The notes below the pieces were generated by a model. That model was not told where the DNA came from. It made no database searches and saw only the letters and a program-made list of their open reading frames with translations. Source: Pelomyxa schiedti (Eukaryota > Protista > Evosea). Taken from it: a stretch of 64,000 bases of DNA. This document shows, one piece after another, positions 1 through 64,000 of the stretch (position 1 is its first letter; each line of letters opens with the position of its first letter). The translations under genes and the position numbers were made by a program. The stretch spans positions 27,025-91,024 of the forward strand of contig JAHLWZ010000508.1 in NCBI GenBank assembly GCA_020536535.1. Direction: 5' to 3'.

Positions 1-3000
1 TTATTGTGGTTGTTATAAGTTGAGCACGATCCTCCTGACTGCTTAGTTGGGAGTACTTGTGGAGGAATGGGGATAATGTGGTGCTTGTTTGAAGAGTCGT
101 ACTCAGATGTTCTTTGAGCAGACTTAACCACCGGGTATTGTGGCGAAGTTGTGGGAAGGAAGAAAAGAACTCTGGAAGAGACAAGTCAGAAAGACAGACA
201 ACTGGGTGATATGACAGCGGAAGAGGGTCCCGAGAAAGGAGAGCTGTAATAGCAGTTATTGCATCCAAAATTGGTATCGGAATGATGCCCTGAAGCTCAG
301 CTTGAAGTTGAGCTTCGCTGCTTAGCCTTGCAAACATACCAGCACCACCACTAATTGGACCTAGATTGATTGTTGTACAGGGTAAGCCATGTGCATGTCT
401 AAACTGTGACAGAATATCAAGGAATGTGTTTGCGGCCGCGTAATTTGTTTGGCCAGCTGTACCAGTAAGGGAAGACAGTGAAGATGTAAGAATCAGGTTG
501 CGAATAGGAGTGGATAGTGAAGAACAATGGAGATTCCAAGCACCAAATACTTTGGGCAACATCACAGAGAGCATGGAAGTCTGAGTTTGACGAGGGATAG
601 CCGCATCACAAAGGACACCGGCGCAGTGAACAACAGATACGTCACTGCCAGCATGACGAGTAAACAATTTGCCCACAAATACGGAGTCAGAGATGTCACC
701 TTGTTCATAAACAATACGGGTGTTATGTGTGGAGGAAACATGCTGGAGAAATTCAACTTGAGAAGGAGGAATACTATTCCGCGAGACGAGCGTGATTGAA
801 GAAGCACCACAGGTTGCCAGAAAACAGGCTAACTGATGTCCAATCCCACCGCTAGCCCCAGTGATGATGAATTTTCCTCCCACGATGTTGTGTGTAGTAG
901 ATGAAAAGTCTCCCTTGAGATCCACAGGGGTAAAATCTAAGACTACCTTCCCTATGTGCCTACATACAGAAGTTAGAGGAGACAGGAAAGAAATGTGCAT
1001 ACTTGGCTTGTGCCATATAGCGGAAGGCAGAGGCCGCTTCATCGGCTCGGAACGGAGTGAAAGGAAGTGGTTTGTATTCTCCTTTTTGAAATTTATCCAT
1101 AACATCATTCAATAACTTCAGGCCACACTGTGGGTTGGTGGCAAAAAGAGCATCAATGGCAACGATATGGAAGCTGCAATTATCAGCAAGCTTTCTCATT
1201 CCAATTTGAGAGTTTTCATATACATCCCGCTTTCCTATTTCTATGAAGCGCCCGGATGGCTTGAGGAGTGACAAGGAAGCATCTAAAAGATCTCCAGAAA
1301 GTGAATTCAATACAACATCAACACCGGCACCATTTGTTGCTTTTTTCACTTCCTCTACAAAAGAGGCTGAACGAGAATCAAATACATACTTGACTCCAAG
1401 TTCTTCCATCAAAAACGTTCTTTTCTCTGTTGTACCAACTGTGGTGATAACGGAGCAGCCACAATTCTGTGCAACTTGTATTGCTGCAAGTCCAACCCCT
1501 CCAGCGCCCGCATGTATTAGGATAGTATCATCTCTCCTTATTCGCGCAATGTCCACTAGAGCATAATGTGCTGTAGTAAATACCCCAAGTATACTGGCAG
1601 CTTGTGGTCCAGAAAGAGTTTTTTCGGGTATCCGAACAACAGCCTGAGCTGGTAATGTCAAGTGTGAAGCAAAGCACCCCACATACATTGCTGCAACTGG
1701 ATCACCAACACACAGTCCAGTTACACTGCTTCCACATCTTTGGACCACCCCTGCACACTCGCCTCCAATAACTGATGTTGCGTTCTCCACTGGATACATC
1801 CCCAAGGCGATCATCACGTCACGGAAATTGAGTGCAGCGTGAGTAACATGGATCTCTACCTCGTTGTGTGCAGGTGCTTTCCGTGCAATGTCATTTGTCA
1901 ACACAAGGCTGTCCAAATTACCCGGATTTCTAAGGCTCAGATGGCACATAGTGCTATTCCCAGTTGTTGGGCTTGTCAAATTGTTGAAATTCATATCCTC
2001 ATGATTGATATCCAGGAAGTATTGTTCCTTGCTTCTGAGTACGATATCACTTGAAAGATTTCCAAGTGGCTCTGATGCCATATTTGTTCCTTTGTATTGA
2101 CAACGAATTGTCTGTATCAATGAAGATTCATTCCCTGGAAGGAAATCTACTACAACTGGGCTTAATTGACTTGCCTCCTGAACTACAACACTGGATACTC
2201 CCCGGAGAGCACCTTGTATCAAGGCGTTTGTTGTTCCAGCTTCTCCGGGCATAACAGCTCCATTTGTGGTAACTATCCACAACTTCCACTTGACAGAGTC
2301 TTCTTTAACAGTTTGCAGAGTTTCAAGGATTATCTGAATAAGGGCTAGTAGAGCGGTAGAACTTTTCACTACTTCTTGAGGAACGGAGGAAATAGCAGGA
2401 GCATCTCGATATTTATCTGCGAATCGGCAATCAACAATATTAACTACAAAGTTTGACATGTTTGCTGAAGGGAGCGATTCTGTCTTGAATGTATTTACAG
2501 CAACTTCTTTAGGAAATTGAAAGTCAAGATCAGTGGCAATAGTAGCTGCTGGTTGCAATTGCGCCATCAACAAAGTAGATAAAAACCCAGATTTCTCGCC
2601 AACAATAATGAACTTATTCAAGTTTTGAGGAGTATCAGGTTGTTCAAGAATCTTAACCCATGCTGGAATTAAGACTTTCTGTGTGGCCTTGGGTTTTGGC
2701 ACACGTTTGCTGACGAAATTGACAATAGAAAGAACTTCTTCATTCCCATGAAAAGTATGCACATTGCCAGAAAGTGCACCCCCTTCAATTTTGATTGACG
2801 TAATGCAAACTGTTATCTTTTCCCCTTCTTTTAATTCCCTCACAGCTGAAGAAAAGGAAACTTTTCCATATGATGAAGGCAAATAAGCGCATCTTGCACC
2901 ACTTCCCTCAATAAGAGCACCGGCAATGACTTGGCACACAATATCCAAAAAAGCGGGATGCCCGACACAGAATGGTGTGTTCGGGGTAGGAGAACTCAAT

Positions 3001-6000
3001 TCGGGAATAACAATATCAGCCCGCACCTCTCTTTCTCCCGTTGAACTATCGGCTTCGACTTGGAGTCCGGATACACCCTGGAACAGAGGACCATAACTCA
3101 ATCCATAGCGTTTCATGAGTGAATAAAACTGCAGTTGGGTTACAGTTTGTAGTGCTGAACTCGGAGGACTAAAAGTAATGCCGGAAAATTTATTTGTGGG
3201 AATTGAGCAGCACCTTGCTACGGATATCCAGTCTCTGTTGCTTCCCCCTCGCATGTGAATAAAAACATCCAGCCTACTCCTTCCTCTGGGGTGTGCTACA
3301 GTAACTTGAAGAACTACTTGTTCTTCTCCCACAAGAGGAACCATGTGCAATAACTCAATGTCTTGAAGCTCAAAAGAGACAGGTCCTTTCTCGGAATTTT
3401 TTCTCCCGATACCGCAGAAGACTCGTTGTGAAGCTTCTGCTAGAATCTCAATGAATAGTGTGCCGGGTAAAACAATGCCACCACTAATAACGTGATCCTT
3501 CAGGAAGGGATGGCGGCACAAATCAATCTCCACCAGAAAAATGGAGGAACCTGCTGTAGTTGTGCAGGATGTGAGAAAAGGTGCTTCTAACCTTTCTGCA
3601 TCACCGATAGCACCAATTTTGGGTTTCTCTGGGCAACTCTCTTCAGCACCAGTCACCCAGCAGTGCACACGATTCCAAGCATAACGGGGAGGTGAGATAA
3701 AGCGATACAGACTAGAATTCGGTACAAATCTCCCGAGGTCAACAGCGCACCCAAGAGTATGCAGAGTTGCCCCGACCTGCGAAATAAGCCATGGGTGACA
3801 TACATTCCGCTTCAGAGTTGGTATACAGGAGGGTCGTGGGTCTAGTTTTCGCACATATCCACATAGAAGGGGATGCATGCCAATATCAACAAATACACCC
3901 GAACTTCCAAACTCATTGCCAAGATATTGTAATGCAGACCAGAACTTCACAGGTTGCCGAATTTGGTCTGCCCAATAGCTGCTATCTACTTGCTCATTTA
4001 TAGGCATTCCAGTGAGTGTACTCACCCATAATATTTGGGATTTTTGTGGATGAAGTTGGAGATGGTTGAGGGTATCAAACAGTTGCTGTTTTGCTTTATC
4101 CATGTGGTGGCTATGGTATGCGTAATCAACAGGTAAAACCTTGCAATTAACTTCACCAACCTCTTCATGCAAACGTGCAAGGAAAAGATCCACTGCTTCC
4201 GGATCACCGCTAACAACAGAAGAGGAAGGGGAGTTATCAGAAGCAATACTAACTTGCTTTTCCAATCCCCACTTGTTAATTCGCTCACCAACGTCTGAAG
4301 CTTTCATTTCCAAGTGGGCCATCTTCCCTTTGCCACCAAGTGAGCTGGCAGCTTTTCCACGCTCAACAACAAGTGCAACACTTTCACTGAGACTTAGGCA
4401 TCCACTCATATGAGCAGCACAAACTTCTCCAGTGCTATGACCAATAAATGCTGAGACAGACACCCCAGTTATGTCAAGAATAGACTTGGCAATTGCATAT
4501 TGCAGACAAAATAGTATTGGTTGTGCGTACTCGGCGTTTATCACCTCAGCCTTTGTAGAATCGTTAGTAAGGACCTCTTTGACACTCCAGCCAGTGTTTT
4601 GTTTCACTAAGCCATCAACCTCCGCGAAATGAGTTGCAAAACTTCCCAGATTTAGTCCCACAAGTTCATTGACAAGACTTCCTATTCCTTCCCACCAACC
4701 TCCTTGGCCTGAAAACATGAATACCACCTTGGGTGATCTCAAGGCCTTGTTTTCCACTGCGAAAGCGGTTGGAGAGGAAGCGGTTGAAGCCTGAGTTCCA
4801 CGCAAAATTGATGCAAGTGCCGAAGCACTTTCAGCAACAGCAACGTATCGCTTTGCATGTTGTGCGCGGCGAAGAGATGCTGATACACATATGTCATGTA
4901 CACATTCTGGGGATTTTTGTATGGCATCGGCATAGAGAAGTTGCATGGCGTGCAATGACTTAGATGACTTGGATGAGAGGACCAAAACAGAGTAACTGTC
5001 TGATACATGTTCAGAAGAGTGATTTGCGGGCGGAATATATTCACGCATGCACACATGGCAATTTGCACCCCCAAATCCATAGCTACTTACACCACAGTAT
5101 AAAGGTGATTTCGCACGAAGAGGGGTAAGTGAGGTTACAACTTTCAGATTGGCTGCCTCAAAGTCAATATTAGGGTTTGGGGTTTTGTAGTTAATGGACG
5201 GCGGCAGCAAGCGGTTGTGTAAACATAGTGCCAGCTTTATTACACCGGCTATTCCACTTCCGCATTCAAGATGCCCTATATTCGTTTTTACACTGCCAAT
5301 ATAGCAGCAGTCACCTTCCCTCTTTCCTTTGCCCCCCACTACATTGCCCAGAGCCCGCACCTCAATTGGGTCACCCAAATTTGTTCCGGTTCCATGTGCC
5401 TCAACGTAGGAAACAACGGTAGGATCGATTCCCGCCTGAGCATATCTTAAAAGTTTTAAGCTCATTAATTAGTAAGAAAATTGTAGGTTACGCTTCACGG
5501 AGACAAGCTTCTTGTGCAACTCCACTTGGTGCAGTCATTCCATTACTTCTTCCACAATGATTTACAGCAGAGCCTGCAATCACCGAATATATTTTGGTGC
5601 CTTGTCTTTGTGCATCTTGTAGAGGTAAAAGTATTACGACACCACATCCCTCTCCTCTGACATATCCATCAGCTGCAGCATCGAATGTTTTGCATCTTCC
5701 GTCATGGGACAGCATGCCAGCTTTGCTGAACGTAATACTTATTGCTGGATTGATTAGCGCATTTACACCTCCGACAATGGCGGCAGTACAGCCACCAAAG
5801 CGCATAGCCTTGCATGCAGAATCCAAAGCAATAAGAGATGAACTACAGGCTGTATCCACAGAAACACTTGGCCCTTTAGAGGATGGTGAGATGTAACCCA
5901 ATAGTGCGTTTTGTTACCTTTCAGGTCAAACCAATAAGAGATTCTGTTGGCCGCAATACTCAACGCATTACCTGGACCCCCATATGCATCAATAATACGG

Positions 6001-6460
6001 AAGTTGTTATTGCTGCGGTAAGCATAGTCATTTGTTCCGATTCCCACAAAAACTGCTGTCCTTGAAGAAGAAAGAGTGGAAGGAAGGATTCCAGCATCTT
6101 CCAGTGCTTCGTAAGTACACTCCAATAGCATGCGTTGCTGTAGGGAATTAGGGCTCAAAAAAAATTTCACTCTGAAACCTGTGGGTCCATGTGGGTTGCC
6201 TCTCTATAAGAGATTCCGAAAAACTTGTGGTCAAACATAGAAATGTCATCCACAAAGCAACCCCATTTGGTGTGAAGCTTTCCAGGTTCATTAGTATTCG
6301 CACTATAGAGCAAGTTATTGTCCCAGCGGAGAGTTGGAGTTTCGGATGCAGCACAGATGCCGGAGCATATAAGGTCCCAGAAGGCATCAGGTGTGGGACT
6401 TTTTGGGTATCGGCAGGCCATCCCAACCAGTGCAAATTCGTTTTTGGGAACATCAGCACC
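1..6460 (-). other. PKS extension module 2: KS (~6460-5060, three introns), AT (~4730-3830), DH (~3520-2700), ER (~1950-1010), KR (~885-330); ACP lies beyond the window
   Basis: FALVGMACRYP, MDPQ|QRMLLE, DTACSSS, HGTGT, GHSTGE, DHVISGGIVLPG, HPAFLD, LNFRDV, HAGAGGVG, AK|HIGKVV, ITGASGGIG, HCAGVLCD, NYAAAN. Confidence 0.9.
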
Positions 6461-9400
6461 ACTTAGAATTGTTCGAGAGATTGGGATTGGTAACTCATTT
6501 AAAACTGGTGCCCCAAGGTGTGTAGACAGTTTATCAATAGTTGGGTAGTCAAACAGGTTAATAGGGTTCACCCTGGTTCCCAAAAAGTCACCGAGCTTAT
6601 TACTAATATTAATGGCTGCCATGCTGTCAAAATTAAACTCTTGGAAAGGTGCGGAGCTATCAATTAATGTCGCAGGTGTATGGGAATGCTGTGATACAGC
6701 ATCAATTAAGAAGGCTTTTATCTGTTCAACAGTCTTATGAACTCTTTGAACTTTTTCCTTTGTTTCTGTGGTTTTTGAGTCCTGGTACTGTTTTGATGGG
6801 AGAAGAGGTGAAACAACAGGTTGTGGTTCAAAAAATGACCAGTTGATGTGTGCAGCCATTAGTTGACCACAGACAGGAGACGAAATACAATAATGGAATA
6901 GATTGGAAAAGTCCGCATAAGAAAGAGGTAAAATTCCCCTGGATTCAAGAAGTTCTTGAGCAATCTCACCTACACGGGAAAACATCCCTCCTCCTAGAAC
7001 TGGACCAAGGTTAAGGGCTAGTGCTGGCAACCCCTTCCGCACTCGGCATAGGACTAATTCATCAACAAACGCATTTGCGGAAGCATAATTACATTGTCCG
7101 AGGTTGCCCAAGACTGAAGCCATGGAGGACAGAACGATAAAGAAGTCCAGTTTCTTTTTTTCTGTTGCCTTGTGAAGGTTCCACGCGCCAAGCATTTTTG
7201 GACTTGTAACTGGAGTAAAGTGTGTTTCAAAGTTTGAGATGTCTCTTATGAGCTTATCATTGACAACTCCAGCAGCATGCACAACTCCGCACAAGACCTT
7301 GTGTCTCACATTTTCACAGTCGTCAACAACCCGTGAGATGAAAAGGGGATCAGCAACATCTCCAGTCTCAATGACAATTTCTACATCTCTTTTCCGGAGA
7401 TCATCAATAAGCTGTCGAATCTCCGGCTTGGGTTCATGCTTTCCTAGACACACAATGTTCCTTGCACCACTTTCCACAAGAATCTTCACAATTTCGGACC
7501 CAAGTGCTCCAAAGGCACCTGTGACCATGTAACATCCTGATTCTGGTATAGTCGGTTGCTTTATTCCAAGGGGAGAGGCTCTTTGTAATTGGAATTGCCA
7601 GACTTTTTCGCAGTTTAAGGCGAACTCGGATCCATGTTCGGCATGCAACAAAAGGGACAATACCTGAATAAATTCTTGTTGGGTGGGATTTGATGCCGAT
7701 ATATCAACGTGAAGAAGTACACAATTTTCAGAATACTCTTGGGATGCGCACCTCAGCATACCACAGGCAGAATTTTGAGTGCAAAGAAGGGAAACATCTT
7801 CCTCAGAAAGAGTAGTATTATCCGGGATTGTATTAGAGCATATACCTTTGGTAAGAACAACCAAACGGGTTTTCTTTTTGGGAAGAGACTGTAGGATGTG
7901 AAGTAAACCAGCAAGACACCCATCAATAAGGTCTAGAGTCCATGCAAACACAATGTAGTCTGGATTTACTTCACTGACAACTCGAGAAACGGAATTGTCA
8001 TCAAAAGGGTTTATTTCATTACCCCTGATCTCATTCAGAGGCAGTGTTGTATTGGCAAGGATACAATGTGTTTGAATGCCAAAGGAGTTACTTAGTTGGG
8101 CGATACTATTGCCAGCTCCGCTCTTATCACTCAAAATCAACATAATTCCTTCAGTTGCAGTGAAGCTGGAATGAACTTTTTCCACGGGGAGCCACGTCGG
8201 TGTGTAAAGCATTGATTCAACAGAAACGCTTTCACTGAATTTCTGCCATTCCATACCAGATATTTGGGCTACAATGCTCTCTGGACCATCTTTGTCATGA
8301 AGGGAAATTATAATGTCTCCACATATACTACTTGGAGTGGTGGATGTGATTTTTGAGTGTGAAATCAGAGTACCTCCAGTGTATTTATTTCTCAAATGGA
8401 AGCACCGTACTTTCGATGGGAGATAAATACCCCGACTTCCAATGGTAGGGTTATTTGAGAGTACTGCTGATACTCCCAGTCCTTGTATGCATGCATCCAG
8501 AATTGCCGGATGAAAATTGTAAGACTCAATCTCACCTTGGGATATGGATGAAGGCGGGAGGACAAGGCTAACAGCCTCATCCTTTCCAATCCACAATTCC
8601 CCAAGACCAGAAAAACTGGTACCCAGCACTAACCCACCTCTAACAGCAATCTTTCTGCGAATCGTATTGCCTTTAATGCTCTCTGGTCTACATCTGCTCT
8701 TGATATCTGCAAAAGATTCCCAAGAATGGATTGTTGATACAGAGGTATCCTGAGCCTGTACCACAGCACTGCAGTGATGAGTATCAACATCATTCACTTT
8801 GACGTGACTGGTGAATTTGACTCCAACTCGATGTTGGCTCATATCTCCGTCAAAAGAGACCTTCATCACACGCTGCTCGGAACTGGAGAAAAATAATCCT
8901 CTTACAAATGCTACATCAAACACCACAATTGGGGATACTGAGGGGAAAACTGCTTTTGCGCATGCTAGAGCGCATTCCAGATACAGTACACCCGGGACAA
9001 GGGTCATATCTTGGAAGGCATGGTGCTTCACATAGGACAGCTCTGGGGAAGAGAAGTCTATTTCGCACTCTTTTGAGGCTTCTAGTAGTAGTCCAGAGAG
9101 CGGGTTGGACTGTGCTAATTCCGGCTTGCTTATCCAGCAACGAGTTGGAAGGAAGGGATAGTGTGGAAGATCATGGGAAGAGGCAGCAGGTGTATTGCCG
9201 CACAGTTTTTCTATGTTAACATCAACTCCGCTGGAATATAGCGCAGCTACACAGCGGAACATAGACCTCACAACATTTCTAGGTTCTCGCTCCACAATAG
9301 GGAAGCAAACTGAATCGCTTTCTACAGTCATAGGAATGTGGTTGACCAAGATGGGAACTGGAGAAACCTCTAGGAACACATTACAACCATAGTTACTTTG

Positions 9401-12400
9401 AGCAAGCTTAACAGCCTGATAGAAACGGACAGGAGCAGTTATCTGTTTTACCCAGTAGTCGATATCCACGCCCTCCTTACCCATAGTAGTTACGTCAGCT
9501 GTTGATATCCACACAACATCAGTAGTTGGCGGAGTTCTAAGTAAACCCTGCGCCATAAGAGTGTTCTTGAAGGTAGCTTGAATAGGTTTCATGTGGTGGC
9601 TATGGTATGCATACTTTAAAGAAAGTATTCTCACACCACTTGAGGGAACTATCTTTTCAGAAACAAGTGATTCACATAATAAGTTGACTTTATCACGATC
9701 TCCAGAGATGACACAGGAATTTGGACTATTCTCTACTGCCACAGATACAGTCTCACCGATAGCATGATCGGAAATGTATTTTCTTACAGTGTCACCAGAA
9801 ACTCCACGGAGACTTGCCATTGACCCATCATCATGAACTTGATTCATATTCTCACCTCGGGCCAGAATGAGCATTACTGCATCTCTCAAGGATAGATACC
9901 CGCTGACCCAGGCAGCAACTACTTCTCCAGTACTGTGGCCAATTACAACTTGGGGGTGGTTGACACCCAGTTTCCATAAAGCTTCACATAACGCAACCTG
10001 AATAGAAAACAACGCCGGCTGTGCATATTTGGTTTGCTCCAGTACACTCGCCTGTCCGCTTCTTGCATCCTTCAAAACCTCAATCACACTCCAGCCTACT
10101 TGTTCCCTTATAAGGGAGTCAACGTTCACTAAAGCCTCTGAGAATGGAGGGAAATCAGCTTGTAGTAGTTGCTGGGCCACAGACCACCACTCACTGCCTT
10201 GGCCACAGAAAACCAGGCACAGGTGGGTACCCGAACTTGGCAGAGAGCCGTGCAGAGGGCCCGAGGTCTTGGAATGTGGAGAAATATCAGAGAGTTGCTG
10301 AAGGCAATCCTCAAGACTGTCACACACAACCGCCAAACGGTATTTCAGATGGGCTCTCTTCTTGATTGTGGCAGCACAAACACGAGGCAGGGGAACGCTA
10401 GTGCATTTCAAGAACTCCAAATAACGAGAGGCCAATGCAGGTATTGCGTCGGAACTGGCTGCTGACAGTGCAAGCAAACAGTATGGCAAACAGACTTTGG
10501 CCTGGTCATCCTTTGAGGGGAGAGCAGTGATAGGAGGGCACTTCAGCACTACATGGCAGTTCGTGCCACCAAAACCAAAGCTACTTACTCCTGCACATAC
10601 TGGCCCTGTTGTGCTGCACAGGCTGTGTATAGATTCCACCTCAGTCTGTACACTAACACCCAACCTTTCGAAGGGAATGTGAGGATTTGGCACAGTAAAA
10701 TGCAAGGAAGGCAAGAGCGTCCTATTGTGCAGAATGAGTGCTGTTTTGATGATTCCCGCAATTCCTGCGGCACTCTCCAAGTGTCCAATATTTGTCTTCA
10801 CACTGCCGACTCTCCAACAACAGCTTCCATCAGTTTTGGGCATTCCACCAGCACCACTTCCCCTGAGAGCCCTGCTGAGAGCAGAGGCCTCGATGGGGTC
10901 ACCTAAAGCCGTCCCAGTGCCATGGGCCTCAATGAATGCGATAAGTGGTTTTTGTTCCTCGGAATCGCTTCCAGTTAGCCCTGCATTGTGAAAAGCCATT
11001 GCAATGCACTCCTCTTGAGCAGCTCCATTGGGTGCTGTTAATCCATTGGACTTCCCAACATGGTTTATGGAGTGACCAAGAATGAGGGCATAGATATCGT
11101 CTCCATCACTCAGGGCCCTGTCCAATGTTTTCAGCAGCACAGCACCACATCCTTCTCCCCGGACATAGCCGTCAGCACTTGCATCAAAAGTGTGGCAGCG
11201 TGATCTTGGGGATAGGAAGCCACCACTTTCAAGAACTCGATCAATCTCGGGAGACAGAAGGATGTTTACACCACATGCCAGAGCCGCATCACAGGAACCC
11301 TCTCGCAGGGAAACACAGGCATGGGAAACAGCAACAAGAGATGAACTACATGCAGTATCAATAGAAATACTTGGTGCCCTGGAGTTAAGAAAGTAGCTGA
11401 CTCTATTGGAAGCAACAGCGAGGGAACAACCTGTTGCTGCATAGATACTGACGGATTCACCTTTCGTTCCTCCATAAAATAGCATGTGACTGTACTCAGA
11501 GAAAGAAATGCCCAAAAAGACACCGCACTTTGACAGTAATTGAGTATTTCCAGTTGCTCCAGCATCTTCCAGTGTTTCCCACGCTGTCTCCAGTATAAGC
11601 CTTTGCTGAGGATCCATTGAACAAGCCTCAGCATGAGAAATAGAGAAGAAATTATGGTCGAACTCATCAACTGCTGAAAGATAGCCAGCTTGCCTTTCAT
11701 TCCCCAGGTTTGGGAGGCCACGGCGACGGGAAGAACAAGGGAGTCCTATTGCATCCTGCTTTTCACATAAAAGTCTGTAAAAATCTCGAGGTCCATGTGA
11801 GTTTCCAGGGAAGCGGCACCCTATCCCAACAATGGCAATTTGCTGAGACTGAGAGTGGAGCTGTGGAGTTATATGGAAAGTGGGGCTTGTTGTTAGGAAG
11901 TGAGAAAGAAGAGCAATAGTTGGGTGGTCATAAAGCTCTGTGGGAGAAATTGAACGATGCATCCACTTCTGCAGCTCTGAAGAGAGTTCCACCATGTGAG
12001 TAGATGTGAGTCCAAATTGTGTGAATGGTTGATTAATATCGACATTTTGTGGCTGTGTTTGAAGAAGCCGTGCGATATGAGTTTGCAACCATAACAGTAC
12101 TTCTCTCTCATCTGGTTCTTTCACCTCATTTTGCGGTGGTGCGTAAAGTTGGGGTTCCACAGAAGAGGTTGCTGTGCATGATGTATGGGAGTAAACAGCC
12201 TTAAGCCTGTTATTCAAGAAGGCTGTCTTGGTTGCCGATCGTTGTATTTTACCACTGGTCGTCTTCAAAGCAGATCGTGGAGAGATCAACACAATGTGAG
12301 AAGGGGAGACAGTATGTTCTTCAAAAAGTTTTCTGCAAAATCATTTGAGTCACAAGCCGGACAGGATAGAAACACACTGTTGTATTGCAAGGCAGATTTC

Positions 12401-14936
12401 TTTGGCTTCCTTGGGGCTTAACTTTGGTGAGGCCACTTCTGATGTTACAACAAGGGCTTCCTGAGAGGTTTTAGGGTTACCAACATAAATAGGCTAGGCC
12501 ACTAACCATTTCATTTTCATCTATCGAGAAAGCAGCTGAACAGCCAGGTCTTATTGCTGGGCTACTTTGTTCTGCTGAAAGCTCAATATCTTGAGGGTAT
12601 ATCTAGAAACAAACTTTGAGGGTTATGAGTCCGCAGGAAGTACTTGGTACATTTCGGCCATTAATGATAATCAAATCTTTAATTCTGCCTGTAATGAACA
12701 GTTCTCCACGCCGGATAAAACCAGCATCACCAGTACGCAAAAATTTATCAGTGCCTTCACTTAAAGTTGCATAGAACACTTCTTTGGAAAGGTCGGGCCT
12801 ATTCCAGTAGCCAATACTTACACACTTGCTGCTTACCCATATCTCTCCAACCTCCCCTTCTGGCTTTTCAGTCCGGGCTTGTGGGTCTACAATTAGCAAT
12901 TTCACAGGGCACCACCCATGTCCAACAATGGTGTGTGCTGAGGGAGAGGTCCTTTCATCTACTTCAACGGCAACACCAGATTCCAGCTTTTTGGCATCAA
13001 CGTAAAGGATGGTAGGGTGTTTATCCTTGTTGGCAATACCCTTTCCACAAAGGTACACCATGTCTAGAATGGAAATCAATTTTGGAGATTAAGAGAATAA
13101 AGTAAAGTATTACTCACGCTCAGCAAGGCCATAATGTGGGTACCACATCTCGAATTTAAATCCGCAGGAGGAAAATCTGTCATGAAACTTTACCAGAGTG
13201 GGGAATCTGACAGGTTCAGCTCCATTTATCGCAAAGACGAGGGATGATAAATCAAAGAGCTTTATCTCCGCATCAGTGCATTTCTTAGCACATACTTCAT
13301 AGGCAAAATTAGGGGCCGCTGTGTGCGTGGCTCTGTATGCAGTGCAAACTGCAGGCCACAGCTGAGGCTCCCCAATAAATTTTACAGGTGAGAACATAAC
13401 ACATGCTGACGGGACAAAGGCAGCATGGAAAACACCTGCAATAAGTCCCATATCATGGAAAACTGGAACCCAAGCAACCATAACACTTGAAGGTGCTGTT
13501 CCACTGTGTTTTGACATCACACGTAGGTTGTGCAGGAGAGTCTGGTGTGTGAGGATAACTCCTTTTGGTTGTGATGTGGATCCTGAAGTATATTGCAAGG
13601 CAATCATATCTGTTGGTTCCGGCCAGTAGGGAGGCTGAAATTTGATGGTAGGGGATTTTGATGAAGTTATGGTGGAGGAAGTGCGTGGTGCTGGTGGAGA
13701 CACCCATTTGATTCCTCCTCGTGACCACAAACCACCAAACACACTGCTGCCTATCCCCCCAAACACACTCTTTAGTGTGTAGTATCGTAGCATAGATTGC
13801 GGCATAAATCCCACTTTTGCCCCACAGTCTCTGGCTATAGCGCCAATATGGTCAAATCCCTTTTTCAGTTGGGCTGGAGATGGAGGAGGCACAGGAACAG
13901 CAATAACGCCAGCCAAGACACAACCAAATAAGGCGCTGACAAAATCAAGTCCTGTTACATATGCCAGAAGAACTCTTTCCCCCTATCACCGGTAAGAGCA
14001 CAAGAAATTTCATCTTTTTTTGACACCTTGGCCAACTGAAGGTCATGCAGAATGAAGTCTGAGACGGAAGCAGCATTTTTGTAGAGCATGCTATAGGTAA
14101 TGGATTCCTCAGTTCCGTTATCGTTTAAAAAAACGTAGATTGTGAGGTCTGGGAAGTATTGCAAGTTGTGCTGGAACGCTTCAGTTATAGTCTTGGCCTC
14201 TATATCGAGAAGTGAAATCATGATTAGTACGGCAGATAGATACCTAAGCACAACGGGATGTCATTATTGTAGTAGTACGAGTTGGCACTCTGAAGATTAA
14301 GAAAGGGTTTCCTGGCTATGACTTTGGCCACAGAAGGGTTAACAGTCAATCCAACACCACTTGAAGAAGTAGTCCCTACAAACGCATGAACCGTTTAAAA
14401 AAGAAAAGAGGAGTGTTTTTCCAAGTTCGTTGCAAGCTAAAAAAAAAAAAAAAAAACCCAACAAATGGGGTCAGCTCCCCATAATGGCATCTCATACCCT
14501 TTCTTCTCTTTCTCCTAACGAACGCGCCCCTGGCCAGGGCCACGCCGGCAACAGCGAAAGTGACAAGAACAGACACAGCCGCGGCGGCCAACGCGCTGCC
14601 GCCGCAGCCCCCGCCACGCGACCACCACCAACCAACCACCACGACGACTGCTGCGCCGCAAACAACACTGCCACGCGACGGCGGAGAGGCACCACCACTC
14701 GCACTACGAGGAGGAAGTGGCGATGGTAGTGGCGGCGGAGATGTAGTTTGTTGCTGTTGTTGTTGATGAGGATGAGTTGGGCTGGCGGGGTCGTCGGCGG
14801 CGGTGCGGGGGTGGTTGGTAGTTGTTGGGGTAGTGGTTGTGGTGGAACTTGTGGGAGAATCATAAGGGGCGGTGGATCTGGTCGTCGGTGGCGACGGGGA
14901 GGTAGGTGACGACGACATCGCGTGCGGCTCGTGCAT
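1..14936 (-). CDS. Giant modular type I polyketide synthase with FAAL loading module and N-terminal TM anchor (3' end runs off the window): TM-FAAL-ACP0-KS1-AT1-DH1-KR1-ACP1-KS2-AT2-DH2-ER2-KR2-...
   Basis: Hand-spliced exons (minus strand): 14936-14498, 14375-14244, 14199-14027, 13982-13118, 13063-12651, 12602-12507, 12460-12378, 12332-6179, 6137-5918, 5873-5492, 5445-1003, 959-<1. All 11 introns are GT-AG and the frame is kept throughout (14359 nt, >=4786 aa). Motifs: FAAL LQYTSGSTSQPKGV, WVPVFHDMGLI, PNFAY, GRNIYPQDIE; KS DTACSSS/HGTGT/KTNIGHLE twice; AT GHSTGE and YAYHSHHM twice; DH HxxxxxxxxP with HPAxLD twice; ER LIHAGAGGVG; KR GxxGxxG and NYAxAN twice; ACP GLTS and NFDS. The final exon (1-959, KR2: ITGASGGIG...GQTNYAAAN) is missing from the ORF track. 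Confidence 0.95.
6520..11840 (-). other. PKS extension module 1: KS (~11840-10540), AT (~10240-9270), DH (~9090-8230), KR (~7540-6950), ACP (~6750-6520); no ER
   Basis: Read directly from ORF 6167..12292: IAIVGIGCRFPG, DTACSSS, GHSTGE, HHAFQDMTLVPG, HPAILD, VTGAFGALG, HAAGVVND, NYASAN, FDS. No ER motif lies between DH and KR. Confidence 0.9.
12200..14199 (-). other. Fatty acyl-AMP ligase (FAAL) loading domain of the PKS, followed by ACP0 (~11890-12110, Ser codon 12002-12004)
   Basis: FAAL-type adenylation motifs (LQYTSGST..PKGV, WxPxFHDMGL, NGAEPV, YGLAE, GEIWV, LRTGD, GRxKDLII.NGRN.YPQDIE, TTSGKIQR) are spread over five ~44-54 nt introns and are in frame with an ACP (FGLTS). Confidence 0.9.
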
Positions 14937-15195
14937 CGCCTCGCGATCTATTTTTTTTTTCTTCTTCTTAGTTTGTTGTTCTCTGGTTTTGCTTTTTCGG
15001 TTCCTTCGACAGTTTGTTCAAAAAAGAAAAATAGTTTTGATGCGACAGTCTTCTGCTGTGTGTATGTATGAGGACTTGAAAAAGAACCTCAGGTGCCCTG
15101 CAACCAAAACGTGGCATTTTCCAGTCAGCATTTTTTCCAATCAGCAACCGAAATCGTCGATTCATCGGAATTTGAAACAATCAAAAGGAGGAGGG

Positions 15196-16426
15196 ATGAG
15201 CGCTACTGGGGCAGTGGACGTAAGCGTCAGCGGATCTGCGTCTGGATCTGGGGGTACCATCGTGGTGTGTGACGTGGACGGCACTTTGACCAAGCCCCGC
15301 AATGTATGTGTCCGCCAATTGGGTTTCCCCCGTTCGAGCGAGATTGGGGAGAGTCTGAATGTGCGTTTGACCCCATTATGCGAAAAAAAACAGGTCGCCA
15401 CTCCCGAAATGACTGCTTTTTTGGCGCAAGTGAGGACCCACGCAAAGGTGGCCATTGTGGGTGGATCCGATTTCACCAAAATACAGGAGCAAATGGGGAA
15501 AGACAGTAAGTACCACTAATTTATCTTGTTAATCTCGGTATATATAATGTATTGAACAGTTTTGAACCGCGTGGATTACTTATTTTCTGAGAATGGTCTC
15601 ATGGCTTACAAAAACAGCGAACTTATAGCTCAACAAGTAACGAAGTTACCATCTTTATTGCATCCCAAAACCATGACTAGAGCATCAAGAATTTCTTGGG
15701 AGAGGACAAATTGAAGCAGTTTATCAATTTCTCCCTCCACTACATCGCCGACTTAGACATCCCCATAAAAAGGTCACTTTCATGTTTTAACATCCTCTCC
15801 CTACACCTCCTAATATTAATTCCAGAGGAACATTCATAGAATTCCGGAACGGAATGCTCAATGTATCACCCATTGGTCGCAACTGCACACAACAAGAAAG
15901 AGACGACTTCTTTGCATATGATAAGGTAACTCCAAACACAAAAAACAAATCCTCAAAATCACCGGCACCATCCTCACAAAAGTGACAGATTCACCACGTA
16001 CGCGAGAAAATGGTGCAAGAGTGCAGAACTCGCTTTGGATCCTTTGGGCTTCAGTTTTCCATCGGCGGGCAGATTAGCTTTGACGTATTCCCTACTGGCT
16101 GGGACAAGACGTACTGCCTTCAATTCCTTGAGGGAAAATATGACAGGATTCTGTTCTTTGGAGACCGGACAGAACCGGTATCACATACACAAGCACTTGC
16201 AAATATCTATGATAGCTGTTAGTAACATTCCCAATCAACACTCACCAAAAAACAAACAAACACAGGGCGGCAATGATCATGAAATCGCTGTATCACCCAA
16301 AGTGTGTATTACCACCCGCTTTAACAACCAATCCATAACACATACACACAGGTGCACCAGTCATTCACAGTCACTGGGCCAGATCACACCATCACCATAA
16401 TGAAGGAACTCTTTCACCTTGCTTGA
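15196..16426 (+). CDS. PMM: Phosphomannomutase (eukaryotic HAD-family PMM/SEC53), 8 exons
   Basis: DVDGTLT (HAD motif I), [70 protein letters not shown]; seven short GT-AG introns. Confidence 0.95.
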
Positions 16427-16788
16427 GCTTGGCAATCGGGGCCAAACAAGAACACACCTGTACCAACATTAAACACATGAAAAAAAGAAAACAAATGTGA
16501 GGAGGTGAATGTGCACGACCCACATGAAAACCTCTCCCACAACAACCCTTCTTATCTTGTTGCGAATTTTATGACAATGTTCTGGCCATAGTGTGAGTTC
16601 TTGGGCACAAATTGCCCAAGAGCATGGCACTATCGAAGTCAAACATTGCCCGCTTCTGAGCCAGTTTCGAATGAAGGAAATGATTTCTTCTACGGTTCCG
16701 GCTTATAAGCTTCAGAAGCAGGGGTTTACAGCCATACCCGTTATCATTTCTGGTTGGGAAAAGCAAAAAAAAAGCGCAGGGGGGAGTG

Positions 16789-19185
16789 ATGAGCACGGCG
16801 ACACCAACAACAACAACGGGGAGGGACGCGGGTGGGGGCGGGGGTGGTGAGGGGCACGAGCCCCCCCACCCAGAGGAGCACGACGTGGTGGTGCCAAACA
16901 CGACGACGACGACGACTACCGGCGGTGGTGGTGGTGGTGGTGCAAACAACTGTTGTTGTTGTTGTACAACAAGCAGTGCAAGTGGTAGTGGTGGTAGCGG
17001 TAGCAGCAGCAGTAGTTGTGGAAGTGGATGGGAGCGTCGGGTCGAGAGGGACAACGAGGCGTACGGCGTGTGGGAGAAAATGGGGTCGCCGGGGGCGGTG
17101 CTCGCTCCCATGGTATGTCACACCCCTCCCTTGGTTTTCGATTCAACAATAATATATATATACAATGGGATAGTGGCGCGGCGGGATGGGATTGGCTGGG
17201 ATTGGCTCATAAACGCACAGGTAGAGGGGAGTGTGCTGCCGCTCAGGATGCTGTGCAGGAAGTACGGTGTCACCCTGGCTTACACCCCAATGATTCACAG
17301 GTTGGTCTGCCTGTCATTCGATTTTACCATATTCATGTAACAAATTCCGCTTGTTGTTGTTGCAGCCTGAATTTCTTGAAAGACCTGACATACCGCAGCA
17401 AGGTATTTGCTACTTGTCCTGGCGATACTCCACTGGTGGCTCAGGTGCGGAGTTTGGCATTCCTTAATCTTCTACTCTGACTTGCAAAGTACAGTTTTGC
17501 GGAAATGATCCAAACATTATGGCGTCTGCTGCTTCCCTTCTGATCAGTGGCGTTGGTGTTACTGGCAATCGGGGCAGCACCCCCGGAATTGTTGAGGCCG
17601 TGGATATAAACATTGGATGTCCTCAAAAAATTGCCAAGCGGGGTGGATATGGAGCATTTATCATGCACCAGCCAGACCTCGTGCGTGAAATAGGTTTAAA
17701 AAGAAGTTCTCACACAACAAAGAAACTAACGTAACACAGTTGAGACAATGTCTAAAAGGCTGAAAGTACCAGTATTTTGCAAAATGAGGCTCTTCCCAAC
17801 ACTTGAGGAGTCAATCAATTTTGCCAAAATGCTGGAGGCTGCCGGGTGCAAGGTAAAGTCCATATCATTGCTGTCTTCAGCTAACTTACTGAATCGCTTC
17901 AGTTACTTGCAGTTCATGGCAGACAGAAGAGCGACCTCAGGCCAGATACACCTCCTGACTGGCCGGCCATTGGAAAAATTGTGTATGATAACCTCCTTTC
18001 CCTGGGTTTCATTCTCATGTTCCACAGAGAGCAAATGAAAATTCCCGTCATTGCTAACGGAGGAGTAAAAACACTTGAAGATGCAATTACCTGCAAGCAA
18101 GTAACCAAGGCTGATGGTGTTATGGTCGGATGTATGCCTCTTGTATCTTTATATTCGGTTCCAGTCCAATTCAATATATTTAGTAGGACTCTTACGCAAT
18201 CCTGCACTTTTCAGCCCAGTGCCTGTGCCAGATTATGTTGTGGCCAGAGACTTTGTGTCATTGTGCAGACAGCTCTCTGTTCCAGCATACACAGTGCGAG
18301 GATTGCTTATTAAGATGTGTCTCACCAAGTAGACTCCCATTCACCTCCTGGGTCTTCCACTAACATTAAAACAGTTTGGGCAAATTTACTCACTTGCGAG
18401 ATGAGCTCCCTCAAATTGATATCTGGGAGCAGGCAGATGAAATTCTAAACCAGCTGGAGAAATGTGAAAAGGTAATGCCATTCTCCAGGTTGACATTATT
18501 CACTAAGTGATTAATTATCCAGGGTGAGGCTACAACACCCAGCAAAGAATGTGTTGTTCAACAACAAACCGAGGCTGGTTCTTCATCCCCGAAATCAATT
18601 TCCATCATGATAACAAGAACACCCACCATTCCAATCACCCACAGGTCATCAACAACCACTGGTTCATCAACTACTCCAACAGACATAAACACTACCACCA
18701 CAACAACCTCATCACCACCCACAGAAGCACTCCCAACAACATTGCACATCAAGAAAGGGGTGATTACCAAGCACACAAGAAACAACAACAGTGGCCCAGT
18801 GAGGACAGGAGTTCCATGGAGGGTCCTCAAGGTTAGGGCGCAACAGCCACCCCTTTCAGCAGACAACAGTGGCAAGAGGAAGAAGGATTCCACAGAGAGG
18901 AAGTGGCTTCAGGTGTTTGGGGTTGGTGTTGGGTCCCTCACAAACACACCAAGGCACATACTGGAGCAACTTGCACAGGACATTGGTTCACAGAAACAGG
19001 TGGACCAGCTGTCCAGTGTGTTCTTTGATGTAAGGGAGGATGATGTGTTCAATGCACTGTGTGAGTCGCAGCAGCTGGAACTACATGATGATACTAGTGA
19101 GGACATCACTGAAGTGTTGCACACTACATCAATCACAGCACCAACAACCCCAGCACCCACAATCCCAGGCTCCAACAATGTTTAA
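16789..19185 (+). CDS. DUS1: tRNA-dihydrouridine synthase (DUS1-like), multi-exon, with low-complexity N- and C-termini
   Basis: LAPM|V, YTPMIH, PLVAQ|FCGND, DINIGCPQKIAKRGGYGAF (catalytic Cys), PVFCKMR, VHGR, IPVIANGG, ADGVM, GLLRNPALF. The C-terminal exon boundaries are less certain. Confidence 0.88.
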
Positions 19186-19637
19186 ACAAAATAACAACAC
19201 TGTGAGGGGAAGTGCCTTCGTCGTGCCTGCCGACTCGGAAAGACAGCAAGTGCCAAGACGCACTAAGAATGGTAATGGGTGGGAAAAAATAATCAACAGA
19301 CCTGAACGCTGTTGAATTCGTTATCGTCGCGCAGGTGGTATGATGGGTTTTTTATTACACCAAGATATAACTAAGTTCAGATCCAGGCATGTGCGCATGA
19401 GGGACGGGGAGTTGATACTCACAGGATGTGATTGCTTCCCCACCATAGTTATTTCAAGATTGCACAAAGGAGTTGGTCCTGGTATCACATCACACACAAC
19501 CAAGCTTAGAACATAAAACCTAGGGTACGATCCTGTGGTTGTGGTGCGATGTGTAGTGGTAACCACCCAAAAATTTGTGAACGAAGTGAACCATTTTTGG
19601 GTGGGTAGAAACACATTCTTAGCCAAGGTTCCTATTG

Positions 19638-19696
19638 ATGATGTGGTTTTGCAGGTAGGAGGAGAGTATTCATGATGTGGTTTTGCAGGTAGGAGG
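19638..19696. repeat. 25-nt direct repeat (atgatgtggttttgcaggtaggagg) x2, 34-nt period
   Basis: Identical copies at 19638-19662 and 19672-19696. Confidence 0.85.
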
Positions 19697-19935
19697 GGAA
19701 AAAAAAAATTGGTTGTTTTATGTCTTACTTGCGACTTTTCATGATGCCCCGTCGTTTTGTGTATTCGGCACGTTACGGGCTCCCGATTGGCGGCACCACT
19801 GCCGGAAACACGACAACCCACTGGTTTTTTTTACTTGTGTTTTTCCCGCTCTTTTTTTTTTAAAAGAAAAAAATACCAGATTCAGTTGCATACCAGATAT
19901 GCAGTTGGGTTGGATAGAAACAGCTTGGTTCGATT

Positions 19936-22025
19936 CTAAAACATGGTTCTAGTAGAACGAGGCACCCCTCCTGTTGGACGACAGGGGAACCACGAAAGAC
20001 TGGGCCAGGTCCGGTGCGGCATTACTATCGGCTGCTACCGGGTTGTCCGTCAACATGGCTGATTGTTGTGTCTTGTCGGTAAAGTCCGGCTTGGGCTGTA
20101 TGTATGTATTGTTGTAAGAACACATGGGAGTACTGTGGGTGGCGTGTGGGTAGACGTTACCGGTTTGCTGGGTCTTCTCTGCAGATTCGCGGGAATGGCT
20201 ATGGGAAGTGAGGAACCATAAACATGCTCTGGGACTTGATTTTGCCCCTGCCGACGGGCCATTTCTTTGGCTCTTCTGGCCTTCTCAACTGCCTAAAAAA
20301 CACAGTAAGTGCTGAGGTCTAAGGAAAAGTTGCGCACTGGGTCTGGCGGTGGTAGAGTGGCCGCTAAAGCCCGTCTAGCTTCTTCTCTTTTCCGCAAATC
20401 TTCATCCAACTCAAAGACACTGTTGGTCTCTGGTGAATGTAAGCAACATGATGCGGTTCCGTTAAATTAATTGTTTATACCTGATGGTGATGCGGCGGAA
20501 GTATCAGCGGCTATGCGATGTTGTGCAGGAGGAGAGGTTAAAGGCGGCGATGTTGTTGATGTGGGGACAACTGGAGTGGCTACTGCTGACTTTGGATGTG
20601 TTAGAATGAAGGTATACAAAGGGGTTGAGAATCAACTTGTAATGCATGTTTGGAAAGTGTTTCAAGTTGGCTAATAAGACTTTGCATGTCTTTGTCTGCA
20701 ACCATTTTTGTTCTCTCCAATAACTCAAGTTGATCGCGTTTATAAGCCCTGTTGTAACAGTACATTAAATCAAGAAGTTATTAGGTCATCGAGACCTTAT
20801 TTTCTGCTTCACTATAGCTCTTTCTTCTTCAATGTAGTCCTCAAGGCGTTTGTTCAATTTTTCATGGAGATCCTTCATTGTCAGTGACGGGGCAATGGGG
20901 TTAAGACTTGTGAATATTGAAGGTTCCTCTAAAGTGTGTCAAAAGTACACCAAAAATTTAGAAGGAATTACGCACTTGGGATGTTAGTGTACCCCGAGAG
21001 GTCGTTTACCAGTAACTTGAATGCATTTGAGAAATGCTTGCCGTCTGGTACAGAGGACTTTCCTTTCTACGAAACGTCAAAGTCAAATTAAACAAAAAAG
21101 ACTTACACACCAACATTGCGGAAGTGTTGACAATCACAAGCGAGTCTGCTTTTGGGATTGAAGAGCGAGGAGTGGGTGGGTGGGGTGATGTTAGCAGCAC
21201 CGGGTGAACAGCTGGCACTTGTGTGGCATATGAACCCCACCCAGCGGAGGAACCACTGATGACCCCTTGGCACACAACACAGTGATGGATTCTCCAACCT
21301 TGCACGACTTTACTGTAAACGAGTGACTCTTGTTGCTGTTTGTTGTTTTTTTTTCATATCTGTTACTTCTTATTATTCTTTGTTTGTTGTCAAGACAGTA
21401 AGCTTGGTTCACATACCGTAGTAGAAGATGCCAGAGCGAAAACGGTAGGCTCTTTCCAGCCAAGGATACTTATCATTTTACTGACATCAGCCACATCCGC
21501 AGTAGCAGTAGCGCTAGCAGTTGCAGCTGACGGTTTAGCCACGTCACCAATCGCCGTTGACGACGTAGAAGCCGGCGCGGCACTCACATTTGGTTGTTGT
21601 GGTTGTGGTTGTGATGGTAGTGGTTGTATTTGTAATGGTGTTGTTGTTGTTGCTGTTGCTGTTGATGAAGATGTGGAGTTGCTGCTGCTACTAGTACTAC
21701 TAGTCGCTGGCCTCACGAAAATTGATACATTTCGGCACGAGCACGTGAACATCACCTTGTCGTCGCTTTGTGTCGACGAAGCAGGCGACGACGACGACGA
21801 GGACGACGTTGCGGGGGGTTGCGTCGCTTCGGCCGCCAACGTGGGCGTCGTCGGGGCCGGCGTCGTCGGCGCCGACGTGAAAGATGGTATCGAGGGCGAA
21901 GGCGGTGGCGGTGGCGGCGGTAGCGCGGCTGTAGTTGTCGGAGGTTGTTGTTGTTGTTGTTGCTGATCGGATCTCGCGTCGCTCGGCCGCCGCGCGCCGC
22001 TGTCGCTGCCAGTGCTCATCATCAA
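19936..22025 (-). CDS. PRAS40/AKT1S1-like protein (Zn-binding CxC...CxxC N-terminal domain, coiled coil, TOS motif, SLPxxIP motif); 3' end approximate
   Basis: Spliced: FTCSCRNVSI ... QQESLVYSKVVQGWRIHHCVVCQ ... LNKRLEDYIEEERAIVKQKI|RAYKRDQLELLE ... SVFELDEDL (TOS-like FELDE, 20401-20415) ... VYGSSLPIAIP (~20190-20220). The motif order matches invertebrate PRAS40/Lobe as recalled; no database search was run. Confidence 0.65.
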
Positions 22026-22173
22026 AGGGGGAAAAAGAAAGGTGTAATCAAGGAATAACGTTCTGTTTTTCGGTACGTTACGCGACGGGTGATGGTTGTG
22101 TTGTGGTTTGTTTGGGGGGAGATCTCAGAGACTGGGGAGACTAGACAGGATTTAGTCTAGTGGTGGTAGCCAC

Positions 22174-23336
22174 TCACAGCTCCTGCTGTTGGTGCTGAGT
22201 TGTTGTGTCTGGTTGTTGTCGTTTGTGTTTGTCTCGTGGTTGGGTATTTGTTGTGTCTTGTTGTTGTTGTGGGGGTGCGAGATCTTTGAGAGCAATTGGA
22301 TGGGATGACCACAGGTAGGGGTTGGTGGGATAGAACGCGGTCATGTCGTCGAATAGAACAAGCGCGGGCTTGTGCAGGGCTATCTGTCTATCCGGGCCCA
22401 GCACCGTTTGGGTGAAAATATGCCGCAGTTGCTCCAGTGCCTTCTTGAATTCATCTGTGGCTCCTTTGGGAAGGTTTTTGTATCTGTAGGCAAGTGTGAT
22501 GTGGAACCGGTATTCTGCTGGAGTTTAGAGAGATATAAGGGACAGATTGGGTCAATTGAAAGACCTGGATAGTAGTCCAGTCCTGCTTCTCTGGCAACTT
22601 GTTTCCTTAGTTTCTGTATGAGAGAATTTTCGAAATCGCGTGGCTCTAGACTTGTAATTATTAGTGGACTGGATATAAGTAAGAGGTAATGTTACCTCAC
22701 CGCAATTATCATGTTGCCGATTGATACATCCTTATATGTCGGAAGTAATTTGATTCTCCACTCACCGAGAGAATCCTGTATTTTTTCGAGGCCAGGTTTC
22801 AAGGTCATTAAATGATCAGCCATCTTTTTTGGGTTCCCACCAGCCGGCGAGTCATATTGAGTCTGCATTGGGAATATCTAGAAATATGTAAGTAAACTAA
22901 CATCCAATGTTAGACGACACACACGGTCATGTGATAGGAACTGATAGGCAGAGGTGTGTAATATGACCTAATGTGGGGGTTGTTTTCAATGAAATCGTAG
23001 ATAGGCTGCCATTTTTCTGGATCCATAATCTATTGAAATGGTCCCAACCGTTGGGCAACTAGTTACTTCCCAGAGTTTGCGTCATCCCACCCTTGTATTT
23101 TAAATATAGCCCACATCACACACTAAAATACATCACATTGGACAACCAACAACAGTGATCCACCTATACAATACATGTGATATGAGAGTTATTCCATAAA
23201 TAGGGACATAGGCCCCTGTGTCGTCCACTTTGTGCCACAAAGTGTCCGCGGAAACTACACCGCCCCATCCCATAATCGCCATCACCGTGGCGGCACCCAC
23301 AATCGCGATGAGCCCAAGTCCGCGGCCCCTCCTCAT
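22174..23336 (-). CDS. Secreted DUF1868-like 2H phosphoesterase
   Basis: Signal-peptide-like start MRRGRGLGLIAIVGAATVMAIMGWGGVVSA; KVDDTGAYVPIYGITLISH (the DUF1868 N-terminal motif); two HxT motifs (PLPISSYHMTV, YRFHITLAYRY); C-terminal LFDDMTAF. Confidence 0.75.
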
Positions 23337-23410
23337 AGTCGCTACCAAAGCAACGAATTGTGTGTATCTACTATGTTTCGAAATAAATTTTTCTGGCTGA
23401 GGTTTTGTGA

Positions 23411-26400
23411 TTAGGGTCTCAGCTTGCAATAGGTGGTAAAATCACCCCAATAAGCAGTGTACCCAGAGTCCTGGAATATGACCCTCCAGTGTCGCCTGTT
23501 GTCATTGCTGTCTACCTCTGTCCTTACTGGTACCAGTGTTGTTCCAGCCAGTGTTCTCGTTGTTGGACATCTCTGAACAACAGCGAATTGCCAGTGGAAG
23601 CTGATTCCAACCTTGAGGCCCAGTGTCACTGTCCACCACCATCCATCGCCATCTATTGTTGTTCTGGTCATAGTGGCTCCTTTGGAGAAGTCCAGGGCCC
23701 CCAGCTCCGGAATATCGCCGCATATGGACAGAACTTGGTCCGCGTGGTGGGTTATGTAGTGGATGTTGAACTGAAGCAGGGCCGGGATTCTGCCACAGGG
23801 GTCGACGAGGTCGAATGTGAGTTTGTATATGTTGGGTCCCTGGCACAGACAGCAGAAGCTGTAGCCGCAGGAGCAGGAGACAAGGTTGCAGCCACCTACG
23901 TCGTATTGGATTGGCCGGTTGCACCTGGGGCAACCCCGCGTGTTGTTGGCAATCCACTGTTGAAATGTTAGAATATTGAAACCGGAACATTGAATTGCCA
24001 TCTACCTGTGCGGATAGAGCGTCTTCTTCCAAAACTCTTTTCTGTTTCTTTGCTTCTGGCTCGTGCACAAATAGCTTCTTGGAAATGTCCTCACACCTGC
24101 TCAGATATTACTTTCTGAGACATATATACAGTTGGGAAAAAAGTAAAAATACACACCGGGAACCCGGGTGATACTGGAGGGAGCACCTCGCACAAAAGTG
24201 AAATCCACACTCCCCACATATTGCCTCATCGCAGACAACAAGACCTCCATAACTACATCTGGGGCACCGAACGAAATCCGACATAATGCTTAACGTTTCC
24301 TGGAGCAGTCTTTCTTCAAAAGCGGCTTTGTTCCGAACGGAAGCCCTGAATGAGATTAATGGGAGTAATAATGTGGAAATACTGACAATATATCGTAATA
24401 AGAGGCTAAAGAGAGACATCCACGCCTTGGACAGCGGGGATGTGTTGACATGTTGTTTTTGAACCATTGATCCAAGCAATTCAAACAGAATCTGAGGTGC
24501 ATTAAAAAGATATGTTAAGGTAATAGAGGTTTCAACGCACGCATGCGAACAACGACTCAAAGAAAGAAGGAGGCCCTCTTCCAGACAGATCCCACACAAC
24601 CCCTTTGTTGGAGGTAATGGGGTCGGCTCTGACAGTTCATTGAAAATCTGCACCTGAGACTCTTTTGGATATTGCATAAGACACTGGGAGGAACAGTGTG
24701 TGCCAAGGGGAAGTGCTTTAATGGGAGGATGGTCTGTAAATAGTATACATGCGGAGTTCATTAGGAACTGTACCAGCTGGGGATTGGAGTTCTTTATGGC
24801 ATAGTCAATTGGGGTCATTTCCGGGAGGTCGTCATGTGCCTTGCAGTGGATCCTGCAATCAGCTCCAGATTCAACAAGCAGTTTGCATATTTCTGGAAAA
24901 TTTCCAGCAGCTGCAGCATGCAAAGGAGTTTCGCCATATGGTGGGACAACTACTTGCGCTTTCACCCCACGCTTAAGAAGAGTGAGTACACCTTCAATGC
25001 ATCCATGTTCACAGAGAAGATAGAGAACACTTGGAGGAATGGCAAGGAAACTCGTGGTGGGTACAAAGCCAGCAGGAGGTGTACGAAATTGTGAAGGATC
25101 GATATCACATAGTGGCGCAGCCCGTGCAAAGCGAGTGAACTGCACAGAATCCAATCCCCCACTGGCAAGACAGAGGGCCGCATAGTCCAGACAAGAGGGT
25201 TTAGTCTTCCACGTCACAGGGTGTGCGGATTCATTGCGCATGCATCCCCAGCGCTCCTTGAAATCTCGTGCACAGAGTCCTTCCAAGGCATCATCAGTTG
25301 TATTGTCAAGAAGCAGGTGAAGCAGGGGAACTGCGGAATGTTTTGTAGGAGCATCACTGAGAGCACGAACCAAAGCTGGTGAGAGTTGCCGACAGAATGA
25401 GAACTGGGAATAGGGAGAGCCCATGCACCTCTTGGGGGCCAGGACAGAGGAAGCCCCGAATCGCAGCAGTAGTTCGACTGCCTGAGGGTAATGATCCACT
25501 GCCGAAGCAAGTGCCCGGCAGTCGTTTGGATTAACTCCGGAGAGGAGAAGTAGCTCAGCAGGCTCAACTCCCCATTCCAGAGCGCATAGAAGTAGCGATT
25601 TCTTTCCAAAGAGTTTTGGGAGAACTATACCTCGCAGGTCGAGAGGTAGAACTATTGGCTCAGTATCAGCAGGACGAGTTGTAACTTTAGTGGAGCAGTT
25701 CGATAACCCAGGTAGGGTTGTATGGCTCCGGATTTCCCGGTCTGTTTGAGTGACAAGTGCCTTCAATAGGGCGATATTTCGGCGCACCAAAGAAGCTTCT
25801 AGAGCTACTAATTGGGTGCATCCATTACTTATTGATAAAGCACTGCGGGGCATGCGACCGGAATTTCGAATTTCATTCAGAATTCCATCGATGAAGTTCC
25901 AGGTCGTATAACGAAAAATCATTGTGATCTGTTCCTGAGGAACAGTTTGGCGTGCAACTTTTGGGTTTTTTATTTGCCATTCATAAGGCACATCAGCCGG
26001 AATAAGAATTGGTGGCTGACGGAGTGGTAGTGGGTCCCCATAATCGTCCGATATTTCTTTCACATCCAGTAATTTATAAGGTGATAACATACTTGGTATG
26101 GTCAGCAAACATGAAAGGGAAAAGAAACAGACACCTTTTATCAGGTACGGCGTGAAAGAGCCTTCCTAAATCGGACACAACCAAAGTACCATTTGTGTAA
26201 CACTGTATCCCTAATTCTAGGCATGACACAGGGCACACCCAGCGAGAAACGTTATCTAATTGCATAAAGCGCTGCAGGTCCTTCATGCTTGTGCGGGAAA
26301 TAATCCACTTTAAAATAAGAGTAACCTGAGTGTGAGACTGCGCAGAAGGCAGCGAATCCGCGGCAATCTTCAATGCCCTGTGCAAGGCAGGCGATTTGTT

Positions 26401-27066
26401 TTCCAAAGCTGGGCACTCATTGACAGTACTCGCACCAGCATGCAACAGAGATAGCACGGAATCAGTGTCAGTCCCATCCACAGCCAGTGCCAAAGCGCAC
26501 CCATCATCCGGGTCCGCTCCTGCCTGCAACAACAACTCCAAAGCCCTGTTGCACCACATCATAGCAGCAACAACAGGTCTCTGTCCCCTGCCTACATCCG
26601 GCATATTAATTCCCCTCAGGCTCACAGGCAGGCTCACACCCACAACGCCGGTCGGCCCCCGAACCGGCACATCAACCGCAACCGCCCAGGCGGCCGATGC
26701 GTTCGAACGGGAATTCCCCACATTTTCCCCACTCCCATTAGCCGAACCGCCCTCGGTGCGCGTGGCCAGCATGGCCTCGAGGCACCTCGTGGCCCGCTTC
26801 TCGAGGCTGAGGGTCACGCAGGCCCACAGGGGGCTCCCGCGCCACCGGGAGTAGCGCTCCGAGTACGCGTCCACCTCCCAGTCCCAGTCCCAGTCCACGC
26901 ACGAATTGTGGGTGCAGTCCGAGGCGGCGGGCGGCGCGACGCCGGGCAGGTTGGCGGGGTCCCACGAGGGGTCGCAGCCGAGGGACCGAGCCACCGTGTG
27001 CACGAGGCCCCTGTGGTCGTCCGCCGACACGAGCCCCACGAGGCGCCGCAACGTGCGCGGCCGCAT
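23411..27066 (-). CDS. Ankyrin-repeat RBR (RING1-IBR-RING2) E3 ubiquitin ligase with C-terminal CBM20-like domain
   Basis: ORFs 26074..27138, 24108..26108 and 23411..24001 are joined by GT-AG introns. ANK: ETPLHAAAAGNFPEICKLLVESGAD. RING1: CGIC...CSHA|FCLNC...CPRRGC. IBR: CPRC...CGECGFHFCARCSLQYHPGSRC. RING2: CPRCNRPIQYDVGGCNLVSCSCGYSFCCLC. In the same exon follows LQFNIHYITHHADQVLSICGDIPELGAL...WWWTVTLGLKVGISFHWQFAVV...DNRR...YW (CBM20 pattern). Confidence 0.85.
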
Positions 27067-27260
27067 TGCTCCGAGAAAAAAAACAAATAGTCGGTTCGGA
27101 CTTCGGAAGGGAATTGGGCGAATTGGAGTGGGAACCAATTGGCGGTGGAGTGGAAATGTGGTGCCACCAACAAAAACGAAATTGATTTGCCTGCTCGTTC
27201 AACTGTTGTTTGATGGGCTGAAGATTGATCATTTTATCAAAACAAACAACGACGGTACAC

Positions 27261-29691
27261 ATGTCTGCAACGACTGCGTCGGGAACAAGTGGGAGTGCGG
27301 TTGGTGTGGGTGTGACGGGTATAGCGGCGACGGTCAAGATCGTCACTGCTTCCGGGACAAAGCAGGTGACCGTCCAGGCTGACTCGTCGTGGCTCGGCAG
27401 CCAGCTCATCAATGCCGTCGATCCCTTGGGCAAAATCGTGCGCGCCCAACGTCGCTCACATTTCGCGCATTTGATTTTAGTTTTTGTTGTTGGTATTGGA
27501 TTTGCTGATGTTTGTCTCACACACAACAGAAACTACTGTGGGGTGGAAAGTTTATCAAGCCAGATGTCACTCTTGGTGAACAGGCACTCCCACCTGTAGT
27601 GAGAATCATCGCTCTGGCGGAAACTTCCCACGTTGTTGCCGCTGCAACCGGCTCTCCCTTGCCCTCGCTTGTGCGGACCCCTCCTTCCAATTCTCCAACA
27701 CAAGCACCAACCGATGCGACTGCTTCTGCTCCCACTCTTACTACGCCGGAAGGTCCCCTGCCCATCGATGTCAAAGCGCTCGCTTCGGCGGCCTCCAATT
27801 TGGTACGAGACACGTTCACTGTGGGAGACAACTAAGGTAATCCCTAGGCTTCTCGAACGGATGGGGGTACGCACCATGATGAAGATTACTTCTTCGAAAT
27901 TGAAGACCAATCTGGTAGACGCGTTCCCTTACCAGATAAGGACCGGCAAGCTTTGATAAAAGGACTAACCCTCCAATCCAAAGGTGAGAGTTTTCCCCTT
28001 CCTTTTATCTCACTGTCCTTCAGGAGAGAAATTGTTAAGGGAAGGAGATTTTAGTACCTCTCTGCAAGTTTTTCTTGAAGCTGACGAATCTTTTTCTCAA
28101 TGGTTTCCATTCCACCAATTAATACGAAGTTTAACCAACATAGTGACGACAAAATACTTTCTGCTGTGGACAATTATGCCATACTGTGTTTAGATGTTGC
28201 TTGGTGTTACTTGAAACAAAAGTGCGCCGCCTTCATGGGTGATGCAGGGTGGAGGATAAGTAGAGCAGAAACATACTTGAGTCAATCTCATGGAGCTGAT
28301 GGTCATCGCCTTAAAATTCTGCGGGTTTGTCCACTTCACACGTATCCTCAGTTTACATCCCCTAGAATGGAGCTGACAATGCTGAGAACGTACTCTATGT
28401 CCGCCTTAAAATTCTTAAAGCAGTACTTTCCTACTACACTGGAGGTGTGTGATTTTTTTTGGTTATGTGTGCTTTTAAGATTCCCTAGACCTCACTAATG
28501 CTAAAAAATTTATTGTCGAGGCCGGTGACAAGCTCCAAGGTATGATTTCTTTTTCATTTCTTTTCCTTACAACAAAAGCGCTCAGTGTTGACGATCTCGA
28601 CCTTGCACAAGTAATGTCCATGGGTTTCACGGACAATGAATCCCGTCACGCATTACGCTCGTTCCCGCCAAAAGAAGTAAAGCTCCTTGATCATAACACA
28701 AGAGCACTAAAAAACAACAGTTTGGGATTCAGAGGGCAATTGACTTTCTTATTCAAGCTCGTGAAGAGAAACTTGCTAAACGCACCGAAGAATTGCTGTA
28801 CTTTAAGAATTAGAAAAATTCTTTATGAACTCTCTCCAGGAGAGCAGCCGAAGAGCTGAGGAGAAGGACATTTGGCAGAACTGCAAACGGGTATGTATCT
28901 ACATTCCTATTCGCTCTTTTCACAGACTTTAGAAATTGGATTGACATGTCTCTGCTGAAAGGTACAATTTAGGGTACTATAAATTATTCTAAGGAACATA
29001 GAGCTGATGGCAAGCGGGTTCTTGGAGAAATTCGTTGTTGAAGGTAACTGGATTCCGCAAGTAGCTTACCTTAACGCTTTCACAGCTCTGAGGCAAACCA
29101 ATAACAACCGAGATGAAGCCGTCAAATTACTCCTCTTGCATGGTGATTTGCTTGAACCGGCACCACCACCCGTTCCCAAAGAACCCGAACTCTCTGACGA
29201 CGACAGTGAAAAGATTGCCCACCTCGTGTCTCTGGGATATTCCATCTCGAAGTCCAAAAGTATCTCCCCATTAATTCCCCAACTTCTCCTAATTCACCCA
29301 CAGAAGCATTGAAAACATGTAATGGTGACTTGGCACTTGCATCTGACCTCCTCATTGCATCAGCGGCCAACGATCCCCCAAACTCGGACACAGCCACCTC
29401 CGCGGAGATGGGCGATGACGAGGAGGCAGAAGCCGATGCCGATGCCGATCCCGAAGCGGACGCCGGAGCAGAAGCTCCAGTTAATCTAATCACTCCAGAA
29501 GAAGAGCAGAGACGGGTAATCCCTTTCCACACCATTAAACTATCAACTAAACGTTACACAAAACAACTCCACAGGCGGCAGAGAAGGACCTCGTGCACAA
29601 CGCTGACACTGACCCCAACTCGTACCTAGGGTGCTCCCTAGACGATGAGCAGTCAGTCTACAACGAGTACTCTGCCCTCATATTCCAATAG
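27261..29691 (+). CDS. NUB1: NEDD8 ultimate buster 1 homolog (UBL, NUB1 core, three UBA domains)
   Basis: N-terminal UBL (KLLWGGKFIKPDVTLGEQ); VDNYAILCLDVAWCY; UBA-like segments (VMSMGF...RHALR, MASGF...ALRQTNNNRDEAVKLLL, LVSLGY...ALKTCNGDLALA); acidic C-terminus. Confidence 0.8.
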
Positions 29692-29837
29692 TACCCCCCC
29701 CCCGTCTCACACACAGTCGCACTGTATGCATAACAGACAAAACAATTTCGTTTTTGTATGTTTCTTGAACACGGGATTCTAAGGTTTCTCACCCACAATT
29801 AAAGCCATCACTTCAAGGAACAAAAACCAAAAGAAAC

Positions 29838-31459
29838 ATGGCAACAACAAGCACCACGTCGAGCGCGGCGAGACGCGTTGAGACCCTCACGTCTCATTTG
29901 TTGTCCGGTAACTGCCGCCAAACGAACAAAGCGCGTCCAAAATAAAATGCAAAAACCGGATTATTTAATTGGCACACTACTCTTACTCTTTTTTTGTTTT
30001 TTGTTGCTTTATGGTGGTTTTTAATATAACAAGGTGGGATGCCAAATGGACCGATTAGGGTTGTTCAAATTGGACTTGGGCCTATTGGCCAACGTATGGT
30101 CAGGTGTGCACTATGAAACTTCTATTAATGAGTTAATACTATGTCCATTTGAGGTTTGCTTATGTATTATCCTTGATAGGGATATTGCTGCCCGAAAGAA
30201 CCTCGTTTTGGTAGCAGCAATTGATGCCAACCCCGCTATATTGGGCCGCAATGTGTATGACCTGTGCAGTGTGACAGGTTCCACAACAACTGTCACTGTG
30301 TCACCACCTTCCGCGATCGGAACTGTTCCGGCTCACGTTGCTGTTGTGACAACTGTATCTGAGCTCGTGAGGCTATTCCCTCTTCTCAAACAGTGCATCA
30401 AAGCCAAGTTGAACGTTGTATCTACATGGTCCGTTTGTCTATTTCCTTTTGTTTCAATATATACGGAAAGAATACTTACTATAACTCTACAGTGAGGAGT
30501 TATCTTTCCCGTTTCACAGCCACCCTGAGCTGGCACGCCAAATTGATGCTTTGGCAAAGGCCAACAACGTGTCTGTTTTGGTAAGTTTTTTTGTTATCCT
30601 CTTGGTGTTTTATTGACACCAACATAAGGGAACTGGAATCAATCCTGGATTCCTTATGGACGCACTCCCTGTCTTCATGTCTACCCTGTGCCGCAGTGTG
30701 AGGTCTATCAATGTTCAAAGACACCAAGACTCGAGGATTCGCAGATTGCCTTGTATGTACTAATATTTTCATTACCGTCTTAATATTACTGTAGTCCAGA
30801 AAAAAATTGGGTGCGGTCTTACACTTCCCGAATGGATGAAACTGCGTGATGCAGGAAAGATCAAGCATGTTGGTTTTGCTCAATCACTGAATCTCATTGC
30901 CTCTGCTTTTGGTTGGGAGGTATAATGCATGACTGTTACAGATCAGTAACGCTTTGCAGTTGGATAAAATTGAAGACATTGTTGAACCTGTGATTGCTGA
31001 AAAAGATGTTTCCAGCCCTCTGCTTAAAGTTCCAGCTGGAACCTGCTGCGGAGTCAGACAATGTAATTTTTAGTTATTTATTTCTGTATATTATATAATA
31101 GTCTACACAATCCTCCCAGATAATATTGGACACTTCCGCATTGAAATTAACTATCTAAATAGACGGCTATGGCTACATAAAAGGGGAACGCCGCATCGTC
31201 CTTGAAATGCACGCATACAATGGACACCCCAATCCCTGTGACACAGTGAATATCACTGGTGATCCTGGTACCAGAATTCCCACATATTTTATCAACATTC
31301 ACTCACATTCGCACAGATGTTACATCCACAATCATTGGAGGAGTTAACGGGGACATCTCCACATGTGCCATTATATGTAACACACTGTCCAGTGTTGTTG
31401 CATCACACCCAGGCCTCAGGACCATGGTTGATATTTCTCTTCCTCACTGGAACCACTGA
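29838..31459 (+). CDS. NAD(P)-dependent 2,4-diaminopentanoate dehydrogenase / native amine dehydrogenase-like (DapB-like Rossmann) protein with N-terminal PTS2
   Basis: IRVVQIGLGPIG (Rossmann), LVAAID, NVVSTC|EELSFP, GTGINPGFLMD, FQKKIG, HVGF, GGVNGDISTCAIICN; about 8 short introns. The N-terminus contains RVETLTSHL (29874-29900). Confidence 0.8.
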
Positions 31460-31551
31460 TTCCCCTCGATACTACCAAAAACAAAAAAACCTGGTTGAAA
31501 TAGGTGAAGAAAAATTGTTTTTTTGGCTGCTATTCAGGAAGGGATCAAGAG

Positions 31552-32778
31552 TCACAAAACATCGGTCACTGCATAGGGCTTGAATGAGATTCTGCAGATG
31601 ACAAAGCCAGAGAGAGCATCCCTAACCTCAATGTCATTTGTTTGGTAAGAGTAAGCACCAGTATCCTTGACAACCAGCTCCTTCCCAAAATTCAGGCTGG
31701 AACCACCTGGTTCCATGTACACACAGCACTCCCTGGTTGGATCCACAACACTGAACACTCTGACAACACTTGTGATACCCCTCCCACCTTCCCCTTCAGG
31801 TGCTGGGCACCTGACTTCAAAGTATGGCCCACCAATTGGCCACAGTTCTCCTTCCGGAAGTGGTGTCCTCCTGCCGGTGTTCAGGCACACAATCCCGCCG
31901 TTGTTTCTAAGCAGTGCATAGGTCATTCCATTCCAGCACAGAAGGCTTCTAATGCAAGAGGAGGAATCGCGGATATCACCACCACCACCAGCAGGAACTT
32001 CCAGTGGCCTCGCCACCACCCTGTTCTGCTCCAGGGTATCTTGCAGCTGAATGACCATGAATCCTCCACCATCCCTCCTTAGAACCACCAGAGAATCATC
32101 GCCATCGAATTCAGCAACACCGTGGACATCCCAGTCCATGGTGACCCAGTCACTCTGAGTTAAATTGCCATTCTCTATGTCATCAAAGTTCCACAGGGCC
32201 ATTGTGCCGCCCCCATAATCGATAATCACGGCCCACCTCCTGTTGGCCCAGGTGTCACAGTCCGCGAGGTCGGGCAAGGTCTCGGGAGCGAAGTACCGTT
32301 TCCTTGTGGTGTCGACCAGCTGCATCTCCCTTTTGGAAAATTTAGAGTCGGCGGCGATCAGGGCAAACCTGTCGCCGACGGCGGGGCTGGGCGGCGGCCG
32401 GGGCCCGACCATTCCCACCACCTCGTAGGTGTGGGCGCCGAGGCGCTCGAACCGCAGCATTGTGGGAGGGTGCACGACGCCGAGGGTGGGAGACACGCTG
32501 AGCCTGACCCACTCGCAGTCGCCCAGGGCGCAGTCGCAGTCGGCGAGCTGCAGCACGACGAGCCGGGCGGGCACGACGACCCACTCGCGGCCGATGGCGG
32601 ACAGCGCGGCGGGGGTGAGGGCCCTCGCTGGGCTGCGCCGCCCGCACCACCCCCCGCCGCCCGGCGGCCGCGAGGAGGAGATGGCTCCCAGGCCAAGCGC
32701 GACGAACTGGTCGCGGGCGAGGGTGTGGTCGCGGATGGGCAGGAGGTCGTCACCACCACTGCCCTTGCCGTAGCTCAT
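31552..32778 (-). CDS. Intronless member of a lineage-expanded hypothetical protein family (408 aa)
   Basis: Single ORF; N-terminal motif ARDQFVAL...CGRRSPARAL...IGREWVV...VSPTLGVV is shared with 36908..38056. Confidence 0.8.
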   Translation of the reverse strand: MSYGKGSGGDDLLPIRDHTLARDQFVALGLGAISSSRPPGGGGWCGRRSPARALTPAALSAIGREWVVVPARLVVLQLADCDCALGDCEWVRLSVSPTLGVVHPPTMLRFERLGAHTYEVVGMVGPRPPPSPAVGDRFALIAADSKFSKREMQLVDTTRKRYFAPETLPDLADCDTWANRRWAVIIDYGGGTMALWNFDDIENGNLTQSDWVTMDWDVHGVAEFDGDDSLVVLRRDGGGFMVIQLQDTLEQNRVVARPLEVPAGGGGDIRDSSSCIRSLLCWNGMTYALLRNNGGIVCLNTGRRTPLPEGELWPIGGPYFEVRCPAPEGEGGRGITSVVRVFSVVDPTRECCVYMEPGGSSLNFGKELVVKDTGAYSYQTNDIEVRDALSGFVICRISFKPYAVTDVL

Positions 32779-33158
32779 CGTTTTGTTGAGAGGACGCGGT
32801 TTTTTTTTAAGTTAGATCCTTGGGAGGATATAGACTGAGGGAGATGCCTTGCACTGGGGGAAATGAAGAGACAGATTGTACGGGAGTAGGTGTGGGAGAT
32901 AGAATGGGCTCGAGTGGCTCCCCCCAACACCCCATCACAAATCACGCCCAACTCAAGATCTTGAAAACAGAAAAGAACTTGTGTTTGGGCGCGTGAGGTA
33001 CGTACGTTAGCGTGGGTGTGCATTTCGTCGCTTGTTATTGTGACGTGTGTGCCTTCGTCGTCTTTGTTGTTGTTTACTTCTTGGTTCTTTTTTTTTACCT
33101 TTGTTTTTTTTTTTTTCCCCCACTCACGGGTTTGGGAATTAGGGGAGATATATAAGTG

Positions 33159-34116
33159 ATGCCGATCATATACGGGGTTGTGGCGAGAGGGAACTCCGTT
33201 CTTGCGGAGTTCACCCCAAACACAGGTAACTTTGCTGGCGTGTCAAGGCGCATTCTGGAAAAAATTCCACAGACTGACTGCAAAATGACCTACACATACG
33301 ACAAGTATGTGACTGTTATCCTTTTTCTGAAAACGGAATGAAAAATGAAACTTCGCCACGAATGCGATGCACCCTCTCACGATGAAAATGCACCAAACTG
33401 ACCAAAAGCGCTGTGCTTTCAATTGTAGTTACAACTTCCATTATGAAGTGGATGACTCGTTGACATACTTGTGCATGTGTGAAAAGGACTTCTCTGTGAG
33501 GTCTTTTTTCAAATTACTTTGGATTCTCTTGTGATAATTGCGCAGGAAAGCATTTGGATTTCTCGATGATATCAAAAATAGGTTCAAGGCTACATATGGT
33601 GACAGGGGCAAGGTTGTACCTGCAGGTTCTATGAACTCGGAGTTTTCTCGTGTGCTGGCAAAGCAAATGGTTGAAACTTCCTTACCATTACACTCCATTT
33701 ATTGCATGTAGGACTATTTTTCCAACGACCCCGGCGCTGACAAAATAAGCAAAGTCCGAGCCGATGTTGCAGAAGTCCAGAAAGTTATGACGGAAAACAT
33801 TGGTACCAAACTTCGTCCATATTATTTTTGTTTACTTGCCTTTAGAGCGCGTGCTTGACCGTGGGGAACGCATTGAACTTCTTGTGGACAAGACAGAGCA
33901 CCTCCAAACAACAGCTCTTGGGTTCAAGAAGTCCTCCACACAACTCAAAAACAAAATGTGGTGGTTGAATGCCAAATTGATTGCTATCGGCGTAGCCATA
34001 CTCCTCGTAAGTCCCCTTCTCCCGTAGTACTAGCCTCAAGCTTACCCAAACACAAGGTTTTGATTTTGATTATCATCCTTGGAATTTGTGGAATAACTTT
34101 CTCCCGTTGTACTTAA
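33159..34116 (+). CDS. VAMP7: Longin R-SNARE (VAMP7/VAMP71-like)
   Basis: Longin domain (MPIIYGVVARGNSVLAE...YNFHY...RKAFGFLDDIKNRF...EFSRVLAKQM); R-SNARE motif (KVRADVAEVQKVMTENI|ERVLDRGERIELLVDKTEHL); C-terminal TM. Confidence 0.93.
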
Positions 34117-34256
34117 AATAAGACCTCATTTAACTCTATTGACTTTATGCCTTCCCTACAATTTACTTTCTTTACCGAGAGACAAGTTTTTACTGTCACC
34201 TCCAAGGTTTGTATACAAACCAAGGAGGTAGTAATAAGTTAAGTTTGTTTTTTAAG

Positions 34257-36337
34257 TTAGAAATATAAGGGGTAAGTGTGATAGGTGTTAGTGTGTGAGT
34301 GACGTGGTGTTGTTACTCTTGTGACTTTTGTCTGATTGGAGGGAAGCATTCCCGGCTGTGCGTGAGCGGTGCTAGTGTTGTGGAGTACCTCAGTGTGTTG
34401 CTGGTAGGTGGTGATGAATAAAGTGATGGGAGTGCCGGAGATGTGGACCTCATTATGCCTGTTGATGGTGACAGGCACGGTGATAGCACCTTTCCATTGG
34501 AATGTGGTGACAGGGTCGGTGACAGAGGCGTGGGCTTCTGGATGTAGGTGGGTGCGGGGAACAGTGACAGTGTGGCTGAGGTACTGAGGGAGGAAGCCGG
34601 TGGTTGTGGGGTGAGTTTGGGTGAGGCATGTGGCTTGTGGATGTGGTGCGGGAGTGGCTTTTCTGGTACCGGGGTCTGGATAGGTGCCTCTTCAAAGCGA
34701 GGGGAGAACGGTAACGGGGGTGATGATGGCCTGGAGATAGTTGGGGAAGCCGGTCTGTCGCCGCCGGAGGCGTAGAAGAATGGCTTGGGGTTTGGTGTAG
34801 AAATGGTGTGAGCAATGTGAAGTAGTGTGGGGCTGAGCACAACGCTGGAGTCCGATTTCGTGTCTGGGGAGCAAAGGTAGGAGCCGTCGTAAAACGGAGG
34901 TGGTGGTGGAGGGGGAGGGGTTCCAGGCAAAGTAGCGGAGCCAGCTGGTGTGTAGACTGCTTTTGAGCTCTCCGCAAAAGCTTTGGCATGTATTTTAGGA
35001 GTACCAGCCTTGGTTGGGTTATGGATGTTGACAGAGACATTTCCTGATGGACCAAAAACTGGTTCAACATCCTGAGAGTTGTTTCGAAACAGTGTTGCCT
35101 AATTTCAGTTATTAAATCTGGATTGCATGCTTCTCTAAAGTACCTCATCATCAGATAGACGGGACCTCAGCTTGTTTATTACTTCTTCTGCTCTTTTGAG
35201 TTTCAGAAGTGCATCATCTCTTTCTAGTTGCACTACTATGAGCTCTAGAACGAAGTTTAATACAAAAAGCACAGGAACTTGGAGAGAACCTTCTCTATAC
35301 GTCTGTAGAGTGCGCTCAAGGTTATCTATTGTTGAAGCCATCCTTTTTATTTTCTAAGGGTGGACTTAAAAAATCTCATACAGATAGAAGAACCTACTTC
35401 CGAGTCTGCCTTCAGAAGTAATCGAGTCGAATGCTTGTCCGCGGCTTTTTCGTTTGTCCGTAAGTCTGGGGGGAGTGGAGGACTAGGACTGGGAGAGGGT
35501 GAAAGGAATTTTGAGGGTGCGGGCGGGAGATTCAAGTCATTAATAGACTTGCTCTTAGTCCGCGACTGGAGGGGTTGGTGAGATTGTGAGGCAACTGGTG
35601 GTGCTGAAGAAGTGGAATGGTCATCAGGATCCAGAAAAAGGAGGTCAGGATCAAGGGGCGATAGTGTTGTTCCCATTCTGCCGCTGACGCCTGACATCTC
35701 GGCGCAGGCTTTTCCTATAACACAGCCAAGGTTATTAGTGCCGCCCTGAGCGCTATTACCGCTCCGACTTTTCCTTATCGAGAAAGGATCCTCCTCCTCA
35801 TCTCTCTGAAAATATGTGAGTTAATCTTGCCAAAAAAAGAAAAGAGCTACATACAGAGCCAGAGACAGGAGTTACTCCACCGAGTCCCCCAAGTGCCGTT
35901 GCAAAGCAGGCCCGCAGGCCCAGAGCAGTGTTACTGGTTGCAGCACGCGGGGATGCAATCGGAGGAGGATACACAGGGCCCTTTGACGGCTCGAATGTGG
36001 GCGACAGAAAGTTGCCGTGGGTCGCGATGCTGGTGCTATTATTGCTGTTGTTATTGTTGTTGGAATGCCTCGACACGAACGGCGGCGACATAGACGACGC
36101 CGGCGACGCGGAGGGCGACGAGCTCGCGAGGGCGGGGCGCAGCGTGCACGGCGGCGACTCCACGAAGGCCTGGATGTTACTGTCGATGCTGCTGTTTTCG
36201 CGACGGCTCGCGGGCGAGAAGTCGCCGCACGCCGGAGCGTCGGCGCCAAAAAACGACGGCGCGATGACAGGGGAGCCGGTCGGCGACGACGAAGGGCTGC
36301 TTGAGTGCGCTCTTTTGTGCTGTCGCGGAACGACCAT
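34257..36337 (-). CDS. Hypothetical Ser/Pro-rich protein with central coiled coil (multi-exon; boundaries approximate)
   Basis: Chain of minus-strand ORFs (35798..36385, 35347..35697, 35135..35341, 34313..34930) separated by intron-like segments; LERDDALLKLKRAEEVINKLRSRL is coiled-coil-like. No domain was recognised. Confidence 0.5.
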
Positions 36338-36907
36338 AACGCTCGTCGTAGACGGATGCTTGCATCCCACGCTCGTCTTCAGCATTTTTATTTATTTCTT
36401 CTGTTGGTAGGTTGTTGGTTGACACAGAAGATCTCCGCACGCACAGCCACACGCTCTTGGTTTAAAATGCAGTTAATGAGTTGTCAATATTGACACCTGC
36501 GTTTGGGTTGGTCTAAACTCCAACACTCGAATTCGTGTTTTTCTGGTCTCGTTCAATGGGGTCAATCTTACATTCAAAGGGAAAATTTCAAGGGAATTCG
36601 CTTGTATCAAATCAACGAGTTTCGGGTTTGTCGGTTCCGTGTCCGGCAGGTAACCTTTCATAACCTCCTTCAAAGGGCGGCTGTTACCCCTTGTGCTTTT
36701 TTTGTTCCTTTGATTTTCCTTTAGTCGTTTTGTCACAGGGACTTCCCCCCTTTGTTCGATCACCACAAGTGGTCGCAGACGGTAATCCTCTGGACCAACC
36801 CAAACAGCACACCACAACATTGTGCCACAGTAGAAAGCAAGGAACTGTGTCAGAAAAGTCAGCACAACAGTACTTTCTGTTCTTGGAGAGTGAAAAGTGG
36901 CTTGGGA

Positions 36908-38056
36908 TCACAGTTTTGGTATGGCGAGGTGACCGATCACGACGCCCGTAATTGCCTCGTGGAGAGCAAACTTATTGATCGCTGAATTTGGTTCACTCTC
37001 CATTGGAATCACAAGTATCCCACAAGTGGAGTTCTTTGGCACTGCTTGACTTCGGCATTTCAGTGAACAACAAGGCCTGCCGATACTGGCGCCGTTGTAC
37101 ACCTTCAGGGTGTCAGTGTTGTGCATCACGGCAAAGTGCTCTGGGCCAACAGCTCCCACAATGAAGAACCCAGGGACCGGCCTGGGTTTTTCTGTTTTCG
37201 TGTTGAATACAGCAGCACCCGGGGAGTTGTGCAGAGTGAGCACTTCGTCGTTGCACGCAACGGCATCAATTGGCCCAATTGCAACAGTGACAACTCTCAC
37301 AACAACCAGCGATTTTTCGTTGAAACTGGCTTCCAAATCCACAAAAATAGCGCAGCCATTGTTTTCTTTCCTGAATCCAGCACCAAACCACACCAGCACA
37401 AATATATCATCACTTTGCTTGGAGAACACACCACACTGGGCAGAGTACTGTTTCAAAGGAAGATACACACAGGGCCCCTTAACTTCAGCACCGCCACAAT
37501 TCAACTTCCACAGCACAATCTGGGAGTACAGCCCCATAACAAGCCACTTTGTATTGGAATGAATCAACTTCCCAAAGAGATTCCCATCCCCCTGCATAAT
37601 AGGGGCAACCACAGCTCCAGTGTGTGGATCAACAACATTCAATGTCAGACTCTCCCTCCTCCCATACTTAGAATATCCAACATCCCACAGCGTTACAGTA
37701 AACAGCAACCTGCCATTCCACGTCCCATAAGTCTCAAGTACCTCGCCCAAATCCCTGTCATCGTCCCTCGTAACCACGCACGAGTGCACCACCCCCAGCG
37801 TAGGCGACACTCCCATAATTACTCGCAGGCAGTGCGACCCCACCCACATCGCCCTCAGATCTACCCCAAACACACGCACCGACGACACGCACACTACCCA
37901 CGCCCGCCCAAATTCGCACAACGCGGCGGTCGACGCCCTAAAAACAGCACGCAGGGAACTGCTGCCACCGCACCTGGCCAAACACCCACAACACAAAGCC
38001 ACCCACTGCGATCGTGCCTCGATTACCGGAATCACCCTAGGCCTCCCAAGAGACAT
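36908..38056 (-). CDS. Intronless member of the same lineage-expanded hypothetical family (382 aa)
   Basis: Single ORF; ARSQWVAL...CGGSSSLRA...FGRAWVV...VSPTLGVV. Confidence 0.8.
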   Translation of the reverse strand: MSLGRPRVIPVIEARSQWVALCCGCLARCGGSSSLRAVFRASTAALCEFGRAWVVCVSSVRVFGVDLRAMWVGSHCLRVIMGVSPTLGVVHSCVVTRDDDRDLGEVLETYGTWNGRLLFTVTLWDVGYSKYGRRESLTLNVVDPHTGAVVAPIMQGDGNLFGKLIHSNTKWLVMGLYSQIVLWKLNCGGAEVKGPCVYLPLKQYSAQCGVFSKQSDDIFVLVWFGAGFRKENNGCAIFVDLEASFNEKSLVVVRVVTVAIGPIDAVACNDEVLTLHNSPGAAVFNTKTEKPRPVPGFFIVGAVGPEHFAVMHNTDTLKVYNGASIGRPCCSLKCRSQAVPKNSTCGILVIPMESEPNSAINKFALHEAITGVVIGHLAIPKL

Positions 38057-38137
38057 TCCAAGAAAAAAAAAGCACTGTGATGAAAAAGTTTTTTTGTCTT
38101 GCTCCCATGATGTGGTGCCAACAAGGGTGTTGTTGGG

Positions 38138-41100
38138 TCAACCGGCAAAGTGAACTAGGTACCTTATTCTGGCCTGATCTACGCGGTACACTATGTATTG
38201 GTGCTCTACACATGATACATTCTTGTATGGTGAATCGATGATGTGGCCAACTGGTACTACTACATTGTCCCTGTGGTGGTTGTGAGTGTAAAGCATAGTA
38301 GATAATAGGACTCACTCTATTGTCATCTGCTCGGCTGGGTTTGGCTCTTGGGAGCCAAGTGCCCATGTGGAATCAAACCCGGGAAGTGCCTTTTCCATGT
38401 ACTGGTCACGAGGGAGCTGGGCCGGCTTGCCAAGTGCCGCATCAACCAGGAGCATGCAGAACTTCAAAGGCGATTAAGGGGGATTGTGGGAGGCAGTGTA
38501 GTGATATTGTATGGATGAATACATCGGAATTCTGTGACCGGCAATAGCGGGAAGCAAGCTGAGCAATGTCCGCAAAGTATACTGTTGAAGAGATTTTAGA
38601 ACAAGCAGATTTGGTTTTTTTTTTTTTTTTTTGAGCATTGTAGGAATAGAAACGAACTTACGGCCTTTGCCAAAGCGGTAACCAGAGGCAGGAGCTTCCG
38701 GAGGGGCAATTCGGAGACCTTGGGATATGATTCCAACGAACTTATGAATAGTCAATGAAAAAAATCACAAGGCAGAAAACAGAACATTGGTTAAGCGGGA
38801 CCCATGCCAGAGGAGCTTTCTGTTGCCAAGTACTTTGCTTGGTTCAAATCTATCAGATTCTCCTGCCCTGCCATGATGTTAGTTTTTTGCGGAAGAGATA
38901 GACTTTACCTGTCAACACGGTAAATGTTCTTTATTGCTGGGGTGGATCTTGGGTGTGTATTTGTGACATATCTAGGAGTAATCAGTTTCCAAACAAGCAG
39001 AAAACATAATATCTTACTTTTGAATCATTTGCCAATCCTCTGAGCCGGGTTCGACTGGTTCGATTGCTGCATTCAGCTTGGCATAAGATGAATCCACTGA
39101 GTTTCTGTCATCTGAATCCGTCTCTTGANNNNNNNNNNNNNNNNNNNNNNNNNNNNNNNNNNNNNNNNNNNNNNNNNNNNNNNNNNNNNNNNNNNNNNNN
39201 NNNNNNNNNNNNNNNNNNNNNNNNNNNNAATATCTTACTTTTGAATCATTTGCCAATCCTCTGAGCCGGGTTCGACTGGTTCGATTGCTGCATTCAGCTT
39301 GGCATAAGATGAATCCACTGAGTTTCTGTCATCTGAATCCGTCTCTTGAATTATCTTGGTGGCAATCTCAATATCCGCCAGAGCTTCGACAAGGTGAATT
39401 TTATCCTTCAGCATTTCTTGGTTGTTGATAACTGTATTTAAGTTGAGTCGACTAGGAAAAAAGTTCGCAGGGAGTACCAGGTGGCCTAACACGCCCAGTG
39501 ATGTGTGGTATATACCTTCGAAATTGTAACTAAAAACTGGAATTAAAGTTGAGGTACGTATAGAAAAGCGAAGAGTATTGCTCCAAAAGATCGAGGTTTG
39601 GGTGTGGCTTTTTCAACTCTTCCTCGATTTTCTTCAAAAAAGAATAGCCTGACTGTATGGTAGCCTTGGTCAGTTTACCTGTTATACCATAAGTACATTC
39701 AACACACTGAGGAGAATACCAACCAAGAGGACTTTTTTCCACATCGAACTCCAAATCAGTCATTATTCTCTATGGATATAATTACAACTACTATGCCAAA
39801 TTTTACATCATGCACCTCCATCATTTTCAAATCAAAAATCATTTTAATGAGCGACTGTACACGTGGCTCCAGGGTAGAAGTAGTGGCAGTCTTCTTTGCA
39901 GCTGCAGTGCGCTGTGAGAAGGAATGAGACTTGCTGGCCCAACAAAGGTCCTAAAACTTTATACCAATTGTTCAGGGTCGGGCTTAGGAGTGTAATCTAT
40001 TTCAATCAATGTGTACAACCCACTACGGGGACTAAAGTTCTTTCTGTTGGACCAATGGTTGCCTGTCTTCTCTTTAAATCTAGTTGGGCACTATTTTAGT
40101 GATGGATTTTAGTGTGGAAGTAGGGAGGGTAACTTGGCTTCAAACTGTTTTTTTGCCCTATCTAGGGAGCAAGGTGGGGGCAGCTTGTTTTGACCACGTT
40201 CCCCAACTGTGAAGTAAATGAAAAATTGGTTTAGGCTTGTATTCAGTGCCATACCTCTTCCCCATCTATTCCACACATAAAATTTACTGGAATCTTTATC
40301 TTCCTGAAGAATTTGTATTGCATAGAATTTGTTGTTGTTATTCTTAATGTTTGTTTGATTCAGCATGCAGTCCCAAATGGTATCTGGTTCCTCATAGACA
40401 TGATACTTTGCAGAATGAGGGACATATGTATCAACAGCAGCAAGTCCCTTGACAATCACGTGTTTTTTCTGTACACATATTGGCCGAATGTTAGAACTAT
40501 GAAAGTAAACCTGTCGAGGAGCTGAAGATGATTGGGGTCGTTCCGGTTCTGGTGGGGGCTCTGGGGTTGTTGATGAAGTTGTTGAAGTGGTAGATGTTGT
40601 AGATGTAGTAGTTGAGGTTGTTGGGGCTTCTGTGACAGCCTCTGTACCTGGGGGAGGAACAGGTTTTGGTGGCTCAGTATCCTGAGTTGTCCGACTTCTC
40701 TTGGAGGTAGTTTCAGCGGCATTTTCCTCCTCATGTGGTCTTTTGCGCTTGGTGAGGAGGAAGTCATCTTCTGGAAGCTTCTTCTCTGGGTACCATTAAG
40801 GATTTTTGCCAAAAAAAGAATGGATCATACTCTGTTTGATACATTGGTTGATATACTCTTCAGAAACAATGAAAAGGTTGTTTTTCTGCGGCATAAAATT
40901 GAGTGGGAAAAACGAATAATACCGCAAATCACGCACTTTGGCCTGCAATACTCTGTCAGACGGAACTTCCACCTGCTCCTCAATAGTAACCAAGTGTGTA
41001 ACCTACCAAAAATGTAAATTCCCAGAAAAAAAAAAACCAGTTGGCTGAGCAACAACTTATTATTTAGAGGTGCGACGATAACAAGAACAATAGCAGGACA

Positions 41101-41567
41101 GCAAGGGGGGACGCTAACCGACGACGAAACGCTGGACGCTACGGTACCCCCGTTGGTCTCAATCTTCTTCTTCATGACTGACTGCGTGACACTCATTTTT
41201 CCAGACAGAGCAAACACCATCCCCGAAAATATCCCATCATTCTCTTCTTCCTCTTCCTCCTCCTCTGATGACTCGGACGGAGAAGACTCGGACTCGGACT
41301 CTGAAGACGACTCCTCGCGTTTACGNNNNNNNNNNNNNNNNNNNNNNNNNNNNNNNNNNNNNNNNNNNNNNNNNNNNNNNNNNNNNNNNNNNNNNNNNNN
41401 NNNNNNNNNNNNNNNNNNNNNNNNNACAGAGCAAACACCATCCCCGAAAATATCCCATCATTCTCTTCTTCCTCTTCCTCCTCCTCTGATGACTCGGACG
41501 GAGAAGACTCGGACTCGGACTCTGAAGACGACTCCTCGCGTTTACGGCATCGCTTGGTTCCCGGCAT
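38138..41567 (-). CDS. PARP: Poly(ADP-ribose) polymerase family protein (BRCT-WGR-regulatory-catalytic) with Gln at the catalytic Glu position
   Basis: Acidic N-terminus; BRCT (FALSGKMS...[12 protein letters not shown]); WGR ([20 protein letters not shown]...VWNRWGR); regulatory domain (KSPLG|[11 protein letters not shown]); catalytic domain ([10 protein letters not shown]|[26 protein letters not shown]|LYFAD...VEHQYIVY). The gene spans two N gaps with duplicated flanks. Confidence 0.9.
39129..39228. other. Scaffold gap (100 N) with ~120-bp flank duplicated on both sides
   Basis: 39008-39128 is repeated at 39229-39349. Confidence 0.95.
41326..41425. other. Scaffold gap (100 N) with duplicated flank
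   Basis: 41205-41325 is repeated at 41426-41546. Confidence 0.95.
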
Positions 41568-41785
41568 CCCCGAAACAATTTACTTTATTTTTCTTTCCTT
41601 TTGCCCTTTCCGATTGCAGATTGGAGATTTCCGAAAGGTCACAGGAACGAATGGAAGAGACACCACTGAGGGATCCCAGTGTACTCTTCCAGAAGCATCC
41701 GAGGGATCACTCGAAATGAGTCTTCTCGCAAGGCTTCTAGTAGTTCCAGCAGGTTCCTAAGAAGCAATCAAACAATAGAAGACGA

Positions 41786-43781
41786 ATGAGCGGGGAGGTG
41801 ACACACGCAAGATCCACAACGGCAACGACGATGTATTATGGGTTGTTTATGTCACGTGTGACGTGGTTGCAGGGGTTGGTGTCTCACAAATGTCTAGCTC
41901 CAATAAAAGGTACTTTTCAAAAAACCAGCACCCTGACTTTGACATGATGTCTCTTTTTTTTTCTTTGTTTGTTTGAGGTAATAATAGGAGTGGAAGAGGT
42001 GAGAGAAGTGGAGGATGGCACAGGGAGTGATGTTTATTTTGTGGAGGAAAAACGATACCGTGTTGTGTATGGGGGTCTGGAGGGATTTAGTATGCTGGGA
42101 AATTCAATAGAGTACTGCAACACAAAGGAGAAGAGAGGACTTCTCTCTGGTATTGTATGTAAACCACCATAGGAACTACGGCGATAACATTTCGTTTTTG
42201 TAGCTTCAAGGCATTTCTTGGCTCCATTCTCATGGAATCGTGCATGGTAGCTTAAAGCCAGCTAATATTTGGGTATAACTCTCGGCTCTGATGTACACCC
42301 TCAAACTTTTTGTGACAGGTTGATGCCCTCAAGAGAGAAGTCAAGTTGACTGGCTATGGGTTGGCAAAATTCAAAAGAACCTATACAGAAGGTGTGTTCA
42401 GTTAATTTTCTTTTTGGTATTAAATACTACCCAGAATTTGATGGCCCTTTGGAGGAAGATGCTTTCTTCCAGTCTCCTGAGGCACTTCAAAGTCAAGAAT
42501 ACTCGATATCAAGTGATGTGTAATTTTTATGTTTTGTTTTGTCTCTCCTCACTCATGCAAGGTATTCCTTTGCACTCGTTCTGTGGAATTTCCTCTTCCA
42601 AAAATCTGCCCATGAAATGTACGACTCGTTTCACACTTTCTACAAGGTTTTGTTTTCAATTTTGCCAAGGAATTCCGTTTAATTTTTTGGCAATAGGATG
42701 TTATTTTAATGGGGGACAGCTTCGAAATCCCACAAACAACAGTTCAAGACTACATAAGAATTCCCCTACCCGACAAACTTCATCAAATCTTGAAGTCAAG
42801 CCTGCAAGCCAGTGCAGAAGGAAGACCTACTCTGGCAGCAATTCAAGAGACAGTCACGCGACAATTCACGGAATGGATAATTGGGACACCAGAAGCAAAC
42901 TTTTTTTGGCTCAGCTGTGTCAGGCGGAAAACTGTGTGTCTCATTTATATGTTTTGTATTTTTACATAAATGTAAGCACTGTGCACTCACTTTTTTGTGT
43001 GGAACCCATCATCACAGAGGCCAGCAGAGTTTAGTGCGGTTGATACCTTGTGATTTGTTGCCGTCCATCATTGACCTGGCTTTCCCATATGTACCCTCTT
43101 CTCTTTTTTCGCTTGTATTTACACATTCAGATCAAATTCTTCTCGGAGTCACTTCCCGTTGAAGACGTTCTTCAGGAAATAAGTATTAATTCAGGAATTC
43201 ACATCCAGCACTTGAAACCAGTGGCGTCACTTCTCAGGGGCATTCCTGTTTGGTTCCTTATCAAAGATAAGCCCTTATTGACTCGCAGGTGGATGCGGAC
43301 TGTAGAGATATGGGCACTATCGCCGCAGAAAGATTCTGTTACCTGGAGAAGGTTTTTGGCTGCTATTTTCTCCCAAAACACCTTCCCACTCTTCATGAGG
43401 TTAGGTTTCTTCTTCCAGGCCTTTTTATTTGACCCATTTTTTGATACCATAGGTTTGTGCTCTCCTAAAGGAAGAGTAGTTATCCTTATAACGCTTGATC
43501 ATTGCATTTATGCCTATAGGTGGTTTATGCCCCTGGTAACAAGAGAAACGGCCTACCGCTTCTTGTCGAATAGGGACCGAGGTACATTCCTTGTTAGAAT
43601 ATCGGCAACAGTGGACTCCACCCATCCCTTTGTTTTGTCATTCTCCGGTTCTAGTGGGATGATGAATGCCAGGTACTTTCGTAATCCCTTCACAGGCCTA
43701 ATACAGTTACAAGGATTTCCCGTATCCCAGGCCCTCGGTATATCTGCCAGTCTACAACCGCAGATACAGTACCACTGTTAA
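41786..43781 (+). CDS. SHK-like pseudokinase with C-terminal SH2 domain (start approximate)
   Basis: Spliced kinase C-lobe WLHSHGIVHGSLKPANIW|VDALKREVKLTGYGLAK...SPEAL...SSDV|YSFALVLW; SH2 domain RWFMPLVTRETAYRFLSNRDRGTFLVRIS...PFVLSF. Confidence 0.75.
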
Positions 43782-44353
43782 TTGCAGAACTGGTAAGACT
43801 CGAATACATACAGAACACCTGCCCTCAAAAAGAAATTTCCAATGACTACTAACACCAAAACATTGTCCTGTCCCACTCTTGCTTGGGGAATAAAAAAATC
43901 ACCAAGTCAGAGTGTGTAACAATGTTTGTAATCATAATCTTCATTGGATAGGAAGGTATATTCATCATTCTGGAACTCTGAGTTTATTTCTTCCGGGCCA
44001 GGGAGACCCTCCCCAAATGATTGCCCCTAACAATTGTGGGTTTCTTTTAAAATCATCGCAATATTGACTGTGGGGGTTGAGACGTCACCTGTTGCTTCCT
44101 TCTTTTTTTGGGGCATCAATGACAGGCCAAAACATTAGTGTATTTATGAGGTCGATAGGCAACACGTTTCGAATAACCGAAATTAACGTTAAACAAACGA
44201 AAAAAAAAGACAGCAGTGCCCGGACTGATTTCCCACCTGCTCGACGTCGAAGGCGAAGTCCATAAAATACAAAAAAACCCAAGACCATTTGGAGACGCGT
44301 GTGTGGTGGCTACCACAGTGAGGGGAGATCTGCGCACTACGTACGACTGCTGA

Positions 44354-45485
44354 ATGAACGACGACATCGAAGAACCAACTAAAGACGATATGAAGATGAC
44401 GGCTAGGATGCTCGCTGCTGCGCCGTCGGCCGCGCAGCAGCACTGCGTTTGCGTTGTTGTGGACGACGACACAAAGCAGCGCAAATTGACTGCCGACGAC
44501 TGCGAGGCCGGCGTATTTGTTGTGGGCGGAGCAGCGGGGAGCAACACAGGCTATATCTCGTGGAAGCAGAGGATTTATGAGGAACTTGCTCTCTTTGTTG
44601 TGTGGCTTCGGTTCGCCCTCATTTGCTTGGCTTACAATCTCTACGTCGTGTTTATGACCTCTCGGAACCTCGCGTTCTATCGTTTTCCAGTTGGAACGCC
44701 AAACTTGCCAGATGCTGGATTCGATATTATCCCTGCTAGTGATGGGTGGTTATCCTCCCTGATGGCCGAGCTGCCTGTAAAACTGGCTCTTGTTGCAGTC
44801 TTTGTTATTTGTGGCTTCAGCTTGTTTGATAACAGGCGCGACTCTCCAAAGGTCTCCCTTCCTGGCCATTTTATTCACACTAACCCCAACTCAGCCTCAC
44901 GCCGTAAGTATGCTGGTCCGTATGGGGATAGTTTGCCTTCTAGGCCAATCTGTGAGAATACTCACATTTCTATCTACCTCTCTTCCCGGTGCAAGTACTT
45001 TTTGCTCGTCGCCGGATGCCGGGCTCATTCAACCTCAAACGTTACGGGAAGTATTCCTCACTCGGTTCGTTCTCCGATTGAATGGGAATTGTGGCGATCT
45101 TCTGTTTAGCGGGCATATGCTGCACCTTATTATTTTCGTTTCAACGTTTTGCCGGTATGTAACTCCCATCCCTAATCATGAATACTCAACACTTTTAAGG
45201 TATGCCGATGCTTGTTTTGCACCAAGGATCAAGGGCCGGTCGGTTTCCGTACTTAAGTTCCTACTATGGTGTGCAGTACTAGTCCAAGCCGTAGGGATAA
45301 TATCGCTCCGGCACCACTACACAGTGGATGTTGTAGTGGCGTGCTACTTCACACCGCTGCTGTGGTACTGGTACTGCCACAAAATAAGCCCCGTGGACTA
45401 CACCATTCCTCCAGGCAGGCAACAACAAGCCATATCAATACCCGCACCCACAGAAATACTAATCACCAACAGCGAGAGTCCCTAA
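44354..45485 (+). CDS. Sphingomyelin synthase / inositol phosphorylceramide synthase family (PAP2_C) protein
   Basis: LPDAGFDII, RILTFLSTSLPG, CGDLLFSGH and RHHYTVDV (catalytic His/His/Asp motifs), multiple TM segments. Confidence 0.9.
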
Positions 45486-45753
45486 ACAAACATGCATCCC
45501 TAACAGCAAATCTCCCCCCCATGCTGCCCATTGCTCTCTATGCCCTCATCCCTCCCACCTCCACACACCCAGTTGTATTTGTGTTCGGCCATCAATGTAA
45601 ATTCCTCGTTTTATTTCTATACCTGCTATCACTCAGTGGAGAGAACGACGTGTCGTGGTTTATGTCTTACGTGAAGGACTCGATTTAAGCGAATCTGGAA
45701 CTCATCAGATACGCGAACGAAAATCACCGGAAAGAAGAGTAAAAAGGCAAAAA

Positions 45754-48700
45754 ATGAGCAACGATGGATCGGACGCCGTCACTGGCGAGACCACTGCTGA
45801 TACCACCACAACTACCAAGCCTAGATCCGGCACCGATCTGGATCCCAAGAGACCGCCACCCAGGCCACAAGGCGGGTTCGTGCCGTCGTCTCCGGACGGT
45901 TCGGCGAAGCGCGCCCCGCGGCCGCTGCCCACGCGGACCAGATCGGGCATCACTCTGGCCACCCGCGCCCCCGGCGTCGCCCTCGCCACGCGGTCGACGA
46001 CGCCCTCGCAGCAGCAGCAGCAGGGCGGGGGGACGACGTCGTCTTCGTCGTCGCCCTCGGCGTCAGTGGCGAGGGTGTCGTCCCCTGGATCTGTTACCGC
46101 GGCGCCTCCCATAAATCTGAGGACGAACTCGCCGGCGTCGACTGCTACGCCACCGCCCCCTGCGTCGCTGTCGCCTCCGCCACCAAAGGGCGACGAGTGC
46201 GACGAAGGGGAGGGCGAGGCGCAGCGGCAGCCTCACAGTTGGACCGCGGTGACGTCACAACCACCGCCGTCCACGTCACCGCCACTTTTGCTCCCCGTTC
46301 ATGCAACGGAAAGAAAAGAAACCGACGGCGATTCTACATCGGTCACAAGTACATCGAATGCGGAGCAATCCACAGGTAGTGAAAGTTGTACTAGTAGTAG
46401 TAGCAGCACCACCATCAGCACCACCACTGAGTCACATCCACCTGATTCGGCATCATTCTTCTCTCCGAGTACACTGACTCGAAATTCCAGCTGGGACCGT
46501 GGACTTGTGCCGCGGTCTGCATCGGGTGCAGTTCCTTTGAGAAAGGAGCTTTTCCTCAAGCACAGGACAGTGACACCAGCCATTTCCAACCAATCAACAA
46601 CTGGGAACCCGTCTGCCACTCCTTCAACTACTACTTCATCACCTCTCAATGGTGCACCAAGTTCTGCAGGCAGTGATGAGGCAGCTACAATTGAAATTTA
46701 CAAGCAACAAGTGCAGTCACAGGTGCAACGTGAAGTCGAAACTGTAAAAGCTGCAATGCACAACAGAGAGAAGCTGCAGCAATTACTTGTTGATGCCGTG
46801 GAAGGAAAAAAAACAATGCACAATGAAATTGACCCATCCCATTTATCAGACATTGAAGTTATTGCACGTGGAGCAGCTGCAAAAGTCTTTAGGTTAGAAG
46901 GAACTTCTTAAACTCACAACTGAAGGAATTTTCTTTTGGTTAAAAAAAAAAACCAGAGCAAAGTACCAACCACCTGGAAAAGGTTCTCAAGTTGTTGCCA
47001 TAAAGCATTATTCTGAGGATTACCTCAATTTTGATGTTCATGAATTCCGCAAGGAAGTTGTCTTAATGAGGTGTCCACTAGTATTGCTTACAACTATGTT
47101 TAGTAACCTTCTCCAGTATCTTGTCTCACCGAAACCTTGCCTGCTGCGTTGGTGCCTGTACTCAGTCACTGTCTAAGTTATATCTTGTGACCCCCTTTTT
47201 CCCCTTCACGTATGTCCCTAGGAAGAGCCTCTCCTTATTTTGACACAAATAAAGGTTGGATAGATTTATAAATCACATTGGTTGCCTTTCGTCACGTTTA
47301 TTATGTCTGACTTCAATCAGCACAAGCGAATGAGGGTCAAGTTGACATACTCACAATTAGTGCCTTGGCAATAGACATTGCCTCAGGAATGAACTATCTG
47401 CATTCACTTGGTCTGATCCACAGGTAATGCATAAGTATCCCTTGTCTGTACTCACCTCTTCTTCAGAGATCTGAAAAGGTATGTCCCGTCTGTGTGCGAT
47501 TTTCAAATTGACCTTGACACACTGCAAGTTCCAACATTCTCGTAACTGAAGATGGCACAGCCAAGGTGATCGACTTTGGAACAGGTTCATAACCATTTTC
47601 TCGAGACACACCAAGCAATAACTTTTTCTGTGTAGTTCGAGTTGTTGACCGATCTCTCATGACCGGCAATTTAGGAACTGGTTTTAAACACTTAATTGTT
47701 TGTGCTGCCCCTAATCACTCAAAAGTACAATACATGGCCCCTGAATTATTTGCATCTCAAAAGTACACTGAAAAAGCTGACGTGTATTCTTTCGCTATCG
47801 GTTGAGCCTCCTTTGATATTTCTGGAACTAAACGCAACAAGTTATGTGGGAAATGTTGACGCGACAAATCCCTTATTCTGACAAAGATTCATGGGCAATA
47901 CCACGTGTGTCTCCCATAATATCCACTAAACTAAGGTTCAATTCTTTCCAAAGTTTCTGTTGCTAAAGGAGACAGACCGCCTATTCCCAAAGACTGTCAC
48001 CCTGCTTTTTCAAAACTCATCAAGTAAATTCCTGTCTTAGTGGCTCATTCAAAGTAACTCATTCTTTCTTTGACAGGCAGTGTTGGCATTCAAATCAGAC
48101 TCGGAGACCCTCTTTCCATGACGCTCTTCATCTTCTCTCCAAAATGACACAAGAATCCGGGGCAAAAACACTGAGAAGGGTGCGCCACATTTCATAAGGA
48201 ATCAACACCTTATCAACATTTAGGCTGCGACAGTTCCTGAGTCAGGTGGTAAACCAGCTCCCAATGAAGACAATGAAACTGTAGTTGTATGCCTTCCACA
48301 CATTGATGAAAACCCCCAAAACTTCAACCAGATAAGCAAGTTCTTGTTGGACTTCTCCATCATCAATGATGCATACCCTCTCAACAGTACTCTGGAGGAC
48401 CAGTTCTATATCACAAACAATACCTCACACAAAATTCGACTTAAGATTGATAAAGTGGCCACCAATGACTACCAGATCTCATTTGTTTTTGCTGCTACTG
48501 TTCTTGAACCGGTAACTTTGTGATCGTGTTTTCCGCGGTAAATTTAACATTGCCTCACATAATAGAAATCCTTCAAGAAAGTGCAAGTGAAATTGAACGT
48601 TCTTAACAAAACTAACACAATTGCGAAAATTCCCATCACCCTTGGTATCATTCCTCATTGCATCCACCCATTTGACAGATATTTCAGGTGAAAACTCTAA

Positions 48701-49713
48701 CAGCATTGAGGCAATCATCCGCTGTGATGCAGGACTTTTTGGAGTGAATCCACAACTTCTTGAGCTTGCCGAAGACAAAGGTCACAAACTTAAACAATAC
48801 CTTTTGCTGTGTCTTTCAGACTAATGCGCCACAGGTTTGTCCATTCCCAGACTTCTTGTGCATCTAGGTTCTGCACTCCAATCCAAAAACGGATTCCGCA
48901 CCAAAAAAGTATTTCTCAGGGCAGCACCTGACTCCACTGAAGTGAGGAAGACAAAGGAACTTCTCAACTTCCACCCTAACGAACACAGTTCAACTTTGGC
49001 AGCCTCAGATACACACACCATTGCTTGTTTAATAAAGGTAAATCTTTTACTTCAAACATATGTGAACTTAGACATATTTCCATAGCTGTGGTTCAGAGAA
49101 CTTCCTGAACCTACTCTCCAAAACATTGAGCTCACTCAAGATATGGATGCTCACGATGTGTCAAAATGCGTTAATTTATTTTCCTCGCAATGTACCGATC
49201 CTGTTCTGAGTGCATGTTCTAGGTTTGTGACCGCGTTTCTTAACAATCCACCAACTCCAACTCAAACAAAAGGTGGTTGTTTAGACTTCTAGCAGAAGCA
49301 ATTTCACACCCGGAAACGGACCTCACGCCTTTTTCTGTTGGTATCTGCAACCTCCCTCTTGCACACAAAATACTAACCACTACACAGCTGCGGAAATGGC
49401 CCCGAATCTTTTCCGGGTGGCCGCACCCTCAATAGAGCTGGCACACATCCTCACTCAGAAAAGTGCGCAGTTCATAGAGTGCATGATACAGAACGAACTC
49501 AACAACCACGTGGCTACCCCGGAAACACCCACCAAACCATCAACAACACCCCCGGCACCTTCGCCATCATCACACAACGACCCAGCAACAGCAACAACCA
49601 CAACATCAACATCAACATCAACATCAGCATCAGCAGCAACAACATCACTACAACCACCGCGGTGCCCACCACCAAAACCAGCATCCACGCAGTCACCCCC
49701 GTCATCTTCATGA
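45754..49713 (+). CDS. TKL-group protein kinase fused to an Ig-like linker and a C-terminal RhoGAP-like domain
   Basis: Kinase: IARGAAAKVF, VAIK, FRKEV, MNYLHSLGLIHR|DLK|SSNIL, KVIDFG, YMAPE, KADVYSF, GDRPPIP. RhoGAP: LFGVNP, IPRLL, GFRTKKVFLRAAPD, HTIACLIK|LWFRELPEP, WLFRLL, MAPNLF. Confidence 0.85.
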
Positions 49714-49893
49714 ATGTAGTGTTTGTACCAGCTACCGCTTTGTATTTGTTGTAAAAAAAGACTCCTCGTTTTTGTGCACAAGAACTAGTTACAAGTTGTG
49801 TGGGCAAAGGCTGGAAATCCCCTAATTCTGTTGCCAAGAACGTGGTGTAGAGTTCAGACCAAATATCCCTCTAGCTCCTGAGCTGTTGGGAGG

Positions 49894-52287
49894 ATGATTC
49901 ACAAGAAGAAAACTGGCGGTACAGCACCCGCACATCATCTACCTAGAGTTTTTTCAGGGAGTCTTCCTTCCCAATCGTCATCTTTTTGGAATGAGAAGGC
50001 GACGAAATTGATGCCTTGGAGAAGGGTAGTCGGTGTGCTGCTGTGTGTGGTGCCACTAGTACGTACACTGCCGTTTTTCGTTCCCCAGACACACCCAATG
50101 ACAGGTCGGGATTATGGGAGTGCGTACGGTTGGGCTGTGGGACCCGCGTGAGACGTCGTTGTTCATGACAGGGGACGTGGTCCTCGTTGTGTCTGCCGTG
50201 GCACTCCACGTCATCAAAACCTGGGGAAATACGCAACTGCAGGCGTGTCCGGCAGATAAATTATCCGTTGCCAACTACCATAATCACGCCGACGTGGTTA
50301 TTTCACTCGTGGTAAGTTTTCATTTTATTATTCCACTGGCTTAATTAAATTAATCCGCCTCTCACACGAAATTTTCTCGTGACAGATAATGGTGTTTTCA
50401 CTCAGTGCGTTTGGGTTTGATTTTACCCTTGCTACAAGCATTCTGTATAGGTGCTATCCATACTGCGGGCCAAATCCGGACTATTCCACAATTCCTGAGA
50501 TTCCACAAGTTATAGCCTTGTTCGTTAGTTCCACTGGCAGCGTAAGTGTTCCTTGATTCGATACAACCCTCCCTCAAACAATAAAATAAACTCCATTCTC
50601 TCTTACGTATCTTTCCTGAATTTACAGCTCCTTTTAGCTCTGTACGAAATACTTTCTTTCAGAGGAAAAAGTACAGGCTCATGGCGCTGTTTTATTTATT
50701 AACTATGGACAGATTTACTATTGATGCTTCTATGCTCACTTTCTGTGGTACTGGTACAAGGCAACAACCAATAACACTAAAACGTTACACACAGGTTGGA
50801 TTTTTCCTCATGCGAGTTGGGGATGTTCTCTCTTACGTCGTCCCGTCATATATTCCCTTTTGGGAACTGGTTGTTTTTGGAAATTGCTGTTCTTTGGTCA
50901 TTGGGCAAGCAGCAAAAAGCAAGACTTTACTTATATTGGTGGAGTAGCTCCATGTACGTAGGCAAAACCAACCATTAACTGAGATACAGTCACCGATTCT
51001 TGGCACAATTTGCGTCATAATGCTTTCTACAGAAGCGATTTTGAGCCTCCGACTGTGTTATCTGTACTGCCCCCCGTGGCAGCTTACCAAATATCCTGGG
51101 GAGTTGATCTGTGCTTTTGGATCTGTGCGTTGCTGCAAATTATCTTTGGGAATAGTAACCTATTGATATAGCTCTTGAATGTACTAACTGGAATGATACT
51201 ACTTTCCAGCCTCAAAGGTACACTTAGATTAATGTTTGTGGTTTAACTGTAAGCATTAGTGAACATAAAATCCGCCGCTACATCGGCGTTCATTTTCATT
51301 ATTTGTATGGTAAAGAAAGAAAAAGTAATGCACCGTATTGACATTCAAGTGAGATTGGCTACCTGGCCGTTAGAATTGGACAGATAAAAACCATGACGAT
51401 AATGTCTTTCCGCATCATAATCCCTGACGACGTTTTGGTTGTCACTGCTTCTTTTTGCTACGCAATTGGAATGTCGCCAAAAGACTCACCAGTTTTGATT
51501 GCTGTGAGTTTGCGATTTACTCATAATCGTCTCTACTCACTTCAGAACTAGGCACCCATTTTTTCATTAACTGCATTTACTACCATGTTACCCAAGGCTG
51601 TTTATTATAGCGGTCTTGACTTATTCCAAATATCATTTTACGTTGCTTCAATCGGAGCAGTATGTGAGAAACGAAGAGGGAAGGAATACATGTAACTCTT
51701 ATCAAAGCTTGTTGCGGGTGTCATCAGTTTGTACCAGCTACTCAGCACCAATAGTAGCCGAAACAAGCTAAGCATGCGTGCTGTTGTGATTCCAACTTTA
51801 TGCTCCATTCCCACAGTGGTATATAGACTTCCAAAACGAGACTCGTACTGAAGGTTTTATTTGTAGGTTGGGATTTCCGTCAAGATGGCGGCGGCATTTT
51901 GGTATCCTTACACGCCAGATGAAGAAGCTCTTCCGGTGGATTTATTTGCACTCGCGTGCCTGGTGTGTTTCCTGCATTGCAGACTTTCTCATTCGGTTAT
52001 AGAAGCTCTCATTGTAAGTTGTTCCCGCCAATTTCTTTTTCTTGGTTTTCACATCTGCCCTACTACTACAGACCGAAATTTCCGGCATAACTGCATTTTT
52101 CTTGCAGTTCTTTGATTCCGCGGCACTCCTGCAACTGTGCAACCCATATTGTGACCGCGGAGACAAAACCAGAGCCGCCGGAATGGTTCTAGTATCTCTC
52201 GGCTCAGTTAACTTCACCCGTATCTCGTATCCACCCCAAGAGCTAATGCAACCCAATAGGCCGCACTCTCCCTTATCACCCTTATGA
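49894..52287 (+). CDS. Hypothetical multi-pass membrane protein (many small exons; boundaries approximate)
   Basis: A series of hydrophobic exons between GT-AG introns (e.g. FFLMRVGDVLSYVVPSYIPFWELVVFG, GITAFFLQFFDSAALLQLC). No family was recognised. Confidence 0.5.
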
Positions 52288-52616
52288 CTCTGAAGCATCT
52301 AATACAGGCTCCCCCTGTTCGTCACACCACCCACCGCGTCTGATGGTGACCATCAAAAACATCCATAACAGAGAAAGCAACCCCCCAAAAACCCGCCAAA
52401 TACCAGTTCTCCGCCATCTGCCTCGCTGCTTTCCGCCACATTTCATCACATCAAGATTTACCTAATAAGTCCAACACCCACTTCCACCTTCGTAGACCTG
52501 GAATTTCCACGACCCAAATCGCGTAGGTAGCAGAGTCGTATTCTCCTAGCCGAAAAGTCCAACAATACACAAAAACAACAACAAACCAACAAGCGCCCCC
52601 CCACACACATACAACA

Positions 52617-53534
52617 ATGTTGTTAACCACAAACAAAACAACAAACATGATGATGAGTTCATCACCACCATCATCACCATCACAAACAACTGATTCCTGT
52701 TGTTCATCATCAACACACTCACCTTCAACAGCAACAACAACAACAACAACAACTACTACCACGGTGACATACAATCAAGGTGGTGGTTGGTCTGTAACTT
52801 TGACATTTGTGATGTTCCGGCCTGTCACAACTCATTCATCACTGAAGGAGTTCCTGTGGGCTGTGTCCGAGTCCGTTGCAGACAGCCTACTTGTTGTACT
52901 CAATGACCAGGGCCAGTCTCTGGCCACAAACTACCGGAGCCCGCAATCTCACTCACCACCCTTCAGAATACAGCAATTACCATCATCACCACAACAACAG
53001 CAACAACAACGCAACACACAATCACAGTCATCATCGGCTGGAATTGCCCAGCAAGGGCCATCGTGGATTGATGTTAATATTCCATCAGGGGAGAGGGCTA
53101 CTGTGTATGAGGTGTGGGCCTTGCTGGTTGCTGGGATGTATGACAGAGTCTCAATGGTCACCAACCGGGTTCTTCTGCAACTGGAATCTGAGAACCAACA
53201 GCCTCAGCAACAGGGAGGCAGCACTGATACCAGTGCCTATGTCCGGAATCATCACTATAACCAGCAAGATAAGGACCAAGAACATAGAACCACCGGGAAA
53301 GGAATTCCACCCGATCGCGGTGATTCTAGAATGGATGAGAATATGATAGATGATAATACCAGTACCGCTATTGTGAAGGAGAGGGTTGTGCACTGGTCTA
53401 ATGCGGTGTGTCACACCCCAAGCGGAGAATTCTTTGCATGCATTTCCATTGGCAAATTTGTGCCGCGTGACTTCGACGTGAGGGCACATGATTTAGCATC
53501 GGAATTGGAGAGCATTCTATTCAGGGAGCTATGA
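52617..53534 (+). CDS. Hypothetical intronless protein (305 aa) with S/T- and Q-rich tracts
   Basis: ATG-initiated single ORF with ordered-looking segments between low-complexity runs. Confidence 0.6.
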   Translation: MLLTTNKTTNMMMSSSPPSSPSQTTDSCCSSSTHSPSTATTTTTTTTTTVTYNQGGGWSVTLTFVMFRPVTTHSSLKEFLWAVSESVADSLLVVLNDQGQSLATNYRSPQSHSPPFRIQQLPSSPQQQQQQRNTQSQSSSAGIAQQGPSWIDVNIPSGERATVYEVWALLVAGMYDRVSMVTNRVLLQLESENQQPQQQGGSTDTSAYVRNHHYNQQDKDQEHRTTGKGIPPDRGDSRMDENMIDDNTSTAIVKERVVHWSNAVCHTPSGEFFACISIGKFVPRDFDVRAHDLASELESILFREL

Positions 53535-53982
53535 TGACAACTATCCTTGTTAGTCAGAAGCAACCATGATTTGTAGCAATAAAAAAAATATGAAAATAAC
53601 CGAGTTTATACTTACAAGTTTAACTCCCTGGTAAGTGCCACCCTCAGATAAAAGTGCCAAAGTTACAATCGCGGAATTTGATGAAATGCGCATCATACTT
53701 GCACACCTGTTCACTTCTTACATAATAATTTCGTTATTGCAAACAAATAAACAAGTAAAAAAACAAACCGTCAGAGGGGAAGGTGCAAGGGGGCAGTTAG
53801 TCAATCCCACAATTACAAGCCAAGCCAAAACGACAGTTGACAAGTGAGACCGTAGTGCTGGATGGGAAGAATACTACATCACGCACCATCAAACGACTCA
53901 CTCTGACTCTGAAACGATCTACTGACGCCTTACGTGGAGGTAAAACAGACGAAAAGAAGTTTTCCGTTATGGGAAGATCGAA

Positions 53983-54082
53983 NNNNNNNNNNNNNNNNNN
54001 NNNNNNNNNNNNNNNNNNNNNNNNNNNNNNNNNNNNNNNNNNNNNNNNNNNNNNNNNNNNNNNNNNNNNNNNNNNNNNNNNN
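53983..54082. other. Scaffold gap (100 N) with duplicated flank
   Basis: 53862-53982 is repeated at 54083-54203. Confidence 0.95.
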
Positions 54083-54339
54083 ATGGGAAGAATACTACAT
54101 CACGCACCATCAAACGACTCACTCTGACTCTGAAACGATCTACTGACGCCTTACGTGGAGGTAAAACAGACGAAAAGAAGTTTTCCGTTATGGGAAGATC
54201 GAAGAAAAAATGCATCAATCAACACTGAAAAACGCCTAATCAATCGGCGCACACAATCACAAAAACTACCGCCGATTGCGGACAGGCATCCCACAAGCGC
54301 AACCTGTCATCCCCTTTCAATCGAACCCCCGCACGGGAA

Positions 54340-57300
54340 ATGGATAAAACCCACGGTGTGCCCCTTATGGGTTTCTATTGTTGTGTCTGTATACCACTAA
54401 TCAGTACTTACATAATACAAATACACTTACCAAACAAAAAAGGTAGCACAGGTGATAAACAGAGCAGCAATACTGAAAGCAGTGCATGCTGTTGTGTTGA
54501 TGCATGTCCAAAGGATTTGAACATTTGGTGTGGTGGCTTTTGTTGGGCCCAGGAACTGCTTAATACTGTGAACCCAACGCGTTCAATGTATCCTGATGAT
54601 GATCAACACACTGATACCTCCCCCTTGGCTCCTCCTCCAGCTGGTACTGCATATGGAACTGGTGAGGGAATCAGCAAAAGGAGACTGTCACCGAAGGAAT
54701 CGTGTATTTTGGGGTGTGGCTGCTCAGACGCCTACGCATTAGAGGAAGGTGACTTGGCTAGCCTCACAGAAAAGGATAATGGGAGAAGAAAGCTTTCGTG
54801 GCTGAAAGTGGCGAAAAACGCTATTATGCGGCCGATTGATTGGTATTTTGAGCTATTGTGGAGGTGTAGATGGTTCACTGTTGTGATATTCGCTGTTTTT
54901 TTTGCCCTGTCAGTCGTGTGGGCACCAAAGTTGCTGAGCGTAACTGCGATTGAATTCGCTGCTCCTAAAGGAACCTTGGTATTCTTTCATTTCGAGTACT
55001 CAAAACTTAACTATCCAAAGGGCTATGATGCAAGAGAAGCTTTTGATAGTTTATTCGAGCAGTACGGTGGTACTCAAACCGAGATCGTATATGTGTCACG
55101 CAACATTTCAAGCCCGGATGGTGTATTATCTGAGTATACAGAGAATTTCACTTATGCATTGTTGAATGCAACAAAATACTTTGAAATGCCCAGTTGGGTG
55201 CTGGTATAGTACACTTCAGTTCACTTTTGTTTCTTGACCACTACCAGGACTTTCAATCTTTTTATACACTCTGTGACATCGGTTTGGAGCCGATTGGCCG
55301 TATGTTTTGCAGTTTTGTAACTATTTTCTTAATGGGTGTTTTCCTTCACTTTGTGAAGCGCAGAGGGTCTAGTGGCTTCTGACAACCATTCGTGTCTGAT
55401 TAACATGGTTACACCAGTTGACCAAAATAGTACATCCAATCATTTTATCGATTATATTGATGACTTCATTCGAGACTGGCCAAGTGGTACCTATTCATTT
55501 TATCTCTTTAGTTATTCGGTGCTAAAATATTATAGATCCAGAATATACCATTCAAAGAACCGGTCAGAGTATTATAACCGCTGACTTTTTGGATTTGGTA
55601 CCTTCTGTCACGGCTTCTCTTATAACAAGTATTAGGCTAGTTCTGAGATGATAATCTCTGATGCAATATCTATTTCGATTGCCATAATTGTTAGCCAACT
55701 AGTTTCGTTCAATTTGGTAACTTATCTTAGGTGTTATTAGTGATGTTGAGGTCCCTTGTCCTTATCGTCATTCCCCTTGTGAACTTAGCGGTATGCGGTT
55801 ACTCAATTGCTAGTTGATGACTGGAAACAGATCACCATGGCAACCTCTTTTGCTCTTGTGTATTTACTAGCTCTTGCCATGCCCGTTGCATCCTACAACC
55901 CTGCCATCATGTACATTCTCTCTCTCAGTCTTTATATACAAACTCTACTCAGGATGGCTGTGATCGTCGCTATGTCTATAGGCAACAGATATACTACAAG
56001 CATTCTTCACTTCTAATATTCCTTTAAGATTACTCTTTGTTTCTCCTTCGGCGCTACCGAGAGGAATTGTTAAACTCGTAGATTTTCCCTCATAACTTCT
56101 CCCACATAACCTTATTAGAGAAGACACACAGGAAGCAAAGAGAAATGCTGTAAAACAAATGCTGGAGCACGCAGGTCGCGTTGTGTTGGTGAGTGGTTCA
56201 ACATTAGCACTTACGTTCATTGGATTGGTACTGGCCAAAATAAGTCAAATCCTCATCTAACACGCCGTAGGTACTCTTAAAAATGGGACTTATGACTTCC
56301 CTTGGCTTGAGTGCCGCAATATCCCTGGGTTGCACTGTTGTTGTCAACTTGGTCAGATGTTATCCCATGCCTTCCTTTTTTAATTCATTTCAGGCTCTAA
56401 CACCCAGTCTTTTATTGTGCTTTCCTAATTTCTTCAGCATCAATGGCATCTTTCCATTTATTGCTTCATGTCGGAAGAAGCCTAGTATTCCCACTCTCGA
56501 AGAAAAGGTGTCACTACGCTTCTTTCTAATTTTTTTTCATTTTCCTTTCAGATGGAGACACAAAAAAAATCATTCTGGTATCGAATTCCAGTGATCCTCA
56601 CGCAGACCAAGACTGGTCTCATAGCTCTCATAATTTGTCTGATTGTATTGACACCTATTATTGCCCTTGTCTGCAAGTTTACCTACACAACTGATGCGAC
56701 TCTCGTATTCGCTGCAGATCTGCCAGGAATGGAGGTACATTTCGTATTTTCTTTCCTCAGTTTCCTCACAAAGTATAGTGCCTCAATGACATGATGGCAG
56801 ATTTTCCCCCTGGAGTGTTGTACCCATTTTACTTTTTCCCTGTCAATAGAATAAACGGTTCCGCACCAATATTCACGCAGCAGTACTTTGATTCCAGTCA
56901 GGAGCTCATTAGAGATATCCTCGATGTTTCCAACGGGAGGGTTGAGCCAACGGGAATACGTGGAATTTCGTACCTGGCTGGGAGTGACGTTCCTATGTGG
57001 TATGCAAGTGGGATGATGGATCCAACCAATCCCTTGTATTACTATGACTATGCACCATCCTACAGGTTTATTTCCACTTTAGTGGAAAACGTTAATTTAA
57101 TTCTTTGATACAGATATTTAACAGCTACAATGATGAGTTCAACGTCACCTCCTTCGAGTGCTCTTTTTGTAGTCGATGTGAATTTCAACCCTAACAGTAA
57201 AGAAACGGACATATGGATTGCCGACATGGTTGATCTCCTGGAAGGAATAAAATACAACGGGAATGAATCCTCCCCGTATTCATGGTAAGCCGTTCCCTAA

Positions 57301-58449
57301 CTTGGAGCTATCAGTGACTTCGATTGCTAGGTTCTTCACAAATGTAATGGTTGATCAGTATTTCGCAGCTAGGGGTGTCTTTGACAACTTCCCGTTGATG
57401 GTTGGTGTGACTTGCGCTGTTGTGGTGAGCCTTCTACCTCAAAATTCTTTTACGTTCACATGTTCTCAAAGATTCTGCTGGCTGCACTGTCGTTCCGTTC
57501 GGTTCTACTCCCAATCAGGATGTTATTCACCCTTGGTCTCACAGTCGGCTGGGTTTATGGATTTGCAGCCTTGGTGTACTGCATTATAACTGACACAGAC
57601 CTGTATTGGTTCCCCCCGCTCATTGTGTTCTCTGTCATTGTGGGTATGCTTTCCCGTTTTCNNNNNNNNNNNNNNNNNNNNNNNNNNNNNNNNNNNNNNN
57701 NNNNNNNNNNNNNNNNNNNNNNNNNNNNNNNNNNNNNNNNNNNNNNNNNNNNNNNNNNNNNACAGTCGGCTGGGTTTATGGATTTGCAGCCTTGGTGTAC
57801 TGCATTATAACTGACACAGACCTGTATTGGTTCCCCCCGCTCATTGTGTTCTCTGTCATTGTGGGTATGCTTTCCCGTTTTCCGTGGGAGTGCTAAATCA
57901 CAAAACAAGGTCTGGGCGTTGACTATGATGTTTTCTTATTTTCCAGGGTTACTGAATACAGAATGGAAGGTTACAAAACTGATGCGGCGATAAGGAATGG
58001 TTACTATAATACCGGAAGTGTCATAACCGGGGCCGGCCTTGTTATGGCCGTAGCCTTTTGCGGCTTGCTAATATCCAAGCAAAAACTACTCCAGGTGTGC
58101 ATCCGCCATTAACTTCCTTCGGCCCTGATAACATTCTAACATTCCGCTATACAAGCAACTTGGATTCTTCCTGGTTCTTGCTGTTTTACTGGACACATTT
58201 GTAATAAGAGCCGTAGTAGTTCCGCCGCTCCTGCACTTTTGCAAAGCCCTGAATTGGTGGCCCAGCCCACTGCCCCCGGCCGACAAGGAAGAATTCGACC
58301 AATATGACCAGAAGTTCAGCACTGATGACCTGCACATGGACGACCTGGCAACACAACCAACAACACCTTCCCAGGAGGGTGATGATGGCCAGCCCACTAC
58401 TCACAAATCCCACCACAAACACCACTCTTCCTCAGCTTCCTCCTCATAA
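54340..58449 (+). CDS. MmpL-family (RND superfamily) multi-pass lipid transporter with Cys-rich N-terminus
   Basis: Two MMPL repeats: RSLVLIVIPL...AMSI|DYSLFLLRRYREE...AGRVVLVSG...LTPSLL and FRSVLLPIRMLFT...GLGVDYDVFLFSRVTEYR..G...AIRNG...TGSVITGAGLVMAVAF...LDTFVIRAVVVPPLL...NWWPS. Both Asp-Tyr pairs are present. The gene spans one N gap. Confidence 0.88.
57662..57761. other. Scaffold gap (100 N) with duplicated flank
   Basis: 57541-57661 is repeated at 57762-57882. Confidence 0.95.
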
Positions 58450-58541
58450 TATTTAATCACCAATTTAACAATAGCAATAACGGAGAATAAGTTTCCGTTA
58501 ACACGGGGAGAAAGGAACTTGCTTCAATTCCTTTGGGCATT

Positions 58542-59792
58542 ATGGCAGCTTCGTCGTCGTGTGAGGGGGGCGAGGAGCACAGCGCGGCCGAGTACGCGTC
58601 GTACTACGTGCAGTGCGGGGCCTCGCTGAGCCTCATCAACGCTGCACACGAGACCGTGAGGCTCGTGCTGGCCCCAGTCGGCGGCGCAGTTTGTTCTTGT
58701 GAGGTCACGGCGATGACGTCATCCGCGCCGACGTCATCATCGGCGGCGGCAACTGCAAATGTTGGTACTGCTACTGGGGCTAGTGGGAGCACCTGTTCTA
58801 GTTCTGGTGCCATGGCAACTGGCTGCACACCGTGGAAGGCATTGATTGTATCTGACTTGCATTTGTCAATGGGGGTATGTGCCTGACCTAATTGTTTGGT
58901 TGGTTGCTCCGTTGTTTATTCTTTTCTTTTGAATGTGACCTAATGGAAATTGCAGAACGAATCGTACTTCCCAAGGCATGCACAAGTTCAGGTGGAGTTC
59001 TTGTAGAGTTTAAAGTTATACTCAAACGATTAACAGATGTTTGATACTCTCCGGACTGTTCTATCTGCAGAAAATCCCTCCGAGGTCTTTATACTGGGTG
59101 ATATCTTTCACTTCACCAATGATATCAACCCCGAGTGGGCTCTTGATACTGTAATAAGAATTAGCGAGTTATGCAGAAGAAAGATCACTATCATTGGAGG
59201 TGCTGTCCTTATCTCCTACTTCCGCTTTAGTCATATGTCACTGTAGGAAATCATGACAGGCACGTTTTTTCACAGTGGGGAGCCCAATGGTCCAACTTAC
59301 TCGCCGATTCAATCCGGATTTATGATACCAAATTTATTCACCTCTCATCTCCGCATCTCCGGAACGCCATCATTCTCACTCACGACGGTTTCTACCTTTT
59401 CCTACTAATTAATTGTGCGCGTTAATTTACATTCGCATTTACGTTCCACCGGACTTTATAATATTCCTGCAGGAGGCAACCCCCTGTGGTTGGACCCGGA
59501 TCAAAACAATATCTTCCTACTGGGACTGAGAGGAGCCAACGGCATACCTCCCAATGATATACTATGCACAGGACACATACACCCACAGACCAACCTGCTG
59601 AGCACACACAAAACAGCCTCAGTCGGCTCATGCACATCAAACGGCATGGCATTCCACTACGCTGTCATCACTACTGAGGATTCCAGTACCGGTGGGTCAT
59701 TCAGGCTCTGGCTCACTGATGCCGGCCGCTTGCAATCACACAGGCCATCCAACACCCTCTTCTTCTCAAACAACACTGAAAGCGGCCTATGA
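58542..59792 (+). CDS. Calcineurin-like metallophosphoesterase
   Basis: Ordered MPP motifs across exons: LIVSDLH, ILGDIF, G|GNHD, LTHDG, TGHIH. Confidence 0.8.
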
Positions 59793-59978
59793 CGAATATA
59801 TCCCCTCTTGCTTATGTACAAAATCCACAGAAATACTCCACAACCCTACGCAGAAAGGCGTAAAAAACAAAATAATTTTTAGGAGAAGTTCTTTTTCATT
59901 AGAATCAAAAACATTTAGTGGTGTACAAGGGAATAAGGAAGAGCTGTTTGATACTACATAGTTCTGTCTCCATCGCTA

Positions 59979-60976
59979 TCACAATCGCCCAGTTCTTCTT
60001 CTTTTGTTTGTCCTGGTCTTCCTCCTTTCTTTTTCCAGTTGTAAAGTGTACTGATCCTCACCCTGTGACCAACCCTCAGGCCACGGGTCACACAGAGTGC
60101 ATATTTCCCCCTCGTCCCTACATACATGCACATATATGTTAAAACTCTGACTTGGCAGGGTAGTGTAGTGCAGTGTACCTCTCTATGTCGCTCACGATGC
60201 ATGAGCCCCTACGGTTTGCGCCGGCACAGGACATGAACCCGGGCCCGCATTTATCTTCGTCGCACTGTAGGCATGTGTTGAGGCTCCCGTTTGGGTAAGT
60301 CGATGGACAGTCTTTGAGCTCACACTCCAGGCATGGTCCCAGGCAGTTCTCGTTGTCACACACAACGTTTTCGACCCAGCATGCTGTGCACTCCTCTGTG
60401 AATCCTATGTTTCTGCGGTGGTGAGCTCAATAATTTCTTATAATACATTATACAATAGCTAAGTAATACTTGTAGTAAAGTATGCTATGCCGCGCTCGTT
60501 TAAGAAAACCAAAGTTAATTACAAATGTGGCATTATTTTGGCATATATTACACTCCGGTTAGCACACAGGGTATACATACTGATTGAAGCATTCAGTGAC
60601 AGCTTCTTCGCTGAGGAAAATGAATGTGGCACACTGTTTCGAAGCCTCAGTGAGGTTATTCCTTGTAATGTTGTATATCCAAACATCGTTGTAATTGGAG
60701 CATGCACCACAGTGTCCACAATGCAACACTCCCGTTCCTGCACTGTGTGCTTCATCCTTTTATTTGTTTTTCTATGTCAGGCTGGAATTTGGAGATAGTA
60801 ACTACGAGTGGGTATGTGAAACATACAGCACAGTTGTAAGTCAATCCGTCGAACCCACAAACTGGGTGTTGGCAAGTATCATCCTTACCAATACATGCAA
60901 AAACCAGAATTCCAAAGAGGCCAAGCAAGAACACAACAGCCACAAGCAGGCCCACTACTACCATATTCTCCCTCAT
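59979..60976 (-). CDS. Cys-rich secreted protein, paralog A
   Basis: Hydrophobic N-terminus; CGFDGLTYNCA|DEAHSAGTGVLHCGHCGACSN...CWVENVVCDNENC...CLQCDEDKCGPGFMSCAGANRRGSCIVSDIER. Confidence 0.75.
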
Positions 60977-61164
60977 CGTTTTGGTGTTGTTGAGGTTGCT
61001 TTGGTTGTTGTTTTTTCGTTTTTGTTCAGATGGCTTTCTGGGAATTCTCGATTTCACATGTGAGGAAAAACGGTTGCTTCTTCCGTTTTTGTCGAAGGGA
61101 CAATGCCTTCTTCATTGATGATTCATTTCAAAACTTCATTTCCCAAAAAAACGTTGTGAAGGTG

Positions 61165-63302
61165 CTAGGGTAGCTTTTTTGTGCGTGGTTGTTCTTCACG
61201 CTTTGACATGCCCATTACAGCCGGGTCATCTTGTTCTTGCTCTTCAGTCACCTCTGACCAACCATCGGGCCATGTGTCACACAGTGTGCATATTTCGTCA
61301 TCATCCCTGTTGGGTGTTATTATGTCAAAGGCGGTGCTGCGCTGTAGTGTACCTCTCGATGTCACTCACGATGCATGAATCCCTCCTGTTCGCACCGGCA
61401 CATGAAATGAACCCAGGTCCGCAGATGTCTTCATCACACTGAAGGCACTTGTTGAGGCTCCCGTTGGGGTAGTTGTGTGGGCAGTGCTCTATTTCGCATT
61501 CAATGCATGGAATGAGACAGTTCTCATTGTCACACACAACGTTTTCAACCCAGCATTCTGTGCATGCATCGGTAAACCCAACATGCCTAGTGCGGTANNN
61601 NNNNNNNNNNNNNNNNNNNNNNNNNNNNNNNNNNNNNNNNNNNNNNNNNNNNNNNNNNNNNNNNNNNNNNNNNNNNNNNNNNNNNNNNNNNNNNNNNTTC
61701 TCAGAACGCGGATCTCCTCGCGCAGCTGGGTCGCGACGGCGGGGTCCTCGCCCTTCCCCCCGCGCTCGGTCAGCCACACCGCGCACCGCTCCGCCACCAT
61801 GTCCTTGTCCTCCGCCGCAGCCACGACCGGCCCAGTGCCCGCGCCGACGGGGGGGCACACGCACGCCGCCGGCGGGTCCCCAGCCGCGGCCCCCGGCTGC
61901 CTCGTCGTGGCGGTGGTGCCGGCGGGCCCGGCGCCGCCGCGGCCGCCGCTGCCGGGGAGTAGTGCCATCTGGATGCACATGATGAGGGCCACTACCACGA
62001 CCAGGAGGAGGCACGCGCCCAGCCATTTCCTGAGCCAGCCACGGCCCCCTCCTCCTCGTGAGCTGTTCGCTGTCCTCATCATCAACATGGTGTTTATGCC
62101 ACTGATATTTCGAGGCTGCAAGGTTCACTTCGTTTTACGTGCTCCACGTGTACACGTACTCGTTTGTTCTTTAGGAGAATTGATGAAGGGAGAAATCTGA
62201 CAGTTTCACTTGAACTCTGAAGCATTGAGCACGTGAACACAGAGTATTCCAGTGCCAGAGAACAGTTGCGTCCCATTACCCAAGGCCAGGGGGTGAATTG
62301 TCCGTTTGGGAATGACAGGAAGAAACGTTCATTACCCGACAACAAACGTGCCAAAGGGCAGATCCCGATCCGCCGTGGAAAAGTAGAAGTAAAAGTCACA
62401 ATAAAATGAGGGCGGTGGTTTGTGTCGTAGTGGTTGTGGTGGTTGGTTGTGTGCTAGGACAGACTTGTGAGGACTCTGTTTGTGGATTTGACGGAATCAC
62501 TTACAACTGTGCTGTGCGTTCATCCCCTTTTTTTTTCGTTCCTACGCGTTTTGTTGCGTATTACGTTATACTGCTTTATATTTAAAACATTGTTTGTTGT
62601 TAATCAAGAAACCCCAAAAAAACCAATGAGAAAACCGAAGCTGATGTGCCCTGTATTGTCCCGTCTCCTAACAGTTCATGCTACACACAAGTGAGTGGTA
62701 GAAACTTTTGGTGTTGTGGAGTGGGCAGTGCTCTATTTCGCATTCAATGCATGGAATGAGACAGTTCTCATTGTCACACACAACGTTTTCAACCCAGCAT
62801 TCTGTGCATGCATCGGTAAACCCAACATGCCTAGTGCGGTATGTTAATGTCATGACGGAACAAATCAAGAAGCACACTCGTTGAAGCAGCGAGTCACAGC
62901 GTCCTCGCCAAGGAATATGAGAGCGGCACACTTTGTTGACGTTTCCGTCAGGTTGTTCCTTGTCACATTGTAGATCCAAATGTCGTGATAGTTAGAGCAT
63001 GCTCCGCACGTTCCGCAATGCAATACTCCCGTTCCTGCACTGTGTGCTTCATCCTTTATTTTTATTGGTTTTTTTGGGTTTTTTTTTGATTCGAACAACA
63101 AACAACGTTTTAAATTTTAAGCTTTAAAGGAACTATGTACGCAATAAAACGCGTAGGAACGAAGGGAAAAAAAAGAAGGGGATGAACGCACAGCACAGTT
63201 GTAAGTGATTCCGTCAAATCCGCAAACGGAGTCCTCACAGGTCTGTCCTAACACACAACCAGCCACCACAACCACTACTACTGCACAAACCACCTCCCTC
63301 AT
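61165..63302 (-). CDS. Cys-rich secreted protein, paralog B; 5' half at 62720-63302 and 3' half at 61165-61597, interrupted by a probably misplaced segment (61598-62719)
   Basis: MREVVCAVVVVVVAGCVLGQTCEDSVCGFDGITYNCA|DEAHSAGTGVLHCGTCGACSN... continues with RHVGFTDACTECW, which is duplicated at 61477-61597 and 62720-62840, then CLQCDEDICGPGFISCAGANRRDSCIVSDIER. Confidence 0.65.
61598..61697. other. Scaffold gap (100 N) whose duplicated flank is displaced by ~1.1 kb
   Basis: 61477-61597 reappears at 62720-62840 rather than directly after the gap. Confidence 0.9.
62406..62700 (+). pseudogene. 5' fragment of a third Cys-rich paralog or allele inside the inverted segment
   Basis: MRAVVCVVVVVVVGCVLGQTCEDSVCGFDGITYNCA followed by an intron homologous to that of paralog B. 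No 3' half follows on this strand. Confidence 0.45.
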
Positions 63303-63612
63303 TTTAATTATGACTTTTACTTGTACTTTTCCACGGAGCGGGATCTGCCCTTTGGCTAGTTTGTTGCCCGTCAATGAACCTTTCTTCCTGTCATTCCCAA
63401 AACGACAACTCACCCTCAGGCTTGTGTAATGCGAAGCAGCTGTTCTCAGGCACTGGGATACTCTGTTTACTTGTCACACTGCTCAATACTGCGGCGTTCG
63501 AAGGGATTACATCTTCATCAATTCTCCGAAACAACAAAACGAGTACGGCACACGTGGCGCACGTAAAACGAAGTGAACCTTGCAGCCCAGAAATAGCAGT
63601 GGCATAAACACC

Positions 63613-64000
63613 ATGTTGATGATGAGGACAGCGAACAGCTCACGGGGAGGAGGGGGTGGTGGCTGGCTCAGGAAATGGCTGGGCGCGTGCCTCCTCCTGG
63701 TCGTGGTAGTGGCCCTCATCATGTGCATCCAGATGGCACTACTCCCCGGCAGCGCCGGCCGCGACGGTGCCGGGCCCGCCGGCACCACCACGACGAGGCA
63801 GCCGGGGGCCGCGGCTGGGGACCCGCCGGCGGCGTGCGTGTGCCCCCCCGTCGGCGCGGGCACGGGGCCGGCGGTGGCGGCGGCGGAGGACAAGGACATG
63901 GTGGCGGAGCGGTGCGCGGTGTGGCTGACCGAGCGCGGGGGGAAGGGCGAGGACCCCGCCGTCGCGACCCAGCTGCGCGAGGAGATCCGCGTTCTGAGAA
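63613..64000 (+). CDS. Type II membrane protein, 5' part (truncated by the window end); near-identical inverted copy on the minus strand at 61698-62088
   Basis: MLMMRTANSSRGGGGGWLRKWLGACLLLVVVVALIMCIQMALL: short basic tail, single TM and stem, a topology typical of Golgi-type enzymes. Head-to-head with Cys-rich paralog B. Confidence 0.6.
   Translation, partial: MLMMRTANSSRGGGGGGWLRKWLGACLLLVVVVALIMCIQMALLPGSAGRDGAGPAGTTTTRQPGAAAGDPPAACVCPPVGAGTGPAVAAAEDKDMVAERCAVWLTERGGKGEDPAVATQLREEIRVLR

Follow-up and report, generated by a model that had tools for sequence, protein, structure and literature searches.

The window analyzed here (64,000 nucleotides of a contig of Pelomyxa schiedti, an anaerobic and glycogen-rich amoeba) contains a gene in which the catalytic part of an RBR ubiquitin ligase is followed by a domain similar to the carbohydrate-binding module CBM20. 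This locus raises the question of whether a ubiquitin ligase and a glucan-binding domain are indeed joined in a single protein and, if so, whether such a protein could bring ubiquitin to glycogen or to the proteins bound to it.

Gene structure and domains of Pelo_6410

The gene is named Pelo_6410 in the NCBI database, and its product (P0001) was reproduced exactly by the spliced model of the window when intron 2 was kept. The protein consists of a helical/ankyrin N-terminus followed by RING1, IBR, RING2 and a C-terminal CBM20. The features of the gene are listed below.

27066-23411, minus strand: whole coding region of Pelomyxa schiedti Pelo_6410 (KAH3761761.1, 1137 aa), stop codon at 23413-23411
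25023..27066, minus strand: N-terminal region of ~667 aa, no significant Pfam match, contains intron 1
26092-26134, minus strand: intron 1, seen in RNA
24750..25022, minus strand: canonical ankyrin repeats, aa 668-758 (Pfam Ank_2, 59.5 bits; Ank, 46 bits)
24684-24748, minus strand: intron 2, 65 nt, damaged, between the ankyrin repeats and RING1
24416..24596, minus strand: RING1, aa 810-853 (Pfam zf-C3HC4 and zf-RING_2), split by intron 3
24492-24540, minus strand: intron 3, inside RING1, seen in RNA
24345-24385, minus strand: intron 4, upstream of the IBR, seen in RNA
24153..24320, minus strand: IBR, aa 872-927 (Pfam IBR, 43 bits; aligns with the IBR of ARIH1)
24092-24151, minus strand: intron 5, at the end of the IBR, seen in RNA
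23957..24005, minus strand: intron 6, 49 nt, immediately before the RING2-CBM20 exon (joints in RNA contigs X1 and X2)
23411-23956, minus strand: exon 7, holding RING2 and CBM20 (RNA contig joints)
23795..23944, minus strand: RING2/Rcat, aa 961-1010 (Pfam IBR_1; alignment to the RING2 of ARIH1)
23414..23785, minus strand: C-terminal CBM20, aa 1014-1137 (Pfam CBM_20 above cutoff; AlphaFold/Foldseek)
23695-23693, minus strand: L1044, equivalent of site-1 W543 (alignment to glucoamylase 1AC0)
23590-23588, minus strand: Q1079, equivalent of site-1 K578 (same alignment)
23521-23519, minus strand: T1102, equivalent of site-1 W590 (same alignment)

An RNA contig of 1016 nt (X1 record 1) covers positions 23399-23956, 24006-24091, 24152-24344 and 24386-24491 and continues past the joint at 24541; the introns that it joins are of the GT..AG type and 41-60 nt long. 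These joints place RING1, IBR, RING2 and CBM20 in one spliced mRNA. The preliminary description, which was made from the letters of the window, had placed RING2 and the CBM20-like domain in one uninterrupted exon, downstream of RING1, IBR and ankyrin repeats. The RNA contig confirmed the exon (23411-23956), in which CBM20 starts ~20 residues past RING2, and the three upstream domains were recovered by Pfam at aa 810-853, 872-927 and 668-758, respectively. No Pfam family was found in the N-terminal 667 aa up to an E-value of 5. A weak Ank match at the homologous place in the paralog Pelo_8059 (P0006) and Ank-like matches to P0025, whose N-terminus consists entirely of ankyrin repeats, suggest that this region is probably a degenerate ankyrin/helical repeat region.

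RING1 is of the C3HC4 type (zf-C3HC4, 22.0 bits against a cutoff of 21; zf-RING_2 at aa 810-849) and its Cys/His ligands do not vary among the three paralogs of the species. The IBR (PF01485) matches profile positions 3-65 of 65, and RING2 was detected as Pfam IBR/IBR_1 at aa 16-56 of the ORF at 23411-24001 on the minus strand. The catalytic cysteine, initially assigned to a GGCN motif at about 23888-23890, is Cys979 (23890-23888) in the sequence VGGCNLV; it aligns with the catalytic GGCNH of ARIH1 and is invariant across 19 aligned RING2 domains. Pelo_6410 retains all zinc ligands together with this cysteine. Leu981 occupies the usual position of the catalytic His and Cys992 stands where the paralogs have Trp (W992C).

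The absence of the His two residues after the catalytic cysteine had been compared with HOIL-1. The residue is indeed missing: Leu is found at this position in Pelo_6410 and P0002 (GCNLV) and His in Pelo_8059 (GCSHM). It is not a HOIL-1 signature, however, given that Pelo_8059 has the His, RNF14-like RBR ligases are also devoid of it (GCNKM) and the Zn2/Cys6 cluster of HOIL-1 is absent. The RNF14-like example means that the missing His lowers confidence in normal Lys-directed kinetics rather than in RBR membership. Kinship with HOIL-1 was considered and rejected: RING2 is closer to those of Ariadne, parkin and HOIP, the nearest solved RING2 domains being those of Ariadne (E 1e-11), with HOIL-1 at E 1e-4. 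After FCxxC, the RING2 of Pelo_6410 contains only one further conserved cysteine, Cys1010, which ends the TFD..DPC tail common to the ordinary ankyrin-RBR relatives (P0016, P0025 and P0042).

The C-terminal domain was identified as CBM20 by both profile and structure comparison, as could be expected from the preliminary description. In the ORF at 23411-24001, the match to CBM_20 (PF00686) reached 29.2 bits against a cutoff of 23.3 (E 7.8e-07, profile positions 5-70 of 97); the score was 25.8 bits in full-length Pelo_6410 and 30.0 bits on the isolated tail. The AlphaFold model of the domain, whose input alignment contained CBM20 sequences, had a pLDDT of 77 and a pTM of 0.70. All 50 matches listed by Foldseek in the PDB were CBM20 domains or CBM20-bearing amylolytic enzymes; the structures matched included GPCPD1, STBD1 and glucoamylase (2z0b, TM 0.85, rmsd 1.9; 8x8k, TM 0.84; STBD1 in general, TM 0.82-0.84). 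The ESM Atlas neighbours of the domain all carry CBM_20. A two-domain model of RING2 with CBM20 was of moderate quality (pTM 0.58, linker pLDDT ~63); in combined RING2 and CBM20 alignments with fungal CBM20 fragments, MAFFT wrongly placed these fragments under RING2, and such alignments were left out of the modelling. Thus, an RBR E3 ligase is really fused to a true CBM20 fold, and this fusion is expressed at the RNA level.

The sugar-contact residues were analyzed by alignment to glucoamylase, in the CBM20 of which W543, K578 and W590 are important at site 1 and site 2 is defined by Y527 and Y556 (PMC9069913). The replacement of the site-1 motifs was already apparent from the first reading, and LGAL, HWQF and RTE were found instead of the canonical LGxW, YKF and WE. 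The retention of a site-2 Trp region, which had also been suggested, was not upheld, as His1027 and Ile1058 stand at the positions of Y527 and Y556. The retained Trp, which corresponds to W563, occurs in all CBM20 domains that were aligned and therefore marks the fold. The site-2 tyrosines are absent in Pelo_8059 too and look absent in STBD1, so their loss would be typical of an STBD1-like subgroup. In STBD1, mutation of the first site-1 Trp alone abolished amylose binding (PMC4076837). Since the three key site-1 contacts are lost, binding of glucan to the canonical site of the Pelo_6410 CBM20 is probably weak or absent. Purifying selection still acts on the domain, which presumably works with an altered ligand or a protein partner, or in intramolecular regulation.

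Paralogs, origin of the fusion and the damaged intron 2

Three paralogs, Pelo_6410, P0002 and Pelo_8059, share six identical intron positions and one and the same architecture. Pelo_8059 is the canonical member, with a CBM_20 score of 48.1 bits, a canonical RING2 (GGCSHM...FCW) and conservation of W543, K578, W590 and N595 in the alignment to 1AC0; its CBM20 is closest to that of human STBD1 (8x8k, E 4e-08). P0002 (CBM_20, 29.6-33.6 bits) keeps only the first Trp of the three site-1 contacts. Pelo_6410 has lost all three, as well as the RING2 His and the Trp of FCW, and is a derived and the most worn member of the family. Pelo_8059 possesses every residue that the ligase-on-glycogen mechanism proposed below would need. 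Note that P0002 bears the product name RNF14 in the NCBI database; an RWD domain is present in the true RNF14-like protein P0023 and was found in none of the three paralogs, so this name is not justified.

The closest relatives outside Pelomyxa are uncharacterized ankyrin-RBR ligases from environmental eukaryote assemblies (P0025, P0016/P0174, P0042 and P0175). A BLASTP comparison of P0025 with Pelo_8059 showed 36% identity over 343 aa (E 4e-65), spanning the ankyrin repeats to the RING2 tail and ending at DPC. These relatives have the same order of ankyrin repeats, RING1, IBR and RING2 and the same RING2 tail (GPY..YTFD..DPC); the Pelomyxa proteins share with P0025, P0016 and P0042 the family trait of ankyrin repeats directly upstream of an RBR with a GP...TFD..DPC tail. 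However, the relatives end 2-9 residues past the DPC cysteine without CBM20, whereas the Pelomyxa family has CBM20 at this place. Downstream of the P0025 gene, no CBM20 exon was found, only an AT-rich intergenic stretch and then another gene. Because the nearest outside relatives stop just after RING2, CBM20 was appended in the Pelomyxa lineage to an older ankyrin-RBR family that ended there; the domain acquired ~20 residues past the last RING2 zinc ligand was an STBD1-like CBM20.

The fusion was not encountered elsewhere. An HMMER scan of 1.84 billion proteins gave 1944 matches, and the best 150 of them included no further protein combining RBR with CBM20; a distant one scoring below ~47 bits could lie outside this range. 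With the RBR-CBM20 part of Pelo_8059 as a query, a word-based protein search retrieved only Pelomyxa proteins and an ESM Atlas feature search gave no usable match. No published description of an RBR+CBM20 fusion was found in the literature either.

A complication that is absent from the preliminary description concerns intron 2. In the GenBank model, it is translated as 22 in-frame codons (aa 759-780) that begin with the final base of exon 2 (24749). A phase-2 intron lies at this position in both paralogs, which do not contain the 22 residues. In Pelo_6410, the ancestral acceptor CAG is now CTG (AG to TG) and the exon is one base short. The sole RNA contig across intron 2 (X3 record 13, depth 2.4) carries a 24683/24749 joint that removes 65 nt; this splicing shifts the frame and leads to a stop 16 codons later. 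In-frame alternatives were sought, and none was found with canonical GT/AG sites, only retention keeping the frame. Translation of full-length Pelo_6410 therefore needs retention of the damaged 65-nt intron. If the frameshifted isoform is the main one, it would separate RBR-CBM20 from the ankyrin part or leave RBR-CBM20 untranslated.

These data could mean that Pelo_6410 is in early decay, with splicing of intron 2 yielding a truncated ankyrin-only protein and RBR-CBM20 no longer being made; the intact downstream ORF would then indicate a recent lesion. Two lesions at one intron, the frameshift in the single RNA contig over it and losses specific to Pelo_6410 that strike conserved functional residues (W992C, W1044L) are all consistent with such decay. 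On the other hand, the five downstream exons contain no stops or frameshifts, all downstream splice phases are intact and the read-through of intron 2 is in frame and open. The dN/dS values between Pelo_6410 and P0002 are 0.17 for RBR and 0.24 for CBM20, and a relative-rate test with Pelo_8059 as the outgroup counted 17 unique changes in Pelo_6410 against 19 in P0002. In addition, the RBR-CBM20 exons have the highest RNA contig depth of the gene, although contig depth is a poor measure. As the relative-rate test revealed no acceleration, decay is not demonstrated; we consider early decay unlikely.

Proposed function

The reading that we favour, and that we hold to be rather probable, is that Pelo_6410 is one of three paralogs of a lineage-specific E3 ubiquitin ligase in which CBM20 docks the enzyme on alpha-glucan, the copy in the window being derived. 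CBM20 would dock the family enzyme on glycogen particles, RING1 would bind the ubiquitin-charged E2, and ubiquitin would move to the RING2 cysteine and then be passed to a target held near the particle. The likeliest targets would be proteins associated with glycogen, which the ankyrin region would present in analogy to the laforin-malin system, and the glucan itself would be a less likely one. Ubiquitylation of glycogen in cells and tissues was shown only in 2026, in a Nature paper whose key experiment used chemical dimerisation to couple CBM20 with HOIL-1L, an RBR ligase; after this artificial joining, glycogen was ubiquitylated and sent to lysosomes (PMC13345935). This result makes the docking idea mechanistically plausible at the level of the family. 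A natural fusion that targets ubiquitin to glycogen or its proteins, as originally proposed, is therefore supported in so far as the fusion is real and the family plausible; it fits Pelo_6410 itself poorly, since site-1 contacts are missing and the full-length protein needs a retained intron. With the canonical contacts gone, even the glycogen-localisation step of this copy is doubtful.

It could also be assumed that the protein ubiquitylates the glucan itself, forming an oxyester on glucose hydroxyls like HOIL-1 and marking glycogen for clearance within one polypeptide. CBM20 immediately follows the catalytic RING2, at the place of the acceptor-positioning elements of HOIP and HOIL-1 (PMC9834252). 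In human cells, forcing CBM20 and HOIL-1L together is enough for glycogen to be ubiquitylated and delivered to lysosomes (PMC13345935), and Pelo_6410, as HOIL-1, is devoid of the Lys-activating His at +2. Nevertheless, RING2 is Ariadne-like and not HOIL-1-like, the Zn2/Cys6 cluster and the equivalent of the C-terminal His510 are both absent, the canonical paralog Pelo_8059 keeps the usual His and RNF14-like RBR ligases likewise do without it. Moreover, the His-less Pelo_6410 is also the copy without glucan-contact residues, which means that the two features combined in the preliminary description do not go together; activity on the glucan is, in our opinion, quite unlikely for this protein. 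A broader version, for which we see a small chance, would regard the whole family as a one-polypeptide glycogen-ubiquitylation system: CBM20 would hold glucan by the RING2 thioester, ubiquitin would be esterified to glucose and glycogen bodies would be marked for lysosomal turnover, with the His-less paralogs tuned to hydroxyl over lysine. If this is true, glycogen ubiquitylation would be an ancient or convergent control of a storage polysaccharide and not a mammalian peculiarity.

Another explanation concerns the two derived paralogs, whose CBM20 may have been repurposed away from endogenous glycogen, towards polysaccharide on ingested prey or starch, polysaccharide on the prokaryotic symbionts or a protein partner; the protein would then be a surveillance or symbiont-control ligase, similar to what has been proposed for the CBM20 of RNF213. 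The site-1 residues are replaced in a CBM20 that is nonetheless under purifying selection, and an unusual WWW patch as well as a C-terminal extension are conserved. P. schiedti harbours three intracellular prokaryotes (cytoplasmic bacterial and archaeal symbionts) and eats polysaccharides (PMC10579272), the CBM20 of STBD1 mediates protein-protein contacts as well (PMC4076837), and RNF213, an E3 ligase with CBM20, is implicated in pathogen recognition; however, point mutations in the CBM20 of RNF213 left pathogen recruitment unchanged (PMC11549300). We regard this explanation as very unlikely and retain the docking ligase as the preferred one.

Comparison with known systems

In animals, laforin (CBM20 and a phosphatase) acts with malin, a RING-NHL E3 ligase; CBM20 brings the ligase to glycogen and glycogen-associated proteins are ubiquitylated. 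The analogy to the Pelomyxa family is functional, namely the delivery of a ubiquitin ligase to glycogen by CBM20, and the sequence relationship is limited to CBM20. Laforin and malin are two proteins with a plain RING ligase, whereas the Pelomyxa system is one protein with an RBR that has a catalytic cysteine. An equivalent of laforin W32, mutated in Lafora disease, is absent in Pelo_6410; the role of the laforin Trp is reported in PMC4076837. STBD1 (genethonin-1), a glycophagy receptor, has the closest solved CBM20 and shares HY.T, WKF, RWE..NR and the terminal W with Pelo_8059. It pairs this domain with a membrane anchor and an Atg8-interacting motif, while the Pelomyxa proteins pair it with a ligase.

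The giant E3 ligase RNF213 carries CBM20 (PMC11549300), so an E3 ligase with this domain has a precedent. It is a dynein-like AAA+ protein of animals that has a RING and an RZ finger and is not an RBR ligase; its CBM20 occupies an N-terminal position, at a large distance from the catalytic site. RNF14 shares the RBR core with the Pelomyxa family, and the RING2 His is missing in RNF14-like proteins too (GCNKM), but CBM20 is not present. The animal protein ANKIB1 combines ankyrin repeats with an RBR. It shares the RBR core with the Pelomyxa family and is not known to carry CBM20.

HOIL-1 (RBCK1), which ubiquitylates unbranched glucans, is an RBR ligase with a catalytic cysteine like the Pelomyxa proteins, and it has W462 at the Cys+2 position, where Pelo_6410 is also without His (PMC9834252). 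The base in HOIL-1 is H510, located in a special Zn2/Cys6 cluster (PMC9834252); UBL, NZF, this cluster and the C-terminal H510 are all absent from Pelo_6410. HOIL-1 itself has no CBM, and the engineered system consists of FKBP-CBM20 and FRB-HOIL-1L (PMC13345935). In Pelomyxa, the same join of CBM20 and RBR is made genetically and in three copies, one canonical and two derived. This natural series makes it possible to ask whether proximity alone directs an RBR ligase to glycogen or glycogen-bound proteins, which RING2 residues choose between lysine and hydroxyl acceptors and how CBM20 evolves after losing its sugar contacts. The value of Pelo_6410 in such a series is mainly comparative, as a degenerate member with a splice lesion next to the canonical Pelo_8059.

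Gene structure and transcripts

The window sequence is eukaryotic, with tiny GT-AG introns. A word-based protein search matched its minus-strand gene with the GenBank protein KAH3761761.1 (P0001; "hypothetical protein Pelo_6410", Pelomyxa schiedti, 1137 aa), and the spliced model (CDS 27066–23411, minus strand) gave an exact translation of this protein. Contigs from a single study, assembled from a DNA run and three runs of single-cell RNA, were aligned on positions 22700–28600 and yielded the introns listed below.

24108–26108 and 23411–24001, minus: long ORFs; Pfam ankyrin repeats and IBR, second IBR-type finger (RING2), CBM_20
26092–26134, minus: intron 1
24684–24748, minus: intron 2
24492–24540, minus: intron 3
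24345–24385, minus: intron 4
24092–24151, minus: intron 5
23957–24005, minus: intron 6

The CBM_20 match in these ORFs scored 29.2 bits against a curated Pfam cutoff of 23.3. One RNA contig of 1016 nt joined RING1 via the IBR to the exon 23411–23956; therefore, the preliminary description was correct in placing RING2 and CBM20 in a single uninterrupted exon, 3' of RING1, the IBR and the ankyrin repeats. The catalytic Cys979 was also found where it had been placed (23890–23888).

The RNA contigs differed from the genome at positions 23859–23860, 23692, 24273 and 25226. All three RNA runs carried AGC to TAC at 23859–23860 (Ser989Tyr in RING2, GYSF to GYYF), giving the residue found in the paralog P0002; Asp1045Asn occurred in one RNA run, and a silent change at Phe887 and Ala600Thr were also noted. 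These differences are due either to variation between alleles or strains, or to errors in the single-cell assemblies. A neighbouring gene (27750–28600, plus strand) was transcribed, and its RNA contigs revealed a series of GT-AG introns that are very small (39–45 nt).

The C-terminal domain and its glucan-contact residues

The isolated C-terminal tail matched PF00686 with 30.0 bits (E 4.5e-07). AlphaFold modeling of the tail from 18 sequences led to a model with pLDDT 77 and pTM 0.70, and all 50 of the PDB matches listed by Foldseek were CBM20 domains, with human GPCPD1 (2z0b, TM 0.85, rmsd 1.9) and the STBD1–maltotetraose complex (8x8k, TM 0.84) at the head. The structural neighbours of the tail in the ESM Atlas all contained CBM_20, in many architectures, and none of them contained an IBR. 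The assignment to CBM20 was thus confirmed. A two-domain AlphaFold model of RING2 and CBM20 reached pTM 0.58.

In the glucoamylase reference 1AC0, site 1 comprises W543 and W590 with K578, and site 2 comprises Y527 and Y556 (PMC9069913). HMMER alignment to 1AC0 and the multiple alignment of CBM20 domains (A2) placed L1044, Q1079 and T1102 of the window copy at the three site-1 positions; the two Tyr of site 2 correspond to His and Ile. The Trp equivalent to W563 is present; it is invariant across all CBM20s aligned and therefore marks the fold, so that the site-2 region cannot be regarded as kept on its account. In STBD1, mutation of the first site-1 Trp alone abolishes amylose binding, and its equivalent in laforin is a Lafora-disease site (PMC4076837). 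The caveat raised previously about replaced site-1 residues is therefore right, and stronger than it was put. By canonical criteria, the window copy should be a poor alpha-glucan binder.

Paralogs and origin of the fusion

Two paralogous genes, neither of them a tandem copy of the one in the window, were found on other GCA_020536535.1 contigs.

L001 6001–9602 and L002 3001–6955: Ank-RBR-CBM20 genes of P0002 (1108 aa, mislabelled "RNF14") and P0006 (Pelo_8059, 1212 aa)

The three copies have the ankyrin-RBR-CBM20 order and six identical intron positions in common; hence, the fusion is older than the duplications. The CBM_20 of Pelo_8059 (48.1 bits, profile positions 6–90) aligned best with human STBD1 (E 4e-08) and conserves W543, K578, W590 and N595 of 1AC0. 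Its RING2 (GGCSHM...FCW) includes the usual catalytic His. Judged by its sequence, Pelo_8059 is the canonical family member. Of the site-1 residues, P0002 keeps the first Trp alone and the window copy none; the CBM20 of P0002 is interrupted by a 25-residue insertion. W992C (FCW motif) and W1044L are unique to the window copy among the three paralogs.

Comparison of the window copy with P0002 gave dN/dS values of 0.17 for the RBR, 0.24 for CBM20, 0.22 for the ankyrin repeats and 0.49 for the N-terminus. With Pelo_8059 as the outgroup, no acceleration of the window copy was found in RBR+CBM20 (17 lineage-specific changes vs 19 in P0002). At the level of coding sequence, the CBM20 domain and the RBR part of the window copy are under purifying selection.

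A search of 1.84 billion representative proteins with a RING2+CBM20 HMMER profile returned 1944 hits (E up to 0.001). Among the best 150, which extend to ~47 bits, so that a distant fusion scoring lower would fall outside, local phmmer and Pfam analysis revealed both domains together in Pelomyxa proteins only; the others were RBR proteins or fungal multi-CBM20 proteins. The best CBM20-only hits (P0008/P0155/P0156) were proteins of 2700–2980 residues with a dozen tandem CBM20 domains from the rock-inhabiting fungi Rachicladosporium and Cryoendolithus.

The nearest relatives outside Pelomyxa among these 150 of 1944 hits were the ankyrin-RBR proteins P0025, P0016/P0174, P0042 and P0175. P0025 and Pelo_8059 share 36% identity over the stretch that starts with the ankyrin repeats and ends with the RING2 tail GPY..YTFD..DPC, common to both. 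All of these relatives end a few residues past this motif, and no CBM20 was found downstream; therefore, CBM20 was added to a pre-existing ankyrin-RBR ligase in the Pelomyxa lineage. The closest non-Pelomyxa relative was an intron-free Ank-RBR gene without CBM20 from an AT-rich uncultured eukaryote (L003, Logan SRR6824194 contig, 3804 nt), with a B-box-like ORF after it. Among the papers searched, none pairs CBM20 with an IBR domain or treats these Pelomyxa proteins. By the sequences searched, the architecture was not found outside Pelomyxa, both of its parts being of known kinds.

Possible function and comparison with known ligases

All zinc ligands and the catalytic Cys are intact in the window copy. 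For the window copy, the most likely reading, which we consider probable, is a ligase that acts on proteins and binds glucan weakly or in an altered way. In the mechanism inferred, CBM20 would dock the enzyme on particles of glycogen, protein targets would be picked by the ankyrin region, and ubiquitin would pass from E2 via Cys979 to the target. The glycogen-ubiquitylation role proposed previously is partly upheld at the family level and weakened for the window copy. The domain, CBM20 in fold, could instead have been repurposed to recognise another ligand, the least probable of the readings considered.

Early decay of the window copy is unlikely, even if intron 2 gives some reason to consider it. 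P0002 and P0006 both carry an intron in phase 2 (...AG|GTA...CAG|T) that separates RING1 from the ankyrin repeats. The window copy lacks one base of the exon upstream of it, and has CTG in place of the ancestral acceptor CAG. The sole RNA contig across this intron (depth 2.4) used a cryptic acceptor 10 nt downstream; the removal of 65 nt causes a frameshift and a stop after 16 codons, which speaks for decay. In the GenBank protein, the intron is instead translated, as 22 residues (aa 759–780) missing from both paralogs. Either intron retention would yield a full-length enzyme, or the ankyrin and RBR-CBM20 parts may have been recently uncoupled. The selection statistics (dN/dS; 17 vs 19 changes) argue against decay and favour continued translation, although a very recent lesion would be compatible with them.

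Direct ubiquitylation of glucan appears less probable still. A likeness to HOIL-1 had been drawn from the missing RING2 His. HOIL-1 has Trp at that position, and its base is H510, a C-terminal residue belonging to a Zn2/Cys6 cluster (PMC9834252); the window protein has none of these. The closest solved RING2 was that of Ariadne (E 1e-11), followed by parkin, CUL9 and HOIP, with HOIL-1 at E 1e-4, and the His is also missing from RNF14-like RBRs (GCNKM). Its loss is therefore a trait that two of the paralogs derived; it was rejected as a sign of ester chemistry, and the likeness is weak.

An engineered CBM20/HOIL-1L dimeriser demonstrates that proximity of the kind inferred here suffices for glycogen ubiquitylation and lysosome routing (PMC13345935), and RNF213 is an animal E3 carrying CBM20 (PMC11549300). 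In the Pelomyxa fusion, CBM20 is immediately C-terminal of the catalytic domain, a place occupied in HOIP and HOIL-1 by acceptor-positioning elements (PMC9834252).

Follow-up and report, generated by a model that had tools for sequence, protein, structure and literature searches.

Does the gene at 29838-31459 on the forward strand of the window, the 64,000-nucleotide stretch of Pelomyxa schiedti DNA analysed here, encode an enzyme that PEX7 carries into the peroxisome? Anaerobic peroxisomes have been known only since 2020-2022, and what they do is poorly defined. Pex7 and 12 other peroxins have been reported from P. schiedti (Zahonova et al. 2022, PMC8887013). Though PEX7 is retained, the five PTS2 candidates published for this organism are implausible non-enzymes, namely ankyrin, RabGAP, E2-like and kinase-like proteins (PMC8887013). 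The original prediction was that the present locus encodes a prokaryote-type dehydrogenase, laterally acquired and carrying an N-terminal PTS2. The evidence described below suggests that this bacteria-derived dehydrogenase is probably a credible, previously unlisted PTS2/PEX7 cargo of anaerobic peroxisomes.

The gene model comprises nine exons separated by GT-AG introns and specifies 358 amino acids with zero internal stops. The spliced product is 100% identical to P. schiedti protein KAH3761763.1 of GenBank (P0018 in this study), which was used for whole-protein searches, while the model itself was searched exon by exon; such an exon-wise search of the assembly found the gene in single copy. 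In the GenBank model, exon 1 (29838-29907) contributes the start codon and extends the protein by 23 residues at its N-terminus. It encodes MATTSTTSSAARRVETLTSHLLS plus one base, a Ser/Thr/Ala-rich segment followed by the PTS2-type nonapeptide RVETLTSHL (29874-29900; residues 13-21, with Leu at position 5), whose coordinates and letters are exactly those predicted. Intron 1 (29908-30033; 126 nt, phase 1) runs from the donor GT at 29908 to the acceptor AG at 30032-30033, and its removal keeps the frame, with exon 2 reading G-G-MPNGPIRVVQIGLGPIG. Exon 2 (30034-30103) carries the linker, Met26 (ATG at 30039-30041) and the Rossmann motif GLGPIG (30072-30089). Exon 3 (30180-30428) covers the remainder of the NAD(P)-binding domain and, taken alone, matches positions 19-100 of the NF040740 model and PDB entry 7XDU (E 2.8e-6). 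The putative catalytic residue Glu131 (30494-30496) lies in exon 4 (30493-30580), within the sequence STCEEL that spans the exon 3/4 junction. Exon 5 (30629-30752) contains GTGINPGF and the substrate-pocket stretch QRHQDSRIRRLP, with the codons for Arg190 at 30719-30721 and for Arg197 at 30740-30742; the FQKKIG motif bridges exons 5 and 6. All three of the motifs originally listed for the enzyme are thus there. The DAP_DH_C domain (PF19328) occupies exon 6 (30795-30919; model positions 38-77), exon 7 (30960-31062; positions 78-111), exon 8 (31163-31267) and exon 9 (31317-31459; positions 159-194), the last ending with the TGA stop at 31457-31459. Where exons 8 and 9 meet, an environmental relative (P0023) has an in-frame insert resembling a retained intron. 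The P. schiedti protein terminates in ...PHWNH, with no PTS1 at its C-terminus, and a short 3' UTR (31460-31489) is followed by an A run after position 31489 in RNA contig X2. RNA contigs from three single-cell libraries back introns 2 to 8, including the exon 2/3 junction (contig X1) and the junctions of exons 3, 4, 6 and 7, as well as polyadenylation near 31489. No contig covers 29734-30051, so that the junction between exons 1 and 2 is without RNA evidence either way, its support being the GenBank model and the orthologues.

Those orthologues were gathered by a homology search with exon 3, followed by a word search with the Mastigamoeba balamuthi orthologue. Eukaryotic copies were found in M. 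balamuthi (m51a1_g10526), Mastigella, a Pelomyxa-like genome (L012) and uncultured eukaryotes. In a phylogenetic tree, nine eukaryote-type sequences group together in a single clade (SH-aLRT 100) nested within a bacterial clade (SH-aLRT 97), and the best bacterial loci, from Gemmatimonadota, are 52-53% identical to the P. schiedti protein. The proposal of lateral acquisition therefore gains a phylogenetic footing. The bacterial and eukaryotic proteins differ at their N-termini: GxGxxG is preceded by 9-10 residues in most of 111 bacterial homologues, all of which lack the PTS2 motif, and by 22-36 residues in the eukaryotic clade. A contig binned to Woesearchaeota (L018) appeared to match from residue 4; its true start, MMEKQKF..., leaves it with no extension.

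The nonapeptide was compared with the PTS2 motif [RK]-[LVI]-x5-[HQ]-[LAF] (PMC7710942). RVETLTSHL fits this canonical form and has a hydrophobic residue, Leu17, at position 5; the Thr at position 6 falls outside the stricter Petriv-type consensus. It is located inside the first ~40 residues and outside the folded domain, since the Ord profile and PDB alignments begin at residue 31. In the AF2 model, residues 1-29 have low pLDDT, with a helix at residues 9-22 (pLDDT 39-53), and the fold starts at residue 31. In the 111 bacterial homologues, R[LVI]x5[HQ][LA] occurs at a frequency of about 5.6e-5 per position, or roughly 0.2% per N-terminus, and because of this its occurrence in the P. schiedti protein alone is not significant genome-wide. 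It is conservation in the orthologues that raises the motif above chance. The pattern R-[LVIM]-xx-[LVM]-xx-[HQ]-[LVI] is kept in seven of the nine eukaryotic lineages while the flanks diverge, position 5 being L, V or M. The L012 protein reads RVNLLSSHL and that of M. balamuthi RLATLAGHV; elsewhere in the clade RVAAVAEQL, RIDVLAGQI, RM[ED][VM][LM]SR[HQ][VIF] and RVEVLSRHV are found. Within one cluster of >90% identity, position 8 switches between H and Q and the flanks vary. Where position 9 is V, I or F, or position 2 is M, as in several orthologues, the form is non-canonical and its role as a PTS2 in Archamoebae is putative. In two lineages (P0021/P0022 and L005) the motif is degraded, with R and/or H/Q lost. 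Overall, the PTS2 reading emerges much strengthened, given how widely the eukaryotic lineages keep the pattern (seven of nine) and that the bacterial homologues lack the extension. The suggestion that the enzyme was retargeted by gaining a PTS2 exon fares less well: in the intron-poor L005 and P0151 the extension is contiguous with the domain, so intron 1 could be secondary.

Whether the extension is made and recognised in P. schiedti bears directly on the location of the enzyme. With exon 1 outside RNA contig coverage, a transcript starting within intron 1 might be translated from Met26 to give a cytosolic protein; the enzyme might also stay in the cytosol if the nonapeptide went unrecognised, as a relic or as a sequence serving another purpose. 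Met26 does lie at the bacterial-type start, and an in-frame TAA (30027-30029), inside intron 1 just 5' of exon 2, stands three codons upstream of it in the unspliced frame. Furthermore, the visible loss of the motif in two related lineages indicates that targeting loss does occur in the clade. However, exon 1 is included in the GenBank model and its GC content resembles that of an exon, at 0.59 compared with 0.34 for intron 1 and 0.42 for the upstream sequence. L012, the nearest genome, shares this layout: the motif sits on its own exon 1, an intron of 40 nt follows at almost the same position, the signal is canonical and no alternative Met is available. More generally, the orthologues have no Met near the domain start, P. 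schiedti alone having one, and therefore the extension must be translated in them. The P. schiedti motif is itself fully canonical. On balance a cytosolic location seems unlikely, and translation would be expected to begin at the first ATG.

A second possibility is that the extension acts as a presequence directing the enzyme to the hydrogenosome-like mitochondrion-related organelle (MRO), where it would take part in amino-acid metabolism. PTS2 and mitochondrial presequences are known to resemble each other, and the present extension is N-terminal, rich in Ser, Thr, Ala and Arg, and predicted by AF2 to form a helix; the M. balamuthi protein even starts with MLSAAVSRL..., in the manner of a classical presequence. 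What is conserved, however, is an array of R, hydrophobic, xx, hydrophobic, xx, H/Q and hydrophobic residues at fixed spacing, and not general charge or amphipathicity. Position 3 is acidic in five lineages and the P0017 extension is net acidic, both atypical of presequences, and the protein does not figure on the published P. schiedti MRO list. Import into the MRO thus appears distinctly improbable, more so than a cytosolic location.

Peroxisomal import by this route calls for PEX7, the presence of which had been proposed as a check. Of three degenerate DNA patterns derived from the published Pex7 (Pelo_8985), two matched, their peptides mapping 590 nt apart on contig G000:C702 of the P. schiedti assembly (the third is interrupted by an intron). 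The PEX7 locus lies at about 136.9-138.0 kb of this contig, and among natural proteins in the PDB, yeast Pex7p (3W15; E 2.5e-11) is the one that an exon of this locus matches best. PEX7 is thus present in the assembly, in keeping with PMC8887013. The same study reported a peroxisomal processing peptidase, predicted several amino-acid enzymes to be peroxisomal, and screened for PTS2 with R[LI]x5HL, a pattern that missed the present dehydrogenase.

As to what the enzyme might do, the match to PF19328 (118.9 bits against a gathering cut-off of 23.3), preceded by GLGPIG at residues 37-42, identifies the protein as a member of the native amine dehydrogenase superfamily, with a predicted DapB-like Rossmann domain joined to DAP_DH_C. 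The Ord/native-amine-dehydrogenase domain spans residues 31-355, over which NF040740 (ornith_Ord), the best family model, is collinear. PDB searches with P0018 returned 7XDU (E 5e-57), AmDH4 (E 4e-49) and native amine dehydrogenases (E about 1e-18). Taken together, the PF19328, NF040740 and PDB matches agree with the prediction of a prokaryote-type enzyme of the Ord/native-amine-dehydrogenase family. The GenBank name, "dihydrodipicolinate reductase" (DapB), is a legacy misannotation: P0018 did not hit TIGR00036, the DapB equivalog (cut-off 122 bits), at E <= 1e-5, and the bacterial relatives reach 38-44 bits on this model. Such misnaming has been noted for the native amine dehydrogenase family (PMC11164908).

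The names of the Pfam and NCBIfam models imply a true Ord, the 2,4-diaminopentanoate dehydrogenase of oxidative ornithine degradation, and ornith_Ord as the best model, 7XDU and AmDH4 as the closest structures and the 2,4-diaminopentanoate activity seen in some G1 enzymes (PMC11164908) speak for this reading. The NF040740 score, however, is 247.6 bits against an equivalog cut-off of 400; orthologues score 237-254 bits and the nearest bacterial proteins 257-284 bits. In the pocket, Glu131 aligns with the catalytic Glu102 of AmDH4 (the role of which is given in PMC9325545) and Arg190 with AmDH4 Arg161. Arg197 occupies the position of AmDH4 Phe168, and both arginines are invariant in the sequence alignment (A1). 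No His aligns with AmDH4 His264, the residue at that position being Met292, with His293 adjacent. Partners of the ornithine pathway, which the original prediction had suggested looking for, did not come to light in exon-wise six-frame searches of the incomplete assembly, although two of the families concerned matched no control genome either. There were 0 matches to OrtA (NF040739), 0 to D-ornithine aminomutase (PF09043), and for OrtB (NF040741) there were only 31-33-bit generic PLP-enzyme matches of a kind also seen in 14/14 control genomes. Because of the score (248 versus 400 bits), the Arg at the Phe168 position and the lack of specific OrtA, OrtB and aminomutase matches in the incomplete assembly, the enzyme is read from its sequence as a family member and not as an Ord of ornithine fermentation. 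A true Ord is very improbable, and the prediction in its 2,4-diaminopentanoate sense does not hold up.

A closer affiliation may be sought in group G1 of the native amine dehydrogenases, whose members are orphans carrying Arg at the P12 position of the pocket (Elisee et al. 2024, PMC11164908). G1 is defined by Arg at P9 and P12 and His at P15, the methyl-facing pocket position being Phe in group G2 and Arg in G1. Arg190 and Arg197 fit this description; the AmDH4 His264 position is taken by Met292. We infer both the equivalence of Phe168 with P12 and, from that one aligned position, the assignment to G1. Bacterial gene neighbourhoods offered no functional clue, ten flanking ORFs at six loci having unrelated functions.

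It seems probable, then, that an ancestor of Pelomyxa, Mastigella, Mastigamoeba and some uncultured eukaryotes acquired the gene from a bacterium, and that the transferred gene later gained spliceosomal introns and an N-terminal extension of 20-30 residues. This extension, flexible and with helix propensity, would present RVETLTSHL to cytosolic PEX7, which would bind the nonapeptide and bring the enzyme, already folded, into the anaerobic, catalase-less peroxisome, where the peroxisomal processing peptidase may remove the presequence. Most likely, the enzyme uses NAD(P)(H) to interconvert an amino and a keto group on a substrate that bears a carboxylate; it retains both the catalytic Glu131 and Arg190, the residue for carboxylate binding. 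The substrate would not be the 2,4-diaminopentanoate of ornithine fermentation, because Arg197 stands, as in G1, where Ord has Phe. A dehydrogenase with a conserved PTS2 pattern would give PEX7 a believable cargo and point to amino-acid or amine redox chemistry within the organelle. It also suggests that the R[LI]x5HL search motif is too narrow for these organisms. The enzyme appears to belong to an orphan branch of a family of biocatalysis interest, and a compartmentalised eukaryotic member would provide a new angle on the natural substrate of that branch.

A wider reading, which we regard as tentative and somewhat doubtful, is that PEX7 serves to import a small group of amino-acid or diamine dehydrogenases of bacterial origin into the anaerobic peroxisomes of free-living Archamoebae and of uncultured anaerobic eukaryotes related to them. 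The set would include the Ord-like enzyme and a saccharopine-dehydrogenase-like protein encoded on G000:C276, whose signal is of the same style (RRVGVMMGHM). In this lineage the PTS2 would be relaxed, with position 9 open to V, I or M. If true, these would be the first credible PEX7 cargoes in Archamoebae and their relatives. Such a set would explain why PEX7 is kept in Pelomyxa and Mastigamoeba and lost in Entamoeba, and would assign a new nitrogen/redox function to oxygen-free peroxisomes.

Several known systems invite comparison. The matrix candidates of PMC8887013 concern the identical organism and organelle, and the present dehydrogenase is not on that list. PTS2 cargo proteins of Nannochloropsis likewise have their nonapeptide encoded by a short first exon (Kechasov et al. 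2020, PMC7710942), and stramenopile variants include RVx5HL, RMx5HL, RLx5HV and RIx5HM (PMC7710942). The two cases share the placement of the nonapeptide in the first 40 residues, the hydrophobic position 5, the signal on exon 1 with the domain beginning from exon 2, and conservation in orthologues as a criterion. They differ in that the organisms here are anaerobic Amoebozoa, the cargo is laterally acquired, V or I is frequent at position 9 in the orthologues, and the signal is predicted from sequence. On the enzyme side, the family with the two-domain fold of AmDH4 from Petrotoga mobilis (PDB 6G1M and 6G1H; group G2) and of 7XDU is common to these proteins and that of P. schiedti, collinear over residues 31-355, and the catalytic Glu and the equivalent of Arg161 are kept. 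The P. schiedti protein departs from AmDH4 in having Arg for Phe168, Gln for Asn163 and no His at the His264 position, and its gene is eukaryotic, with 8 introns, an N-terminal extension and no Ort/Ora partners found. The G1 enzymes have been described from prokaryotes and metagenomes, without a targeting signal. With them the P. schiedti enzyme has in common bacterial relatives devoid of a conserved gene neighbourhood, as PMC11164908 also found, and an Ord-like pocket that keeps the carboxylate-binding Arg and carries a further Arg in place of the Phe of Ord.

The dehydrogenase gene (29838-31459, plus strand) was modeled by hand from the interval 29500-31800. The model comprises nine exons, at 29838-29907, 30034-30103, 30180-30428, 30493-30580, 30629-30752, 30795-30919, 30960-31062, 31163-31267 and 31317-31459 (all plus strand), and every intron is of the GT..AG type. 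The 1077-nt coding sequence specifies 358 amino acids without internal stop and matches exactly GenBank protein KAH3761763.1, "dihydrodipicolinate reductase [Pelomyxa schiedti]". The gene is present in one copy in the 52-Mb assembly. GC content is 43-59% in exons versus 26-40% in introns, exon 1 (59%) being richer than intron 1 (34%) and the upstream spacer (42%). All motifs named in the original prediction were found, confirming what it had observed in the sequence: RVETLTSHL occupies exactly 29874-29900 (residues 13-21), STCEEL is split between exons 3 and 4, GTGINPGF falls within exon 5 and FQKKIG is split between exons 5 and 6. Spliced RNA contigs from three single-cell libraries, produced in the same study as the genome, confirmed the predicted boundaries of introns 2 to 8 and placed a poly(A) tail after ~31489. 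The longest contig ends at ~30052, within exon 2; because 29734-30051 is devoid of contigs, exon 1 and intron 1 are neither confirmed nor contradicted by RNA. Relative to the window, DNA run X4 has a synonymous A>C change in codon 4 of exon 1 (29849), a 1-nt deletion in intron 1 (29989) and a 13-nt insertion in intron 8 (31292). These are probably allelic or assembly variants, and none alters the protein. An upstream gene (29007-29691, plus strand), whose product includes an acidic tail rich in Ala, Asp and Glu and whose RNA contigs end at 29691-29724, terminates only ~115-150 nt before the exon 1 ATG, so that the dehydrogenase promoter and 5' UTR are confined to a short spacer.

The protein is a genuine member of the Ord/native amine dehydrogenase (nat-AmDH) superfamily, a prokaryote-type enzyme as originally predicted. 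In exon-by-exon searches, exons 3-9 were collinear with NCBIfam NF040740 (ornith_Ord), and exons 5, 6, 7 and 9 matched Pfam PF19328. The whole protein scored 118.9 bits against PF19328. The nearest solved structure is 7XDU (E 5e-57); AmDH4 of Petrotoga mobilis (6G1H/6G1M; E 4e-49) is among the closest, while native amine dehydrogenases acting on neutral substrates are distant (E ~1e-18). The DapB identity implied by the GenBank name was rejected. Alignment with AmDH4 showed R161 to be kept (Arg190) and N163 and H264 to be changed, to Gln192 and Met292 (adjoined by His293); in AmDH4, these three residues bind the substrate carboxylate. F168 is replaced by Arg197. E102, the catalytic residue of AmDH4 (PMC9325545), corresponds to Glu131.

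The more specific proposal, a diaminopentanoate dehydrogenase of ornithine fermentation, did not hold. The NF040740 score (247.6 bits, residues 31-355) falls far short of the 400-bit equivalog cut-off, as do those of the orthologues (237-254 bits) and of the nearest bacterial proteins (257-284 bits), and the Phe at the F168 position is lost. An exon-wise six-frame search of the P. schiedti assembly for the pathway partners found neither OrtA nor ornithine/lysine aminomutase, and just generic PLP-enzyme matches (31-33 bits) for OrtB. The search was exon-wise, the assembly is incomplete, and for two of the partner families no control genome gave a match; the absence therefore counts only moderately against ornithine fermentation. 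In a recent division of the nat-AmDH family, group G2 comprises the true 2,4-diaminopentanoate dehydrogenases, and the orphan group G1 has Arg at pocket position P12 where G2 has Phe; G1 substrates are unknown, with no clue from gene neighborhoods (Elisee et al. 2024, PMC11164908). The Arg197 substitution of the eukaryotic proteins resembles the G1 Arg, tentatively suggesting a G1-like clade, provided that P12 corresponds to the aligned F168 position. Among ten flanking genes in six bacterial loci of relatives, no consistent function emerged. The substrate would best be described as an amino or keto acid that bears a carboxylate and differs from 2,4-diaminopentanoate.

Exon 3, used as the query of a profile-free search, identified an orthologue of full length in Mastigamoeba balamuthi (EukProt m51a1_g10526) and, in two uncultured genomes, partial ORFs whose ends coincide exactly with the starts of P. 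schiedti introns 3 and 5. Searching with the M. balamuthi protein returned the P. schiedti protein, a Mastigella eilhardi sequence (from a 5'-truncated transcript), several environmental sequences (51-67% identity) and over 2000 prokaryotic proteins (best ~53% identity); none of its high-scoring matches was from Entamoeba. In a maximum-likelihood tree of 76 sequences (quick search, SH-aLRT support only), the nine eukaryote-type sequences formed one clade (100) nested in a bacterial clade (97). Within it, Pelomyxa and Mastigella grouped together (99), as did Mastigamoeba and an environmental sequence (100). The best genome matches were Gemmatimonadota MAGs (52-53%), followed by Saprospiraceae, Latescibacterota, Desulfobacterota and others. 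The lateral acquisition originally proposed is well supported, as one transfer from a bacterium into an ancestor of these eukaryotes. In one environmental group the orthologue is intronless and its contigs carry eukaryotic neighbors; metagenome contigs L097-L099 (ENA/Logan), from an uncultured, intron-poor, gene-dense eukaryote, have it (with RVEVLSRHV) adjoining Vps4 and an enhancer-of-rudimentary homologue. As this eukaryote could be archamoebid or not, the hosts of the transferred gene may extend beyond the named Archamoebae. Another environmental group has an extra in-frame segment where P. schiedti has intron 8; this segment reads like a retained intron.

Most of 111 bacterial homologues have 9-10 residues before the GxGxxG motif, versus 22-36 in the eukaryotic clade, and none of the 111 has a PTS2-like nonapeptide there. 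The eukaryotic extensions contain RVETLTSHL (P. schiedti), RVNLLSSHL (the Pelomyxa-like genome L012), RLATLAGHV (M. balamuthi) and, in related proteins, RVAAVAEQL (P0017), RIDVLAGQI (P0023), RM[ED][VM][LM]SR[HQ][VIF] (the P0020 cluster) and RVEVLSRHV (P0151). Positions 1, 2, 5, 8 and 9 are conserved in class while positions 3, 4, 6 and 7 and both flanks vary, and position 8 alternates between H and Q even inside one cluster of >90% identity. The same five positions are constrained in the PTS2 consensus, H/Q being the classic alternation (PMC7710942). The nonapeptide is degenerate in P0021/P0022 (SLKDLAESA) and L005 (RLTEIKCCL). Elsewhere in these proteins, the relaxed pattern occurs at 2.5e-4 per position. 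A mitochondrial-type presequence might be considered instead, but five lineages have an acidic residue at nonapeptide position 3 and one extension is net-acidic, which argues against it.

In an AlphaFold model (mean pLDDT 82.6), the first strand falls at residues 31-36. Across residues 1-29 the pLDDT is 39-53, and a helix is predicted at 9-22, as would be expected for a free, helix-forming PTS2. The receptor, whose absence would have counted against the original proposal, is also present: 13 peroxins have been reported for P. schiedti, Pex7 (Pelo_8985) among them, along with a processing peptidase of peroxisomes (Zahonova et al. 2022, PMC8887013). Short peptides of the published Pex7 were back-translated and matched against the assembly; two fell 590 nt apart on the same strand of contig C702, where the exons read as the published protein. 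The gene (~136.9-138.0 kb, plus strand; loci L103 and L104) has several short introns, one directly after ...SWDDTVKL. Among natural PDB entries, a 37-residue exon matched yeast Pex7p (3W15) best (E 2.5e-11), other natural WD40 proteins scoring E 4e-4 or weaker. Conservation, receptor and a signal lying outside the fold together make it fairly probable that RVETLTSHL functions as a PTS2, in line with the original proposal.

The main caveat for P. schiedti itself is a possible start at Met26 (MPNGPIR...), the equivalent of the bacterial start. Without splicing, the ATG at 30039 is preceded in frame by a TAA (30027-30029) three codons earlier; hence a transcript begun inside intron 1 would give a protein from Met26, leaving room for a second, cytosolic form. 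In L012, the sole GT..AG pair giving an open frame defines a 40-nt intron, no more than 2 bases from the position of P. schiedti intron 1, that joins exon 1 (MADITKATARVNLLSSHL) to SGGILRV.... Exon 1 is obligatory there, because no Met separates it from the Rossmann motif and a stop lies just upstream. The remaining orthologues also lack a Met at the domain start. Gain of the PTS2 as an exon, the route first envisaged, is conjectural: extension and domain are contiguous in intron-poor relatives, so the intron may be later, or may have been lost in them.

A saccharopine-dehydrogenase-family gene (PF03435) outside the window (contig C276, ~27.6-28.6 kb, minus strand; locus L105) begins MSSPSSASAGSATATDATTSASASSAS-RRVGVMMGHM-SPNPTWSNKVLVIGAG. 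Its Ser/Thr/Ala-rich leader, RRV..M..HM nonapeptide, ~10 residues and Rossmann motif read as the same design as in the dehydrogenase. The convergent downstream neighbor of the dehydrogenase gene (31552-32778, minus strand) is an intronless ORF of 408 amino acids (~62% GC) from a lineage-specific family of very large size, for which the assembly gave at least 106 matches (30-55% identity), many of them clustered in tandem (C1002, C481, C621, C1073 and others). Two peroxisomal candidates, Pelo_17991 (PTS2) and Pelo_17059 (PTS1; Table S3 of PMC8887013), seem from their printed sequences to belong to this family, and would in that case probably be chance motif matches.

The five hits of the published PTS2 screen of P. 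schiedti, which used R[LI]x5HL, include no enzyme: two are ankyrin proteins, and the others a RabGAP, a kinase-like protein and an E2/RWD protein (PMC8887013). The dehydrogenase is absent from the tables of that paper, and the M. balamuthi orthologue (RLx5HV) would likewise escape the pattern; none of the papers searched connects Mastigamoeba to this enzyme name. The motif used so far to seek PTS2 cargo is thus too narrow, and the dehydrogenase gives PEX7 a credible cargo in anaerobic peroxisomes, a matter of specialist interest. In Nannochloropsis, PTS2 signals are described on a short exon 1 that precedes the catalytic domain, ortholog variants include RVx5HL, RMx5HL, RLx5HV and RIx5HM, and a Cys soon follows the nonapeptide, at the processing site (PMC7710942); the environmental cluster has RGCCG immediately after its nonapeptide. 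The P. schiedti protein joins two known classes, as a candidate PTS2 cargo and as an enzyme of the nat-AmDH family.
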